Shown here: positions 1 to 64,000 of the stretch, one piece after another | How the letters are laid out: each line of letters starts with the position of its first letter | How positions within the stretch are numbered: position 1 is the first letter of the stretch | Assembly: GCA_051313645.2 (NCBI GenBank) | Contig: JBNRSN020000010.1 | Coordinates: 87,048,001 to 87,112,000 of the forward strand | Direction: 5' to 3' | Source: Centroscyllium fabricii | Taxonomy: Eukaryota | Length of the DNA: 64,000 nt | Made by a program: the position numbers and the translations under genes | The notes under the pieces: generated by a model | The model's input: only the letters and a program-made list of their open reading frames with translations | What the model was told of the DNA's origin: nothing | The model's database searches: none

Positions 1-75
1 AGAGGAATATTCAGGCAATTTAAGGTAGTGCACACACGTGTTTACTGATGGATAACTTGCGTCTGTTGCATCGAC
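1..75 (-). CDS. HECTD1: HECTD1 last coding exon (truncated by window edge), contains HECT catalytic Cys
   Basis: attag|GTC; [25 protein letters not shown]; Cys codon at 36-34. Confidence 0.96.
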
Positions 76-3000
76 CTAATAGGAAAGAATACATTAAAAT
101 GCATTCCTTAGGTAATTTAATGAATCATTGTATTTAATAATAGCCAACATTACAGATTTTGCATGGAATAGTGGATATATGCGAGGTTATCCACTTTGGT
201 GGCAAAAACATGAAGACAGATGGTCTGAACAGCAATAAATTGGGAAAAGGGGAAGTGCAACGAGACCTGGGTGTCCTTGTGCACCAGTCGCTGAAGGTAA
301 GCATGCAGGTGCAGCAGGCGGTTAAGGCGGCAAATGGTATGTTGGCCTTCATAGTGAGAGGATTCGAGTACAGGAGCAAAGATGTCTTGCTGCAGTTGTA
401 CAGGGCCTTGGTGAGACCACACCTTCAGTATTGTGTGCAATTTTGGTCGCCTTATCTGAGGAAGGATGTTCTTGCCATGGTGGGAGTGCAGCGAAGATTC
501 ACCAGACTGATACCTGGGATGGCAGGAATGATGTTATGAAGAGAGATTGGGTCGATTAGGCTTATATTCACGAGAGTTTAGAAGAATGAGAGGGGATCTC
601 ATTGAAACATAAAATTCTAACAGGACTAGACAGACTAGATTCAGGAAGGATGTTCCCGATGGCCGGGAGTCCAGAACCAGGGGTCACAGTCTAAGGATAA
701 GGGGTAAGCCATTTAGGACTGAGATGAGGAGGAATTTCTTTACCCAGAGTGGTGTGAACCTGTGGAATTCTCTACCACATTAGACAATTGAGGCCATCTT
801 ATTAAATATATTCAAGAAGGAGTTAGATATATTTCTTAAGGCTAAAGGGATCAAGGGATATGGGGAGAAAGCAGGGACAGGGTACTGAATTTGGATGATC
901 AACCATGATCTCATTAAATGGCAGAACAGGCTCGAGGGGCCGAATGGTCTACTCCTGCTCCTATCTTCTATGTTTAATTACATAGCTCGAACAAAATCCC
1001 TCTTTACAGGTCAAAAGCATTTGACATGTGCACCAGGTTAGGTTCAAGTTATCTACATTCAAACTAATAAATATAAATTGGAAGGCTGAAAAATGGATCT
1101 TCCGGGGTAAAACGAGCCAAACCTCCCCATTCCAGAACATATTCGTGTAATTATCATTTACATTAGAGATATTTTACTAAAATCAACAGTTTTTCAACAT
1201 GAACAAACCTTTCAATGTAGTGCATCCACTTAATTGACAATTTTAAGTTTAGACTACATACCTTGCGTACAATAGTGAGCCGTGGGTGAAGATTGGCCAA
1301 ACCACCTGGTGGGAGAGTGGAACATCCCGTGGTAAACTGCAGAAATGCCTTCCTTTCATCGGACGACATCCCACAAAGAACCCTTACAAATCGGATGAAT
1401 CCCGGACTGAGCAGAAAAAGTGATTTTTTTTACTACGTTAGGCATGTAACATGAATTACAATAAGTAATGCAGAAGTCAATATAAAAAAGAAACTGACAC
1501 TAGGTGCTGCAACCTAATAAAGGGTAAATCTAACATAAAATCCTATTGGCCACATGTTCAATGAAATGTTGCTTGTAAAGCGGACTCAAGTTTCTGCACA
1601 TTCTAAACATAAACCTTCACCCGAATCAATGGTGCAATAGCGCAGAGAATGGTAGAGTACGAGTTTGCACCCATGGTTCCCAATGTCAGCGATGGCTCTG
1701 AGGGAACGTGCAATGGAGGAAATCTTTAAAGATTTTCACCCAGAATAGTCTCATAAACCTAATGGGCCCGTATCAGCAGCAGAGATCTTTAAATAGATCA
1801 TTGTCCCATCTTAGCTGTGCATGTATGACAGAAATCTGATATGGGGAAAAAAGTGAATTGCTTTCATTTGCATCTTGGCCTGCACGGTTTAACTTGTGAG
1901 AGAACATCTTGCACAACAAATTTCTCTCCGTAACTGGGCACCACAGGACATTCTGTTGAATCAGCTGCATTCCCTGGAATGGTGCAGCACAGAACATTGC
2001 ACAAGACACAAAGATTCCTCCAGCAACTACCCAGTCAACAGATAGCGCTAACTGGCCAATTGAAATCATCCAGCTCACAGCTATGATGACCACTTTTATT
2101 TTGCTGCTTGTAATGCATCATTCTCAAGCTGTGGCAAATCAATCGCACATAACATTTCCTAATGCTATAAAATACGTAGTAGTTCATTTGATACAATATT
2201 GCATCAAAGTATCACTTGTTCATCAAGTTGGATTTAATCATCGAATGTAGTATCCAACAAATCACAAATATGTATCCTTTATTCAAATCTGTATCAGTAC
2301 ATTTAAACAAATACCCTGTTCAGAGCTATTTGAACATGACACAAAGATGGGAGGGAGTGTGATGAGTGAGGAGGACATTAAAAACCTGTAAAAGGACATA
2401 GATAGGCTAAGTGAGTGGGCAGAGATATGGCAGATGGAATATAATACTCGAAAGTGTGAAGTTATGCACTTTGGCAGGAAAAATAATGGAGCAAGTTATT
2501 ATCTAAATGGAAAGAAACTGGAAAGTACACAGTGCAAAGGGATCTGGGGGTCCTGGTGCAGGAAACACAAAACGTTAGTATGCAGCTGCAGCAGGTGGTC
2601 AGGAAGGCCAACGGAATGTTGGCTTTTATTGCTAAGGGGATTGAGTATAGAAGCAGGGAGGTCTTGCTGCAGTTGTACAGGGTATTGGTGAGACCACACC
2701 TGGAGTACTGTGTGCAGTTCTGGTATCCATATTTAAGAAAGGACATACTTGCTCTCGAGGCATTGCAAAGAAGGTTCACTAGGTTAATTCCGGGGATGAG
2801 GGGGCTGACATATGACGAGAGGTTGGGTAGATTGGGCCTCGACTCATTGGAGTTCAGAAGAATGAGAGGCGATCTTATTGAAACATATAAGATTGTGAGA
2901 GGGCTTGATCGGGTGGATGCAGTGAGGATGTTCCCAATGGTGGGTGAAATTAGGACTAGGGGGCATACTCTTCAAATAAGGGGCTGCCATTTCAAAACTG

Positions 3001-6000
3001 AGAGGAGGAGAAACTTCTTCACTCAGAGGGTGGTGGGGCTGTGGAATTTGCTGCCCCAGAGAGCTGTGGAAGCTACTACATTGAATAAATTTAAAACCGA
3101 GATAGACAGTTTCCTGGAAGTAAAGGGAATTAGGGGTTATGGTGAGCGGGCAGGTAAGTGGACACGAGGCAAGGTTCAGATCGGCCATGTGATCTCCTGG
3201 ACCAGTTTTTGATCGCCTAGATGGGTCGGAGAGGAATTTCCCAGATTTTTTCTCCCAAATTGGCCACTGGGTTTTTAATCTGTTTTTTTGCCTCTCCCGG
3301 GTGATCACATGGGTTTGGGCGGGATGCAGCGTAAAAATAAAAGTAAAATTGAGGTTAGGACCAGATCAGCCATGATCTTGTTGAATGGCGGAGCAGGCTC
3401 GAGGGGCCGATTGGCCTACTCCTGCTCCTATTTCTTATGTTCTTATATTTGAAGAAATTGTAACTTGGCATTTTTATATTTTTAATTACACACGCGAGTT
3501 CTGCTATGGCTTAGTGTTGTACAATTCCTAAATGATCTCATGTAGGGATTTAATTTGAATATTAACCACGATAAAGTTAGACATAAAATCACAGTATTTT
3601 CATGGTTTGGTGTTCCTCAGCCCAGTGCAGTATGCCACACAGCCAACCTGCTGCAAGGCATGTCTTGCTATCTTTCTGTAACTGTCAATGAGAGTTGTCC
3701 CAGGAGATTCAATCGTGGATTTCCCCTTCCTCTTTCTAGGCAAGTTGAGACTTTCAGCAAACTCTTACTTCACTGAACTGGCATATACTTGGCAAGAAAA
3801 TCATCAACATGCATGTCAGCTGTGGCTCAGTTGGTAGCACTCTCGCCTCAGAGTCAGAAGGTTGTAGGTTCAAGTCCCACTCCAGAGACTTGAGCACAAA
3901 AATCTAGGCTGACACTGCAGTACTGAGGGAGGTGCTGTCTTTCAGAGGAGACGTTAAAACAGAGACCATGTCTGCTCTCAGGTGGATGCAAATGACTCCA
4001 TGGCATCAATGTTCCGGTTAAGCTTGGTGTGGAGGTCCTGCGCAGGCCGCTCAGTGGTTTTTGAATGGATAAACCACTCATGCACATAAATTTGAACGGG
4101 CCACGCAGCCAAACAAAAATGAGAGGGAATGTTGCATGGCACTATTTCAAAGGGGAATTGACTTATCCCAGGTGGCCTGGCCAATATTTATCCCTCAACT
4201 GAACAAACACATCATCTGGTCATTATCACATTGTTGTTTGTGGGAGCTTGTTGAGAGCAAATTGTCTGCCGTGTTTCCTACATTACAACAGTGTCTACAC
4301 TTCAAAAGTACTTCATTGACTGTAAAGCGCTTTGGGACATCCTGTGGTTGTGAAAGGCGTTATGGCGTTATATAAATGCAAATATTTCTTTTCTCTTTTG
4401 CATTATTACTGTTCAAAGTCAAATGTCAAAACAATCTACAAAACATTACTGGTCAACTTGTTCAAGAAAGCATCGAGGAATTTAGTAGCATTTAGGCCAT
4501 CACTTTTAAGTTTCGCAAACTGATTTGGTGTAGCAGAATTTAAAACCAATATGCTTATAATGCATGTTTCCAAGGACATAAATAATGAATGAGCCATCAA
4601 TCTATAATCCCAAACACTGAAGCCTGAAGAGGTACAAAAGCACCTTGTAATAAAAGTAGGTACAGGTTGAAGTTTATTAATCCGGCATCTGAAAAACCAG
4701 CTGCTTCAGTCGTTCGGCACAGATTTTCCCGACTGCCCGGCGCATGCCCAGACAATTCAAAATGGCCGCCGTCGGGGCTGGGCTTCCCCTTCACCTAACA
4801 TATACTCACTGGCTCCCGGTTTAGTGACCACCCCAATGCCGATGGTGAATCCCAGGCCCAGAAGATAAGCTGTTGTGCCAGCCGCCTTTCGCAGGACGCG
4901 ATACAGGCAATGCTCGGTGCCCATCGCTGCCGGAGGCTCCTGCCTGGCTGCGTGCTGACGTCACCGCGTTCCGAAGCTGGCGTGCGGTGGCGTCACGTGA
5001 GCCGGGCTTGAGCTGCACATTGGGCCTCAGGCCTGCTGGAGCCGTGCAGCCAGCTCCCTGACCCGCAGCAGAATCGAGTGAGAGTTCCACCTGACCCTTG
5101 GGCTGAAAATCAACTGCCAAGTACCGGCGAGCGCATGCGCAGAGCATTGAAAATTTCGCATCGGCTGTGACTTCAATAATTCGGCGTTTTCAACAATCTG
5201 GAAGGGTGCTGGTCCCGACGCTGCCGGATTGATGAACTTCAACCTGTATAGCAGTCAGTTACTAAGTGTGCAAATTGCTAAGTCCAGCATTTAAGATGCA
5301 CAATTTTTACAATTGGAACTTAGAAATTACAGTACGTTTTGGCTAAACAGAGGGCAAGTTTTGCAGGTCTTAGTCAGATAATTTGTGGCTGGTGGAACAG
5401 GAACTGTTCCCAGATCATGCAACTGTACATGCTCGCCCTTTGGCTAAGAACATAAGAAATAGGAGCAGGAGTAGGCCAATCGGCCCCTCGAGCCTGCTCC
5501 GACATTCAACAAGATCATGGCTGATCTGATCCTAACCTCAATTTTATTTTTACTCTCCATCCCGCCCGAACCCATGTGATTAAAAACCCAGTGGCCAATT
5601 TGGGAGAAAAAATCTGGGAAGTTCCTCTCCGACCCATCTAGGCGATCTAAAACTGGTCCAGGAGATCACATGGCCGATCTGAACCTAGCCTCATGTCCAC
5701 TTACCTGTCCGCTCACCATAACCCCTAATTTCCTTTACTTCCAGGAAACTATCCATCTCTGTTTTAAATTTATTCAATGTAGTAGCTTCTACAGCTCTCT
5801 GGGGCAGCAAATTCCACAGCCCCACCATCCTCAGTGAAAGGAACAGTATTTACTGCATCCAAGCTCGATAGACTCTGGCCAAGAATAACAGTGGACGTGG
5901 GGAGGCATGGCTAATTTTTCTGGGAGGAAACTGGACGATGGGGGAAGAGAGGAAGGTCAGAAAGAGCAGAGAGTAAAAAATATCCTGTCCTCCGAATGTC

Positions 6001-9000
6001 TTCTCCATCCGAGATGCAGAAATAAGTTTGTTGCAATGTGCAGCAAAATTTGAGACTCCGTTTTCACCCAACCCAGTTGTCCTTATTTTGAACTGTACTT
6101 GGCTGACCAGATTATTTACTTAATGAAGTCAAATCCCTGGGTTTCTTGGGAATGACAAATTACTGCCTGTAGTAATGCATTAGTTCTGAGCAAAAAGTAC
6201 TTGATCTTTGATTGTAATAAAATAGATACTACCTAAATCTTTTCCAAAATCCATTACAATATAATGGTTAAGGAAGAACTTGTACTTATGAAGTAACTGA
6301 TCATGTTCTAAGAGCATCCCAAAGTGCTTCATAACCAAAGAGTTTCTTTTTAAATAGTCACTATTATCCAGGTAAACACAGCAGCTACTTTGTGCACAGG
6401 GGAATCAAACTAAACTAAGTAAGTCGATGGTTGCAGGATCTTGGTGATTTTAGTCAGTATACATCACCACTGAAGGGAGGACACAGGTTTATCACTTCTA
6501 TTCTCAAGTCTTTAAAATAATGAAGGGTTTAGACTTTGTCCATGTAGATCGACAATTTGAGTTGGGGAAGTTAGGACGGTTCAGGGGACATGCAGCATGG
6601 TGACATGAGCATAGAATCAGGTTAGGCTTCAGAAGGCACGCCTTTTTGCAGCGGTCATCAATCTCTCGAACAAGCTGCCGCCTCGTGCAGTGGGTACGGA
6701 TTTGCTGCAAGTGTTCAAAAGAGTTGGGTGCCATTATAGCTGTGGCCAACATCATAACGTACAAAAGGTAGGTGGGGCTTTGGGTGATGTTTCTCATGAT
6801 CACCTGTTTAGGCTGTTAGGAAGTACCAGGCTGATCGAGGCCAACAGTTCTCTTTTCCTCCCTTGGGAATCACCACCTAATGCCTGCTATTCTTAATCTG
6901 TTGAGGAAGATTTGATGATGTAACTCTTCTCCTACCCCAATTTTTCCTCCCATCACCCTTTTACACCATGGTCTCCTGAAACTTGTTTTCATCGCCTTCA
7001 GTGGTTAGAGAGGAAATTCCTAGATTTTTTTCTTCCCTGAATTTATCATGGCTTTTTTTTTGCATCTCCCAGGAAATTGTGTGGCTGTTAGTGATTGGGG
7101 GTCAATATAGGTCAAGATGCTCAGTTGCACCATGAGGATTTGAGACAGACTCGATGAACCAGCTGGTCTTTACCTGTCCATCATTTCTGTATGTACAGCC
7201 AGTTCCTAATCTTAATACTATTTTATGACAGTGCCACGCAAAGGTTTGATACTCAATTCACAAAAGGATGCAAGTGTTAAGTCACCCAAAATTGCTCGTG
7301 CAGCTCTTTGGAACAGATTGATTGTACATGTAACGGGAAATAAAAAGTGAACGGAAACAATTGCGTACAGAATAAAATGTCATAATTTCTCAATTTGGGA
7401 ATAATAAAAAGTTAGCAGTACTAAAATGAAGAAAAGATTCAATTATAATGGCTTTATTAATTGTCATGAGAATACAAAAATATTTGTAAATACCTATCAC
7501 GGGTGTAGCCCAATTTGGGTTCAGTGTAGTTAATGATATCCTCTGCAGCCCAAGACGGTGACTGGTTTCCACAAAGAATCATTTGAACTTCTTCATGGCT
7601 GAAAGAGCTCAGCTTTTCCATAGGAAAGACATGGTTGAATCCATCTGGAACATGGGGGAAAAGAGAGGGGAAAATGACAAATCACTCACACAAATCTACT
7701 TGTTAAATTTTCTAATTCAGTCTTTCTATTTATACAAGCCCTTGCTTAACTTTTTGACATACACCGGTTACAATTTTTACTAGCTTTGCAAAGAGCATTC
7801 TGATGCAATTTTTACACGAGCTTGGCAAAGAGCATTCTGATGCTATCTTTGCACTTTCACTTGTTCAATGATGACAGGATGGTATACCAAAATACTGACA
7901 ACACCCATATTTTTGTTTAAATTTAAATGTCATCCTCAAAATTCCTCCTCAGAGTTCTGTCTTTAATAGTTCCATAATACTATAGATTACTCATGTATTA
8001 TTCAGGCATTTCTTCCTGACCCCACCATTCACCCAAGGGGTCTGGCTCTTAGTGGGGTACTGTTCAACAAGCTACAGTAGCTCTCCATATCTTGCCAAGT
8101 GACCACTTTTCACATGCAAGGCTACACAATGTTATCAAGCCATTTTACCAAGGAATACGCCACGACCCAGCCAGATTCTGTCCCCATCAAACAATCTCAC
8201 ACTCACTTTCCAGCATAGATCACGAGATAGAAATCAGGGGCAGGAACCCCAACTGATTTCCTGCACCACCCCACAGCTCCAGTCTAGTAGCATCACGGCC
8301 AATCATGGTGCTCCAGCTGAGATCAGCTAACAGCGCAGCCCAGGGATATAAGGCCCGGAATTTGCGGTCAGCAGCGAAGCGAAAGCATTCGCTGCTGGCC
8401 CCGAAGTTCGCTCCGCACAAGGATCTTGCAATCCCGGTGTCGGGAATTTTGGATTCTCAGACCTTCAATTCAATGAACTGTAGTGGGAATCCCCTTGTGC
8501 GAAGTGCTGTGACGACAACAGGCTGTCTAAGCAGCTAATTAAAACGCAGAATTAACACAGACAGCGAACAAGGAAGTGAGTTATCTCTTAAAATTCGAAC
8601 TTAAAAAAAAATGTCAGAGAGCAAAACAAAGATTAAGCCTCTCATGGGGAAAAAGCAAACCTGAAATAAAGATGGACAAACTTTAATTTTTTTATTAAAA
8701 TGGACAAATTTCACTGCACAAAATTAAATTTCATTTTCCAGGCCCTTAATATTTGATTAGCAGTAATAACGATGTTAAAACCCCAGTTACACCTAATTCC
8801 TTTGGGTCTAACTTTTAGTGGGGAATTTAACAGCGTGCTTACTGCCGAAGTTTTCATCAGCTTCAATGATTTACGAGATTTCAGTGATTGCCGGCTCTGT
8901 GGTTTGGGGTGGGGGGGCCAAAGCACAGCCAGTTTCGGAGCTGTCAATGACAGACCGCAACTACGCGATTTTCGCATGCGCCTGATCCCAAAGTTGCGAT

Positions 9001-12000
9001 CAGTTTTTAAAGGCGGAATTGACAGCGAATTTGCCAGTTCGCCATAATCCCGACCGCAAATTCCGGGCCTACGACTTTGTACCACACTATACAGTACACT
9101 GACCCATTAAGACATCAGGGAAATTTAAATATTCAGTTATTTTGATCAGGGGAAGAACAGTTTTGAACAAGGCTAATTAAACTTTATCTGATCCCACAAG
9201 ACAGATAACTAATCAGGTACAGGTTGAGCACCGTTAATCCATTACCCTAAAAACCGGCAGCTTCGAATGTCCGGCAATAATTTCCCCGCTGCGCCGCGCA
9301 AAATGGCTGCCATGATTGATGCTTTGGCGAATGATCTGCACATGCGCCGCTGAACGGCGAGCGCATGCGCAGATCATTCACAATGGTGTCTCCGAGCCGA
9401 TAGCGGGCTGGGCCGGGACTCCCCGAACGCGGGCTGGGCCGGGACTCCCCGAACGCGGGCTGGGCCGGGACCCCCCGAACGCGGGCTGGGCCGGGATTCC
9501 TCGAACGCGGGCTGGGCCGGGACCAGGACCACCCTAACGATGCTGGGCCGGGACTCGCCGAACGATAAGCGCATGCGCAGACCACTAACTGGCCGCCGGC
9601 CTTTCGCGGCGGCCATTTTGAATGGTCTGCGCATGCTCTCTCAGAAGCTTCAATCGTTCGGGATTTTCACGTTCCCGGCACTGGCCTGGTCCTGCCCGTG
9701 CCAGATTAACGGTGCTCAACCTGTATTTACAGTAGCCATGAAGAGAAAAACAGAAGCAGTCAGTAACATCAATCACATGGAGATATTGGGCCAGTATCTT
9801 GCTGGCAAAATAACAGTGTATTAACGCATACAGTCATTAATGTGCAAGTCACCCAGTAAATTCAGGGGATTAAGAGATACGGCGTGAGTTGCGAATCTCC
9901 AGAACTTGGTCAATTTTTGCTACTCTGCCATTTGCTTTGCACAAATATCATCTCGCCATTAGCCTCCCTGTTATTTTTAAGAACTAGCTGGATTTGCACA
10001 TTAATTGCCCATTAAACATGTTGCAGAAAGTTATTTTGGTGCAACGTGATCATTGTTAATGCAATGCCAATCAACCTATCTGGCCCAGAATGGGAACAAT
10101 TTAAAGTTTTCAATCTGATTCCTGCATGTAGTCAATTGTTGTTTGAGATTTAAAAAATGTCAAATATTGTTTCCTCTGATTTTTCATTTGTCTTATTTTT
10201 CTCTCAATCAATTTTCTTTCCCTCTCTATTTCTCTGTCCCTGATTTGACTAATTCACCCTCCTTCTCTGCCATTCCTCTGTTTATTTCTCAATCCTTAAA
10301 TCTCATTGGTTCAGGAGATATATGGTTGGTCCCACCATTAACTAAGGTCCCAGGTGTCCCATTGCCCTGGCCACACCATAATCGGTTTGCACTTACAGCA
10401 AGTTATGTCGCAAACATTTTGAGTTGAAGGGTGCATAAAAAAGTCTAACAAATGCAGCACTCCATGAGATGCCCTGCTCCAGCCCATTCATATTACCACA
10501 TTGAAGATTAAAAAGGACATTACCTCTGAAAGCATCCATTTGTTTTTGTATTCCAGTGTGCATACAGAAGTCAAACATCAGTTCAACATACTCTTCTGCA
10601 TTGTCTATGGTTACCATCTAAAACAAAAACAATGCAAACCAAAAATAAAAAGGCAAACAGTAACATTTCATTCCAACTTCTTTGACATACAGTGGAAATC
10701 TTACTGAGGAATCAAAAATAAGCTGATACAAGGCAATACACAAGACTGGGTAAAAGAGAAACCCTAGCCTGTCCTATGTTTTTCCCATGTTACCTAACCC
10801 AAATGCTAATATTGGAACAGTTCAGGCAGGGTGTGGTGGAAACAACATTAAAAGCAAAATAAACTCATTCACCCAATTATTTCTGAAAATTTTACTACTG
10901 ACCTCATCGTCACCATTTGGCTTCAGATCAACAGCTGTAAATCCATGTACTTTGGACGAAGGACAAAACTGGAAATTCAACCTGCAAGATTTGGACAAAT
11001 AATTTAATAAGGAAGCAATTAAAAATACACAATATTTAATAGTTCTTTTCAAATGGCTTGGGGTGCAAGTATTTAGTAATTTTCACAGTATAACTCACTT
11101 ATCTTTGGAACTTTCCTCATTATTCTCCCTCCCTCAAACTTTTTGCCTTGTAGGCACCTTATGGCTCAGCCAGATCAGGGACCTGGTGCAGCTAGATATC
11201 CCCCATCAATTCCATATACAGTATGACTGAACCATCAAGAATTCAGTTCAGTGCTAATCGAAAAAAAATCACGAGAACTGACCTTTCAGAAGTGTGAAAA
11301 TATAATTGACCATGACCCCAACAGACAACCACTAGTATCCACAGCAAACATCACCCGTGCATTGACGAACATTTTCCAACATTCCATAGACTCTGGATCA
11401 GTTCCGATGGAGTGGGGGGTGGCTAATGTAACCCCACTTTTTAAAAAAGGAGGGAGGGAGAAAACAGGGAATTACAGACTGGTCAGCCTGACATCGGTAG
11501 TGGGCAAAATGATGGAATCAATTATTAAGGATGTCATAGCAGACCATTTGGAAAGTGGTGACATGATAGGTCCAAGTCAGCATGCATTTGTGAAAGGGAA
11601 ATCATGCTTGACAAAGCTTCTGGAATTTTTTGAGGATGTTTCCAATAGAACAAACAAGGGAGAACCAGTGGATGTGGTGCATTTGGACTTTCAGAAGGCT
11701 TTCGACAAGGTCCCACACAAGAGATTGGTGTGCAAAGTTAAAGCACATGGGATTGGGGGTAATGTGTTGACGTGGACGGAGAACTGGTTGGCACACAGGA
11801 AACAAAGAGTAGGAGTAAATGGGCAGTTTTCAGAATGGCAGGCAGTGACCAGCGGGGTACCGCAAGGTTCGGTGCTGGGGCCCCAGCTGTTTACATTATA
11901 TATTAATGATTTGGACGAAGGGATTAAATGTTGTATTTCCAAATTTGTTGATGACACTAAATTGGGAGGCAGTGTGAGCTGCGAGGAGGATGCCAAGTGG

Positions 12001-15000
12001 CTACAGAGTGACTTGGACAGGTTAGGTGAATGGGCAAATATATGGCAGATGAAGTACAATGTGGATAAATGTGAGGTTATCCACTTTGGTGGTAAAAATA
12101 GAAAGACAGAACATTATCTGAATGGTGACAGATTAGGGAAAGGGGAGGTGCAACGAGACCTGGGCGTCATGGTACATCAGTCACTGAAGGTGGAAATGCA
12201 GGTACAGCAGGCAGTTAAGAAAGCAAATGGCATGTTGGCCTTCATAGCAAGGGGATTGGAGTACAGGAGTAGGGAGGTGTTGCTACAGTTGTACAGGGCC
12301 TTGGTGAGGCCACACTTGGAGTATTGTGTGCAGTTTTGGTCTCCTAACTTGAGGAAGGCCATTCTTGCTATTGAGGGAGTGCAGCAAAGGTTCACTAGAT
12401 TGATTCCCGGGATGGCCGGACTGACATATCAAGAAAGACTGGACCAACTGAACTTGTACTCTCTGGAGTTCAGAAGAATGAGGGGGGATCTCATAGAAAC
12501 GTTTAAAATACTGACGGGTTTAGACAGGTTAAATGCGGGCAGCATGTTCCCATTGTTGGGGAAGTCCAGAACCATGGGGCACAGACTAAGGATAAGGGGT
12601 AAGCCATTTAGGACCGAGATGAGGAGAAACTTCTTCACCCAGCGAGTGGTGAACCTGTGGAATTCTCTACCACAGAAAGTTGTTGAGGCCAATTCACTAA
12701 ATATATTCAAAAGGGAGTTAGATGTAATACTTACAACTAGGGGGATCAAGGGATATGGCGAGAAAGCAGGAATGGGGTATTGATGTAGCATGTTCAGCCA
12801 TGAACGTATTGAATGGCAGTGCAGGCGCGATGGGCCGAATGGTCTACTCTTGCACCTATTTTCTATGTCCCCAACCCCCTGAAACCAAGTGATAACTAGC
12901 TACCTCAAGCCTTCCGCAAACCACACAGCAGGCCTGCTTGCACTGGGAGCAAAGAAAGCTGATGTGTCAATGCACTCCTACAGCCTGCATTGGGCAATTA
13001 TACAATGTCTTCACAAAATCTGTGAAATGTACTATGAGAATCCCATAAATGAAAAATACTGGTCTTCGAGTTAGATATCCAATTCTCTATGATTATACTT
13101 CGTGAAGTGCTCACAAATATATGGTCATTTAACTCATGAAGCTAAACAAATGTTAGACTGCCTGCCATGTGCAGTCTTCCTCACTTTTTGTTTCCAATTT
13201 AACTTCCGCATACAAATAAATCTGATTTAACTTTAGTATACTAATAAATAGGGAAACAGAAAGATGAAGTTATTAGCAAGGAAGTTCAACACACAAAAAT
13301 TGGGAACTCCAAGTACAACCAATTCAAACAAGGAGGAAGCTTTATATGTGTGGTTGAACCATATCCAAAGATAAAGGAACATAACACCTGCACAATATTC
13401 AATCAATATGTAATCTATCAGCCTTCAGCAAGCTATGTCAAGTAAAGTAAAAGTGAGCTGTTGATTCCTGGACAATGTTGAAGCCAGTTAAAAGTACAGC
13501 AGTACCAATGGGCTCATCATCATGAGCTATAAGAGAATGTCAGGGGTTCTTTTTATTACTCCAAGAGCTGATTCTTGTTGTCAAACAATCTGCTGGGACT
13601 TACAAATGTGCTTGGTTCTACTCCCATATAATACCAGGGTTGTGCAAGAACAAATGATGTAATACTTCCTTTCAAAAAGGAACAATCACATGGTGACAGG
13701 TAAAATTTCTGCACAATAACTTCTGGAGTTGAACAAAAGTCAAAGCAGGTTTAAACATTAAGATTTGGTTTTAGGTGGTGCTCTATCCACAGATCAGACC
13801 ATGAAATTCAATAATCCTGCAGGCTAAACAAAATTACAAACAAACACCAAGAAGTTTCTGGATGCTAATGCAAAGCTGAATGGCAGAACTTTGCAGTGAT
13901 GGCTTAGTCACACGGCGTTGAGCCTCAACTACCTTTTTTGGGGACTCCTGGACCCCTATGTGAAGGTGTTGTCTGAAGTCCACATCTACCAATGAAACTC
14001 ACAGTTCATTAAAAATGAAGTTGTTCCAACAATCTTGGACCCAGAGAAGTTTGAAAACCTTCCACCCATTGAAGTACTAATCACCAGGAATACAATCCTA
14101 ACCCAAGAATCAGTGACTGAAAATTAATGTTTCTTTAGTAACATCATTCTTCAACTACCCCAAGAAACATACTTCCTGAAAACTTATTATTCTTTTCACT
14201 TCATAGGGCACTTGTTGGTCTCCAGTCCTGCTACACAAAGTCAATAAACCGGGACAACATTGGGGCATGATTCCTTCTTAGCAAGCCTTAGTATTCTTAG
14301 TATTGGGAGAGCTAGTGACATTGGGTTACTGTGGGAAGATGCGGACTGCTCCCATTTCCAGGCTTCAGTTGTCCACATAATCTGCTCAATCAGGATATGA
14401 ACTCATTATCTTCCCAAAACCTGAAATGAAGTGCATCCATCTGGGCAAGCCAGATGGTTTTTGGAGCCACATTAAGAATTACTTTCAGACTTTGGGGATT
14501 TTTTGAAACTTTTAAGCCTAGGCTCTAGTTTAAGCCTATATACTTAGACCCCAACCACTTGGCCAATAGAGCCTCTGTACAATGCAAAACTGTTAATGGG
14601 ACAAAAAAAGCTGAAGATAACTGAATGACTATAACACAAGTGAACAAATAAAATCCATACCCCAGATCCTCGATGCCAAGTGGTGGCCCTGATCCTGATC
14701 GATTCTTCAAAGTAAGCTCCTGGAGCTGTGTGTTTTTCTCATCTTCCGAAAGAGCTCTGTTGCTTAATATTTGCCGTCTTTTCACTGAAAGTTCCTTTAT
14801 TTCCTTCAAGAACCTAGCTCTGTGTGGATTAACCAACTCAAAATCCTCCCAAGTCAAGATTCCATGGAACCAACCAGGGGGTTTGGGTTTAGGAGGATCA
14901 AGAATAAACTCTGATTTTGAGTCTTCATCAAAGCTTCCAACAGATATAGAATCATGGCCTTCCTCTGTTGAAGCCTCAGATTGGCTTTCAGTATAATGCA

Positions 15001-18000
15001 AGTCGCCATCTACCCGGGTCCCATATTCATGTAATAGTTTACTCATATTGCTTTTGATGTCTCCCATACACATGAGTTTAAAGAACGGTTTAGAAATTGG
15101 AATATCCACCAGTCTGTTGTCCTGAACACATTTGGCTAAGAAAATTCCCAAGAAATGGAAAAGTTTGATTATTCTGTCCATTTCTTCACTATCCTGTGGG
15201 AAAGCTGCAGAAAAAAGTCCACACGATCGCTGTACATAATATCCTGGTGGCTTAAGTCCACCTCCCAAATCGACCTGTTTAAAATCAGAAACGTTACACG
15301 TACAAGATAACGTTTTATCATGTTACTCTTCATATTATGTAATGAACAAATGCACTGTTACAACTTGCTAAATTCAGTCTTTTAAAATCGGTAAATAATT
15401 ATTGTAATTTCTGTGTATCAAAACAAAAATAAAGTTTTCCATTTTAAATGAAGTACCTGTCGGGATTCATCGTCAGGAAAGTCATCATCGCACAGCCAAA
15501 TCCCAAGTTCTTTCTTTTGAAACTCTGCTGCTACGAGTGCATAGAACTCTAAAGTAGGACCAAGACCAGTTCCTTCTTCACCTAAAAATTCAACCTAAAA
15601 ACATACATCGGTAACAGATAGATTGATGCCAAAAATTATACAATTACCATCAGCCATGTCATCTCTGCAATTAACAAATAGCAGTGAAACTCTCTTTATA
15701 CAGGTTGAGCACCGTTAATCCGGACTCCTGTAATCCGCTAACTTCAGTCGTCCGGAACGAATCCGGCCGACTGGTTTGCGCATGCGCGGGCCTCTCCCCG
15801 ACTGCCAGACTGGTCTGCGTATGTGTGAAATGGCCGCCACGCTTGACTGCGCATGCCCGGGCCTCCTCGAACGATTGATGCTTCGGCGAGCGTATGCGCA
15901 GACCATTCAAAATGGCCGCCGGCCTTTGCGGCGGCCATTTTGAATGGTCTGCGCATGCGCTTGCCGAAGCTTCAATCGTTCGGAGTTTTCACTTGTCCGG
16001 CACCGGCCTCGTCCCGCCCGTTCTGGATTAATGGTGTCGGACCTGTACTAGTGCTTAAGTCATAAAAAGTCAATTCACTGAGGACTTTTGTTCTCTGTTG
16101 AGAATTCCAATAGAACGACAAGTTGATTCATTTTAAATCTCTTGCCCAAACACACAATCACCCACCGGACTCATATTATATTAATCCAACTGGATTTAAA
16201 AGTTTTTTTTTACTGCTTACCTCTAGAACAGATTTCCTATCAGCATGAATCTGCATGACATTCTCTGCCCACTCCATTAATGTATCACCACGAGGAACCT
16301 TGACTCGTTCATGTTTTAACCTTCCAACTCTAAATTCTCCTGGATCGTCACGCCTCACTGCTGTGGTTGTTCGGGTACGCTCCATGGTGGCCTCGCGTCT
16401 ATTCTGCAGCCAAACTATTGCTCTACAAAGATAGTAATGAACAGTGATATGGACGATACATTCATCTAGAAGTAGGAACTAAAGTTATAAATGAACATCC
16501 TCCTCAGCGAAGTACAGTTGAGGGTTAGTAGAAACAAAAAACAATGAACTCGGTTATGAGTTAGCATTCTATCTGCCACGCCAAGTTTTCCATTGAACAT
16601 TTAGCATTTCAAAGATGAATGATAAAGCTCTACTCGCAGTCTGTGCTGATACAGAGATGGTTTATAAATGGAAAAAAACAGGAATTCTCAGCAATATCAC
16701 TTTGGTGCATCTTTTACCTTGATGCTCCAAATGCTGTACAGGTGAAGTACAACTGTCTAGTTTCAAAAGGGATCAAGAATGGACACTTGCTGGTCAGCTG
16801 CTCACACCAGTCTGGCAATGCACTACTAGCCAAAGCCAAAGGCTCCTGCAATAACAAACACCATAAACAAACAGAATAAAATATTTAGCACACCAAAAAG
16901 TGAGAGTCAAATATCCAAAAATTCAAATCAATCACAATTCCATCATAAGTACATTGATATAACCACCAAAAAAATCTTCATCAAGGTTGCAGAGCTCCTC
17001 AGGCAAATATCTCAATAATTGTGCAATTAACTCCTCCATATTTGGAAAGCTAACTAGCTAATAAAAATATCCATCCAATGGTAATGCATCAGTTTTCAAA
17101 CCGAATTGGAAGAAAATGCAGAGTTTGTATTTTGGATCAATTTTAAGCAATTACCTCAATTTGCTGCAAGATTTTCGTAGTAACTTTTTTGCTTGTGAAT
17201 TCCTCTGGTGAAACGTTGAACTCAAGTTGACCATCACCTTCTGTCAGGGAAAAAAAATCTATCAATAGCAAACTTGAACAAACATTCCATAGAACACATC
17301 AATTGATACATTTTATGTATCTATCTTTATTGCATGAGAAAATTTCAGCCAAACCTTCTTGACCTCTCCATGTAGAGTATGGATCACTGGCAATAATATA
17401 AAGAATACGAAGTAATTGCAAAACATCTTCCATGCCGCAAGCGTTCTGTCCACTCCCAGCCTTAGCTTGTGGCTGCTCTCGGGTTCCACTAAGAATTTCA
17501 CAACTGTGCAAAGACGAAATGGACCCATGGCTTAATCCAGACGATTTTGATCCATGCTCACAAAATTCCTGCAGAAAGTTATTTAAAAAATACCTCAATA
17601 ACCCACTTAAAATTCTTGTTAAAAATAGCCAACTGCATGCACTTCTAGTAAAAGCCATGTGTAAATCATAACTAGCACAAATTTTAGCTTATGTGTGTGT
17701 ACAGGTATAAATATTATTTGTACAGAACATAAATGCATTAATGTTGCAAACTTACATTAAGTTAATTTCAAGCAAATAACTTTACAATGTAAGCATTGTT
17801 TTTGCTTCTACAAGTGCAGGCATATATTATCCAGAAAAAAGATTTTGCACGGTAATATACCTTGTATGCAGCTATGAGCTGAGAACAATTTCTGTTTTTC
17901 CTAATACTTTTATTAGTGCCGGTTAATTTCCAGTGCCGCAGGAAAGCTGAATCTGCATTCTTCTGCAGGTAGGTTATCAAGTCATTCTTTGGTAATTCAT

Positions 18001-21000
18001 CAGTGCCAAGGTATTGTTCCACATGCTCTACAGACCAGCAGCCCTACAACAGGAAGAACCAAAGGTTGGTCTTTCCTGATTGTAAAGTCTTACGGGTTGT
18101 ACATGCATTAAAACATTTAAACTTTTCTATTACTCATGCTCCTTAGTTTTAAAAAGTCTGTGTCAGAATTAGGTTAGTACTTCAATTTTATCACAGTAAA
18201 ATAATAGTTTAGTCTGTTATTCTTAGCAGCAAAAGAAAACCTGACAATACAGCAGCGTGAACAGAAACACTACTTACCATCTTTCCATTTTCCCCTTTTT
18301 CTTTATCAGAGTCTTTCATCTCTCTGTACATAATCCTGGAACAATCACATAAGCACTCATCAGCTTTTCATGTTACTGTTAGAAACTTTTGGTCTGCATC
18401 TTTTTGTGCTTAAAGCAGAGAATGTCAGCAACAACGAGTGGGAATACTTCTTTACTTTGACTCTCTATTAGCATCAAATGCTCCAAGGACATAGATAGCA
18501 AATAACCAGAGGCAAATTAAAGTTCATCAACGACATCTTAAGCTCAGAGAAGCACCCTGCGCCACCAGTCTGAAATTTCCTACAATCACCCTGAATGGCC
18601 TTTGCCATACAATTTACATACATTAGCACACACTATGTGTGAACTGTTGATGGAAATAACACCTTATTCAGAAGCTAAAATCCATATAGACTACAACAAA
18701 CGCACTACCCTCATCGACCCTCCTGGTTACCTCCTCAAAAAAGTCAATCAAGTTAGTCAGACACGACCTTCCCGTAACAAATCCATGCTGACTGGCCCCG
18801 ATTAATCAGTGCCTTTCTAAATGAAATAGGCACCAGCAAAATACAACAATGTGTTAATGTCTCTGATTGAAAAGTTTAAGAAAACTAATTACGCACACCC
18901 AGGCCCAAACTCTCTGCATCTATTTGTGAAAACCATAGTGCTATATAGAGAGGCCTATGTTGCCTAGTTTGCCGGTGGTCGAGAGCTTTGCTTGCATTCC
19001 CATTCACATGGAAATTGCTGCAGCAACTTGGGATACACGGATTTCTTCTTTACTATATAAATGTAAAGGTATGTGCACGTGAAGCTCACCAAATGCCTTT
19101 TACAACATATTATCCTTGTAATGGCCTGCGATAGGAGTCAATAATAGGTTACACCCCCCACCCAATAATGCTGCTCACACTGCTTGTTTGCATTTTGGGC
19201 ACATCCCTTATCGAAATGAAATTGGAGACTACAATGAGCCTAGTTCAGTGTGAAAATTCCAAGTGCATACTCCATGGGCTGGATTTTGATACTGGCGGCG
19301 TGTAGGAGGCGGGACTACAACTTTGGGGTTGTAGTCCCGCCTCCATCGAGTTGTGGCCAACCCACACGATTTTCACTTGATTGACCTTGTTGAGCCCGCC
19401 CAGCGAGTTCAGCAAGCCAATTAAGGGCCACCCTGCAACACATGACGTCACAGATTGACATTTCATCTGTCAAGAGCTTTTGACAGATGAAATATCAGCG
19501 TTTGACAGCTTTTTGAAGCGATCAAACACCAACGATCTGTACTCCAAGTTAATTGCTTACTCTCAGGCTGATTTAGCGATCTCTCCAGAACAGAAAGCAG
19601 AATGCTGCAACTTTTGACAGCTCGCGGCCATTCTGCTTTCTGTGCCAGTGAGATGAGGGACTCGCGAGACCTGAAGGAAGGAAGGCTGTAAAAGGCAAGT
19701 ACAACTTCTTTAAACACTTTACACACACCAAACACACTTACCTCTGCACTTATGCACCCATCACTCACCTGAACGGTCCGCCTCGCTAACTTGGTGTGGT
19801 TTGGAGCCGCTGGGAATCCCACGCTTCAGCAGTAAAAATAGGGATTAGGCTAAAAACTGCCCGTTAACTACCTGTTAACAGGCAGTTAATTGGCACTAAT
19901 CCCCTTCCCGCCTTGGGGAGGCGGGTCCCAGCACAGGTCAGGTACCCGCCTCCTTTGAAACTGGCATGGAGGCAGGTTGGGGGCGGGATGGGTTTGTGCC
20001 CCCCGATTGAGATTTTAACCCCCCACATGGCTCCAATGAAAATCCTGCCCCATATGTCCACTGCACATTTAGCACCAAACATCAGATTATTAGTTCCATT
20101 GAGTGTAATTCAAGCATATTAATTGCCAGCCTTCCTAGGATTGGATATACTGGCAAAGATCAGAGATAGAACCTTCCTGGTCTATGTGGTTCGCATGTTG
20201 AATTTAATCAATGAGCCATTAAGGGAAGTTTTATTATTTGTCCTAAAGCAACTCTAAAATGGCAGCCAAGGATTTCTGAATGTAAATTTAAGAGCAAACA
20301 ATGGCCTGGATTTTGCAGTCAGCAGCAAAGTGATGGCCTTGAAGAAAGCTGTTCACAAAGATCTAGCGAGCTCTGTGGCATGGATTTCACCTCTCCTGAC
20401 ATTAATTTAAATCTGGCGCCAAGTCTCGGGAATCTCCAGCGTCCAGCAACAGTGATGCCATCAAGCTGGCTAAGCAGCCAAACACATTGAAGAATTCTCA
20501 CAAGCAGCAATCCAGGATTTTCCTTAACTTTTTAATCATTTTACAGACAACGAAATAAAGATTGGGACATACACATGGGATTAAGGTAAAAGCTGAAATA
20601 TCAAACAAACTTTAAAAAAAGTTTTTGTATTATATTAAAAGCCATGAACTTTTTATCATAATGGAAAAATTTGACATTCCACAAATATAAAATTAGTTTT
20701 TCAGGGACAGAACAGTTTCAGCAGCAATTATGACTCAGTACGCCGTTAAAAACCTAGTTACATCTCATTCAACAAGGCTTAACTTATTCGGGGGGTTTTA
20801 ACAGTGATACTTCAGCATAAAAGGGGAAGTTTTTGTCAGTCCAGTGATTTCAACGGAATGCCGGCTCTGGGGAGTTCAACAGCGCAGCCTGTGGAGAAGT
20901 AGGGAATGACTGACAGCAACTTCTGTGTTTCCGCATTTAACTGCGCATATGCAGACGGCAGAAGTTGCTGTCAGTTTCAAGTTGTAATGATAGCGAATGC

Positions 21001-24000
21001 TGGAAGTTTCGCTATCATTACAACCGCAAATTCTGAACCAATACATTTTAGATAAACTAGTAAGTAGCACACTTAAAAAATAACATCTAATCAAACAAAT
21101 TCAAAACATACAAAATTTCCTGGTACGTTCACTTACGTGTACGTTGGTTCCCAAATGCGCCTAAGCTTATCAGATTTTACATTTCCATTACAAGAAATCT
21201 GCAACAGTTTCTGCACATAACAGAAAATGGTTGCTCTGTAGTTTGAGAGGGGCAACTCCACTTCACGAGATGTTCCCAACCCTGCTACCTTAAGAGTCAG
21301 TGCTAATCGTGGTGAAGGAGTGCACTCCACTTCCTCCAGAAGCTCTGATCGAGGTGTTCCTACAAAAAACAGATTTCAAAGATTGAAGGACAGGGTCAGT
21401 ATTTATAACCATAACCAAAATGAACACATCAAACCAATATAATGTCTGCTTTGAGAAGATATCACTATACAACCAAATTGTAACATGTTGCGATTACAAC
21501 CTAGGTATGCAAAAAGAATGCAAGAAGTCACACAACACCAGGTTATAGTCCAACAGTTTTATTTTAAATCACAAGCTTTCGGAGCGTCTGCCCCTTCGTC
21601 AGATGAAAGAGAGGTTGATTTAAAGAACGCACATATGGAAGGGAGAGAAATCTGATCCCCCACATCTCACCTTAGCAGAGACAGACCACACAAAGGTGTA
21701 TTAACATATTTTAACATATCAGTCTGAGATCAATGAGTCTCTGCTAAGGTGAGATGTGGGGGATCAGATTTCTCTCTCCCTTCCATATGTGCGTTCTTTA
21801 AACCAACCTCTCTTTCACCTAACGAAGGGGCAGACGCTCCGAAAGCTTGTGATTTAAAATAAAACTGTTGGACTATAACCTGGTGTTGTGTGACTTCTTG
21901 CATTTGTCCACCCCAGTCCAACACCGGCACCTCCACATCATGCAAAAAGAATGGCATAGCTACAAGCCACAAAGTGAGAAAAGAAACAGTCAACAGGTGT
22001 GCTTTATGTAACGGTGGGAGGATGCCTCATTTCACAAATAAAATGAAAAGATCTTTAAAATGCACCGTTTTGATTTTATTTGTTGAATAAACAAATTTAC
22101 CTGGGGGAGGGATTTCTAAATCGGTTGTTTGCTGCACATTTGTACGACCAGGGCGTGGATCAAAGGCAGGTACTAAAGCAGAGAATTGCCGTTTTAGGAC
22201 AAAATCATCATCCCATGTCCGGCGACGTCCTCCTTTTGTTTCATATTCCTCTTCTTCCTGTGTTCCAAGGTTCAAATCAAGACAATTTTATTTTTAAAAG
22301 TATTATAAAACTATAAACATCAACAGAATACCAGACCCCAAACACAGCAATAAACGTCTGCATTATGACTTCCACAACAAGCAACTCGTAAGATTAGCAT
22401 TATATTGCAAGAATTTCTACAGTATTTCAAGAAAACACACTTTCTCATTTGTAACTACAGGTGAATAACATACCATAACTTCTTCATACTCTTGATCTTC
22501 TTGATTGTCATCTTCATTTTCATCATCCTCCTCATCTGGTTCAGGCAAATCCTCATCATCTTCAAGTTCCGCCAATAAAGTACTGGCACGACAGCTGTCT
22601 AGAAAATCTGTAGAGCATAAAATAAGGATCATCATCAGTTGGAATAAAAGACTTATTCCAGTCAGTTCAAAATTAATCTTAGAAATTAATGTTAAGTAGA
22701 AAAAGTAAATCATGTTTGGCTGCAAGATGAATCTACACAAAACATTTCCAAAACATAAACTGCTGAAAAATAACAAACTTCACTATCCATAAAACCAAAA
22801 CTTTGTAACAAGTTCAGTTCAAGTCAAAGTTATAAATACGAGTTGACTGACTGCAGCTTGCGTGAATCATCGTATTCTGTTGCAGAAATTCAATCCTATA
22901 TACATACACCCAAAATTTGCTGCTCGTCATGTGATGGTGGGGGAGAGTGAAGGGACATTAAGAGAGTCATCTTGGGAACTCAGCCCATTGGGGAAAAAAA
23001 AGTTGATCATCATCCAGTAACTATACTATCAAAATGGCAAACAAGACGTGGCAGGTCTACCACCAATGCTTGCAGTTTACTAACACAAATACAGGCTGTG
23101 CACCAGAAATCCGGCACGGGCGGGACCAGGCCCGTGCCGGGAAAGTGAAAAAAACGGCAGAATGAAGTCGGTCAGTGTGCATGCGCGCACCATTCAAAAT
23201 GGCCGCCCGCATGCGCACAACATTGGAAATGGCCGCTGGACGGTCTTGCGGAGTCTCCGCTGCGGTTTATGCCTCCTGATGACGGCCAGCAGGCTGCTCC
23301 GGGGAATGCTTCACCATGGCGAGCGCTCTGGACTCGCACATTCAAAACGTGGCGCGAGCCGCTGCGCCCTGACACCACGGAAGGCCCGGCTCGTCTGGCG
23401 GCCATTTTGAATGATCTGCACATGTGCTTGCCGTCCGGTGGCGCATGCGCAGATCATTCAAAACATCGGGCAGCCGTTTTGAATGATCGGCGCATGCGGC
23501 GATCAATCGCCGAAGCCGAGATCGCGGCTGCCATTTTGCGCATGTGCAGTGCAGTCGGGGCAATTTGTTCCAGAAGGCTGAAGCTGCCGGCGTTTCGGGT
23601 CACGGATTTCCGGTGCTCAACCTGTACCAAAAAGATAGCTATCAAAGGTTTGTGTTAGTTTGAATCCACAGTTTTGTACAATTTAGACACAAGTGTTTAT
23701 TTTATTTGCTCATTCACAGGATTAGGGCATCACTGGCAAGGCCAGCAATTATTAGCCATCCCTAGTTGTCCTAGAGAAGGTGGTGGTGAGCCGCCTTTTT
23801 GAACAGCTGCAATCCGTATGGTGAAAGTACTCCCACAGTGCTGTTAGGTAGGGAGTTCCAGGATTTTGACCCAGCGATGATGAAGGAACGGCGATATATT
23901 TCCAAGTCAGGATGGTGGGGAACTTGGAAGTGGTGGTATTCCATGTGCCCGCTGTCCTTGTCCTTCTAGGTGGTAGAAGTCGTGGATTTGAGAGGTACTG

Positions 24001-27000
24001 TCAAAGAAGCCATGGCGAGTTGCTGCAGTGCAATTAACTTATTTCCCAATCTCCAGTCAACTAAGCTCCTAAGCTGTTCACCCAAGACTTGCATACTTAT
24101 CCAAACTCATATGTCAATAATGGTCAGCAAATCAATTAACTAAACACATCTGTGCAAAGGCAGACACTGGTGCAATCAGATCCATGAGTAACTTTACTTA
24201 GAACACAGGTTTGAGTGCAACACTAAAGACACATAACAGTGATTTTGCCATTTAACAAAAAAAATTCATCTGACATGGTGTGCACAGTATATTTCGAAAT
24301 AAAAGTGATCCTTTTATCCATACCAATTAAAAGTGGCTGATATTAGGTATTCTATCAATCAGAAAACAAATTGTATGGGGCAACCGCTTCTCTTGTGCAA
24401 CTTGAGATGAGCAGATACTCTCCCACGTAGATATTAAAACCAAATTCGTTGCTAGATACACCTCAGTGGTTCTTGGATCAGTTTAACCAGAGATTATACA
24501 AACATTCCAAATATATCAATGTAATTTTACAAAGGGAGATTAGTGGCTTCCAGACCAAATTCTTGCAAAACAGGTGAAGAGCAAAGTTCCAACTGAGATA
24601 AAGATGATCAGAGAACTGACCTTCAAGGTTAATCAAGGACTACCAAGGTAAACCTGGATCCTTCTGACCAACCCTTCTAGAATGTCCCAAAACAATGAGA
24701 AGGGAAGGTAGACATAAACCATCACACTTTAAAAGATGACGAGTGCTTGGTTGCCCTGGTCAACTTTACAAGATCTCAGAAACCATGTCTCAAATATTGG
24801 TCAATAGTCTAGTATTTTTATTGCTTTCAACAGTCATGCCCATTTATTGGGTTGTACTATCTCTGCCCTTGTGGACCAGGTGCTGAGATGAAAGGTCTCC
24901 ACAAGGAACAGGGTCTTGCGCTAATCCTCTGATAAATTGCCTGGAGGTCGGAAGTGTGACCATTCAAGAGAAAATTCAAGAGAAAAAAAGGAAAAAAAGA
25001 AAAAGTACATGCATTTAAACAGGCCTGATCACAAAGCCTTCAACAATTAATGGGTTACTTCCCACCACCCCCCACCCCCAGTGCAGTCACTGTTATTAGG
25101 CATATGTGGCGCCCAAAGCACGAACAGCAAGACTCTCAAACAACCAATGAATGAACTTCGAAGCCCCGAGGTTCTTTAAATTCCAGTCAAGGATACTGCC
25201 TGCAAGCATAAAATAAACCATTTCCAGCTTAGAAGTGCATCTCCAAATGGAAAAGGAAATGGGAGCGAGAACATTTAACTGCAAATTTACTCTGATTTTA
25301 AAGCAAAGATTTGACATGTTTTTTCAACAGAAAGGCCTCCATATAAATAAGAGATCTATAAGTCTACAAACAAAACAGCGGCAATCAGACACTCCCCAAA
25401 TAAAAATGTTACTATATTTAATGAAACTGAAACAACAACAAAAAATAGTAAGATGACCAAAGTAACAAAGCCAAATGAGATTGCTTTCTAGGAAGCAAAA
25501 GCACCAAAGAGAAAACATACTTTCCTTAGTGTAGGACACACAAGTAAATGAAGTGAATGATCAAAGGCACAAAGAACATCAGTCCAAAAGAAGGCCTCGA
25601 GTTAGCTGAGCAGGGGACAGTCAATATTTGAAGAGGCGTTGTCCCAAAGAATGATTTTCCATTTGTACATGGAGGTTAAATGAACAGATCGGAACACCTA
25701 CAGAAATCCCTGCTCAATTATAGACCTAAATTATGCAGCAATGCTCATGAACACTAGGCGTTTCTTTCCAAGAACTTTAGAAACTTATTTTTTTCGTTAC
25801 CCGAAACGCCGGCAACTTCAGTCTTCCGGAACGAATTGCCCCGACTGAACTGCGCATGCGCAAAATGGCAGGCGCGATCGCAGCTTCTGCGAATGATCTG
25901 CGCATGCGCCGAACGCATGCGCAGATCATTCAAAACGGCTGCCGGATGTTTTGAATGATCTGCGCATGCGCCGAACGCATGCACAGATCATTCAAAACGG
26001 CCGCCGGACGAGCCGGGCCTTCCGTGGCGTCAGGGCGCGGCGGCTTGCGCCGCGTTTTGAATGTGCGAGTCCCGAGCGCCCGCCATGGTGAAGTGCGCGG
26101 TTCCCCGGACCAGCCTGCTGGCCGTCATCAGGAGGCACAAACCACAGCTGAGACTCCGCAAGGACGTTCGGCGGCCAATTCCAATGTTGTGCGCATGCAT
26201 GAGCGCGGCCATTTTGAATGGTGCGCGCATGCGCACTGGCCGACTTCATTCTGCCGTTTTTTTTCACTTTCCCGGCACGGGCCTGGTCCCGCCCGTGCCG
26301 GATTACCGGTGCTCAACCTATACCAATATGGATGAACTCTATGTCGGAGAAGAAATAGTAACATGGCATGGAAACATTCTATTCGATTAATTGTGGAACA
26401 ATCCAAGGTATTATCTGAGATGCTCTTAAAAAGATAAGGAACAAAATCTATTTCTGGTTATTATGGAGTGCTGGATAAAGCTCAATGATGTGAAAAATTT
26501 AAAACAAGCCACGATTCAGGATATATGGAAATTATTTGTACTGTTCTAAAGTGAAGTAATTTAACATTCAACTTTAATGGACCCAATTTCTGCTGCCATG
26601 CTCATGAACATTAGGCATTTCTTTCTAATTGTACACAATTCTTTCTTAAATCATCAGAAATTAGAAGTGCACGTAACAAGGGCAATACGGTAATCATCGG
26701 GGACTTTAATCGACATATTGACTGGGCAAATCAAATGACCACTAATGGTGTGGAGGACGTATTCTTGGAATGCATGCAAGGTGGTTTCCTGGATCAGTAT
26801 GTGGAGGAACCAACCAGGGAACAGGCTATTCTGGATCTGGTATTGTGTAATGAGAAAGGGCTAATCAATAAACTTGTGGTAAAAGGGATTTTGGGGACAA
26901 GTGACCATAATATGATTGACTTTTACACTAAGTTGGAGAGTGATGTAGCCCAATCTGAAAACAAGATCTTCAATCCAAACAGAGGAAACTACAAGGGTAT

Positions 27001-30000
27001 GAGGGACAAGTTGGCCATGGTAGATTGGGAGACTACACTAAAAGGTATGAAGGTGGACATACAATGGCTAACATTCAAGGAAATAATGCATATTTGCAAC
27101 AAACATATATTCCTCTAGGGCATAAAAACCCAAAAGGAAAAGTGATCCAACCATGGCTAAAAAAAAAATAAATTATAGCTAGTATTAAGTCACAGGAGAT
27201 AGCTTATAAAGTTGCCAGAAAAAGTCAGCCTGAGGATTGGGATCTTTTTAGAAATCAGCAAAGGGGGACCATGAAATTGATAAAGAAAGGGAAAATGGAA
27301 TATGAGCACAAACTAGCGAAAAATATAAAAATGGATTCATAGAATCATAGAATCCCTACAGTGCAGATAGAGGCCATTTCGGCCCTTCGAGCCTGCACCG
27401 ACACATATCCCACCCTATCCCCGTAACCCCACATATTTAATCTCCGTAACACTAAGGGTCAATTTATCCTGGCCAATCAACCTAACCCGCACATCTTTGG
27501 ACTGTGGGAGGAAACCGGAGCACCCGGAGGAAACCCACGCAGACACGGGGAGAATGTGTAAACTCCCCACAGATAGTCACTCAAGGCCGGATTTGAACCC
27601 GGGTCTCCAGTGCTGTGAGGCAACAGTGCTAACCACTATGCCACCGTGCCGGATTGTAAAAGCTTCCATAGGTATGTGAAAAGGAAAAGACTGACGAAGG
27701 TAAATGAAGGTCCTTTGCAGTCAGAGCTGGGAGAACGTATAATGGGGAATAAGGAAATGGCAGAGAAATTAAATACTTGTTTCTGTCTTCACAGAGGAAG
27801 ACACAAAAAGCTCCCAGAAATAAGAGAAAAAACCAAGGGTGCGGCGAGAAGAGGAACTCAAAGAAATTATTAGTAAAAAAAAAAACAGTACTAGCAAAAT
27901 TAATGGGACTAAAAGTCAAAAAACACCAAGGACCAGATGGCCCACATCCTAGGGTTTTGAAAGCAGTGGCCACTGGGATAGTGGACACATTGGTTGTCAT
28001 CTTCCAGAATCTATAGAATTTTGCAACGGTTCCTGCAGATTGGAGGATAGCAAATGTAACCCTGCTAGTTAAGAAAGGAGGGAGAGAGAAAACTGGGAAC
28101 TAGAGTCCTGTTAGCCATACTCCAACTATATAGGGCCTTGGTGGCTTGAGTCCATTATAAAGGATGTAATAGCAGAGCACTTGGAAAACAGTGACAGAAT
28201 CGGACAAAGTCAACATTGATTTACAAAGGGTAAATCGTGCTTCACTAATCTACTGGAAGTTTTTGAGGAGGAGAACCAGTGGATGTGGTGCATTTGGATT
28301 TTCAGAAGGCATTCGATAAGGTCCCACATAAGAGATTAGCATGTATAGTTAAGGCACATGGGATTGGGGGCAAGGTATTGACTTGGATAGAGAACTGGTT
28401 GGCAGACAGAAAGCAAAGAGTTGGAATAAACGGCTCTTTTTCCAAGTGGCAGGCAGTGACTAGTGGGGTACCGCAGGGATCGGTCCTTGGACCCCAGCTA
28501 TTCACAATATATATTAATGATCTAGACGAGGGAACAGTTTGCAGACGACACAAAGCTGGGTGGGCGTATGTGTTGTGAGGAGGATGCCGAGAAACTCCAG
28601 TATGATTTGGACAGGTTGGATAAATGTGAGGTTATCCATTTTGGTGTCAAAAACAGAAAGGCAGATTATAATCTGAATGTCAATAGATTGGGAGAAGGGG
28701 AAGTGCAACGAGACCTGGGTGTCCTTGTGCAGCAGTCACTGAAGGTAAGCATGCAAGTGCAGCAGGTGGTTAAGGCGGCTAATGGTATGTTGGCCTTCGT
28801 AGCGAGAGGGTTTGAGTACAGGAACAAGGATGTCTTGCTGCAGTTGTACAGGGCCTTGGTGAGACCACTTCGAGTATTGTGTGCAGTTTTGGTCGCCTTA
28901 TCTGAGGAAGGATGTTCTTGCCATGGAGGGAGTGCAGCAAAGATTCACCAGGCTGATACCTGGGATGGCCGGAATGACGTATGAGGAGAGATTGGGTCGA
29001 CTGGGCTTATACTCGCTGGAGTTTAGATGAAAGAGGATCTCATTGAAACTTATAAAATTCTAACAAGACTAGACGCAGGAAGGATGTTCCCGATGGCCGG
29101 GGAGTCCAGAACAAGGGGTCACAGTCTAAGAATAAGGTGTAAACCATTTAGGACAGAGATGAGGAGGAATTCCTTCACCCAGAGAGTGGTGAACCTGTGG
29201 AATTCTCTACCACAGAAGGCAGTAGAGGCCAATTCATTAAATATATTCAAGAAGGAGTTAGATATATTTCTTAAGGCTAAAGGGATATGGAGAGAAGGCA
29301 GGGACAGGGTACTGAATGTGGATGATCAGCCATGATCTCATTGAATGGCGGAGCAGGTTCGAGGGGCCGAATAGCCTACTCCTGCTCGTATCTTCTATGT
29401 TTCTATGCAAAGAAGGATATACTTGCCATAGAGGAAGTGCAACGAAGGTTCACGAGATTGATTCCTGGGATGGCGGGACTGTCGTATGAGAAGAGATCGA
29501 GTAAACTAGGCCTGTATTCTCTTGAACTCAGAAGAATATGAGGGCATCTCATTGAAGCATACAAAATTATTACAGGGCCGGATAGGGTGGATGCTGGGAG
29601 AATGTTTCCCTTGGCTGGGGAGTCTAGAACCAGGGGCCACAGCCTCAAATAAAGGGTAGGCCACTCAGGACTGAGATGAGAAGACATTTGTTCACACAGG
29701 GTGGTGAATCTTTGGAATGCTCAACCCCAGAGGGTTGTGGAGGCTCAGTCATTGGGTATATTCAGAACAGAAGGCGATAGATTTCCGACTAATTAAGGGC
29801 ATCAAGAGATATGGCAATAGGGCCGGTGAATGGAGTTGAGGCAGAAGATCAGCCATGATCTCATTGAATGGCGGAGCAGGCTCGAAGGGCCAAATGGCCT
29901 ACTCCTGGCTCCTATTTCTTATGTTTTTATCATCATGCCATATTGCCAGTCAGAATATACGTGAGCGGACATACTAAATTAGCATTAATGGAACTTGATC

Positions 30001-33000
30001 ATATCCAGTAAAACAAATTTAATTGCGAAATAGTTTTAAGGCAATGCTTACACTTAAATGCAAAGACTAAGAAGGACCATCATGCACAACGTTCAACACA
30101 GACAATGTGATAATGAAGTACAACAGTTTGCCCACCCCGCCCCGCTCTAGATAGTAACCTACCATATAAAGAAAATTCTGCTTCTTGACCTGTGTCACTC
30201 TCACTGGAAGTGGATGTCAAGCTGGTTGTCAGAGTATTACTGAGCGATTGTCCGACGGACAAACCTGTGGTTGCCGTGGCGACATTGTTACTGCTGGTGA
30301 CACTGGAAGTTGACATGGTGACAGTCGACGTGGTACCGGTAGTGGTGAGGTTTGGAAAACTCTGGGCACCCATGAGAGGAGAAGCTAGAATGTTCAGGAA
30401 ACAAAAGGTTGAATTACTCCCACTTCCCTCAAAAAAAGCAGCAAATATTCTTACCATGAATTTCAGCAACTGCTAGAAATCAATGCTTTATTTTTCACCA
30501 CAATTTAACAATTGTTAAGAACCTAAACAAAAATGTATATTTTATGCTCGAAACCTTGATTTTTTAAAAATACAAGTAGATCTAAGTAAATGGCTTAAAT
30601 TTTCTGCCTGCTAACAATTAAGGGCTGTACCAATATGGATCAAGAATAAGAAAAAAATGTACAAAAATAAATAAATGATTTGAGCAAGAATTTTGTGTTT
30701 CTTCTATTTAATAGCATTTTCATTGGTTAAACAAACCAAGTACAGGTTGAGCATCATTATACCGGCATGGGCGGGACTAGGCCCACGCCGGTAGAGCGAA
30801 AAAACCGGTAGAATGAAGTTGGCCAGTATGCGCGCACCATTCAAAATGGCCATGCGCATGCGCACAACATTGGAACTGGCCGGCGAACGTCCTTGCTGAG
30901 TCTCAGCTGCGGTTTGTCACTCCTGATGACGGCCTGCAGGCTGCTCCGGGGAACCGCGCGCTTCACCATGGCGGGCGCTCGGGACCCGCACATTCAAAAC
31001 GCAGCGCGAGGCACCGCGCCCTGACATCACGGAAGGCCCAGCTCGTCCGGCGGCTGTTTTGAATGAGCTGCGCATGCGGCCGCTGTTCGGCGGCGCATGC
31101 GCAGATCATTCAAAACTTCCGGCAGCCGTTTTGAATGATTTGCGCATGTCGTCACACACGCAGATCATTCGCCGAAGCATCGATTGCGGCAGCCATTTTG
31201 CACATGCGCAGGGCAGTCGGGGCGATTTATGCTGGACGACTGAAGTTGCTGGCTTTTCGGTTACCGGATTAACGGTGCTCAACCTGCACTCTTAATGCTG
31301 TTGCTGGATATTAAGTAGCAAACTCAAAAAATACTGGCATTGTAACCGTAAGAGGATGCAGCCCTGAAGATGAAGTACATGCATTTCTAGTTGTTGGTAC
31401 CATATATCTTACTTTAAATGTCAAAACAGTTAGTCTCTCCCTAAAAAGTATTTGAGAAACAGTAGAAGTCAAGGAGGAAATTGGAAAAGGGAGCCGGTGG
31501 GGAGGGGGGGGGGGGGCGGGAAGAGAGGGGTACAGCGCACGGGGGGAAATCAAACCATAGGCAAGAAATAGGTCCAACTTGCAAGGGCAGAGGTGCTCAA
31601 AAGGAGGGTTCAGACCTGGGTTCTGGGCAAAGTGGTGGCAACAGGAATTTGGAAGCAGAATATTTTCATGATATTGTGAATCACAATTAAAACTTTAATA
31701 AAATGCAGAATATTTCAATTGTCAAAGTTCTTCATGGTAGAAAACAGAGCAAAACACATGGACAAAACAAATGTTTTCTCAACTTACAACACCGGAATCT
31801 CATTAGTGAGCTTCTACACCAATGCAAATATACAAAATAAAAAGAATCACTTACTTGCAGTACTCATTACATTGCGTCCCAAAGTATTAGTGTTGTTATC
31901 ACTGCTACTGCGGCTTAAATTCATGTTATTGGTGGCATTGGTGCGTGCAATATTTGCAACTCGCCGTACAAAGGATTCCATAAGGCTGGAGGCTTCCCTT
32001 GAAGATAGATTGGGTACACTGGCGCTTGAGCTCATGGGTGCCCCTGCAGCCAACAGTGAGCTTACTGAAAGTCTGTTACTTGCTGAAGAACTAAGCGGGC
32101 GCTGTGATACTGCTTCCTTGTTTGACGATTCAGCTACTGAACTCACGTCTGGGGAGCTCACACTAACAATACCCATTGATATTGCCCCAGATTCTCCAGA
32201 ATTACGCATCGAGGCCTCAGGCCCAGACTTCCTGTCCACATTTTCACTTGCTGTGTCTGCAGTCAAGGTGCTGGTACTGGCACTAGAAGTTGATCCTGTT
32301 CCTCCCTGGGGCAAAATATCAGTAGCAGAAAGGACAACAATAGGTTCATGACTGTCTGTACCAGAAGCAGTTGTCTGTTCCAATACGCTTTCAGATCTGC
32401 GATCCATTTTAGATGAACTCAAGCTTATATCGCTGCTACTAGCCACACTACACACAGAACTGCTGCTTCCTTTTCGACTGGAGGAGCCCGGCGCAGTAGC
32501 CGCCNNNNNNNNNNNNNNNNNNNNNNNNNNNNNNNNNNNNNNNNNNNNNNNNNNNNNNNNNNNNNNNNNNNNNNNNNNNNNNNNNNNNNNNNNNNNNNNN
32601 NNNNNNNNNNNNNNNNNNNNNNNNNNNNNNNNNNNNNNNNNNNNNNNNNNNNNNNNNNNNNNNNNNNNNNNNNNNNNNNNNNNNNNNNNNNNNNNNNNNN
32701 NNNNNNNNNNNNNNNNNNNNNNNNCCAGCAGAAAGCAGACAGCAGCTATTTGGACAGCAGCTTCACCCGGTGGAACCAGACTCTTGCACATGTATAGTAG
32801 CTCAATATTACTTTACTAGGAATAGACACATTGTTTTCAGAGGAATTAATTCGCACTTTTAATAGCTAACTTCACACCTATTTTCACTGTCTGATAATTA
32901 GCTAAAATATATGACAGTATATTTGCCAATAGTATATTATACTCAGCACAAGGGAGTAACATTCAGCACAAAGGAACTCAAATTATTTCTGTGTATTGTG

Positions 33001-36000
33001 TGTTTATTACAAAAAGTATCAATGACTGATAGCTTAATAGATTGCAGACAATACTGCTGCTGTTTAACATGTCAGAATTCATAACAAAATTATAGTCTGG
33101 TCCCAGTGAAGCAGTGCAAGAAGGAAAATTGAGTAACAAGAGAGATAAGGAAATGTATTGCAAATGCCAAGCTGAAAGCCACATAGAAGAGAGTAATGCC
33201 TGGCAGAAATGCTCTTGAATTCCATTCAGTTAAGTAAAAGGACTCTTAATTGGTAAGGCTGATGTGCAGTCTAAAAGACCAAAATAACACAATGCACACT
33301 TGGCCTGAAATGCTCTAATGACAACTAGCACAGGGCAGTTAGTTTCACTTCTGAAAGTGCACGTTAAAAAGTCTCCCCTGCTGGCCGCGAATGAAGTTTG
33401 AGCAGCATCCATCCAATTCCTATTGGGCCTGGGGCTACAGCACAAAACTGCCCCATATTCAGCAGCAATTGGCAATCGCTTCAGATGGGCCACAGGGTGG
33501 CTGCTGTGAAAAATGTTACACTGATAGTTGGGAGTGTCCTTCTGAGGTTGGGGCTGAAGCACATTGTTGGGACAGGGCAGAGGGAGCTTTACTCTACATC
33601 TGACTGTGCTATACCTTATGTGGGAGTGCTTGATGCCGACACACTCGTAGTGTGCAACAGGAAAAGCTCGACTCCCCAGCATCAACACCTTTCAGCTTAA
33701 TGAGCACAAAAATTAAAATAGGGCAAAAACTGTTCATCCAGCTCCAATCACTTCTCTCATTTACCTTGCAGTACTACCCTATTCTAAAAAACCTTTTAAT
33801 AACATAAGCCTTGACTTTCCCAACAATTCTTTGGAAGAATCTCATTAAATGCCTTTTGAATATCCATATTCATGTCCTTTACAGTTCCACTCTTGTGATT
33901 TGATCAAAAATTCAATTAAATTAGTCAAGCACAGCCTGCCCCATAAAGTTAACCCTGACTGACCTGATTAGCCAGTGTGCTTCAAATTGTTAACCAATTC
34001 CATCCTGTACTATGAACTCCAAATGTCTAATCTGCCTAGAATTTCCTGAGTTAGCCCTTTCTTGAACACAGGTGGAACATTTACTACCCTCCGATCCAGC
34101 ACTATTGCGGAAAATTATGGTTACTGCCTCTGCTATTTAGACTTCCATGAAATGTTTTTAAATACACTTTCCTTCTAAATAATTATCTCCGCTTGTGGCT
34201 CATCCACATCTCCCTTAGGTATTCCTACAATCGCACTTTCACCATACAGATACACAACCCTTCATCAGAAAACCTCGGGACCGGGTGGGTCTCGGTTTTT
34301 GGATAAATACGGTTTTGAGAGTATGCGGATGCGCATTTCCATGTTTGCGGCCCAGCTCGCAGTCGGGGAACGACATATCGGCCGTTTGGAGCGGGAGGTC
34401 GGCCGTTTTTTTCCTCAGCACGCCATCAACAGCACGAGATCGGGGTAGGAACCTGTATTTTCTGCTGCAGCTTCAATTTATTTAAGAAAAAAATAATTTA
34501 AGAAAAACTGAAGTTTTTGGAGTTGCGGATAAGGGATTGTGTACCTGTACTCAGTGAAAACTGAGGTGAAACACCTAATCACCTTCACCATTTCCTCACT
34601 CTTCAGCATAGGATCCAGTAAAATTCATAATTTCTTCTCTCACAAAGTAGGACAAAAGAACAGCTATATTGGCATTGAAAACTTAAGTCACCAAAACTGG
34701 TTGCTTTAAAAAAAGTCTTCAGTTAATAAGCTTGTTATGATACAACTAGGTAAAAAGTGCTAAAGATTACAGGTACACAATCCCTTATCCGAGACCTGTG
34801 GGACTGGACGGGTCTCAGTTTTCGGGTTTTTGGATGGTGCCCAGTGCGCATAGCACGTGCGCATTTCCGTGTTTGCGGCCCAGTTCGCAGTCGGGGAACG
34901 GCAGATCGACGGTTTATTTTCTCAGCACGGCATCAACAGCAACCTGTTAGCTTGCCTCAAGGTAAAAATATCTTTTTTTCCCCTGCTGATAAATGCTGCA
35001 GCTGGTCACTTCCTTCAATTTATTTAAGAAAAAAAGTTATTTTGGCGCAACTCGGGTTCTCGGTTTTCGGAGCTTTTCGGATGTGCGGTTAAGCGATTGT
35101 GTACCTGTACTTTCAAACATTTTAACAAGCCAACTGAGAGGGTCAGTGCGAAGAGGTATCAAGGAAAAGTAATAAACAACTTAATATCAGTGATTCCCCA
35201 CACAACACGTTTGCTCTCAGCTGGCCTGTACGGTGAAGTGGAACATACATCAACTGAATTGCATCCAAGCTGCTCAATTGTTTTGTGCAAATTGCAGTAA
35301 TTTATGACCATTTCATTTAAGAGTATTTTGGATTCTACCATTGGGTATTAATAATGTTATTAATTAGTTCAGGCTGGAATGAAACCTAGTGTACAGGCAG
35401 GGTCGTGAAAAATGTTGCCAAACAAGATGTATTTCAAACCTAGAATCTTGCATTTACATTTCACAAAAACCTGGGTTCTTGTTTTAACATGACAAAAATT
35501 GCAAAATGAAGAATCCAGGTTTTCAATTAAAAAACATTACATACCAGTAAGCACCACAATTACTGCAATTAGTGCTGTAAGGATAAAAACAAAATCTTAC
35601 TGGTTTACCATTATGCAGTTCTCCTGTGATCGTGCCCTCGCCTGGTGGATTGCCATCTTGATCTCTCCATTTCCAGTCAATGCCTCGAACTACACGTGCA
35701 CCAGGCACCATGTACTTCAGAACCTGAGAACGCACCAGGCGTCTCTGTCTCCTTAGGTTGGCTTCTGCTTCCTTAGCTGCTTTTCCTATTAAGGAAACAT
35801 AACATTACAAAATATTAAAATCATGATACCTTCTTTCTTGGAGTAGGTAGAGAGAAAAAATGGAGGAGAATGCAATTAACAGTATAAAATACTTTTACTT
35901 AAATTATGTACTGTATTATGATTACTATTGTTACTATGGTATGGAACAAAAACATTTAATCTAGGTTTTTACAAATAATTGCCTATCAGCAGCAGGTACA

Positions 36001-39000
36001 ACATTACCCAATAATTTGGCTCAATATGGCAGTTTTATTAAAAAGAGTTAGTTGGAGGATGAAATGAGTAAAAAAGTACATCTATCTGTTATTCTGTAAA
36101 CGGTAATGCAGTATTGTAAACCATTTTATAATAATAATGCTTAACAACAATTTTGTTACCTAATTGATCTTCGCACACACCGGAGACTGTCCCATACAGT
36201 TCAAAACCAGAGAGGGAGAGGTAGTGAGTCTGCCCACTGGCATTTTTACCCATCTGTTTAATCCGAATATGTCGCCACCCCTGTTTCTCATCCTTTGGAG
36301 GATCCAGAGGCCATGTTGCTGTGGATCTAAAACAAATGTTTTATTTGAATTCTTGACAAAAAGTATCTCGAGACTCATTTAATCAGCCCAAAGCAAAGTG
36401 ACAACCCGTTCGGTTTTCACAAATGTTCGAGTCTTTCAATCACATTTTTATGAATACAGGAAACTCTTTGGTATCCGGGACCGGCGGGTTGCCGGTTGAT
36501 CAAAAATTCCAGATGATGGAGAGGGTTATCTACTGAGGCTATTTTTAGCAAAGAAATTATTTTTTTAAATCAAGAAATGTGCAGTATACAGTAATTGGAT
36601 ACTCACTTACAGAATGTTATGTTAAATGGATGATGGAAGATGCTTGATTAAGTACAGTATTGCCAGAAGAGGGTAATGCAATGCAATGATTACCAGCAGC
36701 GTGGGAGACACACTGTACCCCTGTAAAATGGCGGATCAGAAGAGACTACCGGCAGGGCAGGAGAGTCAGACTCCTGTTATGGGGTACCGAGGTGTTCTGA
36801 CTGCGCCAAGAAGCCGAGTAGTGACAGTTTGGAGAACTACCCCCACTGACTAACTCGGCCACCACGGGAGACTCGGCAACATTGCCAATTATTGAGATGT
36901 TGTTTTCGGAGTGAGAATTTTGCTGGTTAAGAGAGAATTCCGGATATTTAGGTGCTGTTTAAACGAGAGTTTCCTGTTTATCTTAAAATGTACAGTAAAT
37001 TCTGTATCAAGCCAGGGAACTGTCAAAAAAAAAAATCACACAATGCTATTTTAGAATTACAGCCAATACAAAACTAGACCCAAAATTATAATGCAGAAAC
37101 TAAACGCCCGTACAATCGGAACTCAATGGTGACCCATCAACATTGGAGAGAATGGTTTCCATTCTGTCACTCAACACGTAGCCTTATTGAAATCAACAGC
37201 CAGCAACAACTTGCATTTATATCGTAAATGTTCCAAATGTTTCACAAAGGCATAGTCAGGCACAAATGGATACCAAGCCAAAGAAGGAGACAATAGGAGG
37301 GGTGACCAAAATCTTGCTCTAAGAGATGGGTTTTAAGGAGGGTATCAAAGAGGAGGGGGTAGAGGTGTTAGAGTTTAGGGTGGTAATTTCTAAATGTAGG
37401 GCCCAGATAGCTGAAGGCACAGTTGCCAATCGTGGAGTGAAGGGAGAGATGTACCACAGGCCAGAGTTGGAGGAATGGAGAGCTCTGCAGGGGCTGTAGG
37501 AGGTTACAGAAATGGGGAAGATCAAGGCTGTTAAAGAAGTTAAACACGAGAATGAGAAGTGTATATTGTCTCCTTCTTTGGCTTGGTATCCATTTGTGCC
37601 TGACTATGCCTGTGTGAAACATTTGGAACGTTTACGATATAAATGCAAGTATGCAAGTTGTTGCTGGCTGTTAATTTCAATAAGGCTACATGTTGAGTGA
37701 TGGAATGGAAACCATTCTCTCCAATGTTGATGGGTCACCATTGAGTTCCGTCATAAAATTGCACGGGCGTTTAGTTTATGGGCGGCACGGTGGCATAGTG
37801 GTTAGCACTGTTGCCTCACAGCACTAGAGCCCCGGGTTCAAATCCGGCCTCGGGTACTATCTGTGTGGAGTTTGCACATTATCCCTGTGTCTGCGTGGGT
37901 TTCCTCCCACAGTCCAAAGATGTGCGGGTTAGGTTGATTGGCCAGGATAAATTGACCCTTAGTGTTAGGGGGATTAAATATGTGGGGTTACGGGGATAGG
38001 GTGGGATGTGTGTCGGTGCAGGCTCGATGGGCCGAAATGGCCTCCATCTGCACTGTAGGGATTCTATGATTCTATATTGGACAAGTTGGAGGACTGGGAA
38101 CCAACGTAGGTCAGCAAGGACAGCAGCGATGGGTGAACGGGACTTGGTGCAGATAGGATACGGACAGCAGAATTTTGAATATACTGAGGTTTACAGGATG
38201 GAAACCCAGTCAGGACAGCCTTGGAACAGTTGAATCTGGAGGTAACAAGAGCACGGATGGATGGGAGTTTTCAGCAGCAGATGGGGTGGGGCAGGGACAG
38301 AGGTGAGAAATGTTACAGAAGTGGAAATAGGAAGTCGTTATGATGGAGAGGATATAGAATCAGAAATTCAGTTCGGGGTCAAATAGGATGCTAAGGTTGC
38401 TAACAGTTTGGCTCAGTCTGAGATAGTGGCTGGGGAGGAGGATGGAATCAGTGGCAAAGCTGCAGAGTTTGTGGCGGAAGTCAAAGATGATCGCTTCAGC
38501 ACTGCCAATGTTTAACTTGAATAATTAGCCGCTCATCCGGGACTGGATATTGGACAACTAATCTATTAGCACAAAGGCAGCAAAGGGGTTGAGAGAGGCA
38601 ATTGAGAAGAGGAGCTAATTGCTAACGGCATGCATACTGAACCTGACCCCATATCTTGAGGATAGCCAGAAGGGTCAGCATATAGATGGGACAGAGGACG
38701 GGATCAAGGAATGACCCTTGAGGTGCTCCAGAGGTAACAGTGCAGAGGCGGGAAGAGAAGCCATAGCTGGAGATGCTCTGGCTATGATCAGACAGGCAAG
38801 AATGAAACCAAGCTAGGGCAGAGCCAATGAGCTGGACAACAGTGGACAGACGTTGGAGGAGGATGATATGCCAAAGACTGAAGGGAGGGGAAGGGAAAAT
38901 ATACCATGGCCACAGTCATAGGAAATGTGGAAGAAAAAAAGAAATTTATGAATTCAAGTTCACAAGACATTCAGGCAGAAATTCTGCACTCACCCGTAGG

Positions 39001-42000
39001 GCCAACGGAGATGCCGGTTTTAGGCATGCAATATGCATGCGCTGGAAACTGGCATTTCCGATCAGTCAAGAAAACTCTTGACAGACCCTCCAGCTGTGCT
39101 GGAGAAGGGCCTCTGCGGGTGGAGAGTTCAGTTTTTTTGGAGACCCTCCGCCTGCAGGAGAAACAATTCTCGCGCTGGTAAAAGCAGGAGCAAGGCCTGC
39201 TTCTACCAGGATAAGAGTTGAAAAAAGTTTTTAAAACGTTTTTCCACGGATTTATCATTTAAAAATACTTCAAAGGCAAGTTTATTTTCAGCCCTGTTCA
39301 TTTTTTCCCCCCAAAAATAAAATTTTTGTTTAAAATAATGTAATTTAAAGTCATTTAAAAAATATGATGTTTTTTAATAAATTTATTTGAACTTTTACTA
39401 TGTTTTTGGGGGTGATCTCTATTCATATATTTGACAGGTCTTCCTGTCAAACATATGAATCGAGATTCCCTTCTCTGGTTCCCCATGGCTCATGATCCCA
39501 GGGACGCTGTGAATCGCCTGCGCCCCTGGGATACGTGGATCCTGCGCACCGGCAGTTTGGTGAGGCCCAGGAGCGGAACTCTACACCTCCCGGGAGCCCG
39601 GAGGTAAGGGTGCAGATTTTTCCAGATCGCAGCACTCCGCCCGTGGGAGGCCTGCGAACAGAATTTCTAGGCCATTAGGAACAGCATCTCAAGTGTCTAG
39701 GCCATAAAAACCTAATGGAATATTGAGTTCTATGCCAAAAGGTATAGAATATAAAAGTCAAGATGTAATGGTAAATCTATATAAATACTTAACTGGAGGA
39801 AAATACTTAATTTGAGGAAAGCCTATTTCAGTGGGTTAATAATGGATCTGGCCCGGGCAAATTGGAATCAAAAGATTGGCAGGCAAAACTGTAATCGAAC
39901 AATGGGCTGCCTTGAAAGAGGAGATGGTTCAGGTACAGTCGAGGTACATTCCCATGAGGATGAAAGGTAGGGCAACCAAAGTCAGAGCTCCCTGCATGAC
40001 AAAAGAGAGAGCAAGATGAAGCAGGAAAAGGGGGCATGTGACAGATAGTCAGGTTGAGGATACAAGTGAGAACCAGGCTGAAAATAGAAAGTTCAGAGGG
40101 GAAGTGAAAAAGGAAAAGAGGGGCAAAGACACAGTATGAGAATAGCTAACATAAAAAGGAATCTGAAAGTCTTCTAGTGGCAGCTAAATAGTAAATGGAG
40201 GGGTGAGGCCGATTATGGACCAAAAAGGAGACCGACGCATGGAGGCAGAGGGAATGGTTGAGGTACTAAACGACTACTTTACATCTGTCTTTACCAAGGA
40301 AGAAGATACTGCCAAAGCCAGTGAAAGAGGAGGTAGTTGAGATACTGGATGGACTAAAATTTGATAGAGAAGGTACGAGAAAGGCTGGCTTGTACTTAAA
40401 GTAGATAAGTCACCAGGACCGGATGGGATGCACCCTCGGATGCTGAGGGAAGTAAAGGTGGAAATCGCAGAGGTACTGGCCATAATCTTCCAATCCTCCT
40501 TAGAAAAGGGGGTGGTGCCAGAGGACTGGAGAATTGCAAATGTTAATGTTCAAGAAAGGGTGCAAGGACAAACCCAGCAACTACAGGCCAGTCAGTTTAA
40601 GCTCGGCAGTGGAGAAGCTTTTAGAAACGATAATCTAGGGCAAAATTAACAAATCACTTGGACAAGTGTGGATTAATTAAGGAAAGCCAGCATGTATTTG
40701 TTAAAAGCAAATCGTGCTTAACTAACTTGATTTGAGTTTTTTGATGAGGTAACAGAGAGGGTTGATGAGGGCAATGCGGTTGATGTGGTGTACATGGACT
40801 TCCAAAAGGGTACAATCGTAAAGGGGGTGCATGAACAGAGAGATTTGGGGGCATGTGCAGAAATTGTTGAAGGTGGCAGGGCAGGTTGAAAAAGCGGTTA
40901 AAAAAAGCATACGGGATCCTGGGCTTCATAAATAGAGGCATAGCGTGCAAAATCAAGGAAGTTATGAACCACCTTTATAAAACATTGGTCCAACCTTAAC
41001 TGGAGTACTGTGTCCAATTCTGGGCACCACACTTTAGGAAGGATACGAAGGCCTTAGAGAGGATGCAGAAAAGGTTTACAAGAATGGTTCCAGGGTTGAG
41101 TTACTTCCGTTACGTGGATAGACTGGAGAAGCTGGGGTTGTTCTCCTTAGAGCAGAGAAGGTTGAGAGGGGATTTGTTCGAGGTGTTCAAAATCATGAGG
41201 GATCTAGACAGAGTAGAAAGAGAGAAACTGTTCCCATTGGCAGAAGGGTTGAGAACCAGTCGACACAGATTTAAGTTGATTAGCAGAAGAACCAAAGGCA
41301 ACATGAGGAAAAACTTTTTTTTTACGCAGCAAGTGGTTAGGATCTGGAATGCATTGCCTGAGAGGGTGATGGAAGCAGATTCAATCATGGCTTTCAAAAG
41401 GGAACTGGATAAGTACCTGAAGGAAACATTTTTGCAGGGCTACAGGGAAAGGGTGGGGGAGTGGGACTAGCTGAAGTGCTCTTGCAGAGAGCCGGCATGG
41501 GCTCGATGGGCCAAAGTACCTCCTTCTATGCTGTACCATTCTATGATTCTAATCTTCGTAAGCCCACAGTGGAAGAGGTACTGTGCGCAGGTTTGGGCTC
41601 CACACTATATGAAAGATGTTAAGAAAATAGAAAATATACAGCGCAGATTCACTAGCATGCTGGTATGAGTAAACATAATATGAAGATGTGCAAAATTGGT
41701 GGGGTGGGGAGGAGGAAATTAAGGGGCAATTTGATAGAGGTGTTTGAAATTATGAAAGGACAGGAGAGAGTAGATAGAAGCAGACTGTTCCAATGATTGA
41801 GGGTTCTACAATAATAGGACACAGATACAAGATTGAATGCTGGAAATTTAGGAGAAACTTTTTTTTTTTTTTAATAACGCAGAGGTTGGTTTAGCTTGAG
41901 AATGTACTAAGAGTTATCGATTGAAACAGAGACAATGTCAAAATTTAATAGGCAGCTGAAAGAAAGGAAATAAAAGGGATCTATAAACTGAGTGGGATTT

Positions 42001-45000
42001 GGACTACTGCTCATGCAGAGGATAAACACCAACATTGACAGTTGGGAACTGCAAATCCCACATTATACATTATTTATATATTCAAACAGTGATTTAATGT
42101 AATTTTATCCTAATCCTGCTGACTCACCCTGGCTCATTCAAGCTGCAGTCATCCACATGGGTGTACAGGGTTGTCCAGTTTTGTCCATCTTTGGAAACTT
42201 GAAAAACCCAGTTCCTCAAGGCAGACCGACCATAACCACGTGCATGCCGCAAAGTGTAGGCCGATGGGATCACCCAAAGCCCAAGGTCAATAGCAAACCA
42301 AGCATTCTTGTCGTCATTTGTGTGGCAATTGAGGGCCGAGCTATCACGACTCAAAATGTCTTCCAATCGTCCATATGGTAAATTCCTCCCCTCTGAAGAT
42401 GTTACAACCACCAAGCCGTAAGCTGCAGGATTCACCCACTCGTATGCAGTTCTGCAATTCAACAATGAACATAAGAATTCTTTCATGAAAAACAAATATC
42501 CCAAAATTATGGTTGTATTACTGACAGGACATTACCTATACAGGTTGTGCACCATTAATCCGCCACGGGCGGGACCAGGCCCGTGCCGGGAAACTGAAAA
42601 AACCGGGAGAACGAAGTTGGACACTGCGCATGCGCACCATTCAAAATGGCCGCGCGCATGCGCACAACATTGGGATTGGCTGGCGCGCGCATGCGCAGAT
42701 CAACCAATAATGGCCGCCGCGAAGTTTTTTGAGGGGCTCAGGCTTGTGTGGCGTTCCGTTTGCCTTTTAGGGCTGTCGGGCAGCAGTGAAAGGCCGGTCT
42801 TGCGGGGGGGGGGGGGAAAGGAGGGTTGTGCGGGCGTGGGTCGGGCCCAGTAGGTTCGCCTTCCCTCTCCATCGCCGTTCGGGTTCCTGCTGCCGCCGAG
42901 CCGGACTCAGGCTGACAGCTGTTGCCTAGTGACTGTCCGCCTCAGTCACGGGGCTCAGCTGTCGAGAAAATAACCGGCGGCTGTATTGAATTATCTGCGC
43001 ATGCGCTACCCGTCCGGCGACGCATGCGCAGATCATTCAAAACACCCGGCAGCCGTTTTGAATGATCTGCGCATGCGCTCGTCGTTCAGCGGCGCATGCA
43101 CAGATCATTCGCCGAAGCCGCGATGGCGGCTGCCATCTTGCGCATGCGCAGTGCAGTCGGGGCAATTTGTGCCGGCAGACTGAAGCTGCCGGCTTTTCGG
43201 GACACGGATTTTCGGTGCACAACCTGTATTACTTAAGTTGTGTTAACTCCATGATTCTTAAAATGGTTGTACCATAGTTGAGTTAATACACTTAAAATTG
43301 AGTGCCATAATTTCTCTTTAAAATACGGCTTTTCAGTCCATTTAAATAGCCTCACTCAAAAGCATATGTACAGGAAACTCTTTGGTATCCGGCACCGATG
43401 GGACCAGGATGTTGCCGGTTGATTAAAAATTCCGGATGACGGAGAGGGTTATCTACCGAGGCTATTTTTAACAAACAATTTCTTTTTTTTAAATCAAGAA
43501 ATGTGTAGTATACAGTTGAGGGTAATCCATAACTCTTTAATTACTTAACAGTAAAACAAAACTTACAGTAAACGACTGGATGCAGTACTGTAATTGACTG
43601 TACACTTATTCCAAGAGACTACTGCCAGCGCGGGAGACACACAGAAAAATGGTGGATCGGAAGAGACTACTGGCAGCGTGGGAGAGTCAAACTCCTGTTA
43701 TTGAGGTTTTCGGACTTCCGACAGCACCAAGAAGCAGAGTAGTGGCAGTTTGGAGAACTACCCCCACTGACTAACTTGGCCACCACGGGAGACTCGGACT
43801 CGGCAACACTGCCGGTTATTGAGGTGTTGTTTTCGGAGTACGAATTTTGCTGGTTAATAGAGAATTAGATATTTAGGTGCCATTTAAATGAGTGTCTCCT
43901 GTACTACATACATCGCAGGGCAGTTGCATCAAATTATAAAGTGTACCATGAGCCAGCCTTTCCATTGACTGATATAATTTTAATCAGTTGTAAATCACAA
44001 CTTGGAGGAGGTTTTCAAATTGTAACATGAGTTACTCTTATACTCTGGTGCGAAATTATCTCAAGGAGCTCTCCCAATAGTAGCCAAAGTCAGGTATACA
44101 ACCTGCCTATTATTCACCATCCAGGGGTTTGACAGGGTTGGGGAGGGCGAGGAATTGTCTTGAAATCAAAATATCTTCAAAAATAATCTTCTGTTGGCGA
44201 AAAAAGATCAAGTGCGACTAAATGTTTGAATTACTCCATACAAAAATATTCAATAAGGAGCATTCCTTCACCAAGTAACCAACTGATGACATTTTGGAAC
44301 ATGCTATTCCAGAAACTGAGTCTACCTACAATATATATATATATATATATATCACACACACACAGCTGGAATTACCTCAAATTCAAATAATATTAATTTT
44401 CAAACTTACTTTGCATTTGTCCCAATCCAGTATATTATCCCATTTTCATCAAAGTTATGCTGGTGCCGGAAGGTAAACGTTTGTCCTTCACGTAATTTAC
44501 GCACAAATACAAAGGTTGATCTGTCAAAGTCATACCACTGTTTTGCCACCTGAACCAAAAAAGTTAGAACTAAAATATGTCACATATTCACTCATTCTTT
44601 CAATATCTTTATGAACCGTAAAATGTTAAATTTTTAAAATAGTTACATCACATTGTTTACCATTTTAAGAAGATACTGCTCTAAGGATTCAACAGTAGCC
44701 AATGGTTCCATTTTGAGCATTCTTCCAGTTCTATCTATCAATGATGTCTCCCCAGGAGCACGTTCTAATCTAAACCTCAGCCTTCTTGTCAGGATCTTGA
44801 AGGGAGGAAAAACAGTCTGTAAACAGATTGGTAGAATTTCACCTGAACTTCAAAGTCATAGTAAGCTGGAACATATTGCCACATCACTGCTTTTAAATTT
44901 TATTTAAAATATGAAATTTGTTTGAACAGTAACATAGAAACATAGAAACTAGGAGCAGGAGTAGGCCATTCGGCCCTTCGAGCCTGCTCCGCCATTCAAT

Positions 45001-48000
45001 GAGATCATGGCTGATCATCCAAACCCAGTACCCCGCCCCTGTCCTCTCCCCATACCCTTCGATCCCTATCGAGCCTGCATCAACACATATCCCACCCTAT
45101 CCCCGTAACCCCACACATTCAATCGCCCTTACACTAAGGGTCAATTTATCCTGGCCAATCAACCTAACCCGCACATCTTTGGACTGTGGGAGGAAACCGG
45201 AGCACCCGGAGGAAACCCACGCAGACACGGGGAGAATGTGCAAACTCCACACAGATAGTACCCGAGGCTGGATTTGAACCCGGGTCTCCAGTGCTGTGAG
45301 GCAACAATGCTAACCACTATGCCACCTACTATCAGATGGGAGTTTGGGGCGAAAGAGAATTCTGAGTGACTTGGAGTATGTCTGTGCGGAATATGAATTG
45401 ACAAGTAGTCATGGACTGCTTCAGCTTCCTTACACTGTCCAGCTTAACAGTTTTTCCAACTACAGGTTGAGCACCGTTAATCCATTACCCGAAAACCCGG
45501 CAGCTTCGAACATCCTATGATCCGGCAATAATTTCCCTGACTGCGCCGCCCATGCGCAAAATGGCCACCACGATTGATGCTTCAGCGAATGATCTGCACA
45601 TGCGCCGCCGAACGGCAAGTGCATGCGCAGATCATTCACAATCATCTCTCCGAGCCGATAACGGGCTGGGCCGGGACTCCCCGAATGCGGGCTGGGCCGG
45701 GATTCCCCGAAAGCGGGCTGGGCCGGGATTCCCCGAACGCGGGCTGGGCCGGGATGCCCCGTACGCGGGCTGGGCCGGGATGCCCCGTACGCGGGCTGGG
45801 CCGGGATGCCCCGAACGCGGGCCAGGACCATCCGAATTATGCTAGGCCAGGATTCGCCGAACGATAAGCGCATGTGTAGACCACTAACTGGCCGCCGGCC
45901 TTTCGTGGTGGCCATTTTTAATGGTCTGCTCATGCGCTCTCCGAAGCTTCAATCGTTCGGGATTTTCACTTTCCCGGCACTGGCCTGGTCCCGCCCGTGC
46001 CGGATTAACGGTGCTCACCCTGTACTTCAGAATTAAAGCCACATGCTACAACAAAGGATTGGAGATGCTTCCACAAAAGTTGGCTTGCACAGAATAAATG
46101 TTAGTCCCTTTGCATTTAAGAACAAAATAAATTCTCAGTAGTACAAGTAGACTGACGGGAACGTCTCAGCATCAAATATAAATATATCAAATATACACAG
46201 CAACTGATAAGTAAGAAGGGCAGCTTCCATATACTTCATGTACTGTACAGATAAAATCAACTGGAAGCTACAGGAAATCAAAATCAGACATAAGCATCAA
46301 ACATTCTCTTTCATACCTGCAAGTTATATGAAGAGCCAGGGGTATCGTACAAATGAAGAGGCAGCCTCTCAATTGATTCTAACACTGCTATTAGCTTTCG
46401 AACAAGGGCAACAGCTGGCCGACTAAAAAGAAAAAATATGTTACAAAACTGAAAGGAATTGTTTTCAAAAATGCACTTCAAAATGTAAAAAAAGCCCCAC
46501 CCACCTTTCTTCATCTTCATTTTCACTGAATGCCGTTTTGAAGACATTTATTCGCTCGATCAGTTGACTACAATCTTGTTTCACATCTAATTCCACGTTC
46601 TAGAGTGAAAGAAAATGAGTGAATAATGCAAACTACAAGGCAGATCAAAAATAAAGTGGTGCTCTTTGACAACATCATACGAACATTGTTGAGGACAGTA
46701 AGAAGTGCTTGCACCAGCCCACTGCTGCACATCTCATAGGGCGAGATTGTATTTTCATCCTTTAGTAGTACAATCAAGTTCTCCAGGGCAGTTTTCATTA
46801 AATCTCTCCATGTAGCTTCCCCGTCCACACCCTGCAACACAAAAAACATTATCTTCTTCATCTCTGAATTTTACCATTCAGCAGATTCCTTCCCAAGTAT
46901 CGATCAGTGGCATCGTAATCTAGATTTTTCACTTGGGTAAACCCACAAGTGTAAAAGAGAAGCACGATTTCCACTTGCCTGCCAAGAAATGTGCTGACAT
47001 GCCAGAGTTTCCAAGGTCGGACAAATGTTCAGAATGACAAGAGCTCCTGGTGTCACAAACACCAGTTTGAGTGTGTGTGCGGGCAGTAACCTGCATGCTT
47101 CTGTAGGATTTAAAGGCCGTCAGCAGCTTAGAAGAGGTAGCGCACCAAAAACGTTTGCAGCAATTCTGAAAACTCATCCACAGAAAGGTGTCTGTTAGAT
47201 CTGCAGGCTGCAAGAGACACGCAGGCTCATCTAGAGGCTGCGGCAGTGCTTCTGAATGAAGTTAACCAATAACATACATTATATGGATCCTGCAATGTTG
47301 TCCCACAAGTGCAGCACAGCAGTGGCCAGGACAGTCATTGCCTACTCGGCAATTACCATGCCAGGTCAGGTGAGGTGAAATGGCCCAGCTGCACTCTTCA
47401 AATATTCACAACCACTTTACCCCCACTGTGATGAAGTGCTTCAGCTGCCTACCATAAATGGACATGAGGCGGCCTGCGTTCCTTCACACCCCCAGTCTTA
47501 ACTTTCACGTATTCCTTCACACACATCCTTACACGCTTTCACCCTACTAAAAGCCTCACATGGTATGTAACTGCTTTGCTCATCACACATTATGCCAACA
47601 ATTGGGTTTGACTGTATCTGTTAATAACCAGAGATCATAGCACTTTAAAAAAAAATGTAGCCCACAACAGCAGAGCGATTGGTTACAAGTGGTTGATCCT
47701 CTTCCACACTGTGCCTTCGCTCCCCCATGATGAGGGAGTTATGGAGTTTCAGAGCAAGAAGGCAATAGAGGGAATTGGAGGCAGAGAAGCAGGAGCCAGC
47801 TGGAGGTTCCTTTGGATATTCTGCTTCCCTCATCCTATCATACCTATATTACCGTTCAGTAAACTAAATCAAGAACCCCACCTTGCTCCTTCTATTGAAA
47901 GTGGCATGTGAACTCAGCTCCTCAGCAACCTATTTCAACCTCTCTTCCTCCAGATATGCCTGAGAAGAACGAGCACATGCATCCTCCTCTAGTCTTGCCA

Positions 48001-51000
48001 GCACTTCAGAATACTCAACACCACTCACTCACACCATCCCCTCTACAGCAACAGGTCAGAGACAGCAACTTGGGGGCAGGGGAGAATTAGAAAGTGAGTG
48101 GAGGGGAGAAAATACTGGGTGTGGAACACAAGTTGGATGACATTGCTGATCGGAGGGTCAGGAGACTTCACCCATTAGCTGCAGATCTCAGGCCCTGCTT
48201 TTAAAAAGATAAGTATGTGGAAATGGCATGTGACACTGTGCAGTGGATGCTCAGCACAGTCATCTGATCGATGGTTTCCCAGTACCGCAGCCCACCCTTG
48301 ATTGCGGGCAGCTTTAGGGAGATGGGCATTGAAGCACCCATAACAGAAGCTCCAAAGGTAACATTTTACAAACAGCTTCACAAAATTTTACAACCGTATT
48401 ATTTGGATTTCAATTAAAATGTTTCAAGAAGCAACAGTAATATTTAATTATCCAAAATTATATTTAGCAGAAATGCCAAGTAGGGTGATTTGGTTTATCT
48501 CGAGCTCATAGACAGAAATGTCAATTTACTTACCTGTCTATTAGCATGAAGCTCCCATGCAGACTCTAGTTGTGTAGCTATGTTTCGCAGTGTGACTACC
48601 ACTCCTCGAGGCATACTTTCCACAGCCTTAAAATGATCGTCATACAAATCTCTGGCCATGGTTCGCACCTGCAAAAAATGTTTTAAATATTTTTTTAATT
48701 TAAAAAAATATATTTTCTAGGTGGTAAAAGGGAGGTTGGTGGTGGTTCACTACTGAATTCTATTTTAATCTCAGTTGTGAGGCAGACTGCATCACTCTTT
48801 TACTAGTTCAGTTGTAATTTCACCAACTGAAATGAAATACAAAAAAAAATTTCTGTTGTGCATTATGACTGAACACTCTGCTTTGTACTTAGTTACATTC
48901 TTGAAACGGGAACTCTATGCTAACAGCCAAGTAACATCACACGTTTCGATGTAGAAGAGGTGCAAGTTAGAAGTACTTTCAAAAGTTTATATAACCCTTT
49001 GTATAAAAAGAAAATCTACCAATGCAGAGATTTTGACTGTCATGAGGCAACCTACTGGAAAATCTCCCTAACAAGCCTCCAAGCCAGAAGAGAGACTCCA
49101 GTGGGTATTTCACTGAAAACATTTCATAATGAAGATGTGGACTGGTCTTTGTCGTCCCATTAAAGTAAGACTGATGCCTGTAGCAATTGGGGAAGTTTTA
49201 ATATTTCCTTACAGTTGTCTTCCCCCCCCCATGGAGGGAAAACAAAGTAACTTTCATTGAAAGTATGTGCTCCCTCCTCTGAAAATGTCAAGAGCATTAA
49301 GAGTTTTGAGGGTTCAGTGACTCCATCCACCAACAGAGACTACGAAAGGGCTCTGGCTCCTGACCACTATCTAGTGACCCCTGCTGGCAGTACACATACA
49401 TGAACAAGATAAAGCTCAGATATGATGGCCACTGTAATCAAATACCTGTAGCCTGCCAAACAGTTAATCAAGGTGGAGGAAATAGGCTCATGGAAAAATA
49501 TAAAAACTCAAAACACTTGGTTCCCCACAACTAGACGGAACTTACTGAGCCCATTTTCCAACACAATAAAGTGATAATCATGTCATTCCACTGAACTATA
49601 AAATTACATAACTATTTGAAGTAATGTGCTAAAACCAAAGTAAAAAAATTGCTAATGCCCGGCAATTTATGTCAGCATACAATGCAGAGGTTATCAAAAC
49701 AATTAAATTAAAAAACAGCCTACAGTGTACAAAACAGAAGTTAAACACTGTACACACACATTTTAATAGGCAGAAAAAAAAGTCTAGTTTGTACCCAAAT
49801 GTCACTTCCCTCCATTACCTGAAATTTCTCATGGCCAAATTAACATTTTAAACAAATAAAAACTTTCAACGGCCTCTGGTCTGTGTTCTTCTCAAGTTAG
49901 AAAATGTGAATATTCTAATTAGTGACAGTTGTAAGACAGAGACAGAAAGCGAGCACAGGCTAGAGACATAGAAACAGAGTGCAAGAGCAACAGACAAACA
50001 CACACAGCAGGAAAATGGATTGGATTACCACAACCTATGCACTGCTTTTCGCTGGCACTTGCCCCCAGCCAGATCGATGCCTCTAACCATGACCGATAAA
50101 CTGCTTGAGGAGCAGGTCATAGTCCTCCCAATACCTACTATCCATGGCCTGAACTCACCTGGCAATCTGCAAACCCACAACACTTCCCAGATCCCTCCTC
50201 CAATCAGATCCCTCAGTAACAAGTACAAGATAGTTGCCACCTGAAAATGTGGCTGATTGGTGCCCCACACCTTTGCACCCAAAAGGGAAGAGAGAGACAG
50301 AAGGGCCAGGAAAGAAGTAAACAAAAGAGAACGGGATAAAATAGCAAGAAGTCACACAACACCAGGTTATAGTCCAACAGTTTTATTTTAAATCACAAGC
50401 TTTCGGAGCGTCTGTCCCTTCGTCAGGTGAAAGAGAAGTCTCTTTCACCTGACGAAGGGGCAGACGCTCCGAAAGCTTGTGATTTAAAATAAAACTGTTG
50501 GGACTATAACCTGGTGTTGTGTGACTTCTTGCTATTTGTCCACCCCAGTCCAACACTGGCACCTCCACATCAGGGATAAAATAGCAAATGATAGAAGACA
50601 ACAGAGCGAGAAAAGTATTGTTGACAACCTCAGTGTGATGTTGAGAGAGAGATAAGCAGAACAGGAGTGAGATAGAAAAAGAAACATCAACACAAAGATG
50701 GCAATTAAGGGAGATAACATACATTCCAATTTACAATGAGCAGTGTTACAGGAGGTCCATTTGTTGTCTCTATACATTAGCATGATCTGTACCTTGGCTC
50801 AACATATTTTTTAGTAAACACTCCCATACATACACATATTTACACACAATTTAAAAAAATAAAAAAGTTTATGCATCTAAGCTATAAACTGCTACATCAT
50901 TCTCCCTTATTGACTTTAAGAACAAAGACTTCAAAAAAAATCAGCAACAACCAGTAAGTTTGCAAATATCAGATTCCCAGCATTTACCATTAATCTCAAA

Positions 51001-54000
51001 GTATATATTCCAGAGTACAGTACCTCACACTTACAGCCAATTTGTGAAAAATGAATTATGCGTATATTACGTATCCTCACTTGCAGCATAATTTTAAGAG
51101 TTAAAGCTGGTACTGATCATAAATGGTTAGTATGTTTAATGTTAACACTGATCTATTTTGTTCCCAGAGTATAAACTCACCTTTTGTTTAGTTTTCTCCA
51201 GCTTTGATTTCAGCTTTCTTCCTCTTTTGCCAGTCCAGCCAGCTACGAATTCTGATCCTGCAAAACAGGAAGCAAGCTTTAAAGTAAACTATTCTTGTTC
51301 CAAGCTCAATATTTTAATAACACGTGACCAAAAATGGTACTATAAAATAACCTACAAGTTTACTTGCATCCTTACCAAGCGATGTTTCTGCAGTAAATGA
51401 ATGCTTGGTCCCCCTATTGGACTCGAACACAAATCCAGGCAGATCCTCCTTCAATATAGTGGCTTGCTGACCATCAGAATTGTGGATTGCGATTTCTCCT
51501 TCTTTTAAACAGGTAAGAGACCAGTTGCCTACAGTAAGTTTTGTTGGCCCAGGTGTAGTCAGAATGGGTTGGCTGGTAGTAGCTGGTTTGACTTGACTTC
51601 GAGCTCGTTGCAACTTTTCCAAGAACTCACTTCTGCTCTCTGTCAACATACAGATAGACAACAACATTATTTCACGCAGCTATCAGAAATGCATTACAGC
51701 TACAAACAGCAATACTGCACTGTCAACAGCTGTTAAAAATAGGATTTTAAAAAGTTTCTATTACTCTGTAGCAATCTTCCAGCAAAGGCGGCACGGTGGT
51801 TAGCATTGTTGCCTCACAGCGCTAGAGACCCGGGTTCAAATCCAGCCTCGGGTACCATCTGTGTGGAGTTTGCACATTCTCCCCGTGTCTGCGTGGGTTT
51901 CCTCCGGGTGCTCCGGTTTCCTCCCACAGTCCAAAGATGTGCAGGTTAGGTTGATTGGCCAGGATAAATTGACCCTTAGTGTTAGGGGGATTGAATATGT
52001 GGGGTTACGGGGATAGGGTGGGATATGTGTCGGTACAGGCTCGAGGGATATGGGGACAAGGCAGGGTCGGGGTGCTGAGTTGGGATGATCAGCCATGATC
52101 ACATTGAATGGCGGAGCAGGCTCGAAGGGCCGAATGGCCTACTCCTGCTCCTATCTTCTATATTTCTGTTATAACTTAACATATAGCTTCCTTTTCCTCT
52201 GGCAATGAAAATTATATGGATCATTTTGCAATACTGAACATGGCAACAGGTTTCCTTGTACAACATCAAAGGTTTTCTTGTCCTATGCATAACAATTCCT
52301 TTCTGATCAATCATTTTTTTAAATCACTAGTTTGATTCAATGTTGTGGATAAGGCTCTCAAAACACACTGTTCCACAGAACAGTGGGATGTGGCTCACTT
52401 CTTCAAGTCTCCACTCATTTGCAATTTAAAAGGGAAGTACAGAAAAGAAGCAAGGCACTTTCCCACAGAAAGGGGAGGAAAAGAAACAGAAGTCACCTAA
52501 AACTAATTTTATGCCTCCTGGAAAATGCTGCAAAGATAAGATTGGGAGAAGTCTGGGATAAACTTGCCTGTTGGCTATAGTATGAGGTTCAGAAGACCTA
52601 CAGTTAATCGGAGGAAACATGCACACACACTCAACCTCATTTCTCTTGCGATCCTTCTTCTAAAGATAACACATGCTAGGATATCCTTCCACTGATACTG
52701 ATTTTTTAAATATTCGCTTATGAGATGTGGACGTCGCTGCCAGGGCCAGCATTTATTGCCCATCCCTAATTGCCCTCGAGAAGGTGGTGGCGAGCCGCTG
52801 CAGTCTATATGGTGAAGGTACTCCCACAGTGCTGTTAGGTAGGGAGTTCCAGGATTTTGGCCCACCGACGATGAACGATCAGCGATATACTTCTAAGTTA
52901 GGATGATGTGCGACTTGGAGGTGGTGGTGTTCCCATGCACCTGCTGCCCTTGTCCTTCCAGGCGGTAGAGATCGCAGGTTTGGGAGGTGCTGCCGAAGAA
53001 GCCTTGGCGAGTTGCTGCAGTGCATCTTGTAGATGGTACACACTGCAGCCACGGTATGGTGGTGGAGGGAGTGAAGGTTTACGGTGGTGGATAGGTGCCA
53101 ATCAATCGGGCTGCTTTGTCCTGGATGGTGTCGAGCTTCTTGAGTGTTGTTGGAGCTGCACTCATCCAGGCAAGTGGAGATATTCCATCACACTCCTTCC
53201 TTGTGCCTTGTAGATGGTGGAAAGGCTTTTGGGAGTCAGGAGGTGAGACACTCGCCACAGAATACCCAGCCTCTGACCTGCTCTTGTTGCCGCAGTATTT
53301 ATATGGCTGGTCCAGTAAAGTTTCTGGTCAATGGTGACCCCCAAGATGTTAATGGTGGGGGATTTGGCAATGGTAATGTCGTTGAATGTCATGGGGAGGT
53401 GGTTAGGCTCTTGCTTATTGGAGATAGTCATTGCCTGGCATTTCTGTGGTGCGAATGTTACCTGTCACTTCATTATCTGATAAGTTATGAGTGGCGCTGA
53501 ATACTGTGCAGTCATCAGTGAACATCTCCTTTTCTGACCTTATGTGGCTGGTCAAGTTAAGTTTCTGGTCAATGGTGACCCCCAGGGTCCTCTTCTCGCC
53601 ATTCTTCATGTTTAAGCTTAAGCATGCAGCTATTTTATCACAAGGGCCACAAGCAAGACCAATCCCATGCACATATATGCACTTTCAGCTGGGCCACTGG
53701 GCAACAACCAGAAGCTGAAGCCATGGCTTAATTTCCCCTCCCTGTCCTAGAAACACAAACCAAATGCAGCACCCCACTCCGCCACTGCCGAGAGCAACAG
53801 CAGAGACTAGGAATCTAACTTGGGACTTTCTTGACCTGCGCAAAAATCACAAAATGCATGTGCTCACGAAGCCATCAGGGAATCTATACAGTTCAACATA
53901 TACTAGACACACACACTTTACCTGAGCTGTCAGAACCACCTTCTGGGCTTCCACTAGAATACATGGTGGCTAATTTCCCATCCAAGATGAATCGAAACCA

Positions 54001-57000
54001 TCCATTACTACCATTTGACAACTCTAAGGCAGCTGCATCACTCCAGATGTATAAGCAATCTCTTCCCCTGATGACAGACCAATCTCTCCAATGGTATGGC
54101 TTGCCTTGCTGAATTTCTTTAGCATCCTCTTGAGGCTCATCATCCTAAACAGAAAATATAGTCAGTTACAACAGTTAATCTGTATTTACTTGAAATCTTA
54201 AAAAGCCCCAGATGCCAGTGACAAATATACGGACCAATTATCTGTTCAGGGACAGCAGCACATGTTCCAAATTAGTTTGTCTACACTGTTTCAACCAGTT
54301 TAAATGCAGAATAAACCAAATTACTGTATTCTATTATATTATACACTTTTGAAGCCAATTTTTAGTTCAAAATACAGTAGATTTTAGTAACATGAATTAA
54401 GACCTTCCGTGATAATTCATGTTACTAAAAGCTACTGTATGATCAATGTTCCCAAAGTTTTCACACATCACTGTTGTTGGATAAAGTCAAGTTTTTCACT
54501 TGGTACCATTAACTATGGTATAGAGAGACACTTTCATCGAGTTAGCTTCCCCCAAAATAAGAAAGACATTTTCAGTTGCACAATGGGTTGCAATACAATT
54601 TCAAATTTCCAGCATCCACAGCATTTTGCTTTTATTTTAGTGTTTCAATACAGTTCTTTTCACTCTGGAATACAAGAAATGTTCCTCCATCTAGTGGTTA
54701 TTATAGAAAAGAAATATTGCCATTAGTCCAGAATCTAGCAGATAAAAGTCAACAGAAGTTCCAATATTAAGCATCAACAATGCTTGCCGGTTGCATACGA
54801 CATTCTGCATGTATGTTAACCTTCCTTCTCGATAGTATGGTTACTGATGAAATAGTGTCAACCATAGGCTGGTTAAGTTAAGTAGCTGCTTAGATCTATC
54901 CTACCATAAAGAGGTGGCCCACCTGGAGATGAAAATCTCTGAGAAGTGGGATTTTACCGGTCTTTAAAGTTTTAGAACTAGGAAAGTTGAATACATCCGC
55001 AACAGCCACAGCTGAAGTATGCTTAGTGCCCATAAAAGTAGGACGTCCTTGACTTATGTTCCTAGCTATGACCGAATATTCCATATTCGAATCAAATACT
55101 CGAGCTGCACATAAGTCTGAGTTGAGTCATGGCTGCTCATGGCACGGGGGGGGGGGGGGGGGGGAAGCGTCGAGACACTGGAGTGAACCCCGGAACACAA
55201 GGACCCCAGGAAATGGCACGATTACAGTTCAGGTCTTGCAAAGCCTCGGGCTCCCATACGAAGCACACTAAATCAAGAACACCTCTTGTATCGGAGGCCC
55301 CCACAGACTCGAGCCGCTTTGCCAAACAACCACGTAGACTTTCAGTACAACATGTAATCGATTAATCAATCATTTCATTCATTTAGTAACAGAAGATTGC
55401 ACTATTTTACATGACATTTTGTGTAGTTACGGTAATATCTGAGCCGTGGTTCAGTTGGTAGCACCCTCGCCTCAGTCAGAAGGCTGTGGGACTTGAGCAC
55501 AAAAATCCAGGCTGACACTCCAGTGCAGTAGTGAGGGAGTGCTGCACTGTCAGACATGCCATCTTTCAGAGACGTTAAACTAAGGCCCCATCTGCTCTCT
55601 CAGGTGGACGTAAAAGATCCTATGGCACTATTTCGAAGAGGATCAGGGGAGTTATCCCCAGTGTCCAAGCCAATATTTATCCCTCAATCAACATCACAAA
55701 CAAAAACACTATGAATTGGCCTGTTTCAAATTTACCAATTTAAAACTTGCTCTCATCAGTGACTGATAAGTGGGGTTATTAATTCTTGCACAACTACTAA
55801 CTCGTTTTATTATCCCACTTGATTAGCATAGTGGAGGCATAACTAAATGGACCCAGGTATATTGGTCATTGCATTCACTTTTTTAAATTTAAGCCTTTTC
55901 CCTATGCCATGAACAATAAGTTTATTGTCATGACTGGAAGAGTGTTGCAGAGATTTATGTTGTTAGCCAGTCCCAGTAATAAATAGCACTCGGGGAAGAA
56001 ATGTGTATTATAATGGTGCATTACTGGTGCCCATTCTCAAGTGAAAGTCTGCAAACTTTATAGGCGTCTTGGCTTTTCTCAGGAGCGATATTACGTTGAC
56101 AATGAAGAAGCCCAATTGGATGGTTGATCATGGGCGCAATTTGCAGTATACATCATTTTCTGAGTCTCCCAATTATTTCTTCGCGAGCTTTCAAAGGCAT
56201 CAAAGTAGCATTTTCATGAGCAATTTTTGAAGCTTGTTTTAATGATTTCATCCTTGATTGTGCCTTATTTATAATTGCCAGTGAAAGCAGAATCGATCTC
56301 TCATTTTCCACTAAGAATGAATTTAGACCACTAAGAATAATCAGACCCTGCACTTTTCAATGTGGCTCGTAAACCTGTATTTTTATTTGTTCACGGGATG
56401 TGGGCATCGCTGGCATTATTGCCCATCCGAATTGCCCTCGAAATGGTGGTGCTGAGCCTCTGTTGTAGCTTCATCAGGTTGGCACCTCATTTGTAGGTAC
56501 ACCTGGTGCTGCTCCTGGCATGCTCTTCTACATTCCTCATTGAACCAGGGTTGGTCACCTGGCTTGATGGAAATGGTAGCGTGAGGGATGTACCAGGCCA
56601 TGAGGTTAAATATTGTGGTGGAATAAAGTTCTGCTGCTGTTGATGGCCCACAGCGCCTCATGGTTGCCCAGTTTTGAGCTGCTAGATCTGTTCTGAATCT
56701 ACCCATTTAGCACAGTGGTAGTGCCACACAACACGATATAGGGTGCCCTCAATGTGAAGACGGGACTTCATCTCCACTAAGACTGTGCGGTGCTCATTCC
56801 AACCAATACTGCCGTGGACAGATGCATCTGCGTCAGGTAGATTGGCGAGAACAAAGTTTCCCCCCTCGTGCTGGTTGTCTCGCCACCTGCTGTAGGCCCT
56901 GTCTGGCGGTTATGGCCTTCAGGACTTGGCCAGCTTGGTCAGTAGTGGTACTACCAAGCCACTCTGATTTTGACATTGAAGTCCCCCACCCAGAGTACAT

Positions 57001-60000
57001 TCCGTGCCCTTGCTACCCTCAATGCTTCTTCCAAGTGGTGTTCAACATGGGGGAGTACTGATTCAACAGCTGAGGGAGGGCAGTAGGTTGTAATCAGCAG
57101 GAGGTTTCCTTGTCCATGTTTGACCTGATTCCAATGAGACTTCATGGGTTTCGGAGTCAATGTTGAGGACTCCCAAGGCCACTCCATCCCAACTGCCTAT
57201 CACTGTGCAACCACCCTTTGGTGGTGGGACAGGATATACCCAGGGATGGTGATGGGAGAACTCTGGGACGTTGGCTCATTTCAGAGGGCAGTTAAGAATC
57301 AATCACATTGCTGTGGGTCTGGAGTCACATGTAAGCCAGGCCAGACCAAGAGAACAGATTTCCTTCCCTAAAAGACATCAGTGAAGCAGATGGGTTTTTA
57401 CAACAATTCAGTAGTTTGATGGTCACCATTACTTGATACTAACTTTCTATTTGTTTAATTAACTGAACTTAAATTGCCCAGCTGCCCTGGTGGGATTTGA
57501 ACTCATGTCTAGGCTTCTGAATTACAAGTCCAGTAAAATAACCACTATAACCCGTCTTTATACAATAAATGCCATAAAAACAAATTTTGTGCAGTTTTGG
57601 TGTCCATACTTAAGAAAGGATGTACTTGCTCTGGAGGCAGTGCAGAGAAGGTTTACACGGTTAATTCCAGGGATGAGGGGGTTGACATATGAGGAAAGGT
57701 TAAATAGGCTGGGACTTTACTCATTAGAGTTCAGAAGAATGAGAGGCGATCTTATTGAAACGTATAAGATCGTGAGGGGCCTTGATCGGGTGGATGCGCT
57801 AAAGATGTTTCCAATGATCGGGGAGACCAGAACTAGGGGGCATAGTCTTAGAATAAGGGGGGGCTCTTTTAAAACTGAGATGAGGAGAAACTTCTTCACT
57901 CAGAGGGTGGTTAATCTATGGAATTCGCTGCCTCAGGGAGCTGTGGAAGCGGGAACATTAAATAAATTTAAAACGGAAATAGACTGTCTTTTAGCAGACA
58001 AGGGAATTAAGGGTTACGGGGAGCGGGCAGGGAAGTGGACCTGAGCTATTGTTAGTATAGTAAGACCTGAGTGATCTCCTGGACAAGTTTCGATCGCCTA
58101 GATTGGGGTCGGAGAGGAATTTCCCGGATTTTTTTCCCAAATTGGACCTGGGTTTTTATCCGTTTTTTCGCCTCTCCCAGGAGATCACATGGTTCTTTGG
58201 GTGGGAGGAAGGGTGATAGTGGTATGAAGGTTAGGGTAGGATCAGCCATGATCTTGTTGGGTGGCGGGGCGGGCTCGGGGGGCCGATTGGCCTACTCCTG
58301 CTCCTATTTCTTGTGTTCTTATGTTCAGCCATGAACGCATTGAATGGCGGTGCAGGCTCGAGGGACCGAATGGTCTACTCCTGCACCTATTTTCTATGTT
58401 TCTATGTTTCTAATGGTAGCCGTCGTCAACACAATTCATTTTGTGTGTGTGATCCTCAACAGCTCACTAAAACTTCATTGGCCCTCCAGCCCAAATAATT
58501 GCCCACCCGTTTTAGATGAACCTTGAGGCTGAGGCAGTAACTCCCAATAAAGGAGTTGCTCTGAACATGAGCAGCCTCAAAAACTGCACCACTGGAGCTG
58601 CTCCAGATGGAAATGGAGACCCAAAATCTCAGTGCACAGGAGAGTAAAAAATAACCTAGAGAACAAAACAAGTTAAACATTATCAGTAGAGTACATAAAC
58701 AATTATGTCCACTGTCTGGTGATGGGCTAAATTCAAGGTCATTTATCACTTAAGATATTTCTAAAGGTATTTTGGCTTGTACTACTTTTTACCTTAGCAG
58801 AGAGATCGGCTGTTGCTGTATGCAACTTTTCTGGAACTGAGCGGCTATCGCGTGAATTCTGCAGGGTCTTGAAATACAGAACTTGAAAGATTACCAGAAA
58901 GAAATTACAGGTACTACTGCAGTGATAAACAAAACTCATGTTCAAGCTTGGCGTTACTCATATGCATTGTCGCTGTTATTTGGGGATGGTGATATTGCAA
59001 CAGGAAATTCTAAGTGAAACTCATTTTGGGTATGAAAATCTGATCACCTTATCAGGCTTGCAATCCTCTTCATTTTCATCATCTGAAGATGGTCCTGCCA
59101 AGGTTGAAACTTTGTTGATAACCCCAAGCCTTGCAAGTTGGTCGAGAAATAGGTCACCTCCTTTGTCTACCAGATCTCTTATGATCTGCAAAGCTAGTAA
59201 ATGACCATCATCATCATCCTACACCAAAAGGAACAATGGAAAAAGAGTATTTTTTAAGAAGGTCGGAGTCCAGTAAATGTTGGTATTCACAGGGATTTAG
59301 GGGTTCTTGTACACGAATCACTGAAAGTTAACATGCAGGTACAGCAAGCAATTAGGAAGGCAAATGGTACGTTAATCCTTTTTGCAAGGGGGTTAGAGTA
59401 CAAAGGTAAGGATGTCTTGCTGCAATTATATAGGGCTTTGGTGAGACCACGCCTGGAGTACTGTGTACAGTTTTGGTCTCCTTACCCAAGGAAGGATATA
59501 CTTGCCTTAGAGATGCAGCAATAATAGTTCACTAGATTGGTTCCTAGGATGAGAGGGCTGTCGTATGAGGAGAGAGTGAGTAGATTGGGCCTATATTCTT
59601 TGGAGTTTAGAAGAATGAGAGGTGATCTCATTGAGACATATAAAATTCTTAAAGGGCTAGCCAGGGTCGATGCGGAGAGGCTGTTTCTACAGGCTGAAGA
59701 GTACAGAATTAGGGGTCAGAGACTCAGGATAAGAGGTCGGCAATTTACGATTGAGATGAGAAACTTCTTCACTCAGAGGGTTGTGAATCTTTGGAATTCT
59801 CTACCTCAGAGGGCTGTGGAGGCTCAGTCGGTGACAATATTCAAGACTGAGATCGATAGATTTTTGGGCACTAAGGGAATCAAGCGATGTGGGGACAGGG
59901 CAGGAGAGTGAAATTGATGTACAAGTTCAGAATCTGCAGGCGCAAACCAAGACACAACTACTCTATCACAGGATGTCGAACAATGCCTTCATCCATCAAA

Positions 60001-61452
60001 TTTCTATCAATAGTTACTTTTAAGTATCAAGCTTCATTCTTTGTTATTGCATTACAGATTGAACACCGTTTATCCGGTAACCAAAAAGCCGGCAACTTCA
60101 GTCGACTGGCATAAATCGCCCCGACTGCCTTGCGCATGCGCAAAATGGCCGCTGCAATCGATGCTTCGATGAATTATCTGCGCATGCGCCGAACGGCAAG
60201 TGCAGGCGCAGATAATTCAAAATGGCCGCCACGAACTCTGCGCACAACCCAGCCCTGCAGAGCACTCGGTGTGAGCAGACAGACAGGAGAGAGAGAGAGC
60301 AGCAGAGCCCAGTCTAGCCTTTGATCAGCCAGCAGGCCCGGCACATTCACACTCACTGCCCTGATGGCTTCAGGAAACGCCGACCCCATGGAAGGCAGCA
60401 GCGACTCAGACACCGCCGGCTTGGAGTCGCTGGGAGACGAGAAGGAGGGGGCCTTCTCCGACCTATCGGATGAGGAGCTGATGCCCGACATCGAGGGCCC
60501 GACTTCCGGCGGATATTTCGCATGATCTGCGCATGCGCTCGTCAGCGCATGCGCAGATCATTCAAAACTTCAGGGGCCATTTTGAAAGGTGCACACATGC
60601 ACACTGGCCGGCTTCGTTCTTCTGGTTTTTTTGCTATACCGGCGTGGGCCTAGTCCCTCCCGTGCCGGTATAACGGTGTTCAACCTGTACTGTTATGTCT
60701 CCTAGAACACTAATATTCTAGAAGAACCAAAGCCAACAATTGTTTTGTGTTACATTTTTAAAGACCCATTTGTCATCCTGCCATAACATGACAATGAAGC
60801 AATGCAATCAAAGATAACAAAATAAAATGGCAATCCACACTGGTTTTTTATAATAAAATGGGTTACAAAAATTTTAACTGGACCATCCTTAAAACCTCAA
60901 ACTGCCATTTTAAAAACAAGAATTTGTTTCTCAAAACTACGATTCTCAAAATATGGTAGAGCAGCAGAATATCTTGCACTTCGACTTCCTACCATTATGT
61001 AAAGTTTTCCAACTATTTGCTAGCACTATTTCACAAACATCAGCCAGCTATGTAAAGACGCCTACAATAGCTGAGGAGCATTTTATTCAATTTAAATTTG
61101 ATCACCTCACATGACATGACCAGTTTCAGCACTACTCAATAATAGTTTGTTCGATTGTACTGATCAGTTTACATTTGGCATTTTGAAATGCGTACCAGAA
61201 TACACCCGACAACTATGTTATCAGACCATTAAATGTTCAACATACAACAAAGAACCCACAGAATTAGAATTCGGCCTGAAGTGGCTTTTTAGATTTTTAC
61301 TATTTAGTCTGACCTCTTGATCTAGGACTGTAGCGGTAATTTCCACCAGCACTGTAGGCAGGTTGTGGCCAGCATCTGAATCACATACTTCCTTCAGAAG
61401 TGCTTCAGAACAATAATGTACCATCTTTCGAACAAGAGCGAGACTAGCTTTC
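1..61452 (-). CDS. HECTD1: HECTD1 E3 ubiquitin-protein ligase, multi-exon gene, partial (32 coding exons in window; 5' exons and stop codon outside)
   Basis: Spliced translation matches vertebrate HECTD1 as I recall it, from [15 protein letters not shown] to [18 protein letters not shown]. All visible introns are GT-AG with consistent phase. Confidence 0.98.
160..975 (+). mobile_element. CR1 (HER1-like) LINE, 5'-truncated
   Basis: ORF2 C-terminal motifs [24 protein letters not shown]; 3' tail ggtctactcctgctcctatcttctatg. Confidence 0.92.
1262..1406 (-). CDS. HECTD1: HECTD1 exon (HECT C-lobe)
   Basis: tcag|T CCG...CGC AAG|gtatgt; [48 protein letters not shown]. Confidence 0.96.
2336..3446 (+). 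mobile_element. CR1 LINE, 5'-truncated, subfamily with extended 3'UTR
   Basis: ORF 2532-3212 is CR1 ORF2 C-terminus; tail ctatttcttatgttctta. Confidence 0.92.
3818..4392 (+). mobile_element. tRNA-derived Deu-type SINE (SacSINE1-like), interrupted by a small DNA transposon
   Basis: A-box tggctcagttgg, B-box ggttcaagtccc; 3' end aaagcgctttgggacatcc...tataaatgcaa; second copy at 55441. Confidence 0.75.
4007..4134. mobile_element. hAT-like MITE (128 bp) nested in SINE
   Basis: Imperfect TIRs caatgttcc / ggaatgttg; 8-bp TSD catggcat (3999-4006) / catggcac (4135-4142). Confidence 0.7.
4663..5246. mobile_element. Tigger/pogo-like MITE family A, copy 1 (unique cargo)
   Basis: TA|CAGGTTGAAGTTTATTAATCCGGCA ... 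TGCCGGATTGATGAACTTCAACCTG|TA. Confidence 0.85.
5446..5840 (-). mobile_element. CR1 LINE 3' fragment (same subfamily as 2336-3446)
   Basis: Reverse complement closely matches 3030-3446, with an internal deletion. Confidence 0.9.
6475..6870 (+). mobile_element. Old degenerate CR1-like 3' fragment
   Basis: Decayed ORF2-end motifs (aagtctttaaaataatgaagggtttagac, aggcacgcctttttgcagcgg). Confidence 0.45.
7494..7644 (-). CDS. HECTD1: HECTD1 exon (HECT)
   Basis: ccag|AT GGA...GAT AG|gtattt; [49 protein letters not shown]. Confidence 0.96.
8352..9069. mobile_element. PIF/Harbinger-like non-autonomous DNA transposon, nested in an older SINE-like repeat
   Basis: Perfect TIR GGCCCGGAATTTGCGGTC / GACCGCAAATTCCGGGCC; flanks taa / tac; diverged relative at 20303-21039. 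Confidence 0.75.
9220..9723. mobile_element. Tigger-like MITE family A, copy 2 (26-bp VNTR cargo)
   Basis: TA|CAGGTTGAGCACCGTTAATC ... GATTAACGGTGCTCAACCTG|TA. Confidence 0.88.
9403..9525. repeat. 26-bp GC-rich minisatellite, about 5 units
   Basis: gcgggctgggccgggactccccgaac starting at 9403, 9429, 9455, 9481, 9507. Confidence 0.95.
10524..10617 (-). CDS. HECTD1: HECTD1 exon (HECT)
   Basis: ttag|ATG...AGA G|gtaatg; [31 protein letters not shown]. Confidence 0.96.
10903..10981 (-). CDS. HECTD1: HECTD1 exon (HECT)
   Basis: gcag|G TTG...GAG|gtcagt; [26 protein letters not shown]. Confidence 0.96.
11360..12868 (+). mobile_element. CR1 LINE, 5'-truncated, uninterrupted RT reading frame
   Basis: ORF 11251-12783: [25 protein letters not shown]; 3' tail cctattttctatg. 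Confidence 0.95.
14661..15274 (-). CDS. HECTD1: HECTD1 exon (HECT N-lobe, 614 nt)
   Basis: acag|GTC GAT TTG...CTG GG|gtatgg; [21 protein letters not shown]...GPPLGIEDL. Confidence 0.97.
15457..15594 (-). CDS. HECTD1: HECTD1 exon (HECT start)
   Basis: ttag|GTT GAA...CAG|gtactt; [46 protein letters not shown]. Confidence 0.96.
15701..16045. mobile_element. Tigger-like MITE family A, copy 3 (shortest, almost no cargo)
   Basis: TA|CAGGTTGAGCACCGTTAATCC ... GGATTAATGGTGTCGGACCTG|TA. Confidence 0.85.
16221..16422 (-). CDS. HECTD1: HECTD1 exon
   Basis: gtag|A GCA...GAG|gtaagc; [45 protein letters not shown]...KSVLE. Confidence 0.96.
16718..16845 (-). CDS. HECTD1: HECTD1 exon
   Basis: gcag|GAG...TCA AG|gtaaaa; [42 protein letters not shown]. 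Confidence 0.96.
17155..17240 (-). CDS. HECTD1: HECTD1 exon
   Basis: acag|AA GGT...GAG|gtaatt; [28 protein letters not shown]. Confidence 0.94.
17355..17568 (-). CDS. HECTD1: HECTD1 exon
   Basis: gcag|GAA TTT...GAA G|gtttgg; [11 protein letters not shown]...[25 protein letters not shown]. Confidence 0.95.
17861..18043 (-). CDS. HECTD1: HECTD1 exon
   Basis: gtag|GGC TGC TGG...AAG|gtatat; [61 protein letters not shown]. Confidence 0.96.
18278..18335 (-). CDS. HECTD1: HECTD1 small exon (58 nt)
   Basis: ccag|G ATT...ATG|gtaagt; [19 protein letters not shown]. Confidence 0.95.
19276..20050. mobile_element. PIF/Harbinger-like non-autonomous DNA transposon
   Basis: TIR GGGCTGGATTTT / AAAATCCTGCCC; 3-bp TSD cat/cat. 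Confidence 0.7.
20303..21039. mobile_element. Diverged relative of the 8352-9069 element
   Basis: Ends ggcctggattttgcagtc / aaccgcaaattctgaacc; colinear internal similarity (aaattagtttttcaggg, gttaaaaacctagttacatc). Confidence 0.65.
21137..21359 (-). CDS. HECTD1: HECTD1 exon
   Basis: gtag|GA ACA...TAC AC|gtaagt; [24 protein letters not shown]...[10 protein letters not shown]. Confidence 0.96.
21521..21940. mobile_element. Penelope-like (PLE)-derived fold-back element with hammerhead-like motifs
   Basis: Inverted arms about 21518-21682 / 21737-21903; TSD tgcaaaaagaatg at 21508-21520 and 21941-21953; CTGACGA-stem-GAAAGCTT motif. Confidence 0.75.
21569..21606 (-). ncRNA. Putative minimal type I hammerhead ribozyme (PLE-type)
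   Basis: UCAU CUGACGA A GGGGC-AGAC-GCUCC GAAA GCUU GUGA. Confidence 0.55.
22101..22257 (-). CDS. HECTD1: HECTD1 exon
   Basis: acag|GAA...CCA G|gtaaat; [52 protein letters not shown]. Confidence 0.92.
22474..22607 (-). CDS. HECTD1: HECTD1 exon (acidic region)
   Basis: acag|AT TTT...ATG|gtatgt; [44 protein letters not shown]. Confidence 0.96.
23092..23624. mobile_element. Tigger-like MITE family A, copy 4
   Basis: TA|CAGGCTGTGCACCAGAAATCC ... GGATTTCCGGTGCTCAACCTG|TA. Confidence 0.85.
23698..24031 (-). mobile_element. Second LINE family (CR1/L2 group), 3' fragment
   Basis: Same 3' end as 52708 and 56378 (ggcatcactggcaaggccagcaattattagccatccc). Confidence 0.7.
25794..26320. mobile_element. 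Tigger-like MITE family A, copy 5 (one TIR lost; opposite orientation to copies 4 and 6)
   Basis: Right end ggattaccggtgctcaaccta|ta; internal sequence is the reverse complement of copies 4 and 6. Confidence 0.82.
26655..29407 (+). mobile_element. CR1 LINE, long decayed copy (end of endonuclease to 3' tail), interrupted by a SINE
   Basis: EN-region motifs [14 protein letters not shown] and GTSDHNMI; RT motifs DFQKAFD and [10 protein letters not shown]; frameshifts; tail ttctatgtttctatg. Confidence 0.93.
27338..27650 (-). mobile_element. HE1-like V-SINE (tail type A)
   Basis: V-domain gtctgcgtgggtttcctccgggtgctccggtttcctcccacagtccaaagatgtgc; TSD ggatt (27333-27337 / 27651-27655). Confidence 0.9.
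29408..29927 (+). mobile_element. CR1 LINE 3' fragment abutting the previous CR1 tail
   Basis: [20 protein letters not shown]; tail cctatttcttatg. Confidence 0.88.
30163..30384 (-). CDS. HECTD1: HECTD1 exon (Ser/Thr-rich)
   Basis: ctag|CT TCT...TAT G|gtaggt; [20 protein letters not shown]...[13 protein letters not shown]. Confidence 0.96.
30743..31286. mobile_element. Tigger-like MITE family A, copy 6
   Basis: TA|CAGGTTGAGCATC ... CGGTGCTCAACCTG; same cargo as copies 4 and 5. Confidence 0.85.
31855..32504 (-). CDS. HECTD1: HECTD1 large Ser-rich exon; 5' part hidden in N-gap
   Basis: [28 protein letters not shown]...[12 protein letters not shown]; donor GCA A|gtaagt; acceptor not visible. 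Confidence 0.93.
32505..32724. other. Assembly gap (220 N)
   Basis: Run of N from 32505 to 32724. Confidence 1.
34247..34547. mobile_element. Tigger-like MITE family B
   Basis: TA|CAGATACACAACCC ... GGGATTGTGTACCTG|TA. Confidence 0.8.
34770..35107. mobile_element. Tigger-like MITE family B
   Basis: TA|CAGGTACACAATCCCTTATCCG ... CGGTTAAGCGATTGTGTACCTG|TA. Confidence 0.82.
35609..35785 (-). CDS. HECTD1: HECTD1 exon (MIB/HERC2 domain, first half)
   Basis: atag|GA AAA...AAT G|gtaaac; [58 protein letters not shown]. Confidence 0.96.
36160..36326 (-). CDS. HECTD1: HECTD1 exon (SUN-like domain)
   Basis: ttag|A TCC...TTA G|gtaaca; [55 protein letters not shown]. Confidence 0.96.
36457..36976. mobile_element. 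Tc1/mariner (Tigger-like) MITE family C
   Basis: TA|CAGGAAACTCT ... AGAGTTTCCTG; sibling at 43371-43901. Confidence 0.8.
37097..37777. repeat. About 200-bp inverted duplication (37097-37295 vs 37564-37777)
   Basis: e.g. gacccatcaacattggagagaatggtttccattc vs gaatggaaaccattctctccaatgttgatgggtc. Confidence 0.93.
37205..38870 (-). mobile_element. Decayed L2-like LINE, split by the 37569-38072 insertion
   Basis: Purine-rich plus strand typical of antisense L2; 3'-end motif aacaacttgcatttatat. Confidence 0.55.
37780..38074 (+). mobile_element. HE1-like V-SINE (tail type A)
   Basis: tRNA-like head tggcatagtggttagc...ggttcaaatcc; V-domain; tail gattctatgattcta. Confidence 0.9.
38973..39673. mobile_element. 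Probable non-autonomous DNA transposon (Harbinger-like ends)
   Basis: Inverted ends agaaattctg / cagaatttct; GC-rich subtermini and AT-rich core. Confidence 0.5.
39860..41551 (+). mobile_element. CR1 LINE, decayed and internally deleted
   Basis: MHPRMLRE...[10 protein letters not shown]; ORF 41063-41470 is ORF2 end; tail attctatgattcta. Confidence 0.9.
41560..42045 (+). mobile_element. Old CR1-like 3' fragment
   Basis: Decayed motifs cagcgcagattcactag and gatagaggtgtttgaaattatgaaagg. Confidence 0.55.
42128..42451 (-). CDS. HECTD1: HECTD1 exon (SUN-like domain)
   Basis: gcag|A ACT...CCA GG|gtgagt; [27 protein letters not shown]...[10 protein letters not shown]. Confidence 0.96.
42541..43226. 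mobile_element. Tigger-like MITE family A, copy 7 (unique cargo)
   Basis: TA|CAGGTTGTGCACC ... GGTGCACAACCTG|TA. Confidence 0.88.
43371..43901. mobile_element. Tc1/mariner (Tigger-like) MITE family C
   Basis: TA|CAGGAAACTC ... GTCTCCTG|TA; colinear with 36457-36976. Confidence 0.8.
44410..44549 (-). CDS. HECTD1: HECTD1 exon
   Basis: tcag|GTG...GCA AA|gtaagt; [46 protein letters not shown]. Confidence 0.96.
44661..44795 (-). CDS. HECTD1: HECTD1 exon
   Basis: caag|ATC...ATG|gtaaac; [45 protein letters not shown]. Confidence 0.95.
44931..45326 (-). mobile_element. HE1-like V-SINE (extended tail type B)
   Basis: V-domain plus about 120-bp CR1 3' end finishing tttctatgtttctatg. Confidence 0.9.
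45463..46022. mobile_element. Tigger-like MITE family A, copy 8 (26-bp VNTR, about 6 units)
   Basis: TA|CAGGTTGAGCACCGTTAATCC ... GGATTAACGGTGCTCACCCTG|TA; units at 45661, 45687, 45713, 45739, 45765, 45791. Confidence 0.88.
46317..46422 (-). CDS. HECTD1: HECTD1 exon
   Basis: ttag|T CGG...CAG|gtatga; [35 protein letters not shown]. Confidence 0.96.
46505..46599 (-). CDS. HECTD1: HECTD1 exon
   Basis: ctag|AAC...GAA AG|gtgggt; [31 protein letters not shown]. Confidence 0.94.
46685..46831 (-). CDS. HECTD1: HECTD1 exon
   Basis: gcag|GGT...AAT|gttcgt; [49 protein letters not shown]. Confidence 0.93.
48534..48668 (-). CDS. HECTD1: HECTD1 exon
   Basis: gcag|GTG...CAG|gtaagt; [45 protein letters not shown]. 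Confidence 0.96.
50393..50430 (-). ncRNA. Putative minimal hammerhead ribozyme, opposite-strand copy
   Basis: UCAC CUGACGA A GGGAC-AGAC-GCUCC GAAA GCUU GUGA (one stem II mismatch). Confidence 0.5.
50445..50482 (+). ncRNA. Putative minimal type I hammerhead ribozyme (PLE-type)
   Basis: UCAC CUGACGA A GGGGC-AGAC-GCUCC GAAA GCUU GUGA; stem I UCAC/GUGA; palindromic AGCU in place of stem III. Confidence 0.6.
51181..51257 (-). CDS. HECTD1: HECTD1 exon
   Basis: gcag|GA TCA...AAG|gtgagt; [25 protein letters not shown]. Confidence 0.96.
51376..51639 (-). CDS. HECTD1: HECTD1 exon
   Basis: acag|AG AGC...CTT G|gtaagg; [18 protein letters not shown]...HSFTAETSL. Confidence 0.96.
51787..52168 (+). mobile_element. 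HE1-like V-SINE (extended tail type B)
   Basis: B-box ggttcaaatcc; V-domain; CR1-derived tail gatcagccatgatcacattgaatggcggagcaggctcgaagggccg. Confidence 0.9.
52708..53585 (-). mobile_element. Second LINE family (CR1/L2 group), RT C-terminus and 3' end
   Basis: ORF 53162-53431: [17 protein letters not shown]...[13 protein letters not shown]. Confidence 0.8.
53922..54144 (-). CDS. HECTD1: HECTD1 exon
   Basis: ttag|GAT...TCA G|gtaaag; [74 protein letters not shown]. Confidence 0.96.
55441..55700 (+). mobile_element. Deu-type SINE (SacSINE1-like), 5' part
   Basis: Colinear with 3818-4200 and lacks the hAT insert (ctatggcactatttcgaa). Confidence 0.75.
56378..57270 (-). mobile_element. Second LINE family, 3' end fused to endonuclease region (internal deletion)
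   Basis: [10 protein letters not shown]...[10 protein letters not shown] (APE-type endonuclease); [16 protein letters not shown]. Confidence 0.78.
57272..57550 (-). mobile_element. tRNA-derived SINE (third family)
   Basis: Minus strand head tagtggttattttactggac...gagttcaaatcccacc (A/B-box-like). Confidence 0.6.
57587..58323 (+). mobile_element. CR1 LINE, 5'-truncated, extended 3'UTR subfamily
   Basis: ORF 57490-58044 [22 protein letters not shown]...; tail cctatttcttgtgttcttatg. Confidence 0.92.
58324..58412 (+). mobile_element. Very short CR1 3' tail of a different subfamily
   Basis: Matches 12793-12868; ends ttctatgtttctatgtttcta. Confidence 0.8.
58793..58867 (-). CDS. HECTD1: Candidate alternative (cassette) HECTD1 exon, 75 nt (or 66 nt from the acceptor at 58858)
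   Basis: Pyrimidine tract + tttcaag|ACC CTG CAG AAT...GCT AAG|gtaaaa; phase 0-0 and stop-free, matching the phase-0 host intron; [25 protein letters not shown]. Confidence 0.5.
59048..59218 (-). CDS. HECTD1: HECTD1 exon
   Basis: gtag|GAT...AAG|gtgatc; [57 protein letters not shown]. Confidence 0.96.
59262..59912 (+). mobile_element. CR1 LINE fragment
   Basis: ORFs 59333-59524 and 59537-59911 are ORF2 C-terminus. Confidence 0.9.
60055..60687. mobile_element. Tigger-like MITE family A, copy 9 (coding-like cargo)
   Basis: TA|CAGATTGAACACCGTT ... AACGGTGTTCAACCTG|TA. Confidence 0.86.
61314..61452 (-). CDS. HECTD1: HECTD1 exon (most 5' exon found in window)
   Basis: ctag|G AAA...GAG|gtcaga; [46 protein letters not shown]. 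Confidence 0.96.
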
Positions 61453-61728
61453 CTAGAAATGCAAGGGGAAAATAAACATTGGGAGCAGTATATAGAGACA
61501 GAGCTGAATAACTAATAAACCCAAGTAAAGTTATCACATCCAAATCAGAGTACAGAAAACATGAAAATATGATTCTCTTCAGTGGAGTATTTTAACAATT
61601 GTTTTAGTGTAATCTCCTCTTTCCAAAGTAGATACACCAAAAATGGGCAGATCAATATCAAACTAACAATTGAGTTGAGCAGCATGCATTACTCTGTTGT
61701 TTCCAGTACCTACAAGACTATAAATAAT

Positions 61729-62796
61729 GGGCCCTGTCTTCCTGTGGCCCGATTGCTGCGGGTGCGTGCAGATTTGCCTGTATCTGCTGGACTTCCTGTG
61801 TGAAATGTCGATTTTTTTTCGTGGGGAGGGGTCTGTTTTTTTTCCCTGCGTTGTGCTTTGTGCGTTGGTCGGGTGCTGGACACGCCCCGAGGTCGGCTTT
61901 TTGAGACCACGCCCCCACAGAACGCACAGATCAAAGAAAGAATCAAGTGTTCAACTAAAGAAAAGATCAGGTAAGGAAGAACTTTTTCTTTGTTTTTTTT
62001 AAGTTTGTAGGAAGCTGGTCTTACAGCTTGTAAATCTGATGGTTTATATATTTTTTGGTGATAGTTAAAAAAAATCGGGAATTCCCGATTTTTTTAACTA
62101 TCACCAAAATATATATAAACCTTCACATTTACAAGCTGTAAGACCACAAACATGGTCTTACAACTTGTAAATGTTAAGCTTTATATATTTTTTGCTGATA
62201 GTTCAAAAAATCGGCGATTTCAACGCGATGCCAGCAGCTGAGAGCTGTGAGTGGCTGAGATCTCGTTGAAATCGCCGATTTTTTGAACTATCAGCAAAAA
62301 ATATATAAAGCTTAACATTTACAAGTTGTAAATGTGAAGCTTTAGATATTTTTTGGTGGTAGTGAAACAAATCGGGGATTTCAACGCTGAGATCGCGTTC
62401 AAATTCCCGATTTTTTTAACCATCACCAAAATATATATATAAACCTTCACATTTACAAGCTGTAAGACCACAAACAAATATCTCCAAAGGAATAATTTAA
62501 AAAAAAACTTTAAACCTGTTTTTTTCACTTTTCAAACCTGCCTGCACCATCTTAAGACTGCTTTATACATGGGCAGAAAAATGGAGGCTTCCCCACGTTG
62601 TACACCTGTATATTGAGCAGCTGACTACAGGAAGTCTGCAGCTCAAAGTGCTTCCTGGGGAGGAAGCTGAAGCCCCTTGCCCATCAGCACAGGAAGTTCA
62701 CGTTTCTGGTAATCACCTGAGCTGCCCCCCCACGAAGCATTTCTGACCCCCCTTCGTGGGGGGGCAGCTCTTCTGGAGCACAGGAAGACAGGGCCC
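61729..62796. mobile_element. PIF/Harbinger-like non-autonomous element with internal fold-back array
   Basis: Perfect 18-bp TIR GGGCCCTGTCTTCCTGTG / CACAGGAAGACAGGGCCC; 3-bp TSD aat/aat. Confidence 0.82.
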
Positions 62797-63557
62797 AATG
62801 AGACCAAATGAAACGGTCATAAATGTTTTGTTCTTTAAATTGCATTCCAATGTACACATTTATAAACTGCATTTTACAGTCATTTTAATTCAATTACATT
62901 TTTGATCAGTACCTAAAGAACTAACAATATGAGGAAAACCTCAACAGTTGAAGATGGGAGCCAACATGAATATATTTAACAATGGTAACTTTGCATCAAC
63001 CCTCCCCACACTTTAGACAGGTTATTCCAACTAGCTGGAAAATAATGCAGAGATCATTTTTGGCCAGAGGCTTGTTTTGAATGTTGAACCCAGCTTCAAA
63101 AATGGGACAGAAACGGTATAGAAAATAAAATATTTAAAACTTAAAAAGGAAAGGAAAGAATTATTAAAACAAAAACAAAATTAAAAGAAAACATACAATA
63201 GAAAAGTAAGCATAAGAGGGAACAAGGGGGGCAAGGACAAGCGGAAGTGTTTAGTTTAAAGTAGTAGAGTGGTTTAATGTTTGTAGTTCGGAGTTATTAC
63301 AGTAATAGCGAATTTTGTTTTGTACTGTAATATTAGTGTTTATTTCTGCATGGCAGTAAGAATTGAAAATGTAAACAGTTGGCCCAGGAAGCCTGGAATT
63401 TCCTTGGGTCTGCCAGCAGATTAATTGTCAAAACAATGAGCGCTGCAATTGTCCACCATCATTCAGAAGTAGTCACCCAAATAACTCGTTCCCTTATAAA
63501 CAAAAGATGTAGCTCTGCTTTACGTGCCTCCTATAAACAGCAATTTCTGTTATAATA

Positions 63558-63878
63558 CCCCTTATCCACAACTCCAAAAACCGAAAAGCACCAAAAAACG
63601 AAATCCCGAGTTTTCCCCAAATAACCATTTTTTTCTTAAATAAATTGATGTGACCAGCTGCAGCAGAAAAAATGTTTTTACCTTGATTTCGTGCTGTTGA
63701 TGCCGTGCTGAGGAAATAAACGGCCGATATGCCGCTCCCCGACTGCGAACTGGGCCGCAAACACGGCAACGCGCAGGTGATCTGCGCATGTGCACTGGGC
63801 AAAATCTAAAAACCGAAAAATCCCGAAAACTGAGACCCGCCCGGTCCCGAGGTTTGCGGATAAAAGGTTGTGTACTTG
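63558..63878. mobile_element. Tigger-like MITE family B, opposite orientation
   Basis: Reverse complement of 34770-35107; end ggttgtgtacttg|ta. Confidence 0.78.
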
Positions 63879-64000
63879 TAGTGTATTTTGTTGGCACTTC
63901 CCAGCTTAAAGCCCTTTGAAGCTGCACTGTGAATTGGAAATCCAAAAGTCCAATATAGTGCCCACTACTTATCGCGAGTGTGTTTGTGCGAATGTGATCT

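Follow-up and report, generated by a model that had tools for sequence, protein, structure and literature searches.

Insertions of EN+ Penelope-like elements (PLEs) are known to combine an inverted copy with a tail on one side only (PMC8557442, PMC3846280). Among these elements, the Neptune and Nematis types are defined by an ORF with a reverse transcriptase (RT) and a GIY-YIG domain, the latter with CCHH residues, and by a CX2-5CxxC linker (PMC8557442). In vitro work on PAc, a Poseidon element of the anole, showed cleavage and extension of both target strands and a pair of RT start sites, one on each side of the tail; the hammerhead of PAc needs protein for cleavage yet is dispensable for insertion (PMC11167929). 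The same paper presents the steps of PLE integration that follow first-strand synthesis as not yet validated. Pairs of hammerhead motifs on opposite strands, 100 to 700 bp apart, have already been noted as well (PMC4209133).

We analyzed a stretch of 64,000 nt from the genome of Centroscyllium fabricii (referred to as the window, to which all coordinates apply), with a focus on a short fold-back insertion at 50333-50587 and on its relatives in the 7.2-Gb genome.

Results

The insertion is bounded by a 15-bp target-site duplication: GGGATAAAATAGCAA is found exactly at both 50333-50347 (left copy) and 50573-50587 (right copy), on the plus strand, and the insert enclosed by the two copies measures 225 bp. 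From left to right, the insert consists of a tail-less inverted arm (50344-50438, minus strand), which covers the pseudo-LTR (pLTR) of the parent element from just upstream of the hammerhead to an inner start site, located some 35 nt ahead of the ORF ATG; a head-to-head junction (50437-50438, unstranded) about 12 nt upstream of the catalytic core; the body of the tailed arm (50439-50537, plus strand), which is the sense strand of the pLTR; and a Penelope "tail" of 35 nt (50538-50572, plus strand), which in full-length elements runs directly into the ORF start codon. The inverted arms, 50339-50436 (98 nt) and 50439-50537 (99 nt), differ by one substitution (50415, T versus C) and by one extra base in a G run (50500-50502), and the left arm of the hairpin overlaps the duplication by 9 nt. 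The last 4 nt of the left copy of the duplication (GCAA) match the element too, and its last 9 nt match with one bulge. The hairpin has a predicted fold of -190 kcal/mol (z = -28), with none of 200 shuffles being equally stable, and its predicted loop comprises 4 nt. A preliminary description of the locus had given an insertion of about 230 bp with a 15-bp duplication, a tail of about 35 nt, arms of about 97 bp, and a loop of 2 nt; our measurements agree with it on all points except the loop.

A second head-to-head insertion of the same family is located at 21507-21953 (plus strand). It has a 14-bp duplication (21507-21520 and 21940-21953), one tail, and arms that are longer and unequal, one of which has a core mutated to CUAA. 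The window also contains other repeats, namely, 26-nt GC-rich tandem repeats at 9377-9569 and 45635-45848, which belong to a dispersed family rich in GCGCATGCGC palindromes (a word found about 14 times in the window), and two LINE-like fragments at 3015-3445 and 5445-5843, which form an inverted pair with 94 to 97% identity, about 2 kb apart.

The host gene, on the minus strand, is likely HECTD1, as judged from an exon at 35526-35804 that matches the HECTD1 MIB/HERC2 structure (E = 3e-23); another exon carries a Sad1/UNC domain. The insertion lies in a GT-AG intron of about 2.5 kb, likely of HECTD1 (48669-51180, minus strand), with about 590 nt between its end and the donor site. Frame continuity suggests that the two exons flanking this intron (51180-48669) belong to the same gene, and a search of PDB and Pfam with the upstream exon (51317-51679) gave no match. 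The minus-strand hammerhead motif of the insertion had been placed in the HECTD1 pre-mRNA, a likely assignment.

The arm corresponds to the final 134 nt of the pLTR of an abundant Penelope-like element, whose ORF ATG marks the end of the tail. A genome-wide count, as proposed earlier, yielded 36,622 exact copies of a 15-mer of the arm and 21,546 exact copies of a 23-mer; longer copies of the family extend upstream into the ORF. A protein search gave loci with open frames of more than 900 codons, and in all of the 13 loci examined, which were picked for long frames, an ORF of the 880- to 890-aa type has part or all of the arm upstream, with the arm also present downstream of the stop codon in 12 of them. 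The layout of long copies is pLTR-ORF-pLTR, and the arms before and after the ORF are 90 to 95% identical.

Full-length relatives, not the stub itself, possess an intact, stop-free ORF of 890 aa, which matches RVT_1 (E = 6e-10) and contains the DKG, GTAMG, and RYIDD motifs. Pfam GIY-YIG (PF01541) was matched by the C-terminal domain in 32 of 50 aligned relatives, a profile built from relatives of this domain matches T4 EndoII (E = 0.0024), and the best structural match of the domain model (pLDDT 91) is I-TevI (probability, 1.00; E = 0.027). Foldseek with the same model gave no match at an E value of ≤0.001, Pfam gave no GIY-YIG match with the element's own C-terminal domain alone, and PHROGs gave one weak endonuclease match (E about 0.1) with the endonuclease domain. 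The CCHH residues are conserved in the GIY-YIG domain (C62, C66, H86, and H102), and a CX4CX2C linker is present between RT and EN (CHSNLCKTC at residue 752). By the definitions of PMC8557442, these sequence motifs class the family as an EN+ PLE of the Neptune/Nematis type; the label "Neptune-type" that we use below refers to the linker motif, which is common to Nematis elements too. The proposal that the locus is an extremely truncated PLE insertion is thereby supported, the arm being the pLTR end of such elements in this genome.

Many copies of the family (L149 and L151 to L161) have intact ORFs of 880 to 890 aa and paired pLTRs that are nearly identical, which suggests recent activity. Between subfamilies, the pLTR is strongly divergent upstream of the hammerhead and conserved from the ribozyme to the ATG; in the 5' pLTR of L159, the region immediately upstream of the hammerhead contains several head-to-tail repeats of a 58-nt unit. 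A full-text literature search, which covered mostly papers outside subscription and neither Repbase nor Dfam, found no account of this Penelope family, and within the same scope it found neither a per-insertion count of single tails nor target-derived bases in PLE arms.

Both arms contain a hammerhead motif. On the plus strand (50445-50482), the motif is an intact minimal type I hammerhead, with stem I UCAC/GUGA, the CUGACGA box, an A, a 5-bp stem II with an AGAC loop, GAAA, and GCUU; its predicted cut is after 50478, the same position as predicted earlier. On the minus strand (50393-50430), which is the sense strand of HECTD1, stem II of the minimal type I motif is interrupted by an A-C mismatch at 50415; the predicted cut of this motif is between 50397 and 50396, and in the fold computation it did not form a hammerhead even when isolated. 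The earlier claim of a hammerhead on each strand therefore holds for the motif, and for an intact form on the plus strand only. The pattern CTGAYGA-N5-30-GAAAGCT is found three times in the window versus 0.08 times expected, twice here and once in the 21507-21953 insertion. CUU is a poor hammerhead cleavage triplet; in this family it is the norm, with 238 of 244 cores having it. The model search that had been proposed did not recover the motifs, since the Rfam scan gave no hammerhead family match at an E value of ≤10, and our identification rests on the published description of minimal hammerheads, not on a covariance model. The plus motif has the PLE minimal-hammerhead core (CUGANGA, GAAA, NUH, and helices I and II), and the extra nucleotide 9/10.1 (A), the G10.1-C11.1 pair, and the palindromic 15.2-16.2 (AGCU) are all present. 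The preliminary description had read the extra A after the core as a defect, whereas such an extra nucleotide is a normal trait of PLE minimal hammerheads (PMC4209133).

In the copies selected by their ORFs, the core is intact in 28 of 37 motif instances, with only core position 7 varying freely and loop II being variable. Changes in the stems are one-sided and keep the pairing (G-U to A-U in helix II and UCAC to UCGC in helix I), and no double changes occur within the family. This pattern suggests that selection acts on the source elements rather than on the 50333-50587 stub. At the stub, forcing the hammerhead helices over the hairpin costs 72 kcal/mol on the plus strand and 75 kcal/mol on the minus strand, and both motifs are thus predicted to be sequestered by the hairpin, as anticipated for the minus motif. 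On either strand, the antisense arm would be transcribed first, and the ribozyme copy would emerge into a waiting partner; the product in the host pre-mRNA is therefore likely an inert duplex of about 98 bp. We predict that the hammerheads in the stub are passengers that are folded shut.

Head-to-head hairpins of this kind are numerous. Defining a tight hairpin as two cores within 30 nt, we counted 1,607 loci genome-wide, and the junctions differ from locus to locus among the 50 that were listed. The exact 50437-50438 junction is shared by 10 loci; 4 of them have the tail on one side and 6 on the other, both stem-II types occur among them, and their duplications are unrelated. The hairpin junction thus recurs, as had been asked, although the tail side and the stem-II type vary. 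Additionally, 437 hairpins join further upstream of the core, at least 720 matches (720/730 strand matches) join inside the ribozyme with loss of the core, and no head-to-tail tandems were found at these loci. Tight hairpins are repeated, independent products, not copies of one unit. A common origin with L078, which has the same junction and the same extra G, was considered and rejected, as loop II, the site-A sequence, and the flanks all differ, and a MITE or foldback DNA transposon was likewise rejected, as the tail is at one end, the ends vary, and the duplications span 10 to 17 nt instead of being fixed.

In the first 50 tight hairpins along contig C1, one arm ends near the ATG and the other 25 to 50 nt before it in 47 cases, with two tails in 1 case and no tail in 1 case. 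Duplications of 10 to 14 nt were found in 38 of the 50, within an overall range of 10 to 17 nt and with ends that vary by several nucleotides, as obtained with a finder biased toward long matches. A second sample, the first 100 matches on C1, gave 47 adjacent pairs and 37 unpaired arms (22 tailed and 15 tail-less). The adjacent pairs combine a tailed with a tail-less arm in 38 of 47 cases, and 19 of these 38 are symmetric within 25 nt versus 8.6 by shuffling (p about 1e-4); the tail-less arm is the longer one in 14 and the tailed arm in 5. At L127, the tail-less arm is up to 1.5 kb longer than its tailed partner. The arms of one insertion share subfamily variants (37/37, 35/38, and 26/29 versus 25.6, 20.1, and 10.7 expected). 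Microhomology of at least 2 nt was seen at 47% and 55% of 38 junctions versus 22% and 15% in shuffles, the count being limited to 38 scorable loci, with 10 of 48 left out for lack of an anchor. The target sites of the hairpins are 70% AT. By hand count, 27 of 50 listed upstream hairpins join at CATATG/CACATGTG, and AAGCTT forms the center of 22 of the 53 hairpins listed near the cut. Tight hairpins make up 8.8% of core-proximal anchors (2 × 1,607/36,622; 15-nt anchor) versus 3.0% of anchors about 25 nt upstream (2 × 437/29,300; 14-nt anchor).

Two sequence differences between arms were seen repeatedly. An extra G in GTTGGAC is present in 7 of 266 instances (L076, L078, L018, L027, L116, L117, and L155), on one arm only in the four paired loci checked, and this word is possibly an RT slip site. 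In the site-A region, L003 and L010 display an identical G/C difference between arms, with TTGTATTTG in the tail-less arm and TTCTATTTG in the tailed arm.

The tailed arm of the insertion at 50333-50587 reads TTGCTATTTG, whereas the family form is TTGCATTTG in 85 of 150 instances. The extra T, at 50533 (plus strand), is absent from the family and renders the tailed arm complementary to the target end of this very locus, and the 24-mer that includes it is found genome-wide only here and at one other locus. A 9-nt microhomology at the left junction was rejected, as it depends on this T, which leaves 4 nt and a bulged match. At L004 (oriented positions about 1026 and 1595), a locus picked up via its likeness to 50333-50587, the target duplication is matched in reverse complement by about 10 nt of the tailed arm; the partner arm of L004 is broken by another repeat. 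In most of the 86 listed pairs, the family sequence is preserved in the tailed arm at the point where the other arm enters the target, even with near-matching targets (L179 and L193). The target-derived base at 50533 in the tailed arm makes it likely that, at some stage, one of the two arms served as the template for the other. Template-switch repair can correct imperfect palindromes, and the arm-to-arm templating at this locus likely took place either at integration or by later repair of an imperfect palindrome.

Discussion

Based on these results, we consider it very probable that the insertion is the 5'-truncated, head-to-head pLTR end of a Neptune-type PLE, for which both cut strands likely primed reverse transcription and the short copies were joined, with the hammerheads as passengers predicted to be shut. 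If the family behaves as the anole element does in vitro (PMC11167929), the target would be cut in a staggered fashion, which would provide two 3' ends. One of them would prime about 35 nt before the ATG, aided by 1 to 4 nt of microhomology, and yield the tail-less arm, while the other would prime at the ATG and yield the tailed arm. Both copies would halt about 12 nt past the ribozyme, either the 3' ends of the cDNAs would anneal or snap-back synthesis would link the two, and fill-in would create the target-site duplication. We infer two primings, one per strand and per start site, which would place two antisense cDNAs head to head.

The pairs with unequal arms bear directly on this proposal. 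Copying of the tailed cDNA cannot yield a tail-less arm that exceeds its partner by up to 1.5 kb, nor can copying of the tail-less cDNA yield a longer tailed arm; inequality in both directions therefore means that both strands are able to make long copies. In the symmetric cases, which include 50333-50587, end annealing and snap-back may both apply. Snap-back of a single cDNA, or a later homogenization of the arms, would also account for the excess of symmetric pairs, the variants shared between arms, and the target-derived base. Ribozyme-cut RNA is not supported as the main template: by hand count, 22 of 53 listed near-cut hairpins are centered on AAGCTT, and about 4 arms start exactly at the cut.

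A doubtful but serious alternative involves a single top-strand cDNA that is primed from the inner site and turns back on itself at the junction. Self-templated synthesis would continue past the primer into the end of the target, and the product would then anneal to a short bottom-strand cDNA of the tail, which would make the right arm a DNA-templated copy of the left one. Such a route would account for the T that completes the complementarity to the target, with its 24-mer found only twice genome-wide, for the tailed arm of L004 with about 10 nt of its own duplication, for the excess of symmetric pairs, for the 14-to-5 ratio of longer tail-less to longer tailed arms, and for locally templated re-priming inserts at some junctions (L034, L040, and L186). 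However, the tailed arm retains family sequence at the target boundary in most of the listed pairs, L004 was ascertained by its similarity to this locus, and the same base is explained by a later template-switch repair of an imperfect palindrome. Furthermore, perfect zero-loop centers at 6-bp palindromes better suit the annealing of two ends, and the extra G is on one arm only in all of the paired loci checked.

It is also conceivable, and we propose it only tentatively, that the junction marks the 5' end of the element RNA, in which case transcription would start just upstream of the hammerhead and both cDNAs would reach the capped end. The higher share of core-proximal anchors in tight hairpins (8.8% versus 3.0%) is in favor of such a run-off, as are two features of the pLTR: in 11 of 16 long copies from a sister subfamily, a word that we take, from the TATA and initiator consensus, to be TATA-like precedes an initiator-like A by 30 nt, and the junctions of 13 of 50 listed hairpins fall no more than 1 nt from this A, which is not part of a palindrome (hand count). 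Against it, an end near -14 is seen in only 1 of 37 unpaired arms, and in three pairs with one arm stopping at -14/-15, the partner differs by 27, 116, and 214 nt, with two of the partners running much further upstream. The AACTTC subtype, to which this locus belongs, mostly passes that A and joins at TTTAAA or TGATCA palindromes, the AG/CT-rich word at the junction gives microhomology unaided, and a C derived from the cap would be indistinguishable from a templated C.

A broader scheme would combine these elements, with PLE integration as a coordinated two-strand reaction that uses a distinct start site per strand on the same RNA and whose shortest products run off the capped 5' end immediately ahead of the hammerhead and are closed by a snap-back able to write target bases into the other arm. 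We regard this full scheme as rather unlikely. If true, the locus with the target-derived T would be a frozen record of snap-back, and the 1,600-plus hairpins would be a genome-wide readout of the second-strand stage.

A further reading, which in its retrozyme-like form goes back to the preliminary description, is a non-autonomous retrozyme- or MITE-like unit, copied whole and with ribozymes on both strands. The abundance of tight hairpins (1,607) and the maintenance of the motif in elements picked by their ORFs, with 28 of 37 intact and only core position 7 free, could have pointed in this direction. Nevertheless, we find this reading highly improbable: the junction is not constant between loci, the exact junction seen 10 times comes with the tail on the left or on the right and with both stem-II types, hundreds of hairpins (at least 720 matches) join within the ribozyme and are without its core, head-to-tail tandems are absent at these loci, and both motifs are masked, the minus one having a broken stem II. 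Finally, palindromes can be generated in long-read libraries, and the hairpin tip is spanned by none of the contigs examined, but an assembly or library fold-back artifact can practically be dismissed given that the duplication is exact, the tail one-sided, and the arms diverged, that both flank-element junctions are covered by contigs from 4 runs (2 samples, 1 study), and that the same layout is seen with distinct duplications at dozens of loci. No empty allele is present among the joints listed for 2 samples, outside of which there are 198 further joints, a result that is uninformative.

Taken alone, a single locus such as this one, a dead stub with masked ribozymes, is of little weight. Its population of relatives bears on an open question, because the PLE steps that follow first-strand synthesis lack validation in the account of PMC11167929. 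The rule of one tail, the arms unequal in both directions, the self-complementary junctions, and the occasional target-derived bases are concrete predictions for an in vitro system, and the intact 890-aa ORFs offer material for such tests. As a putative side effect, many introns would gain about 100 bp of duplex RNA that could be edited or diced.

The layout and the kind of element are already known (PMC8557442, PMC3846280, and PMC4209133); the new detail is a tailed-arm base that matches the locus's own target. Like the complex insertions of EN+ PLEs (PMC8557442, PMC3846280), the insertions described here are strongly 5' truncated, with an adjacent inverted and 5'-truncated copy, a tail of 30 to 40 bp at one end, and palindromes at the inverted junction. 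They differ in that the rotifer examples in those papers have duplications of 8 to 10 bp versus mostly 11 to 14 bp here, and in that the insert at 50333-50587 comprises only 225 bp, with no coding sequence and a tail that ends at the ATG, whereas the published tails reach into the ORF. The motif resembles the minimal type I hammerheads of metazoan PLEs (PMC4209133) in its core boxes, 4-bp helix I, extra 9/10.1 nucleotide, G10.1-C11.1 pair, and palindrome in place of helix III, but its helix II has 5 bp versus 7 to 8 bp in Schistosoma, and whereas the opposite-strand pairs of the same source are more distant, only 14 nt separate the two motifs here, which are complementary throughout.

With PAc (PMC11167929), the family shares AT-rich targets, and it would also share the pair of RT start sites around the tail and the use of both target strands. 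Reverse transcription of PAc starts 111 to 118 nt inside the ORF, with no strand preference or homology, whereas the starts here would be at the ATG and 35 nt before it, one per end and with slight microhomology. Animal non-LTR retrozymes (bioRxiv 10.64898/2026.07.22.740005) likewise derive from PLE pLTRs, are noncoding, and carry a type I hammerhead; they form head-to-tail tandem families, whereas the insertions of Centroscyllium fabricii are head to head, with a junction specific to each locus.
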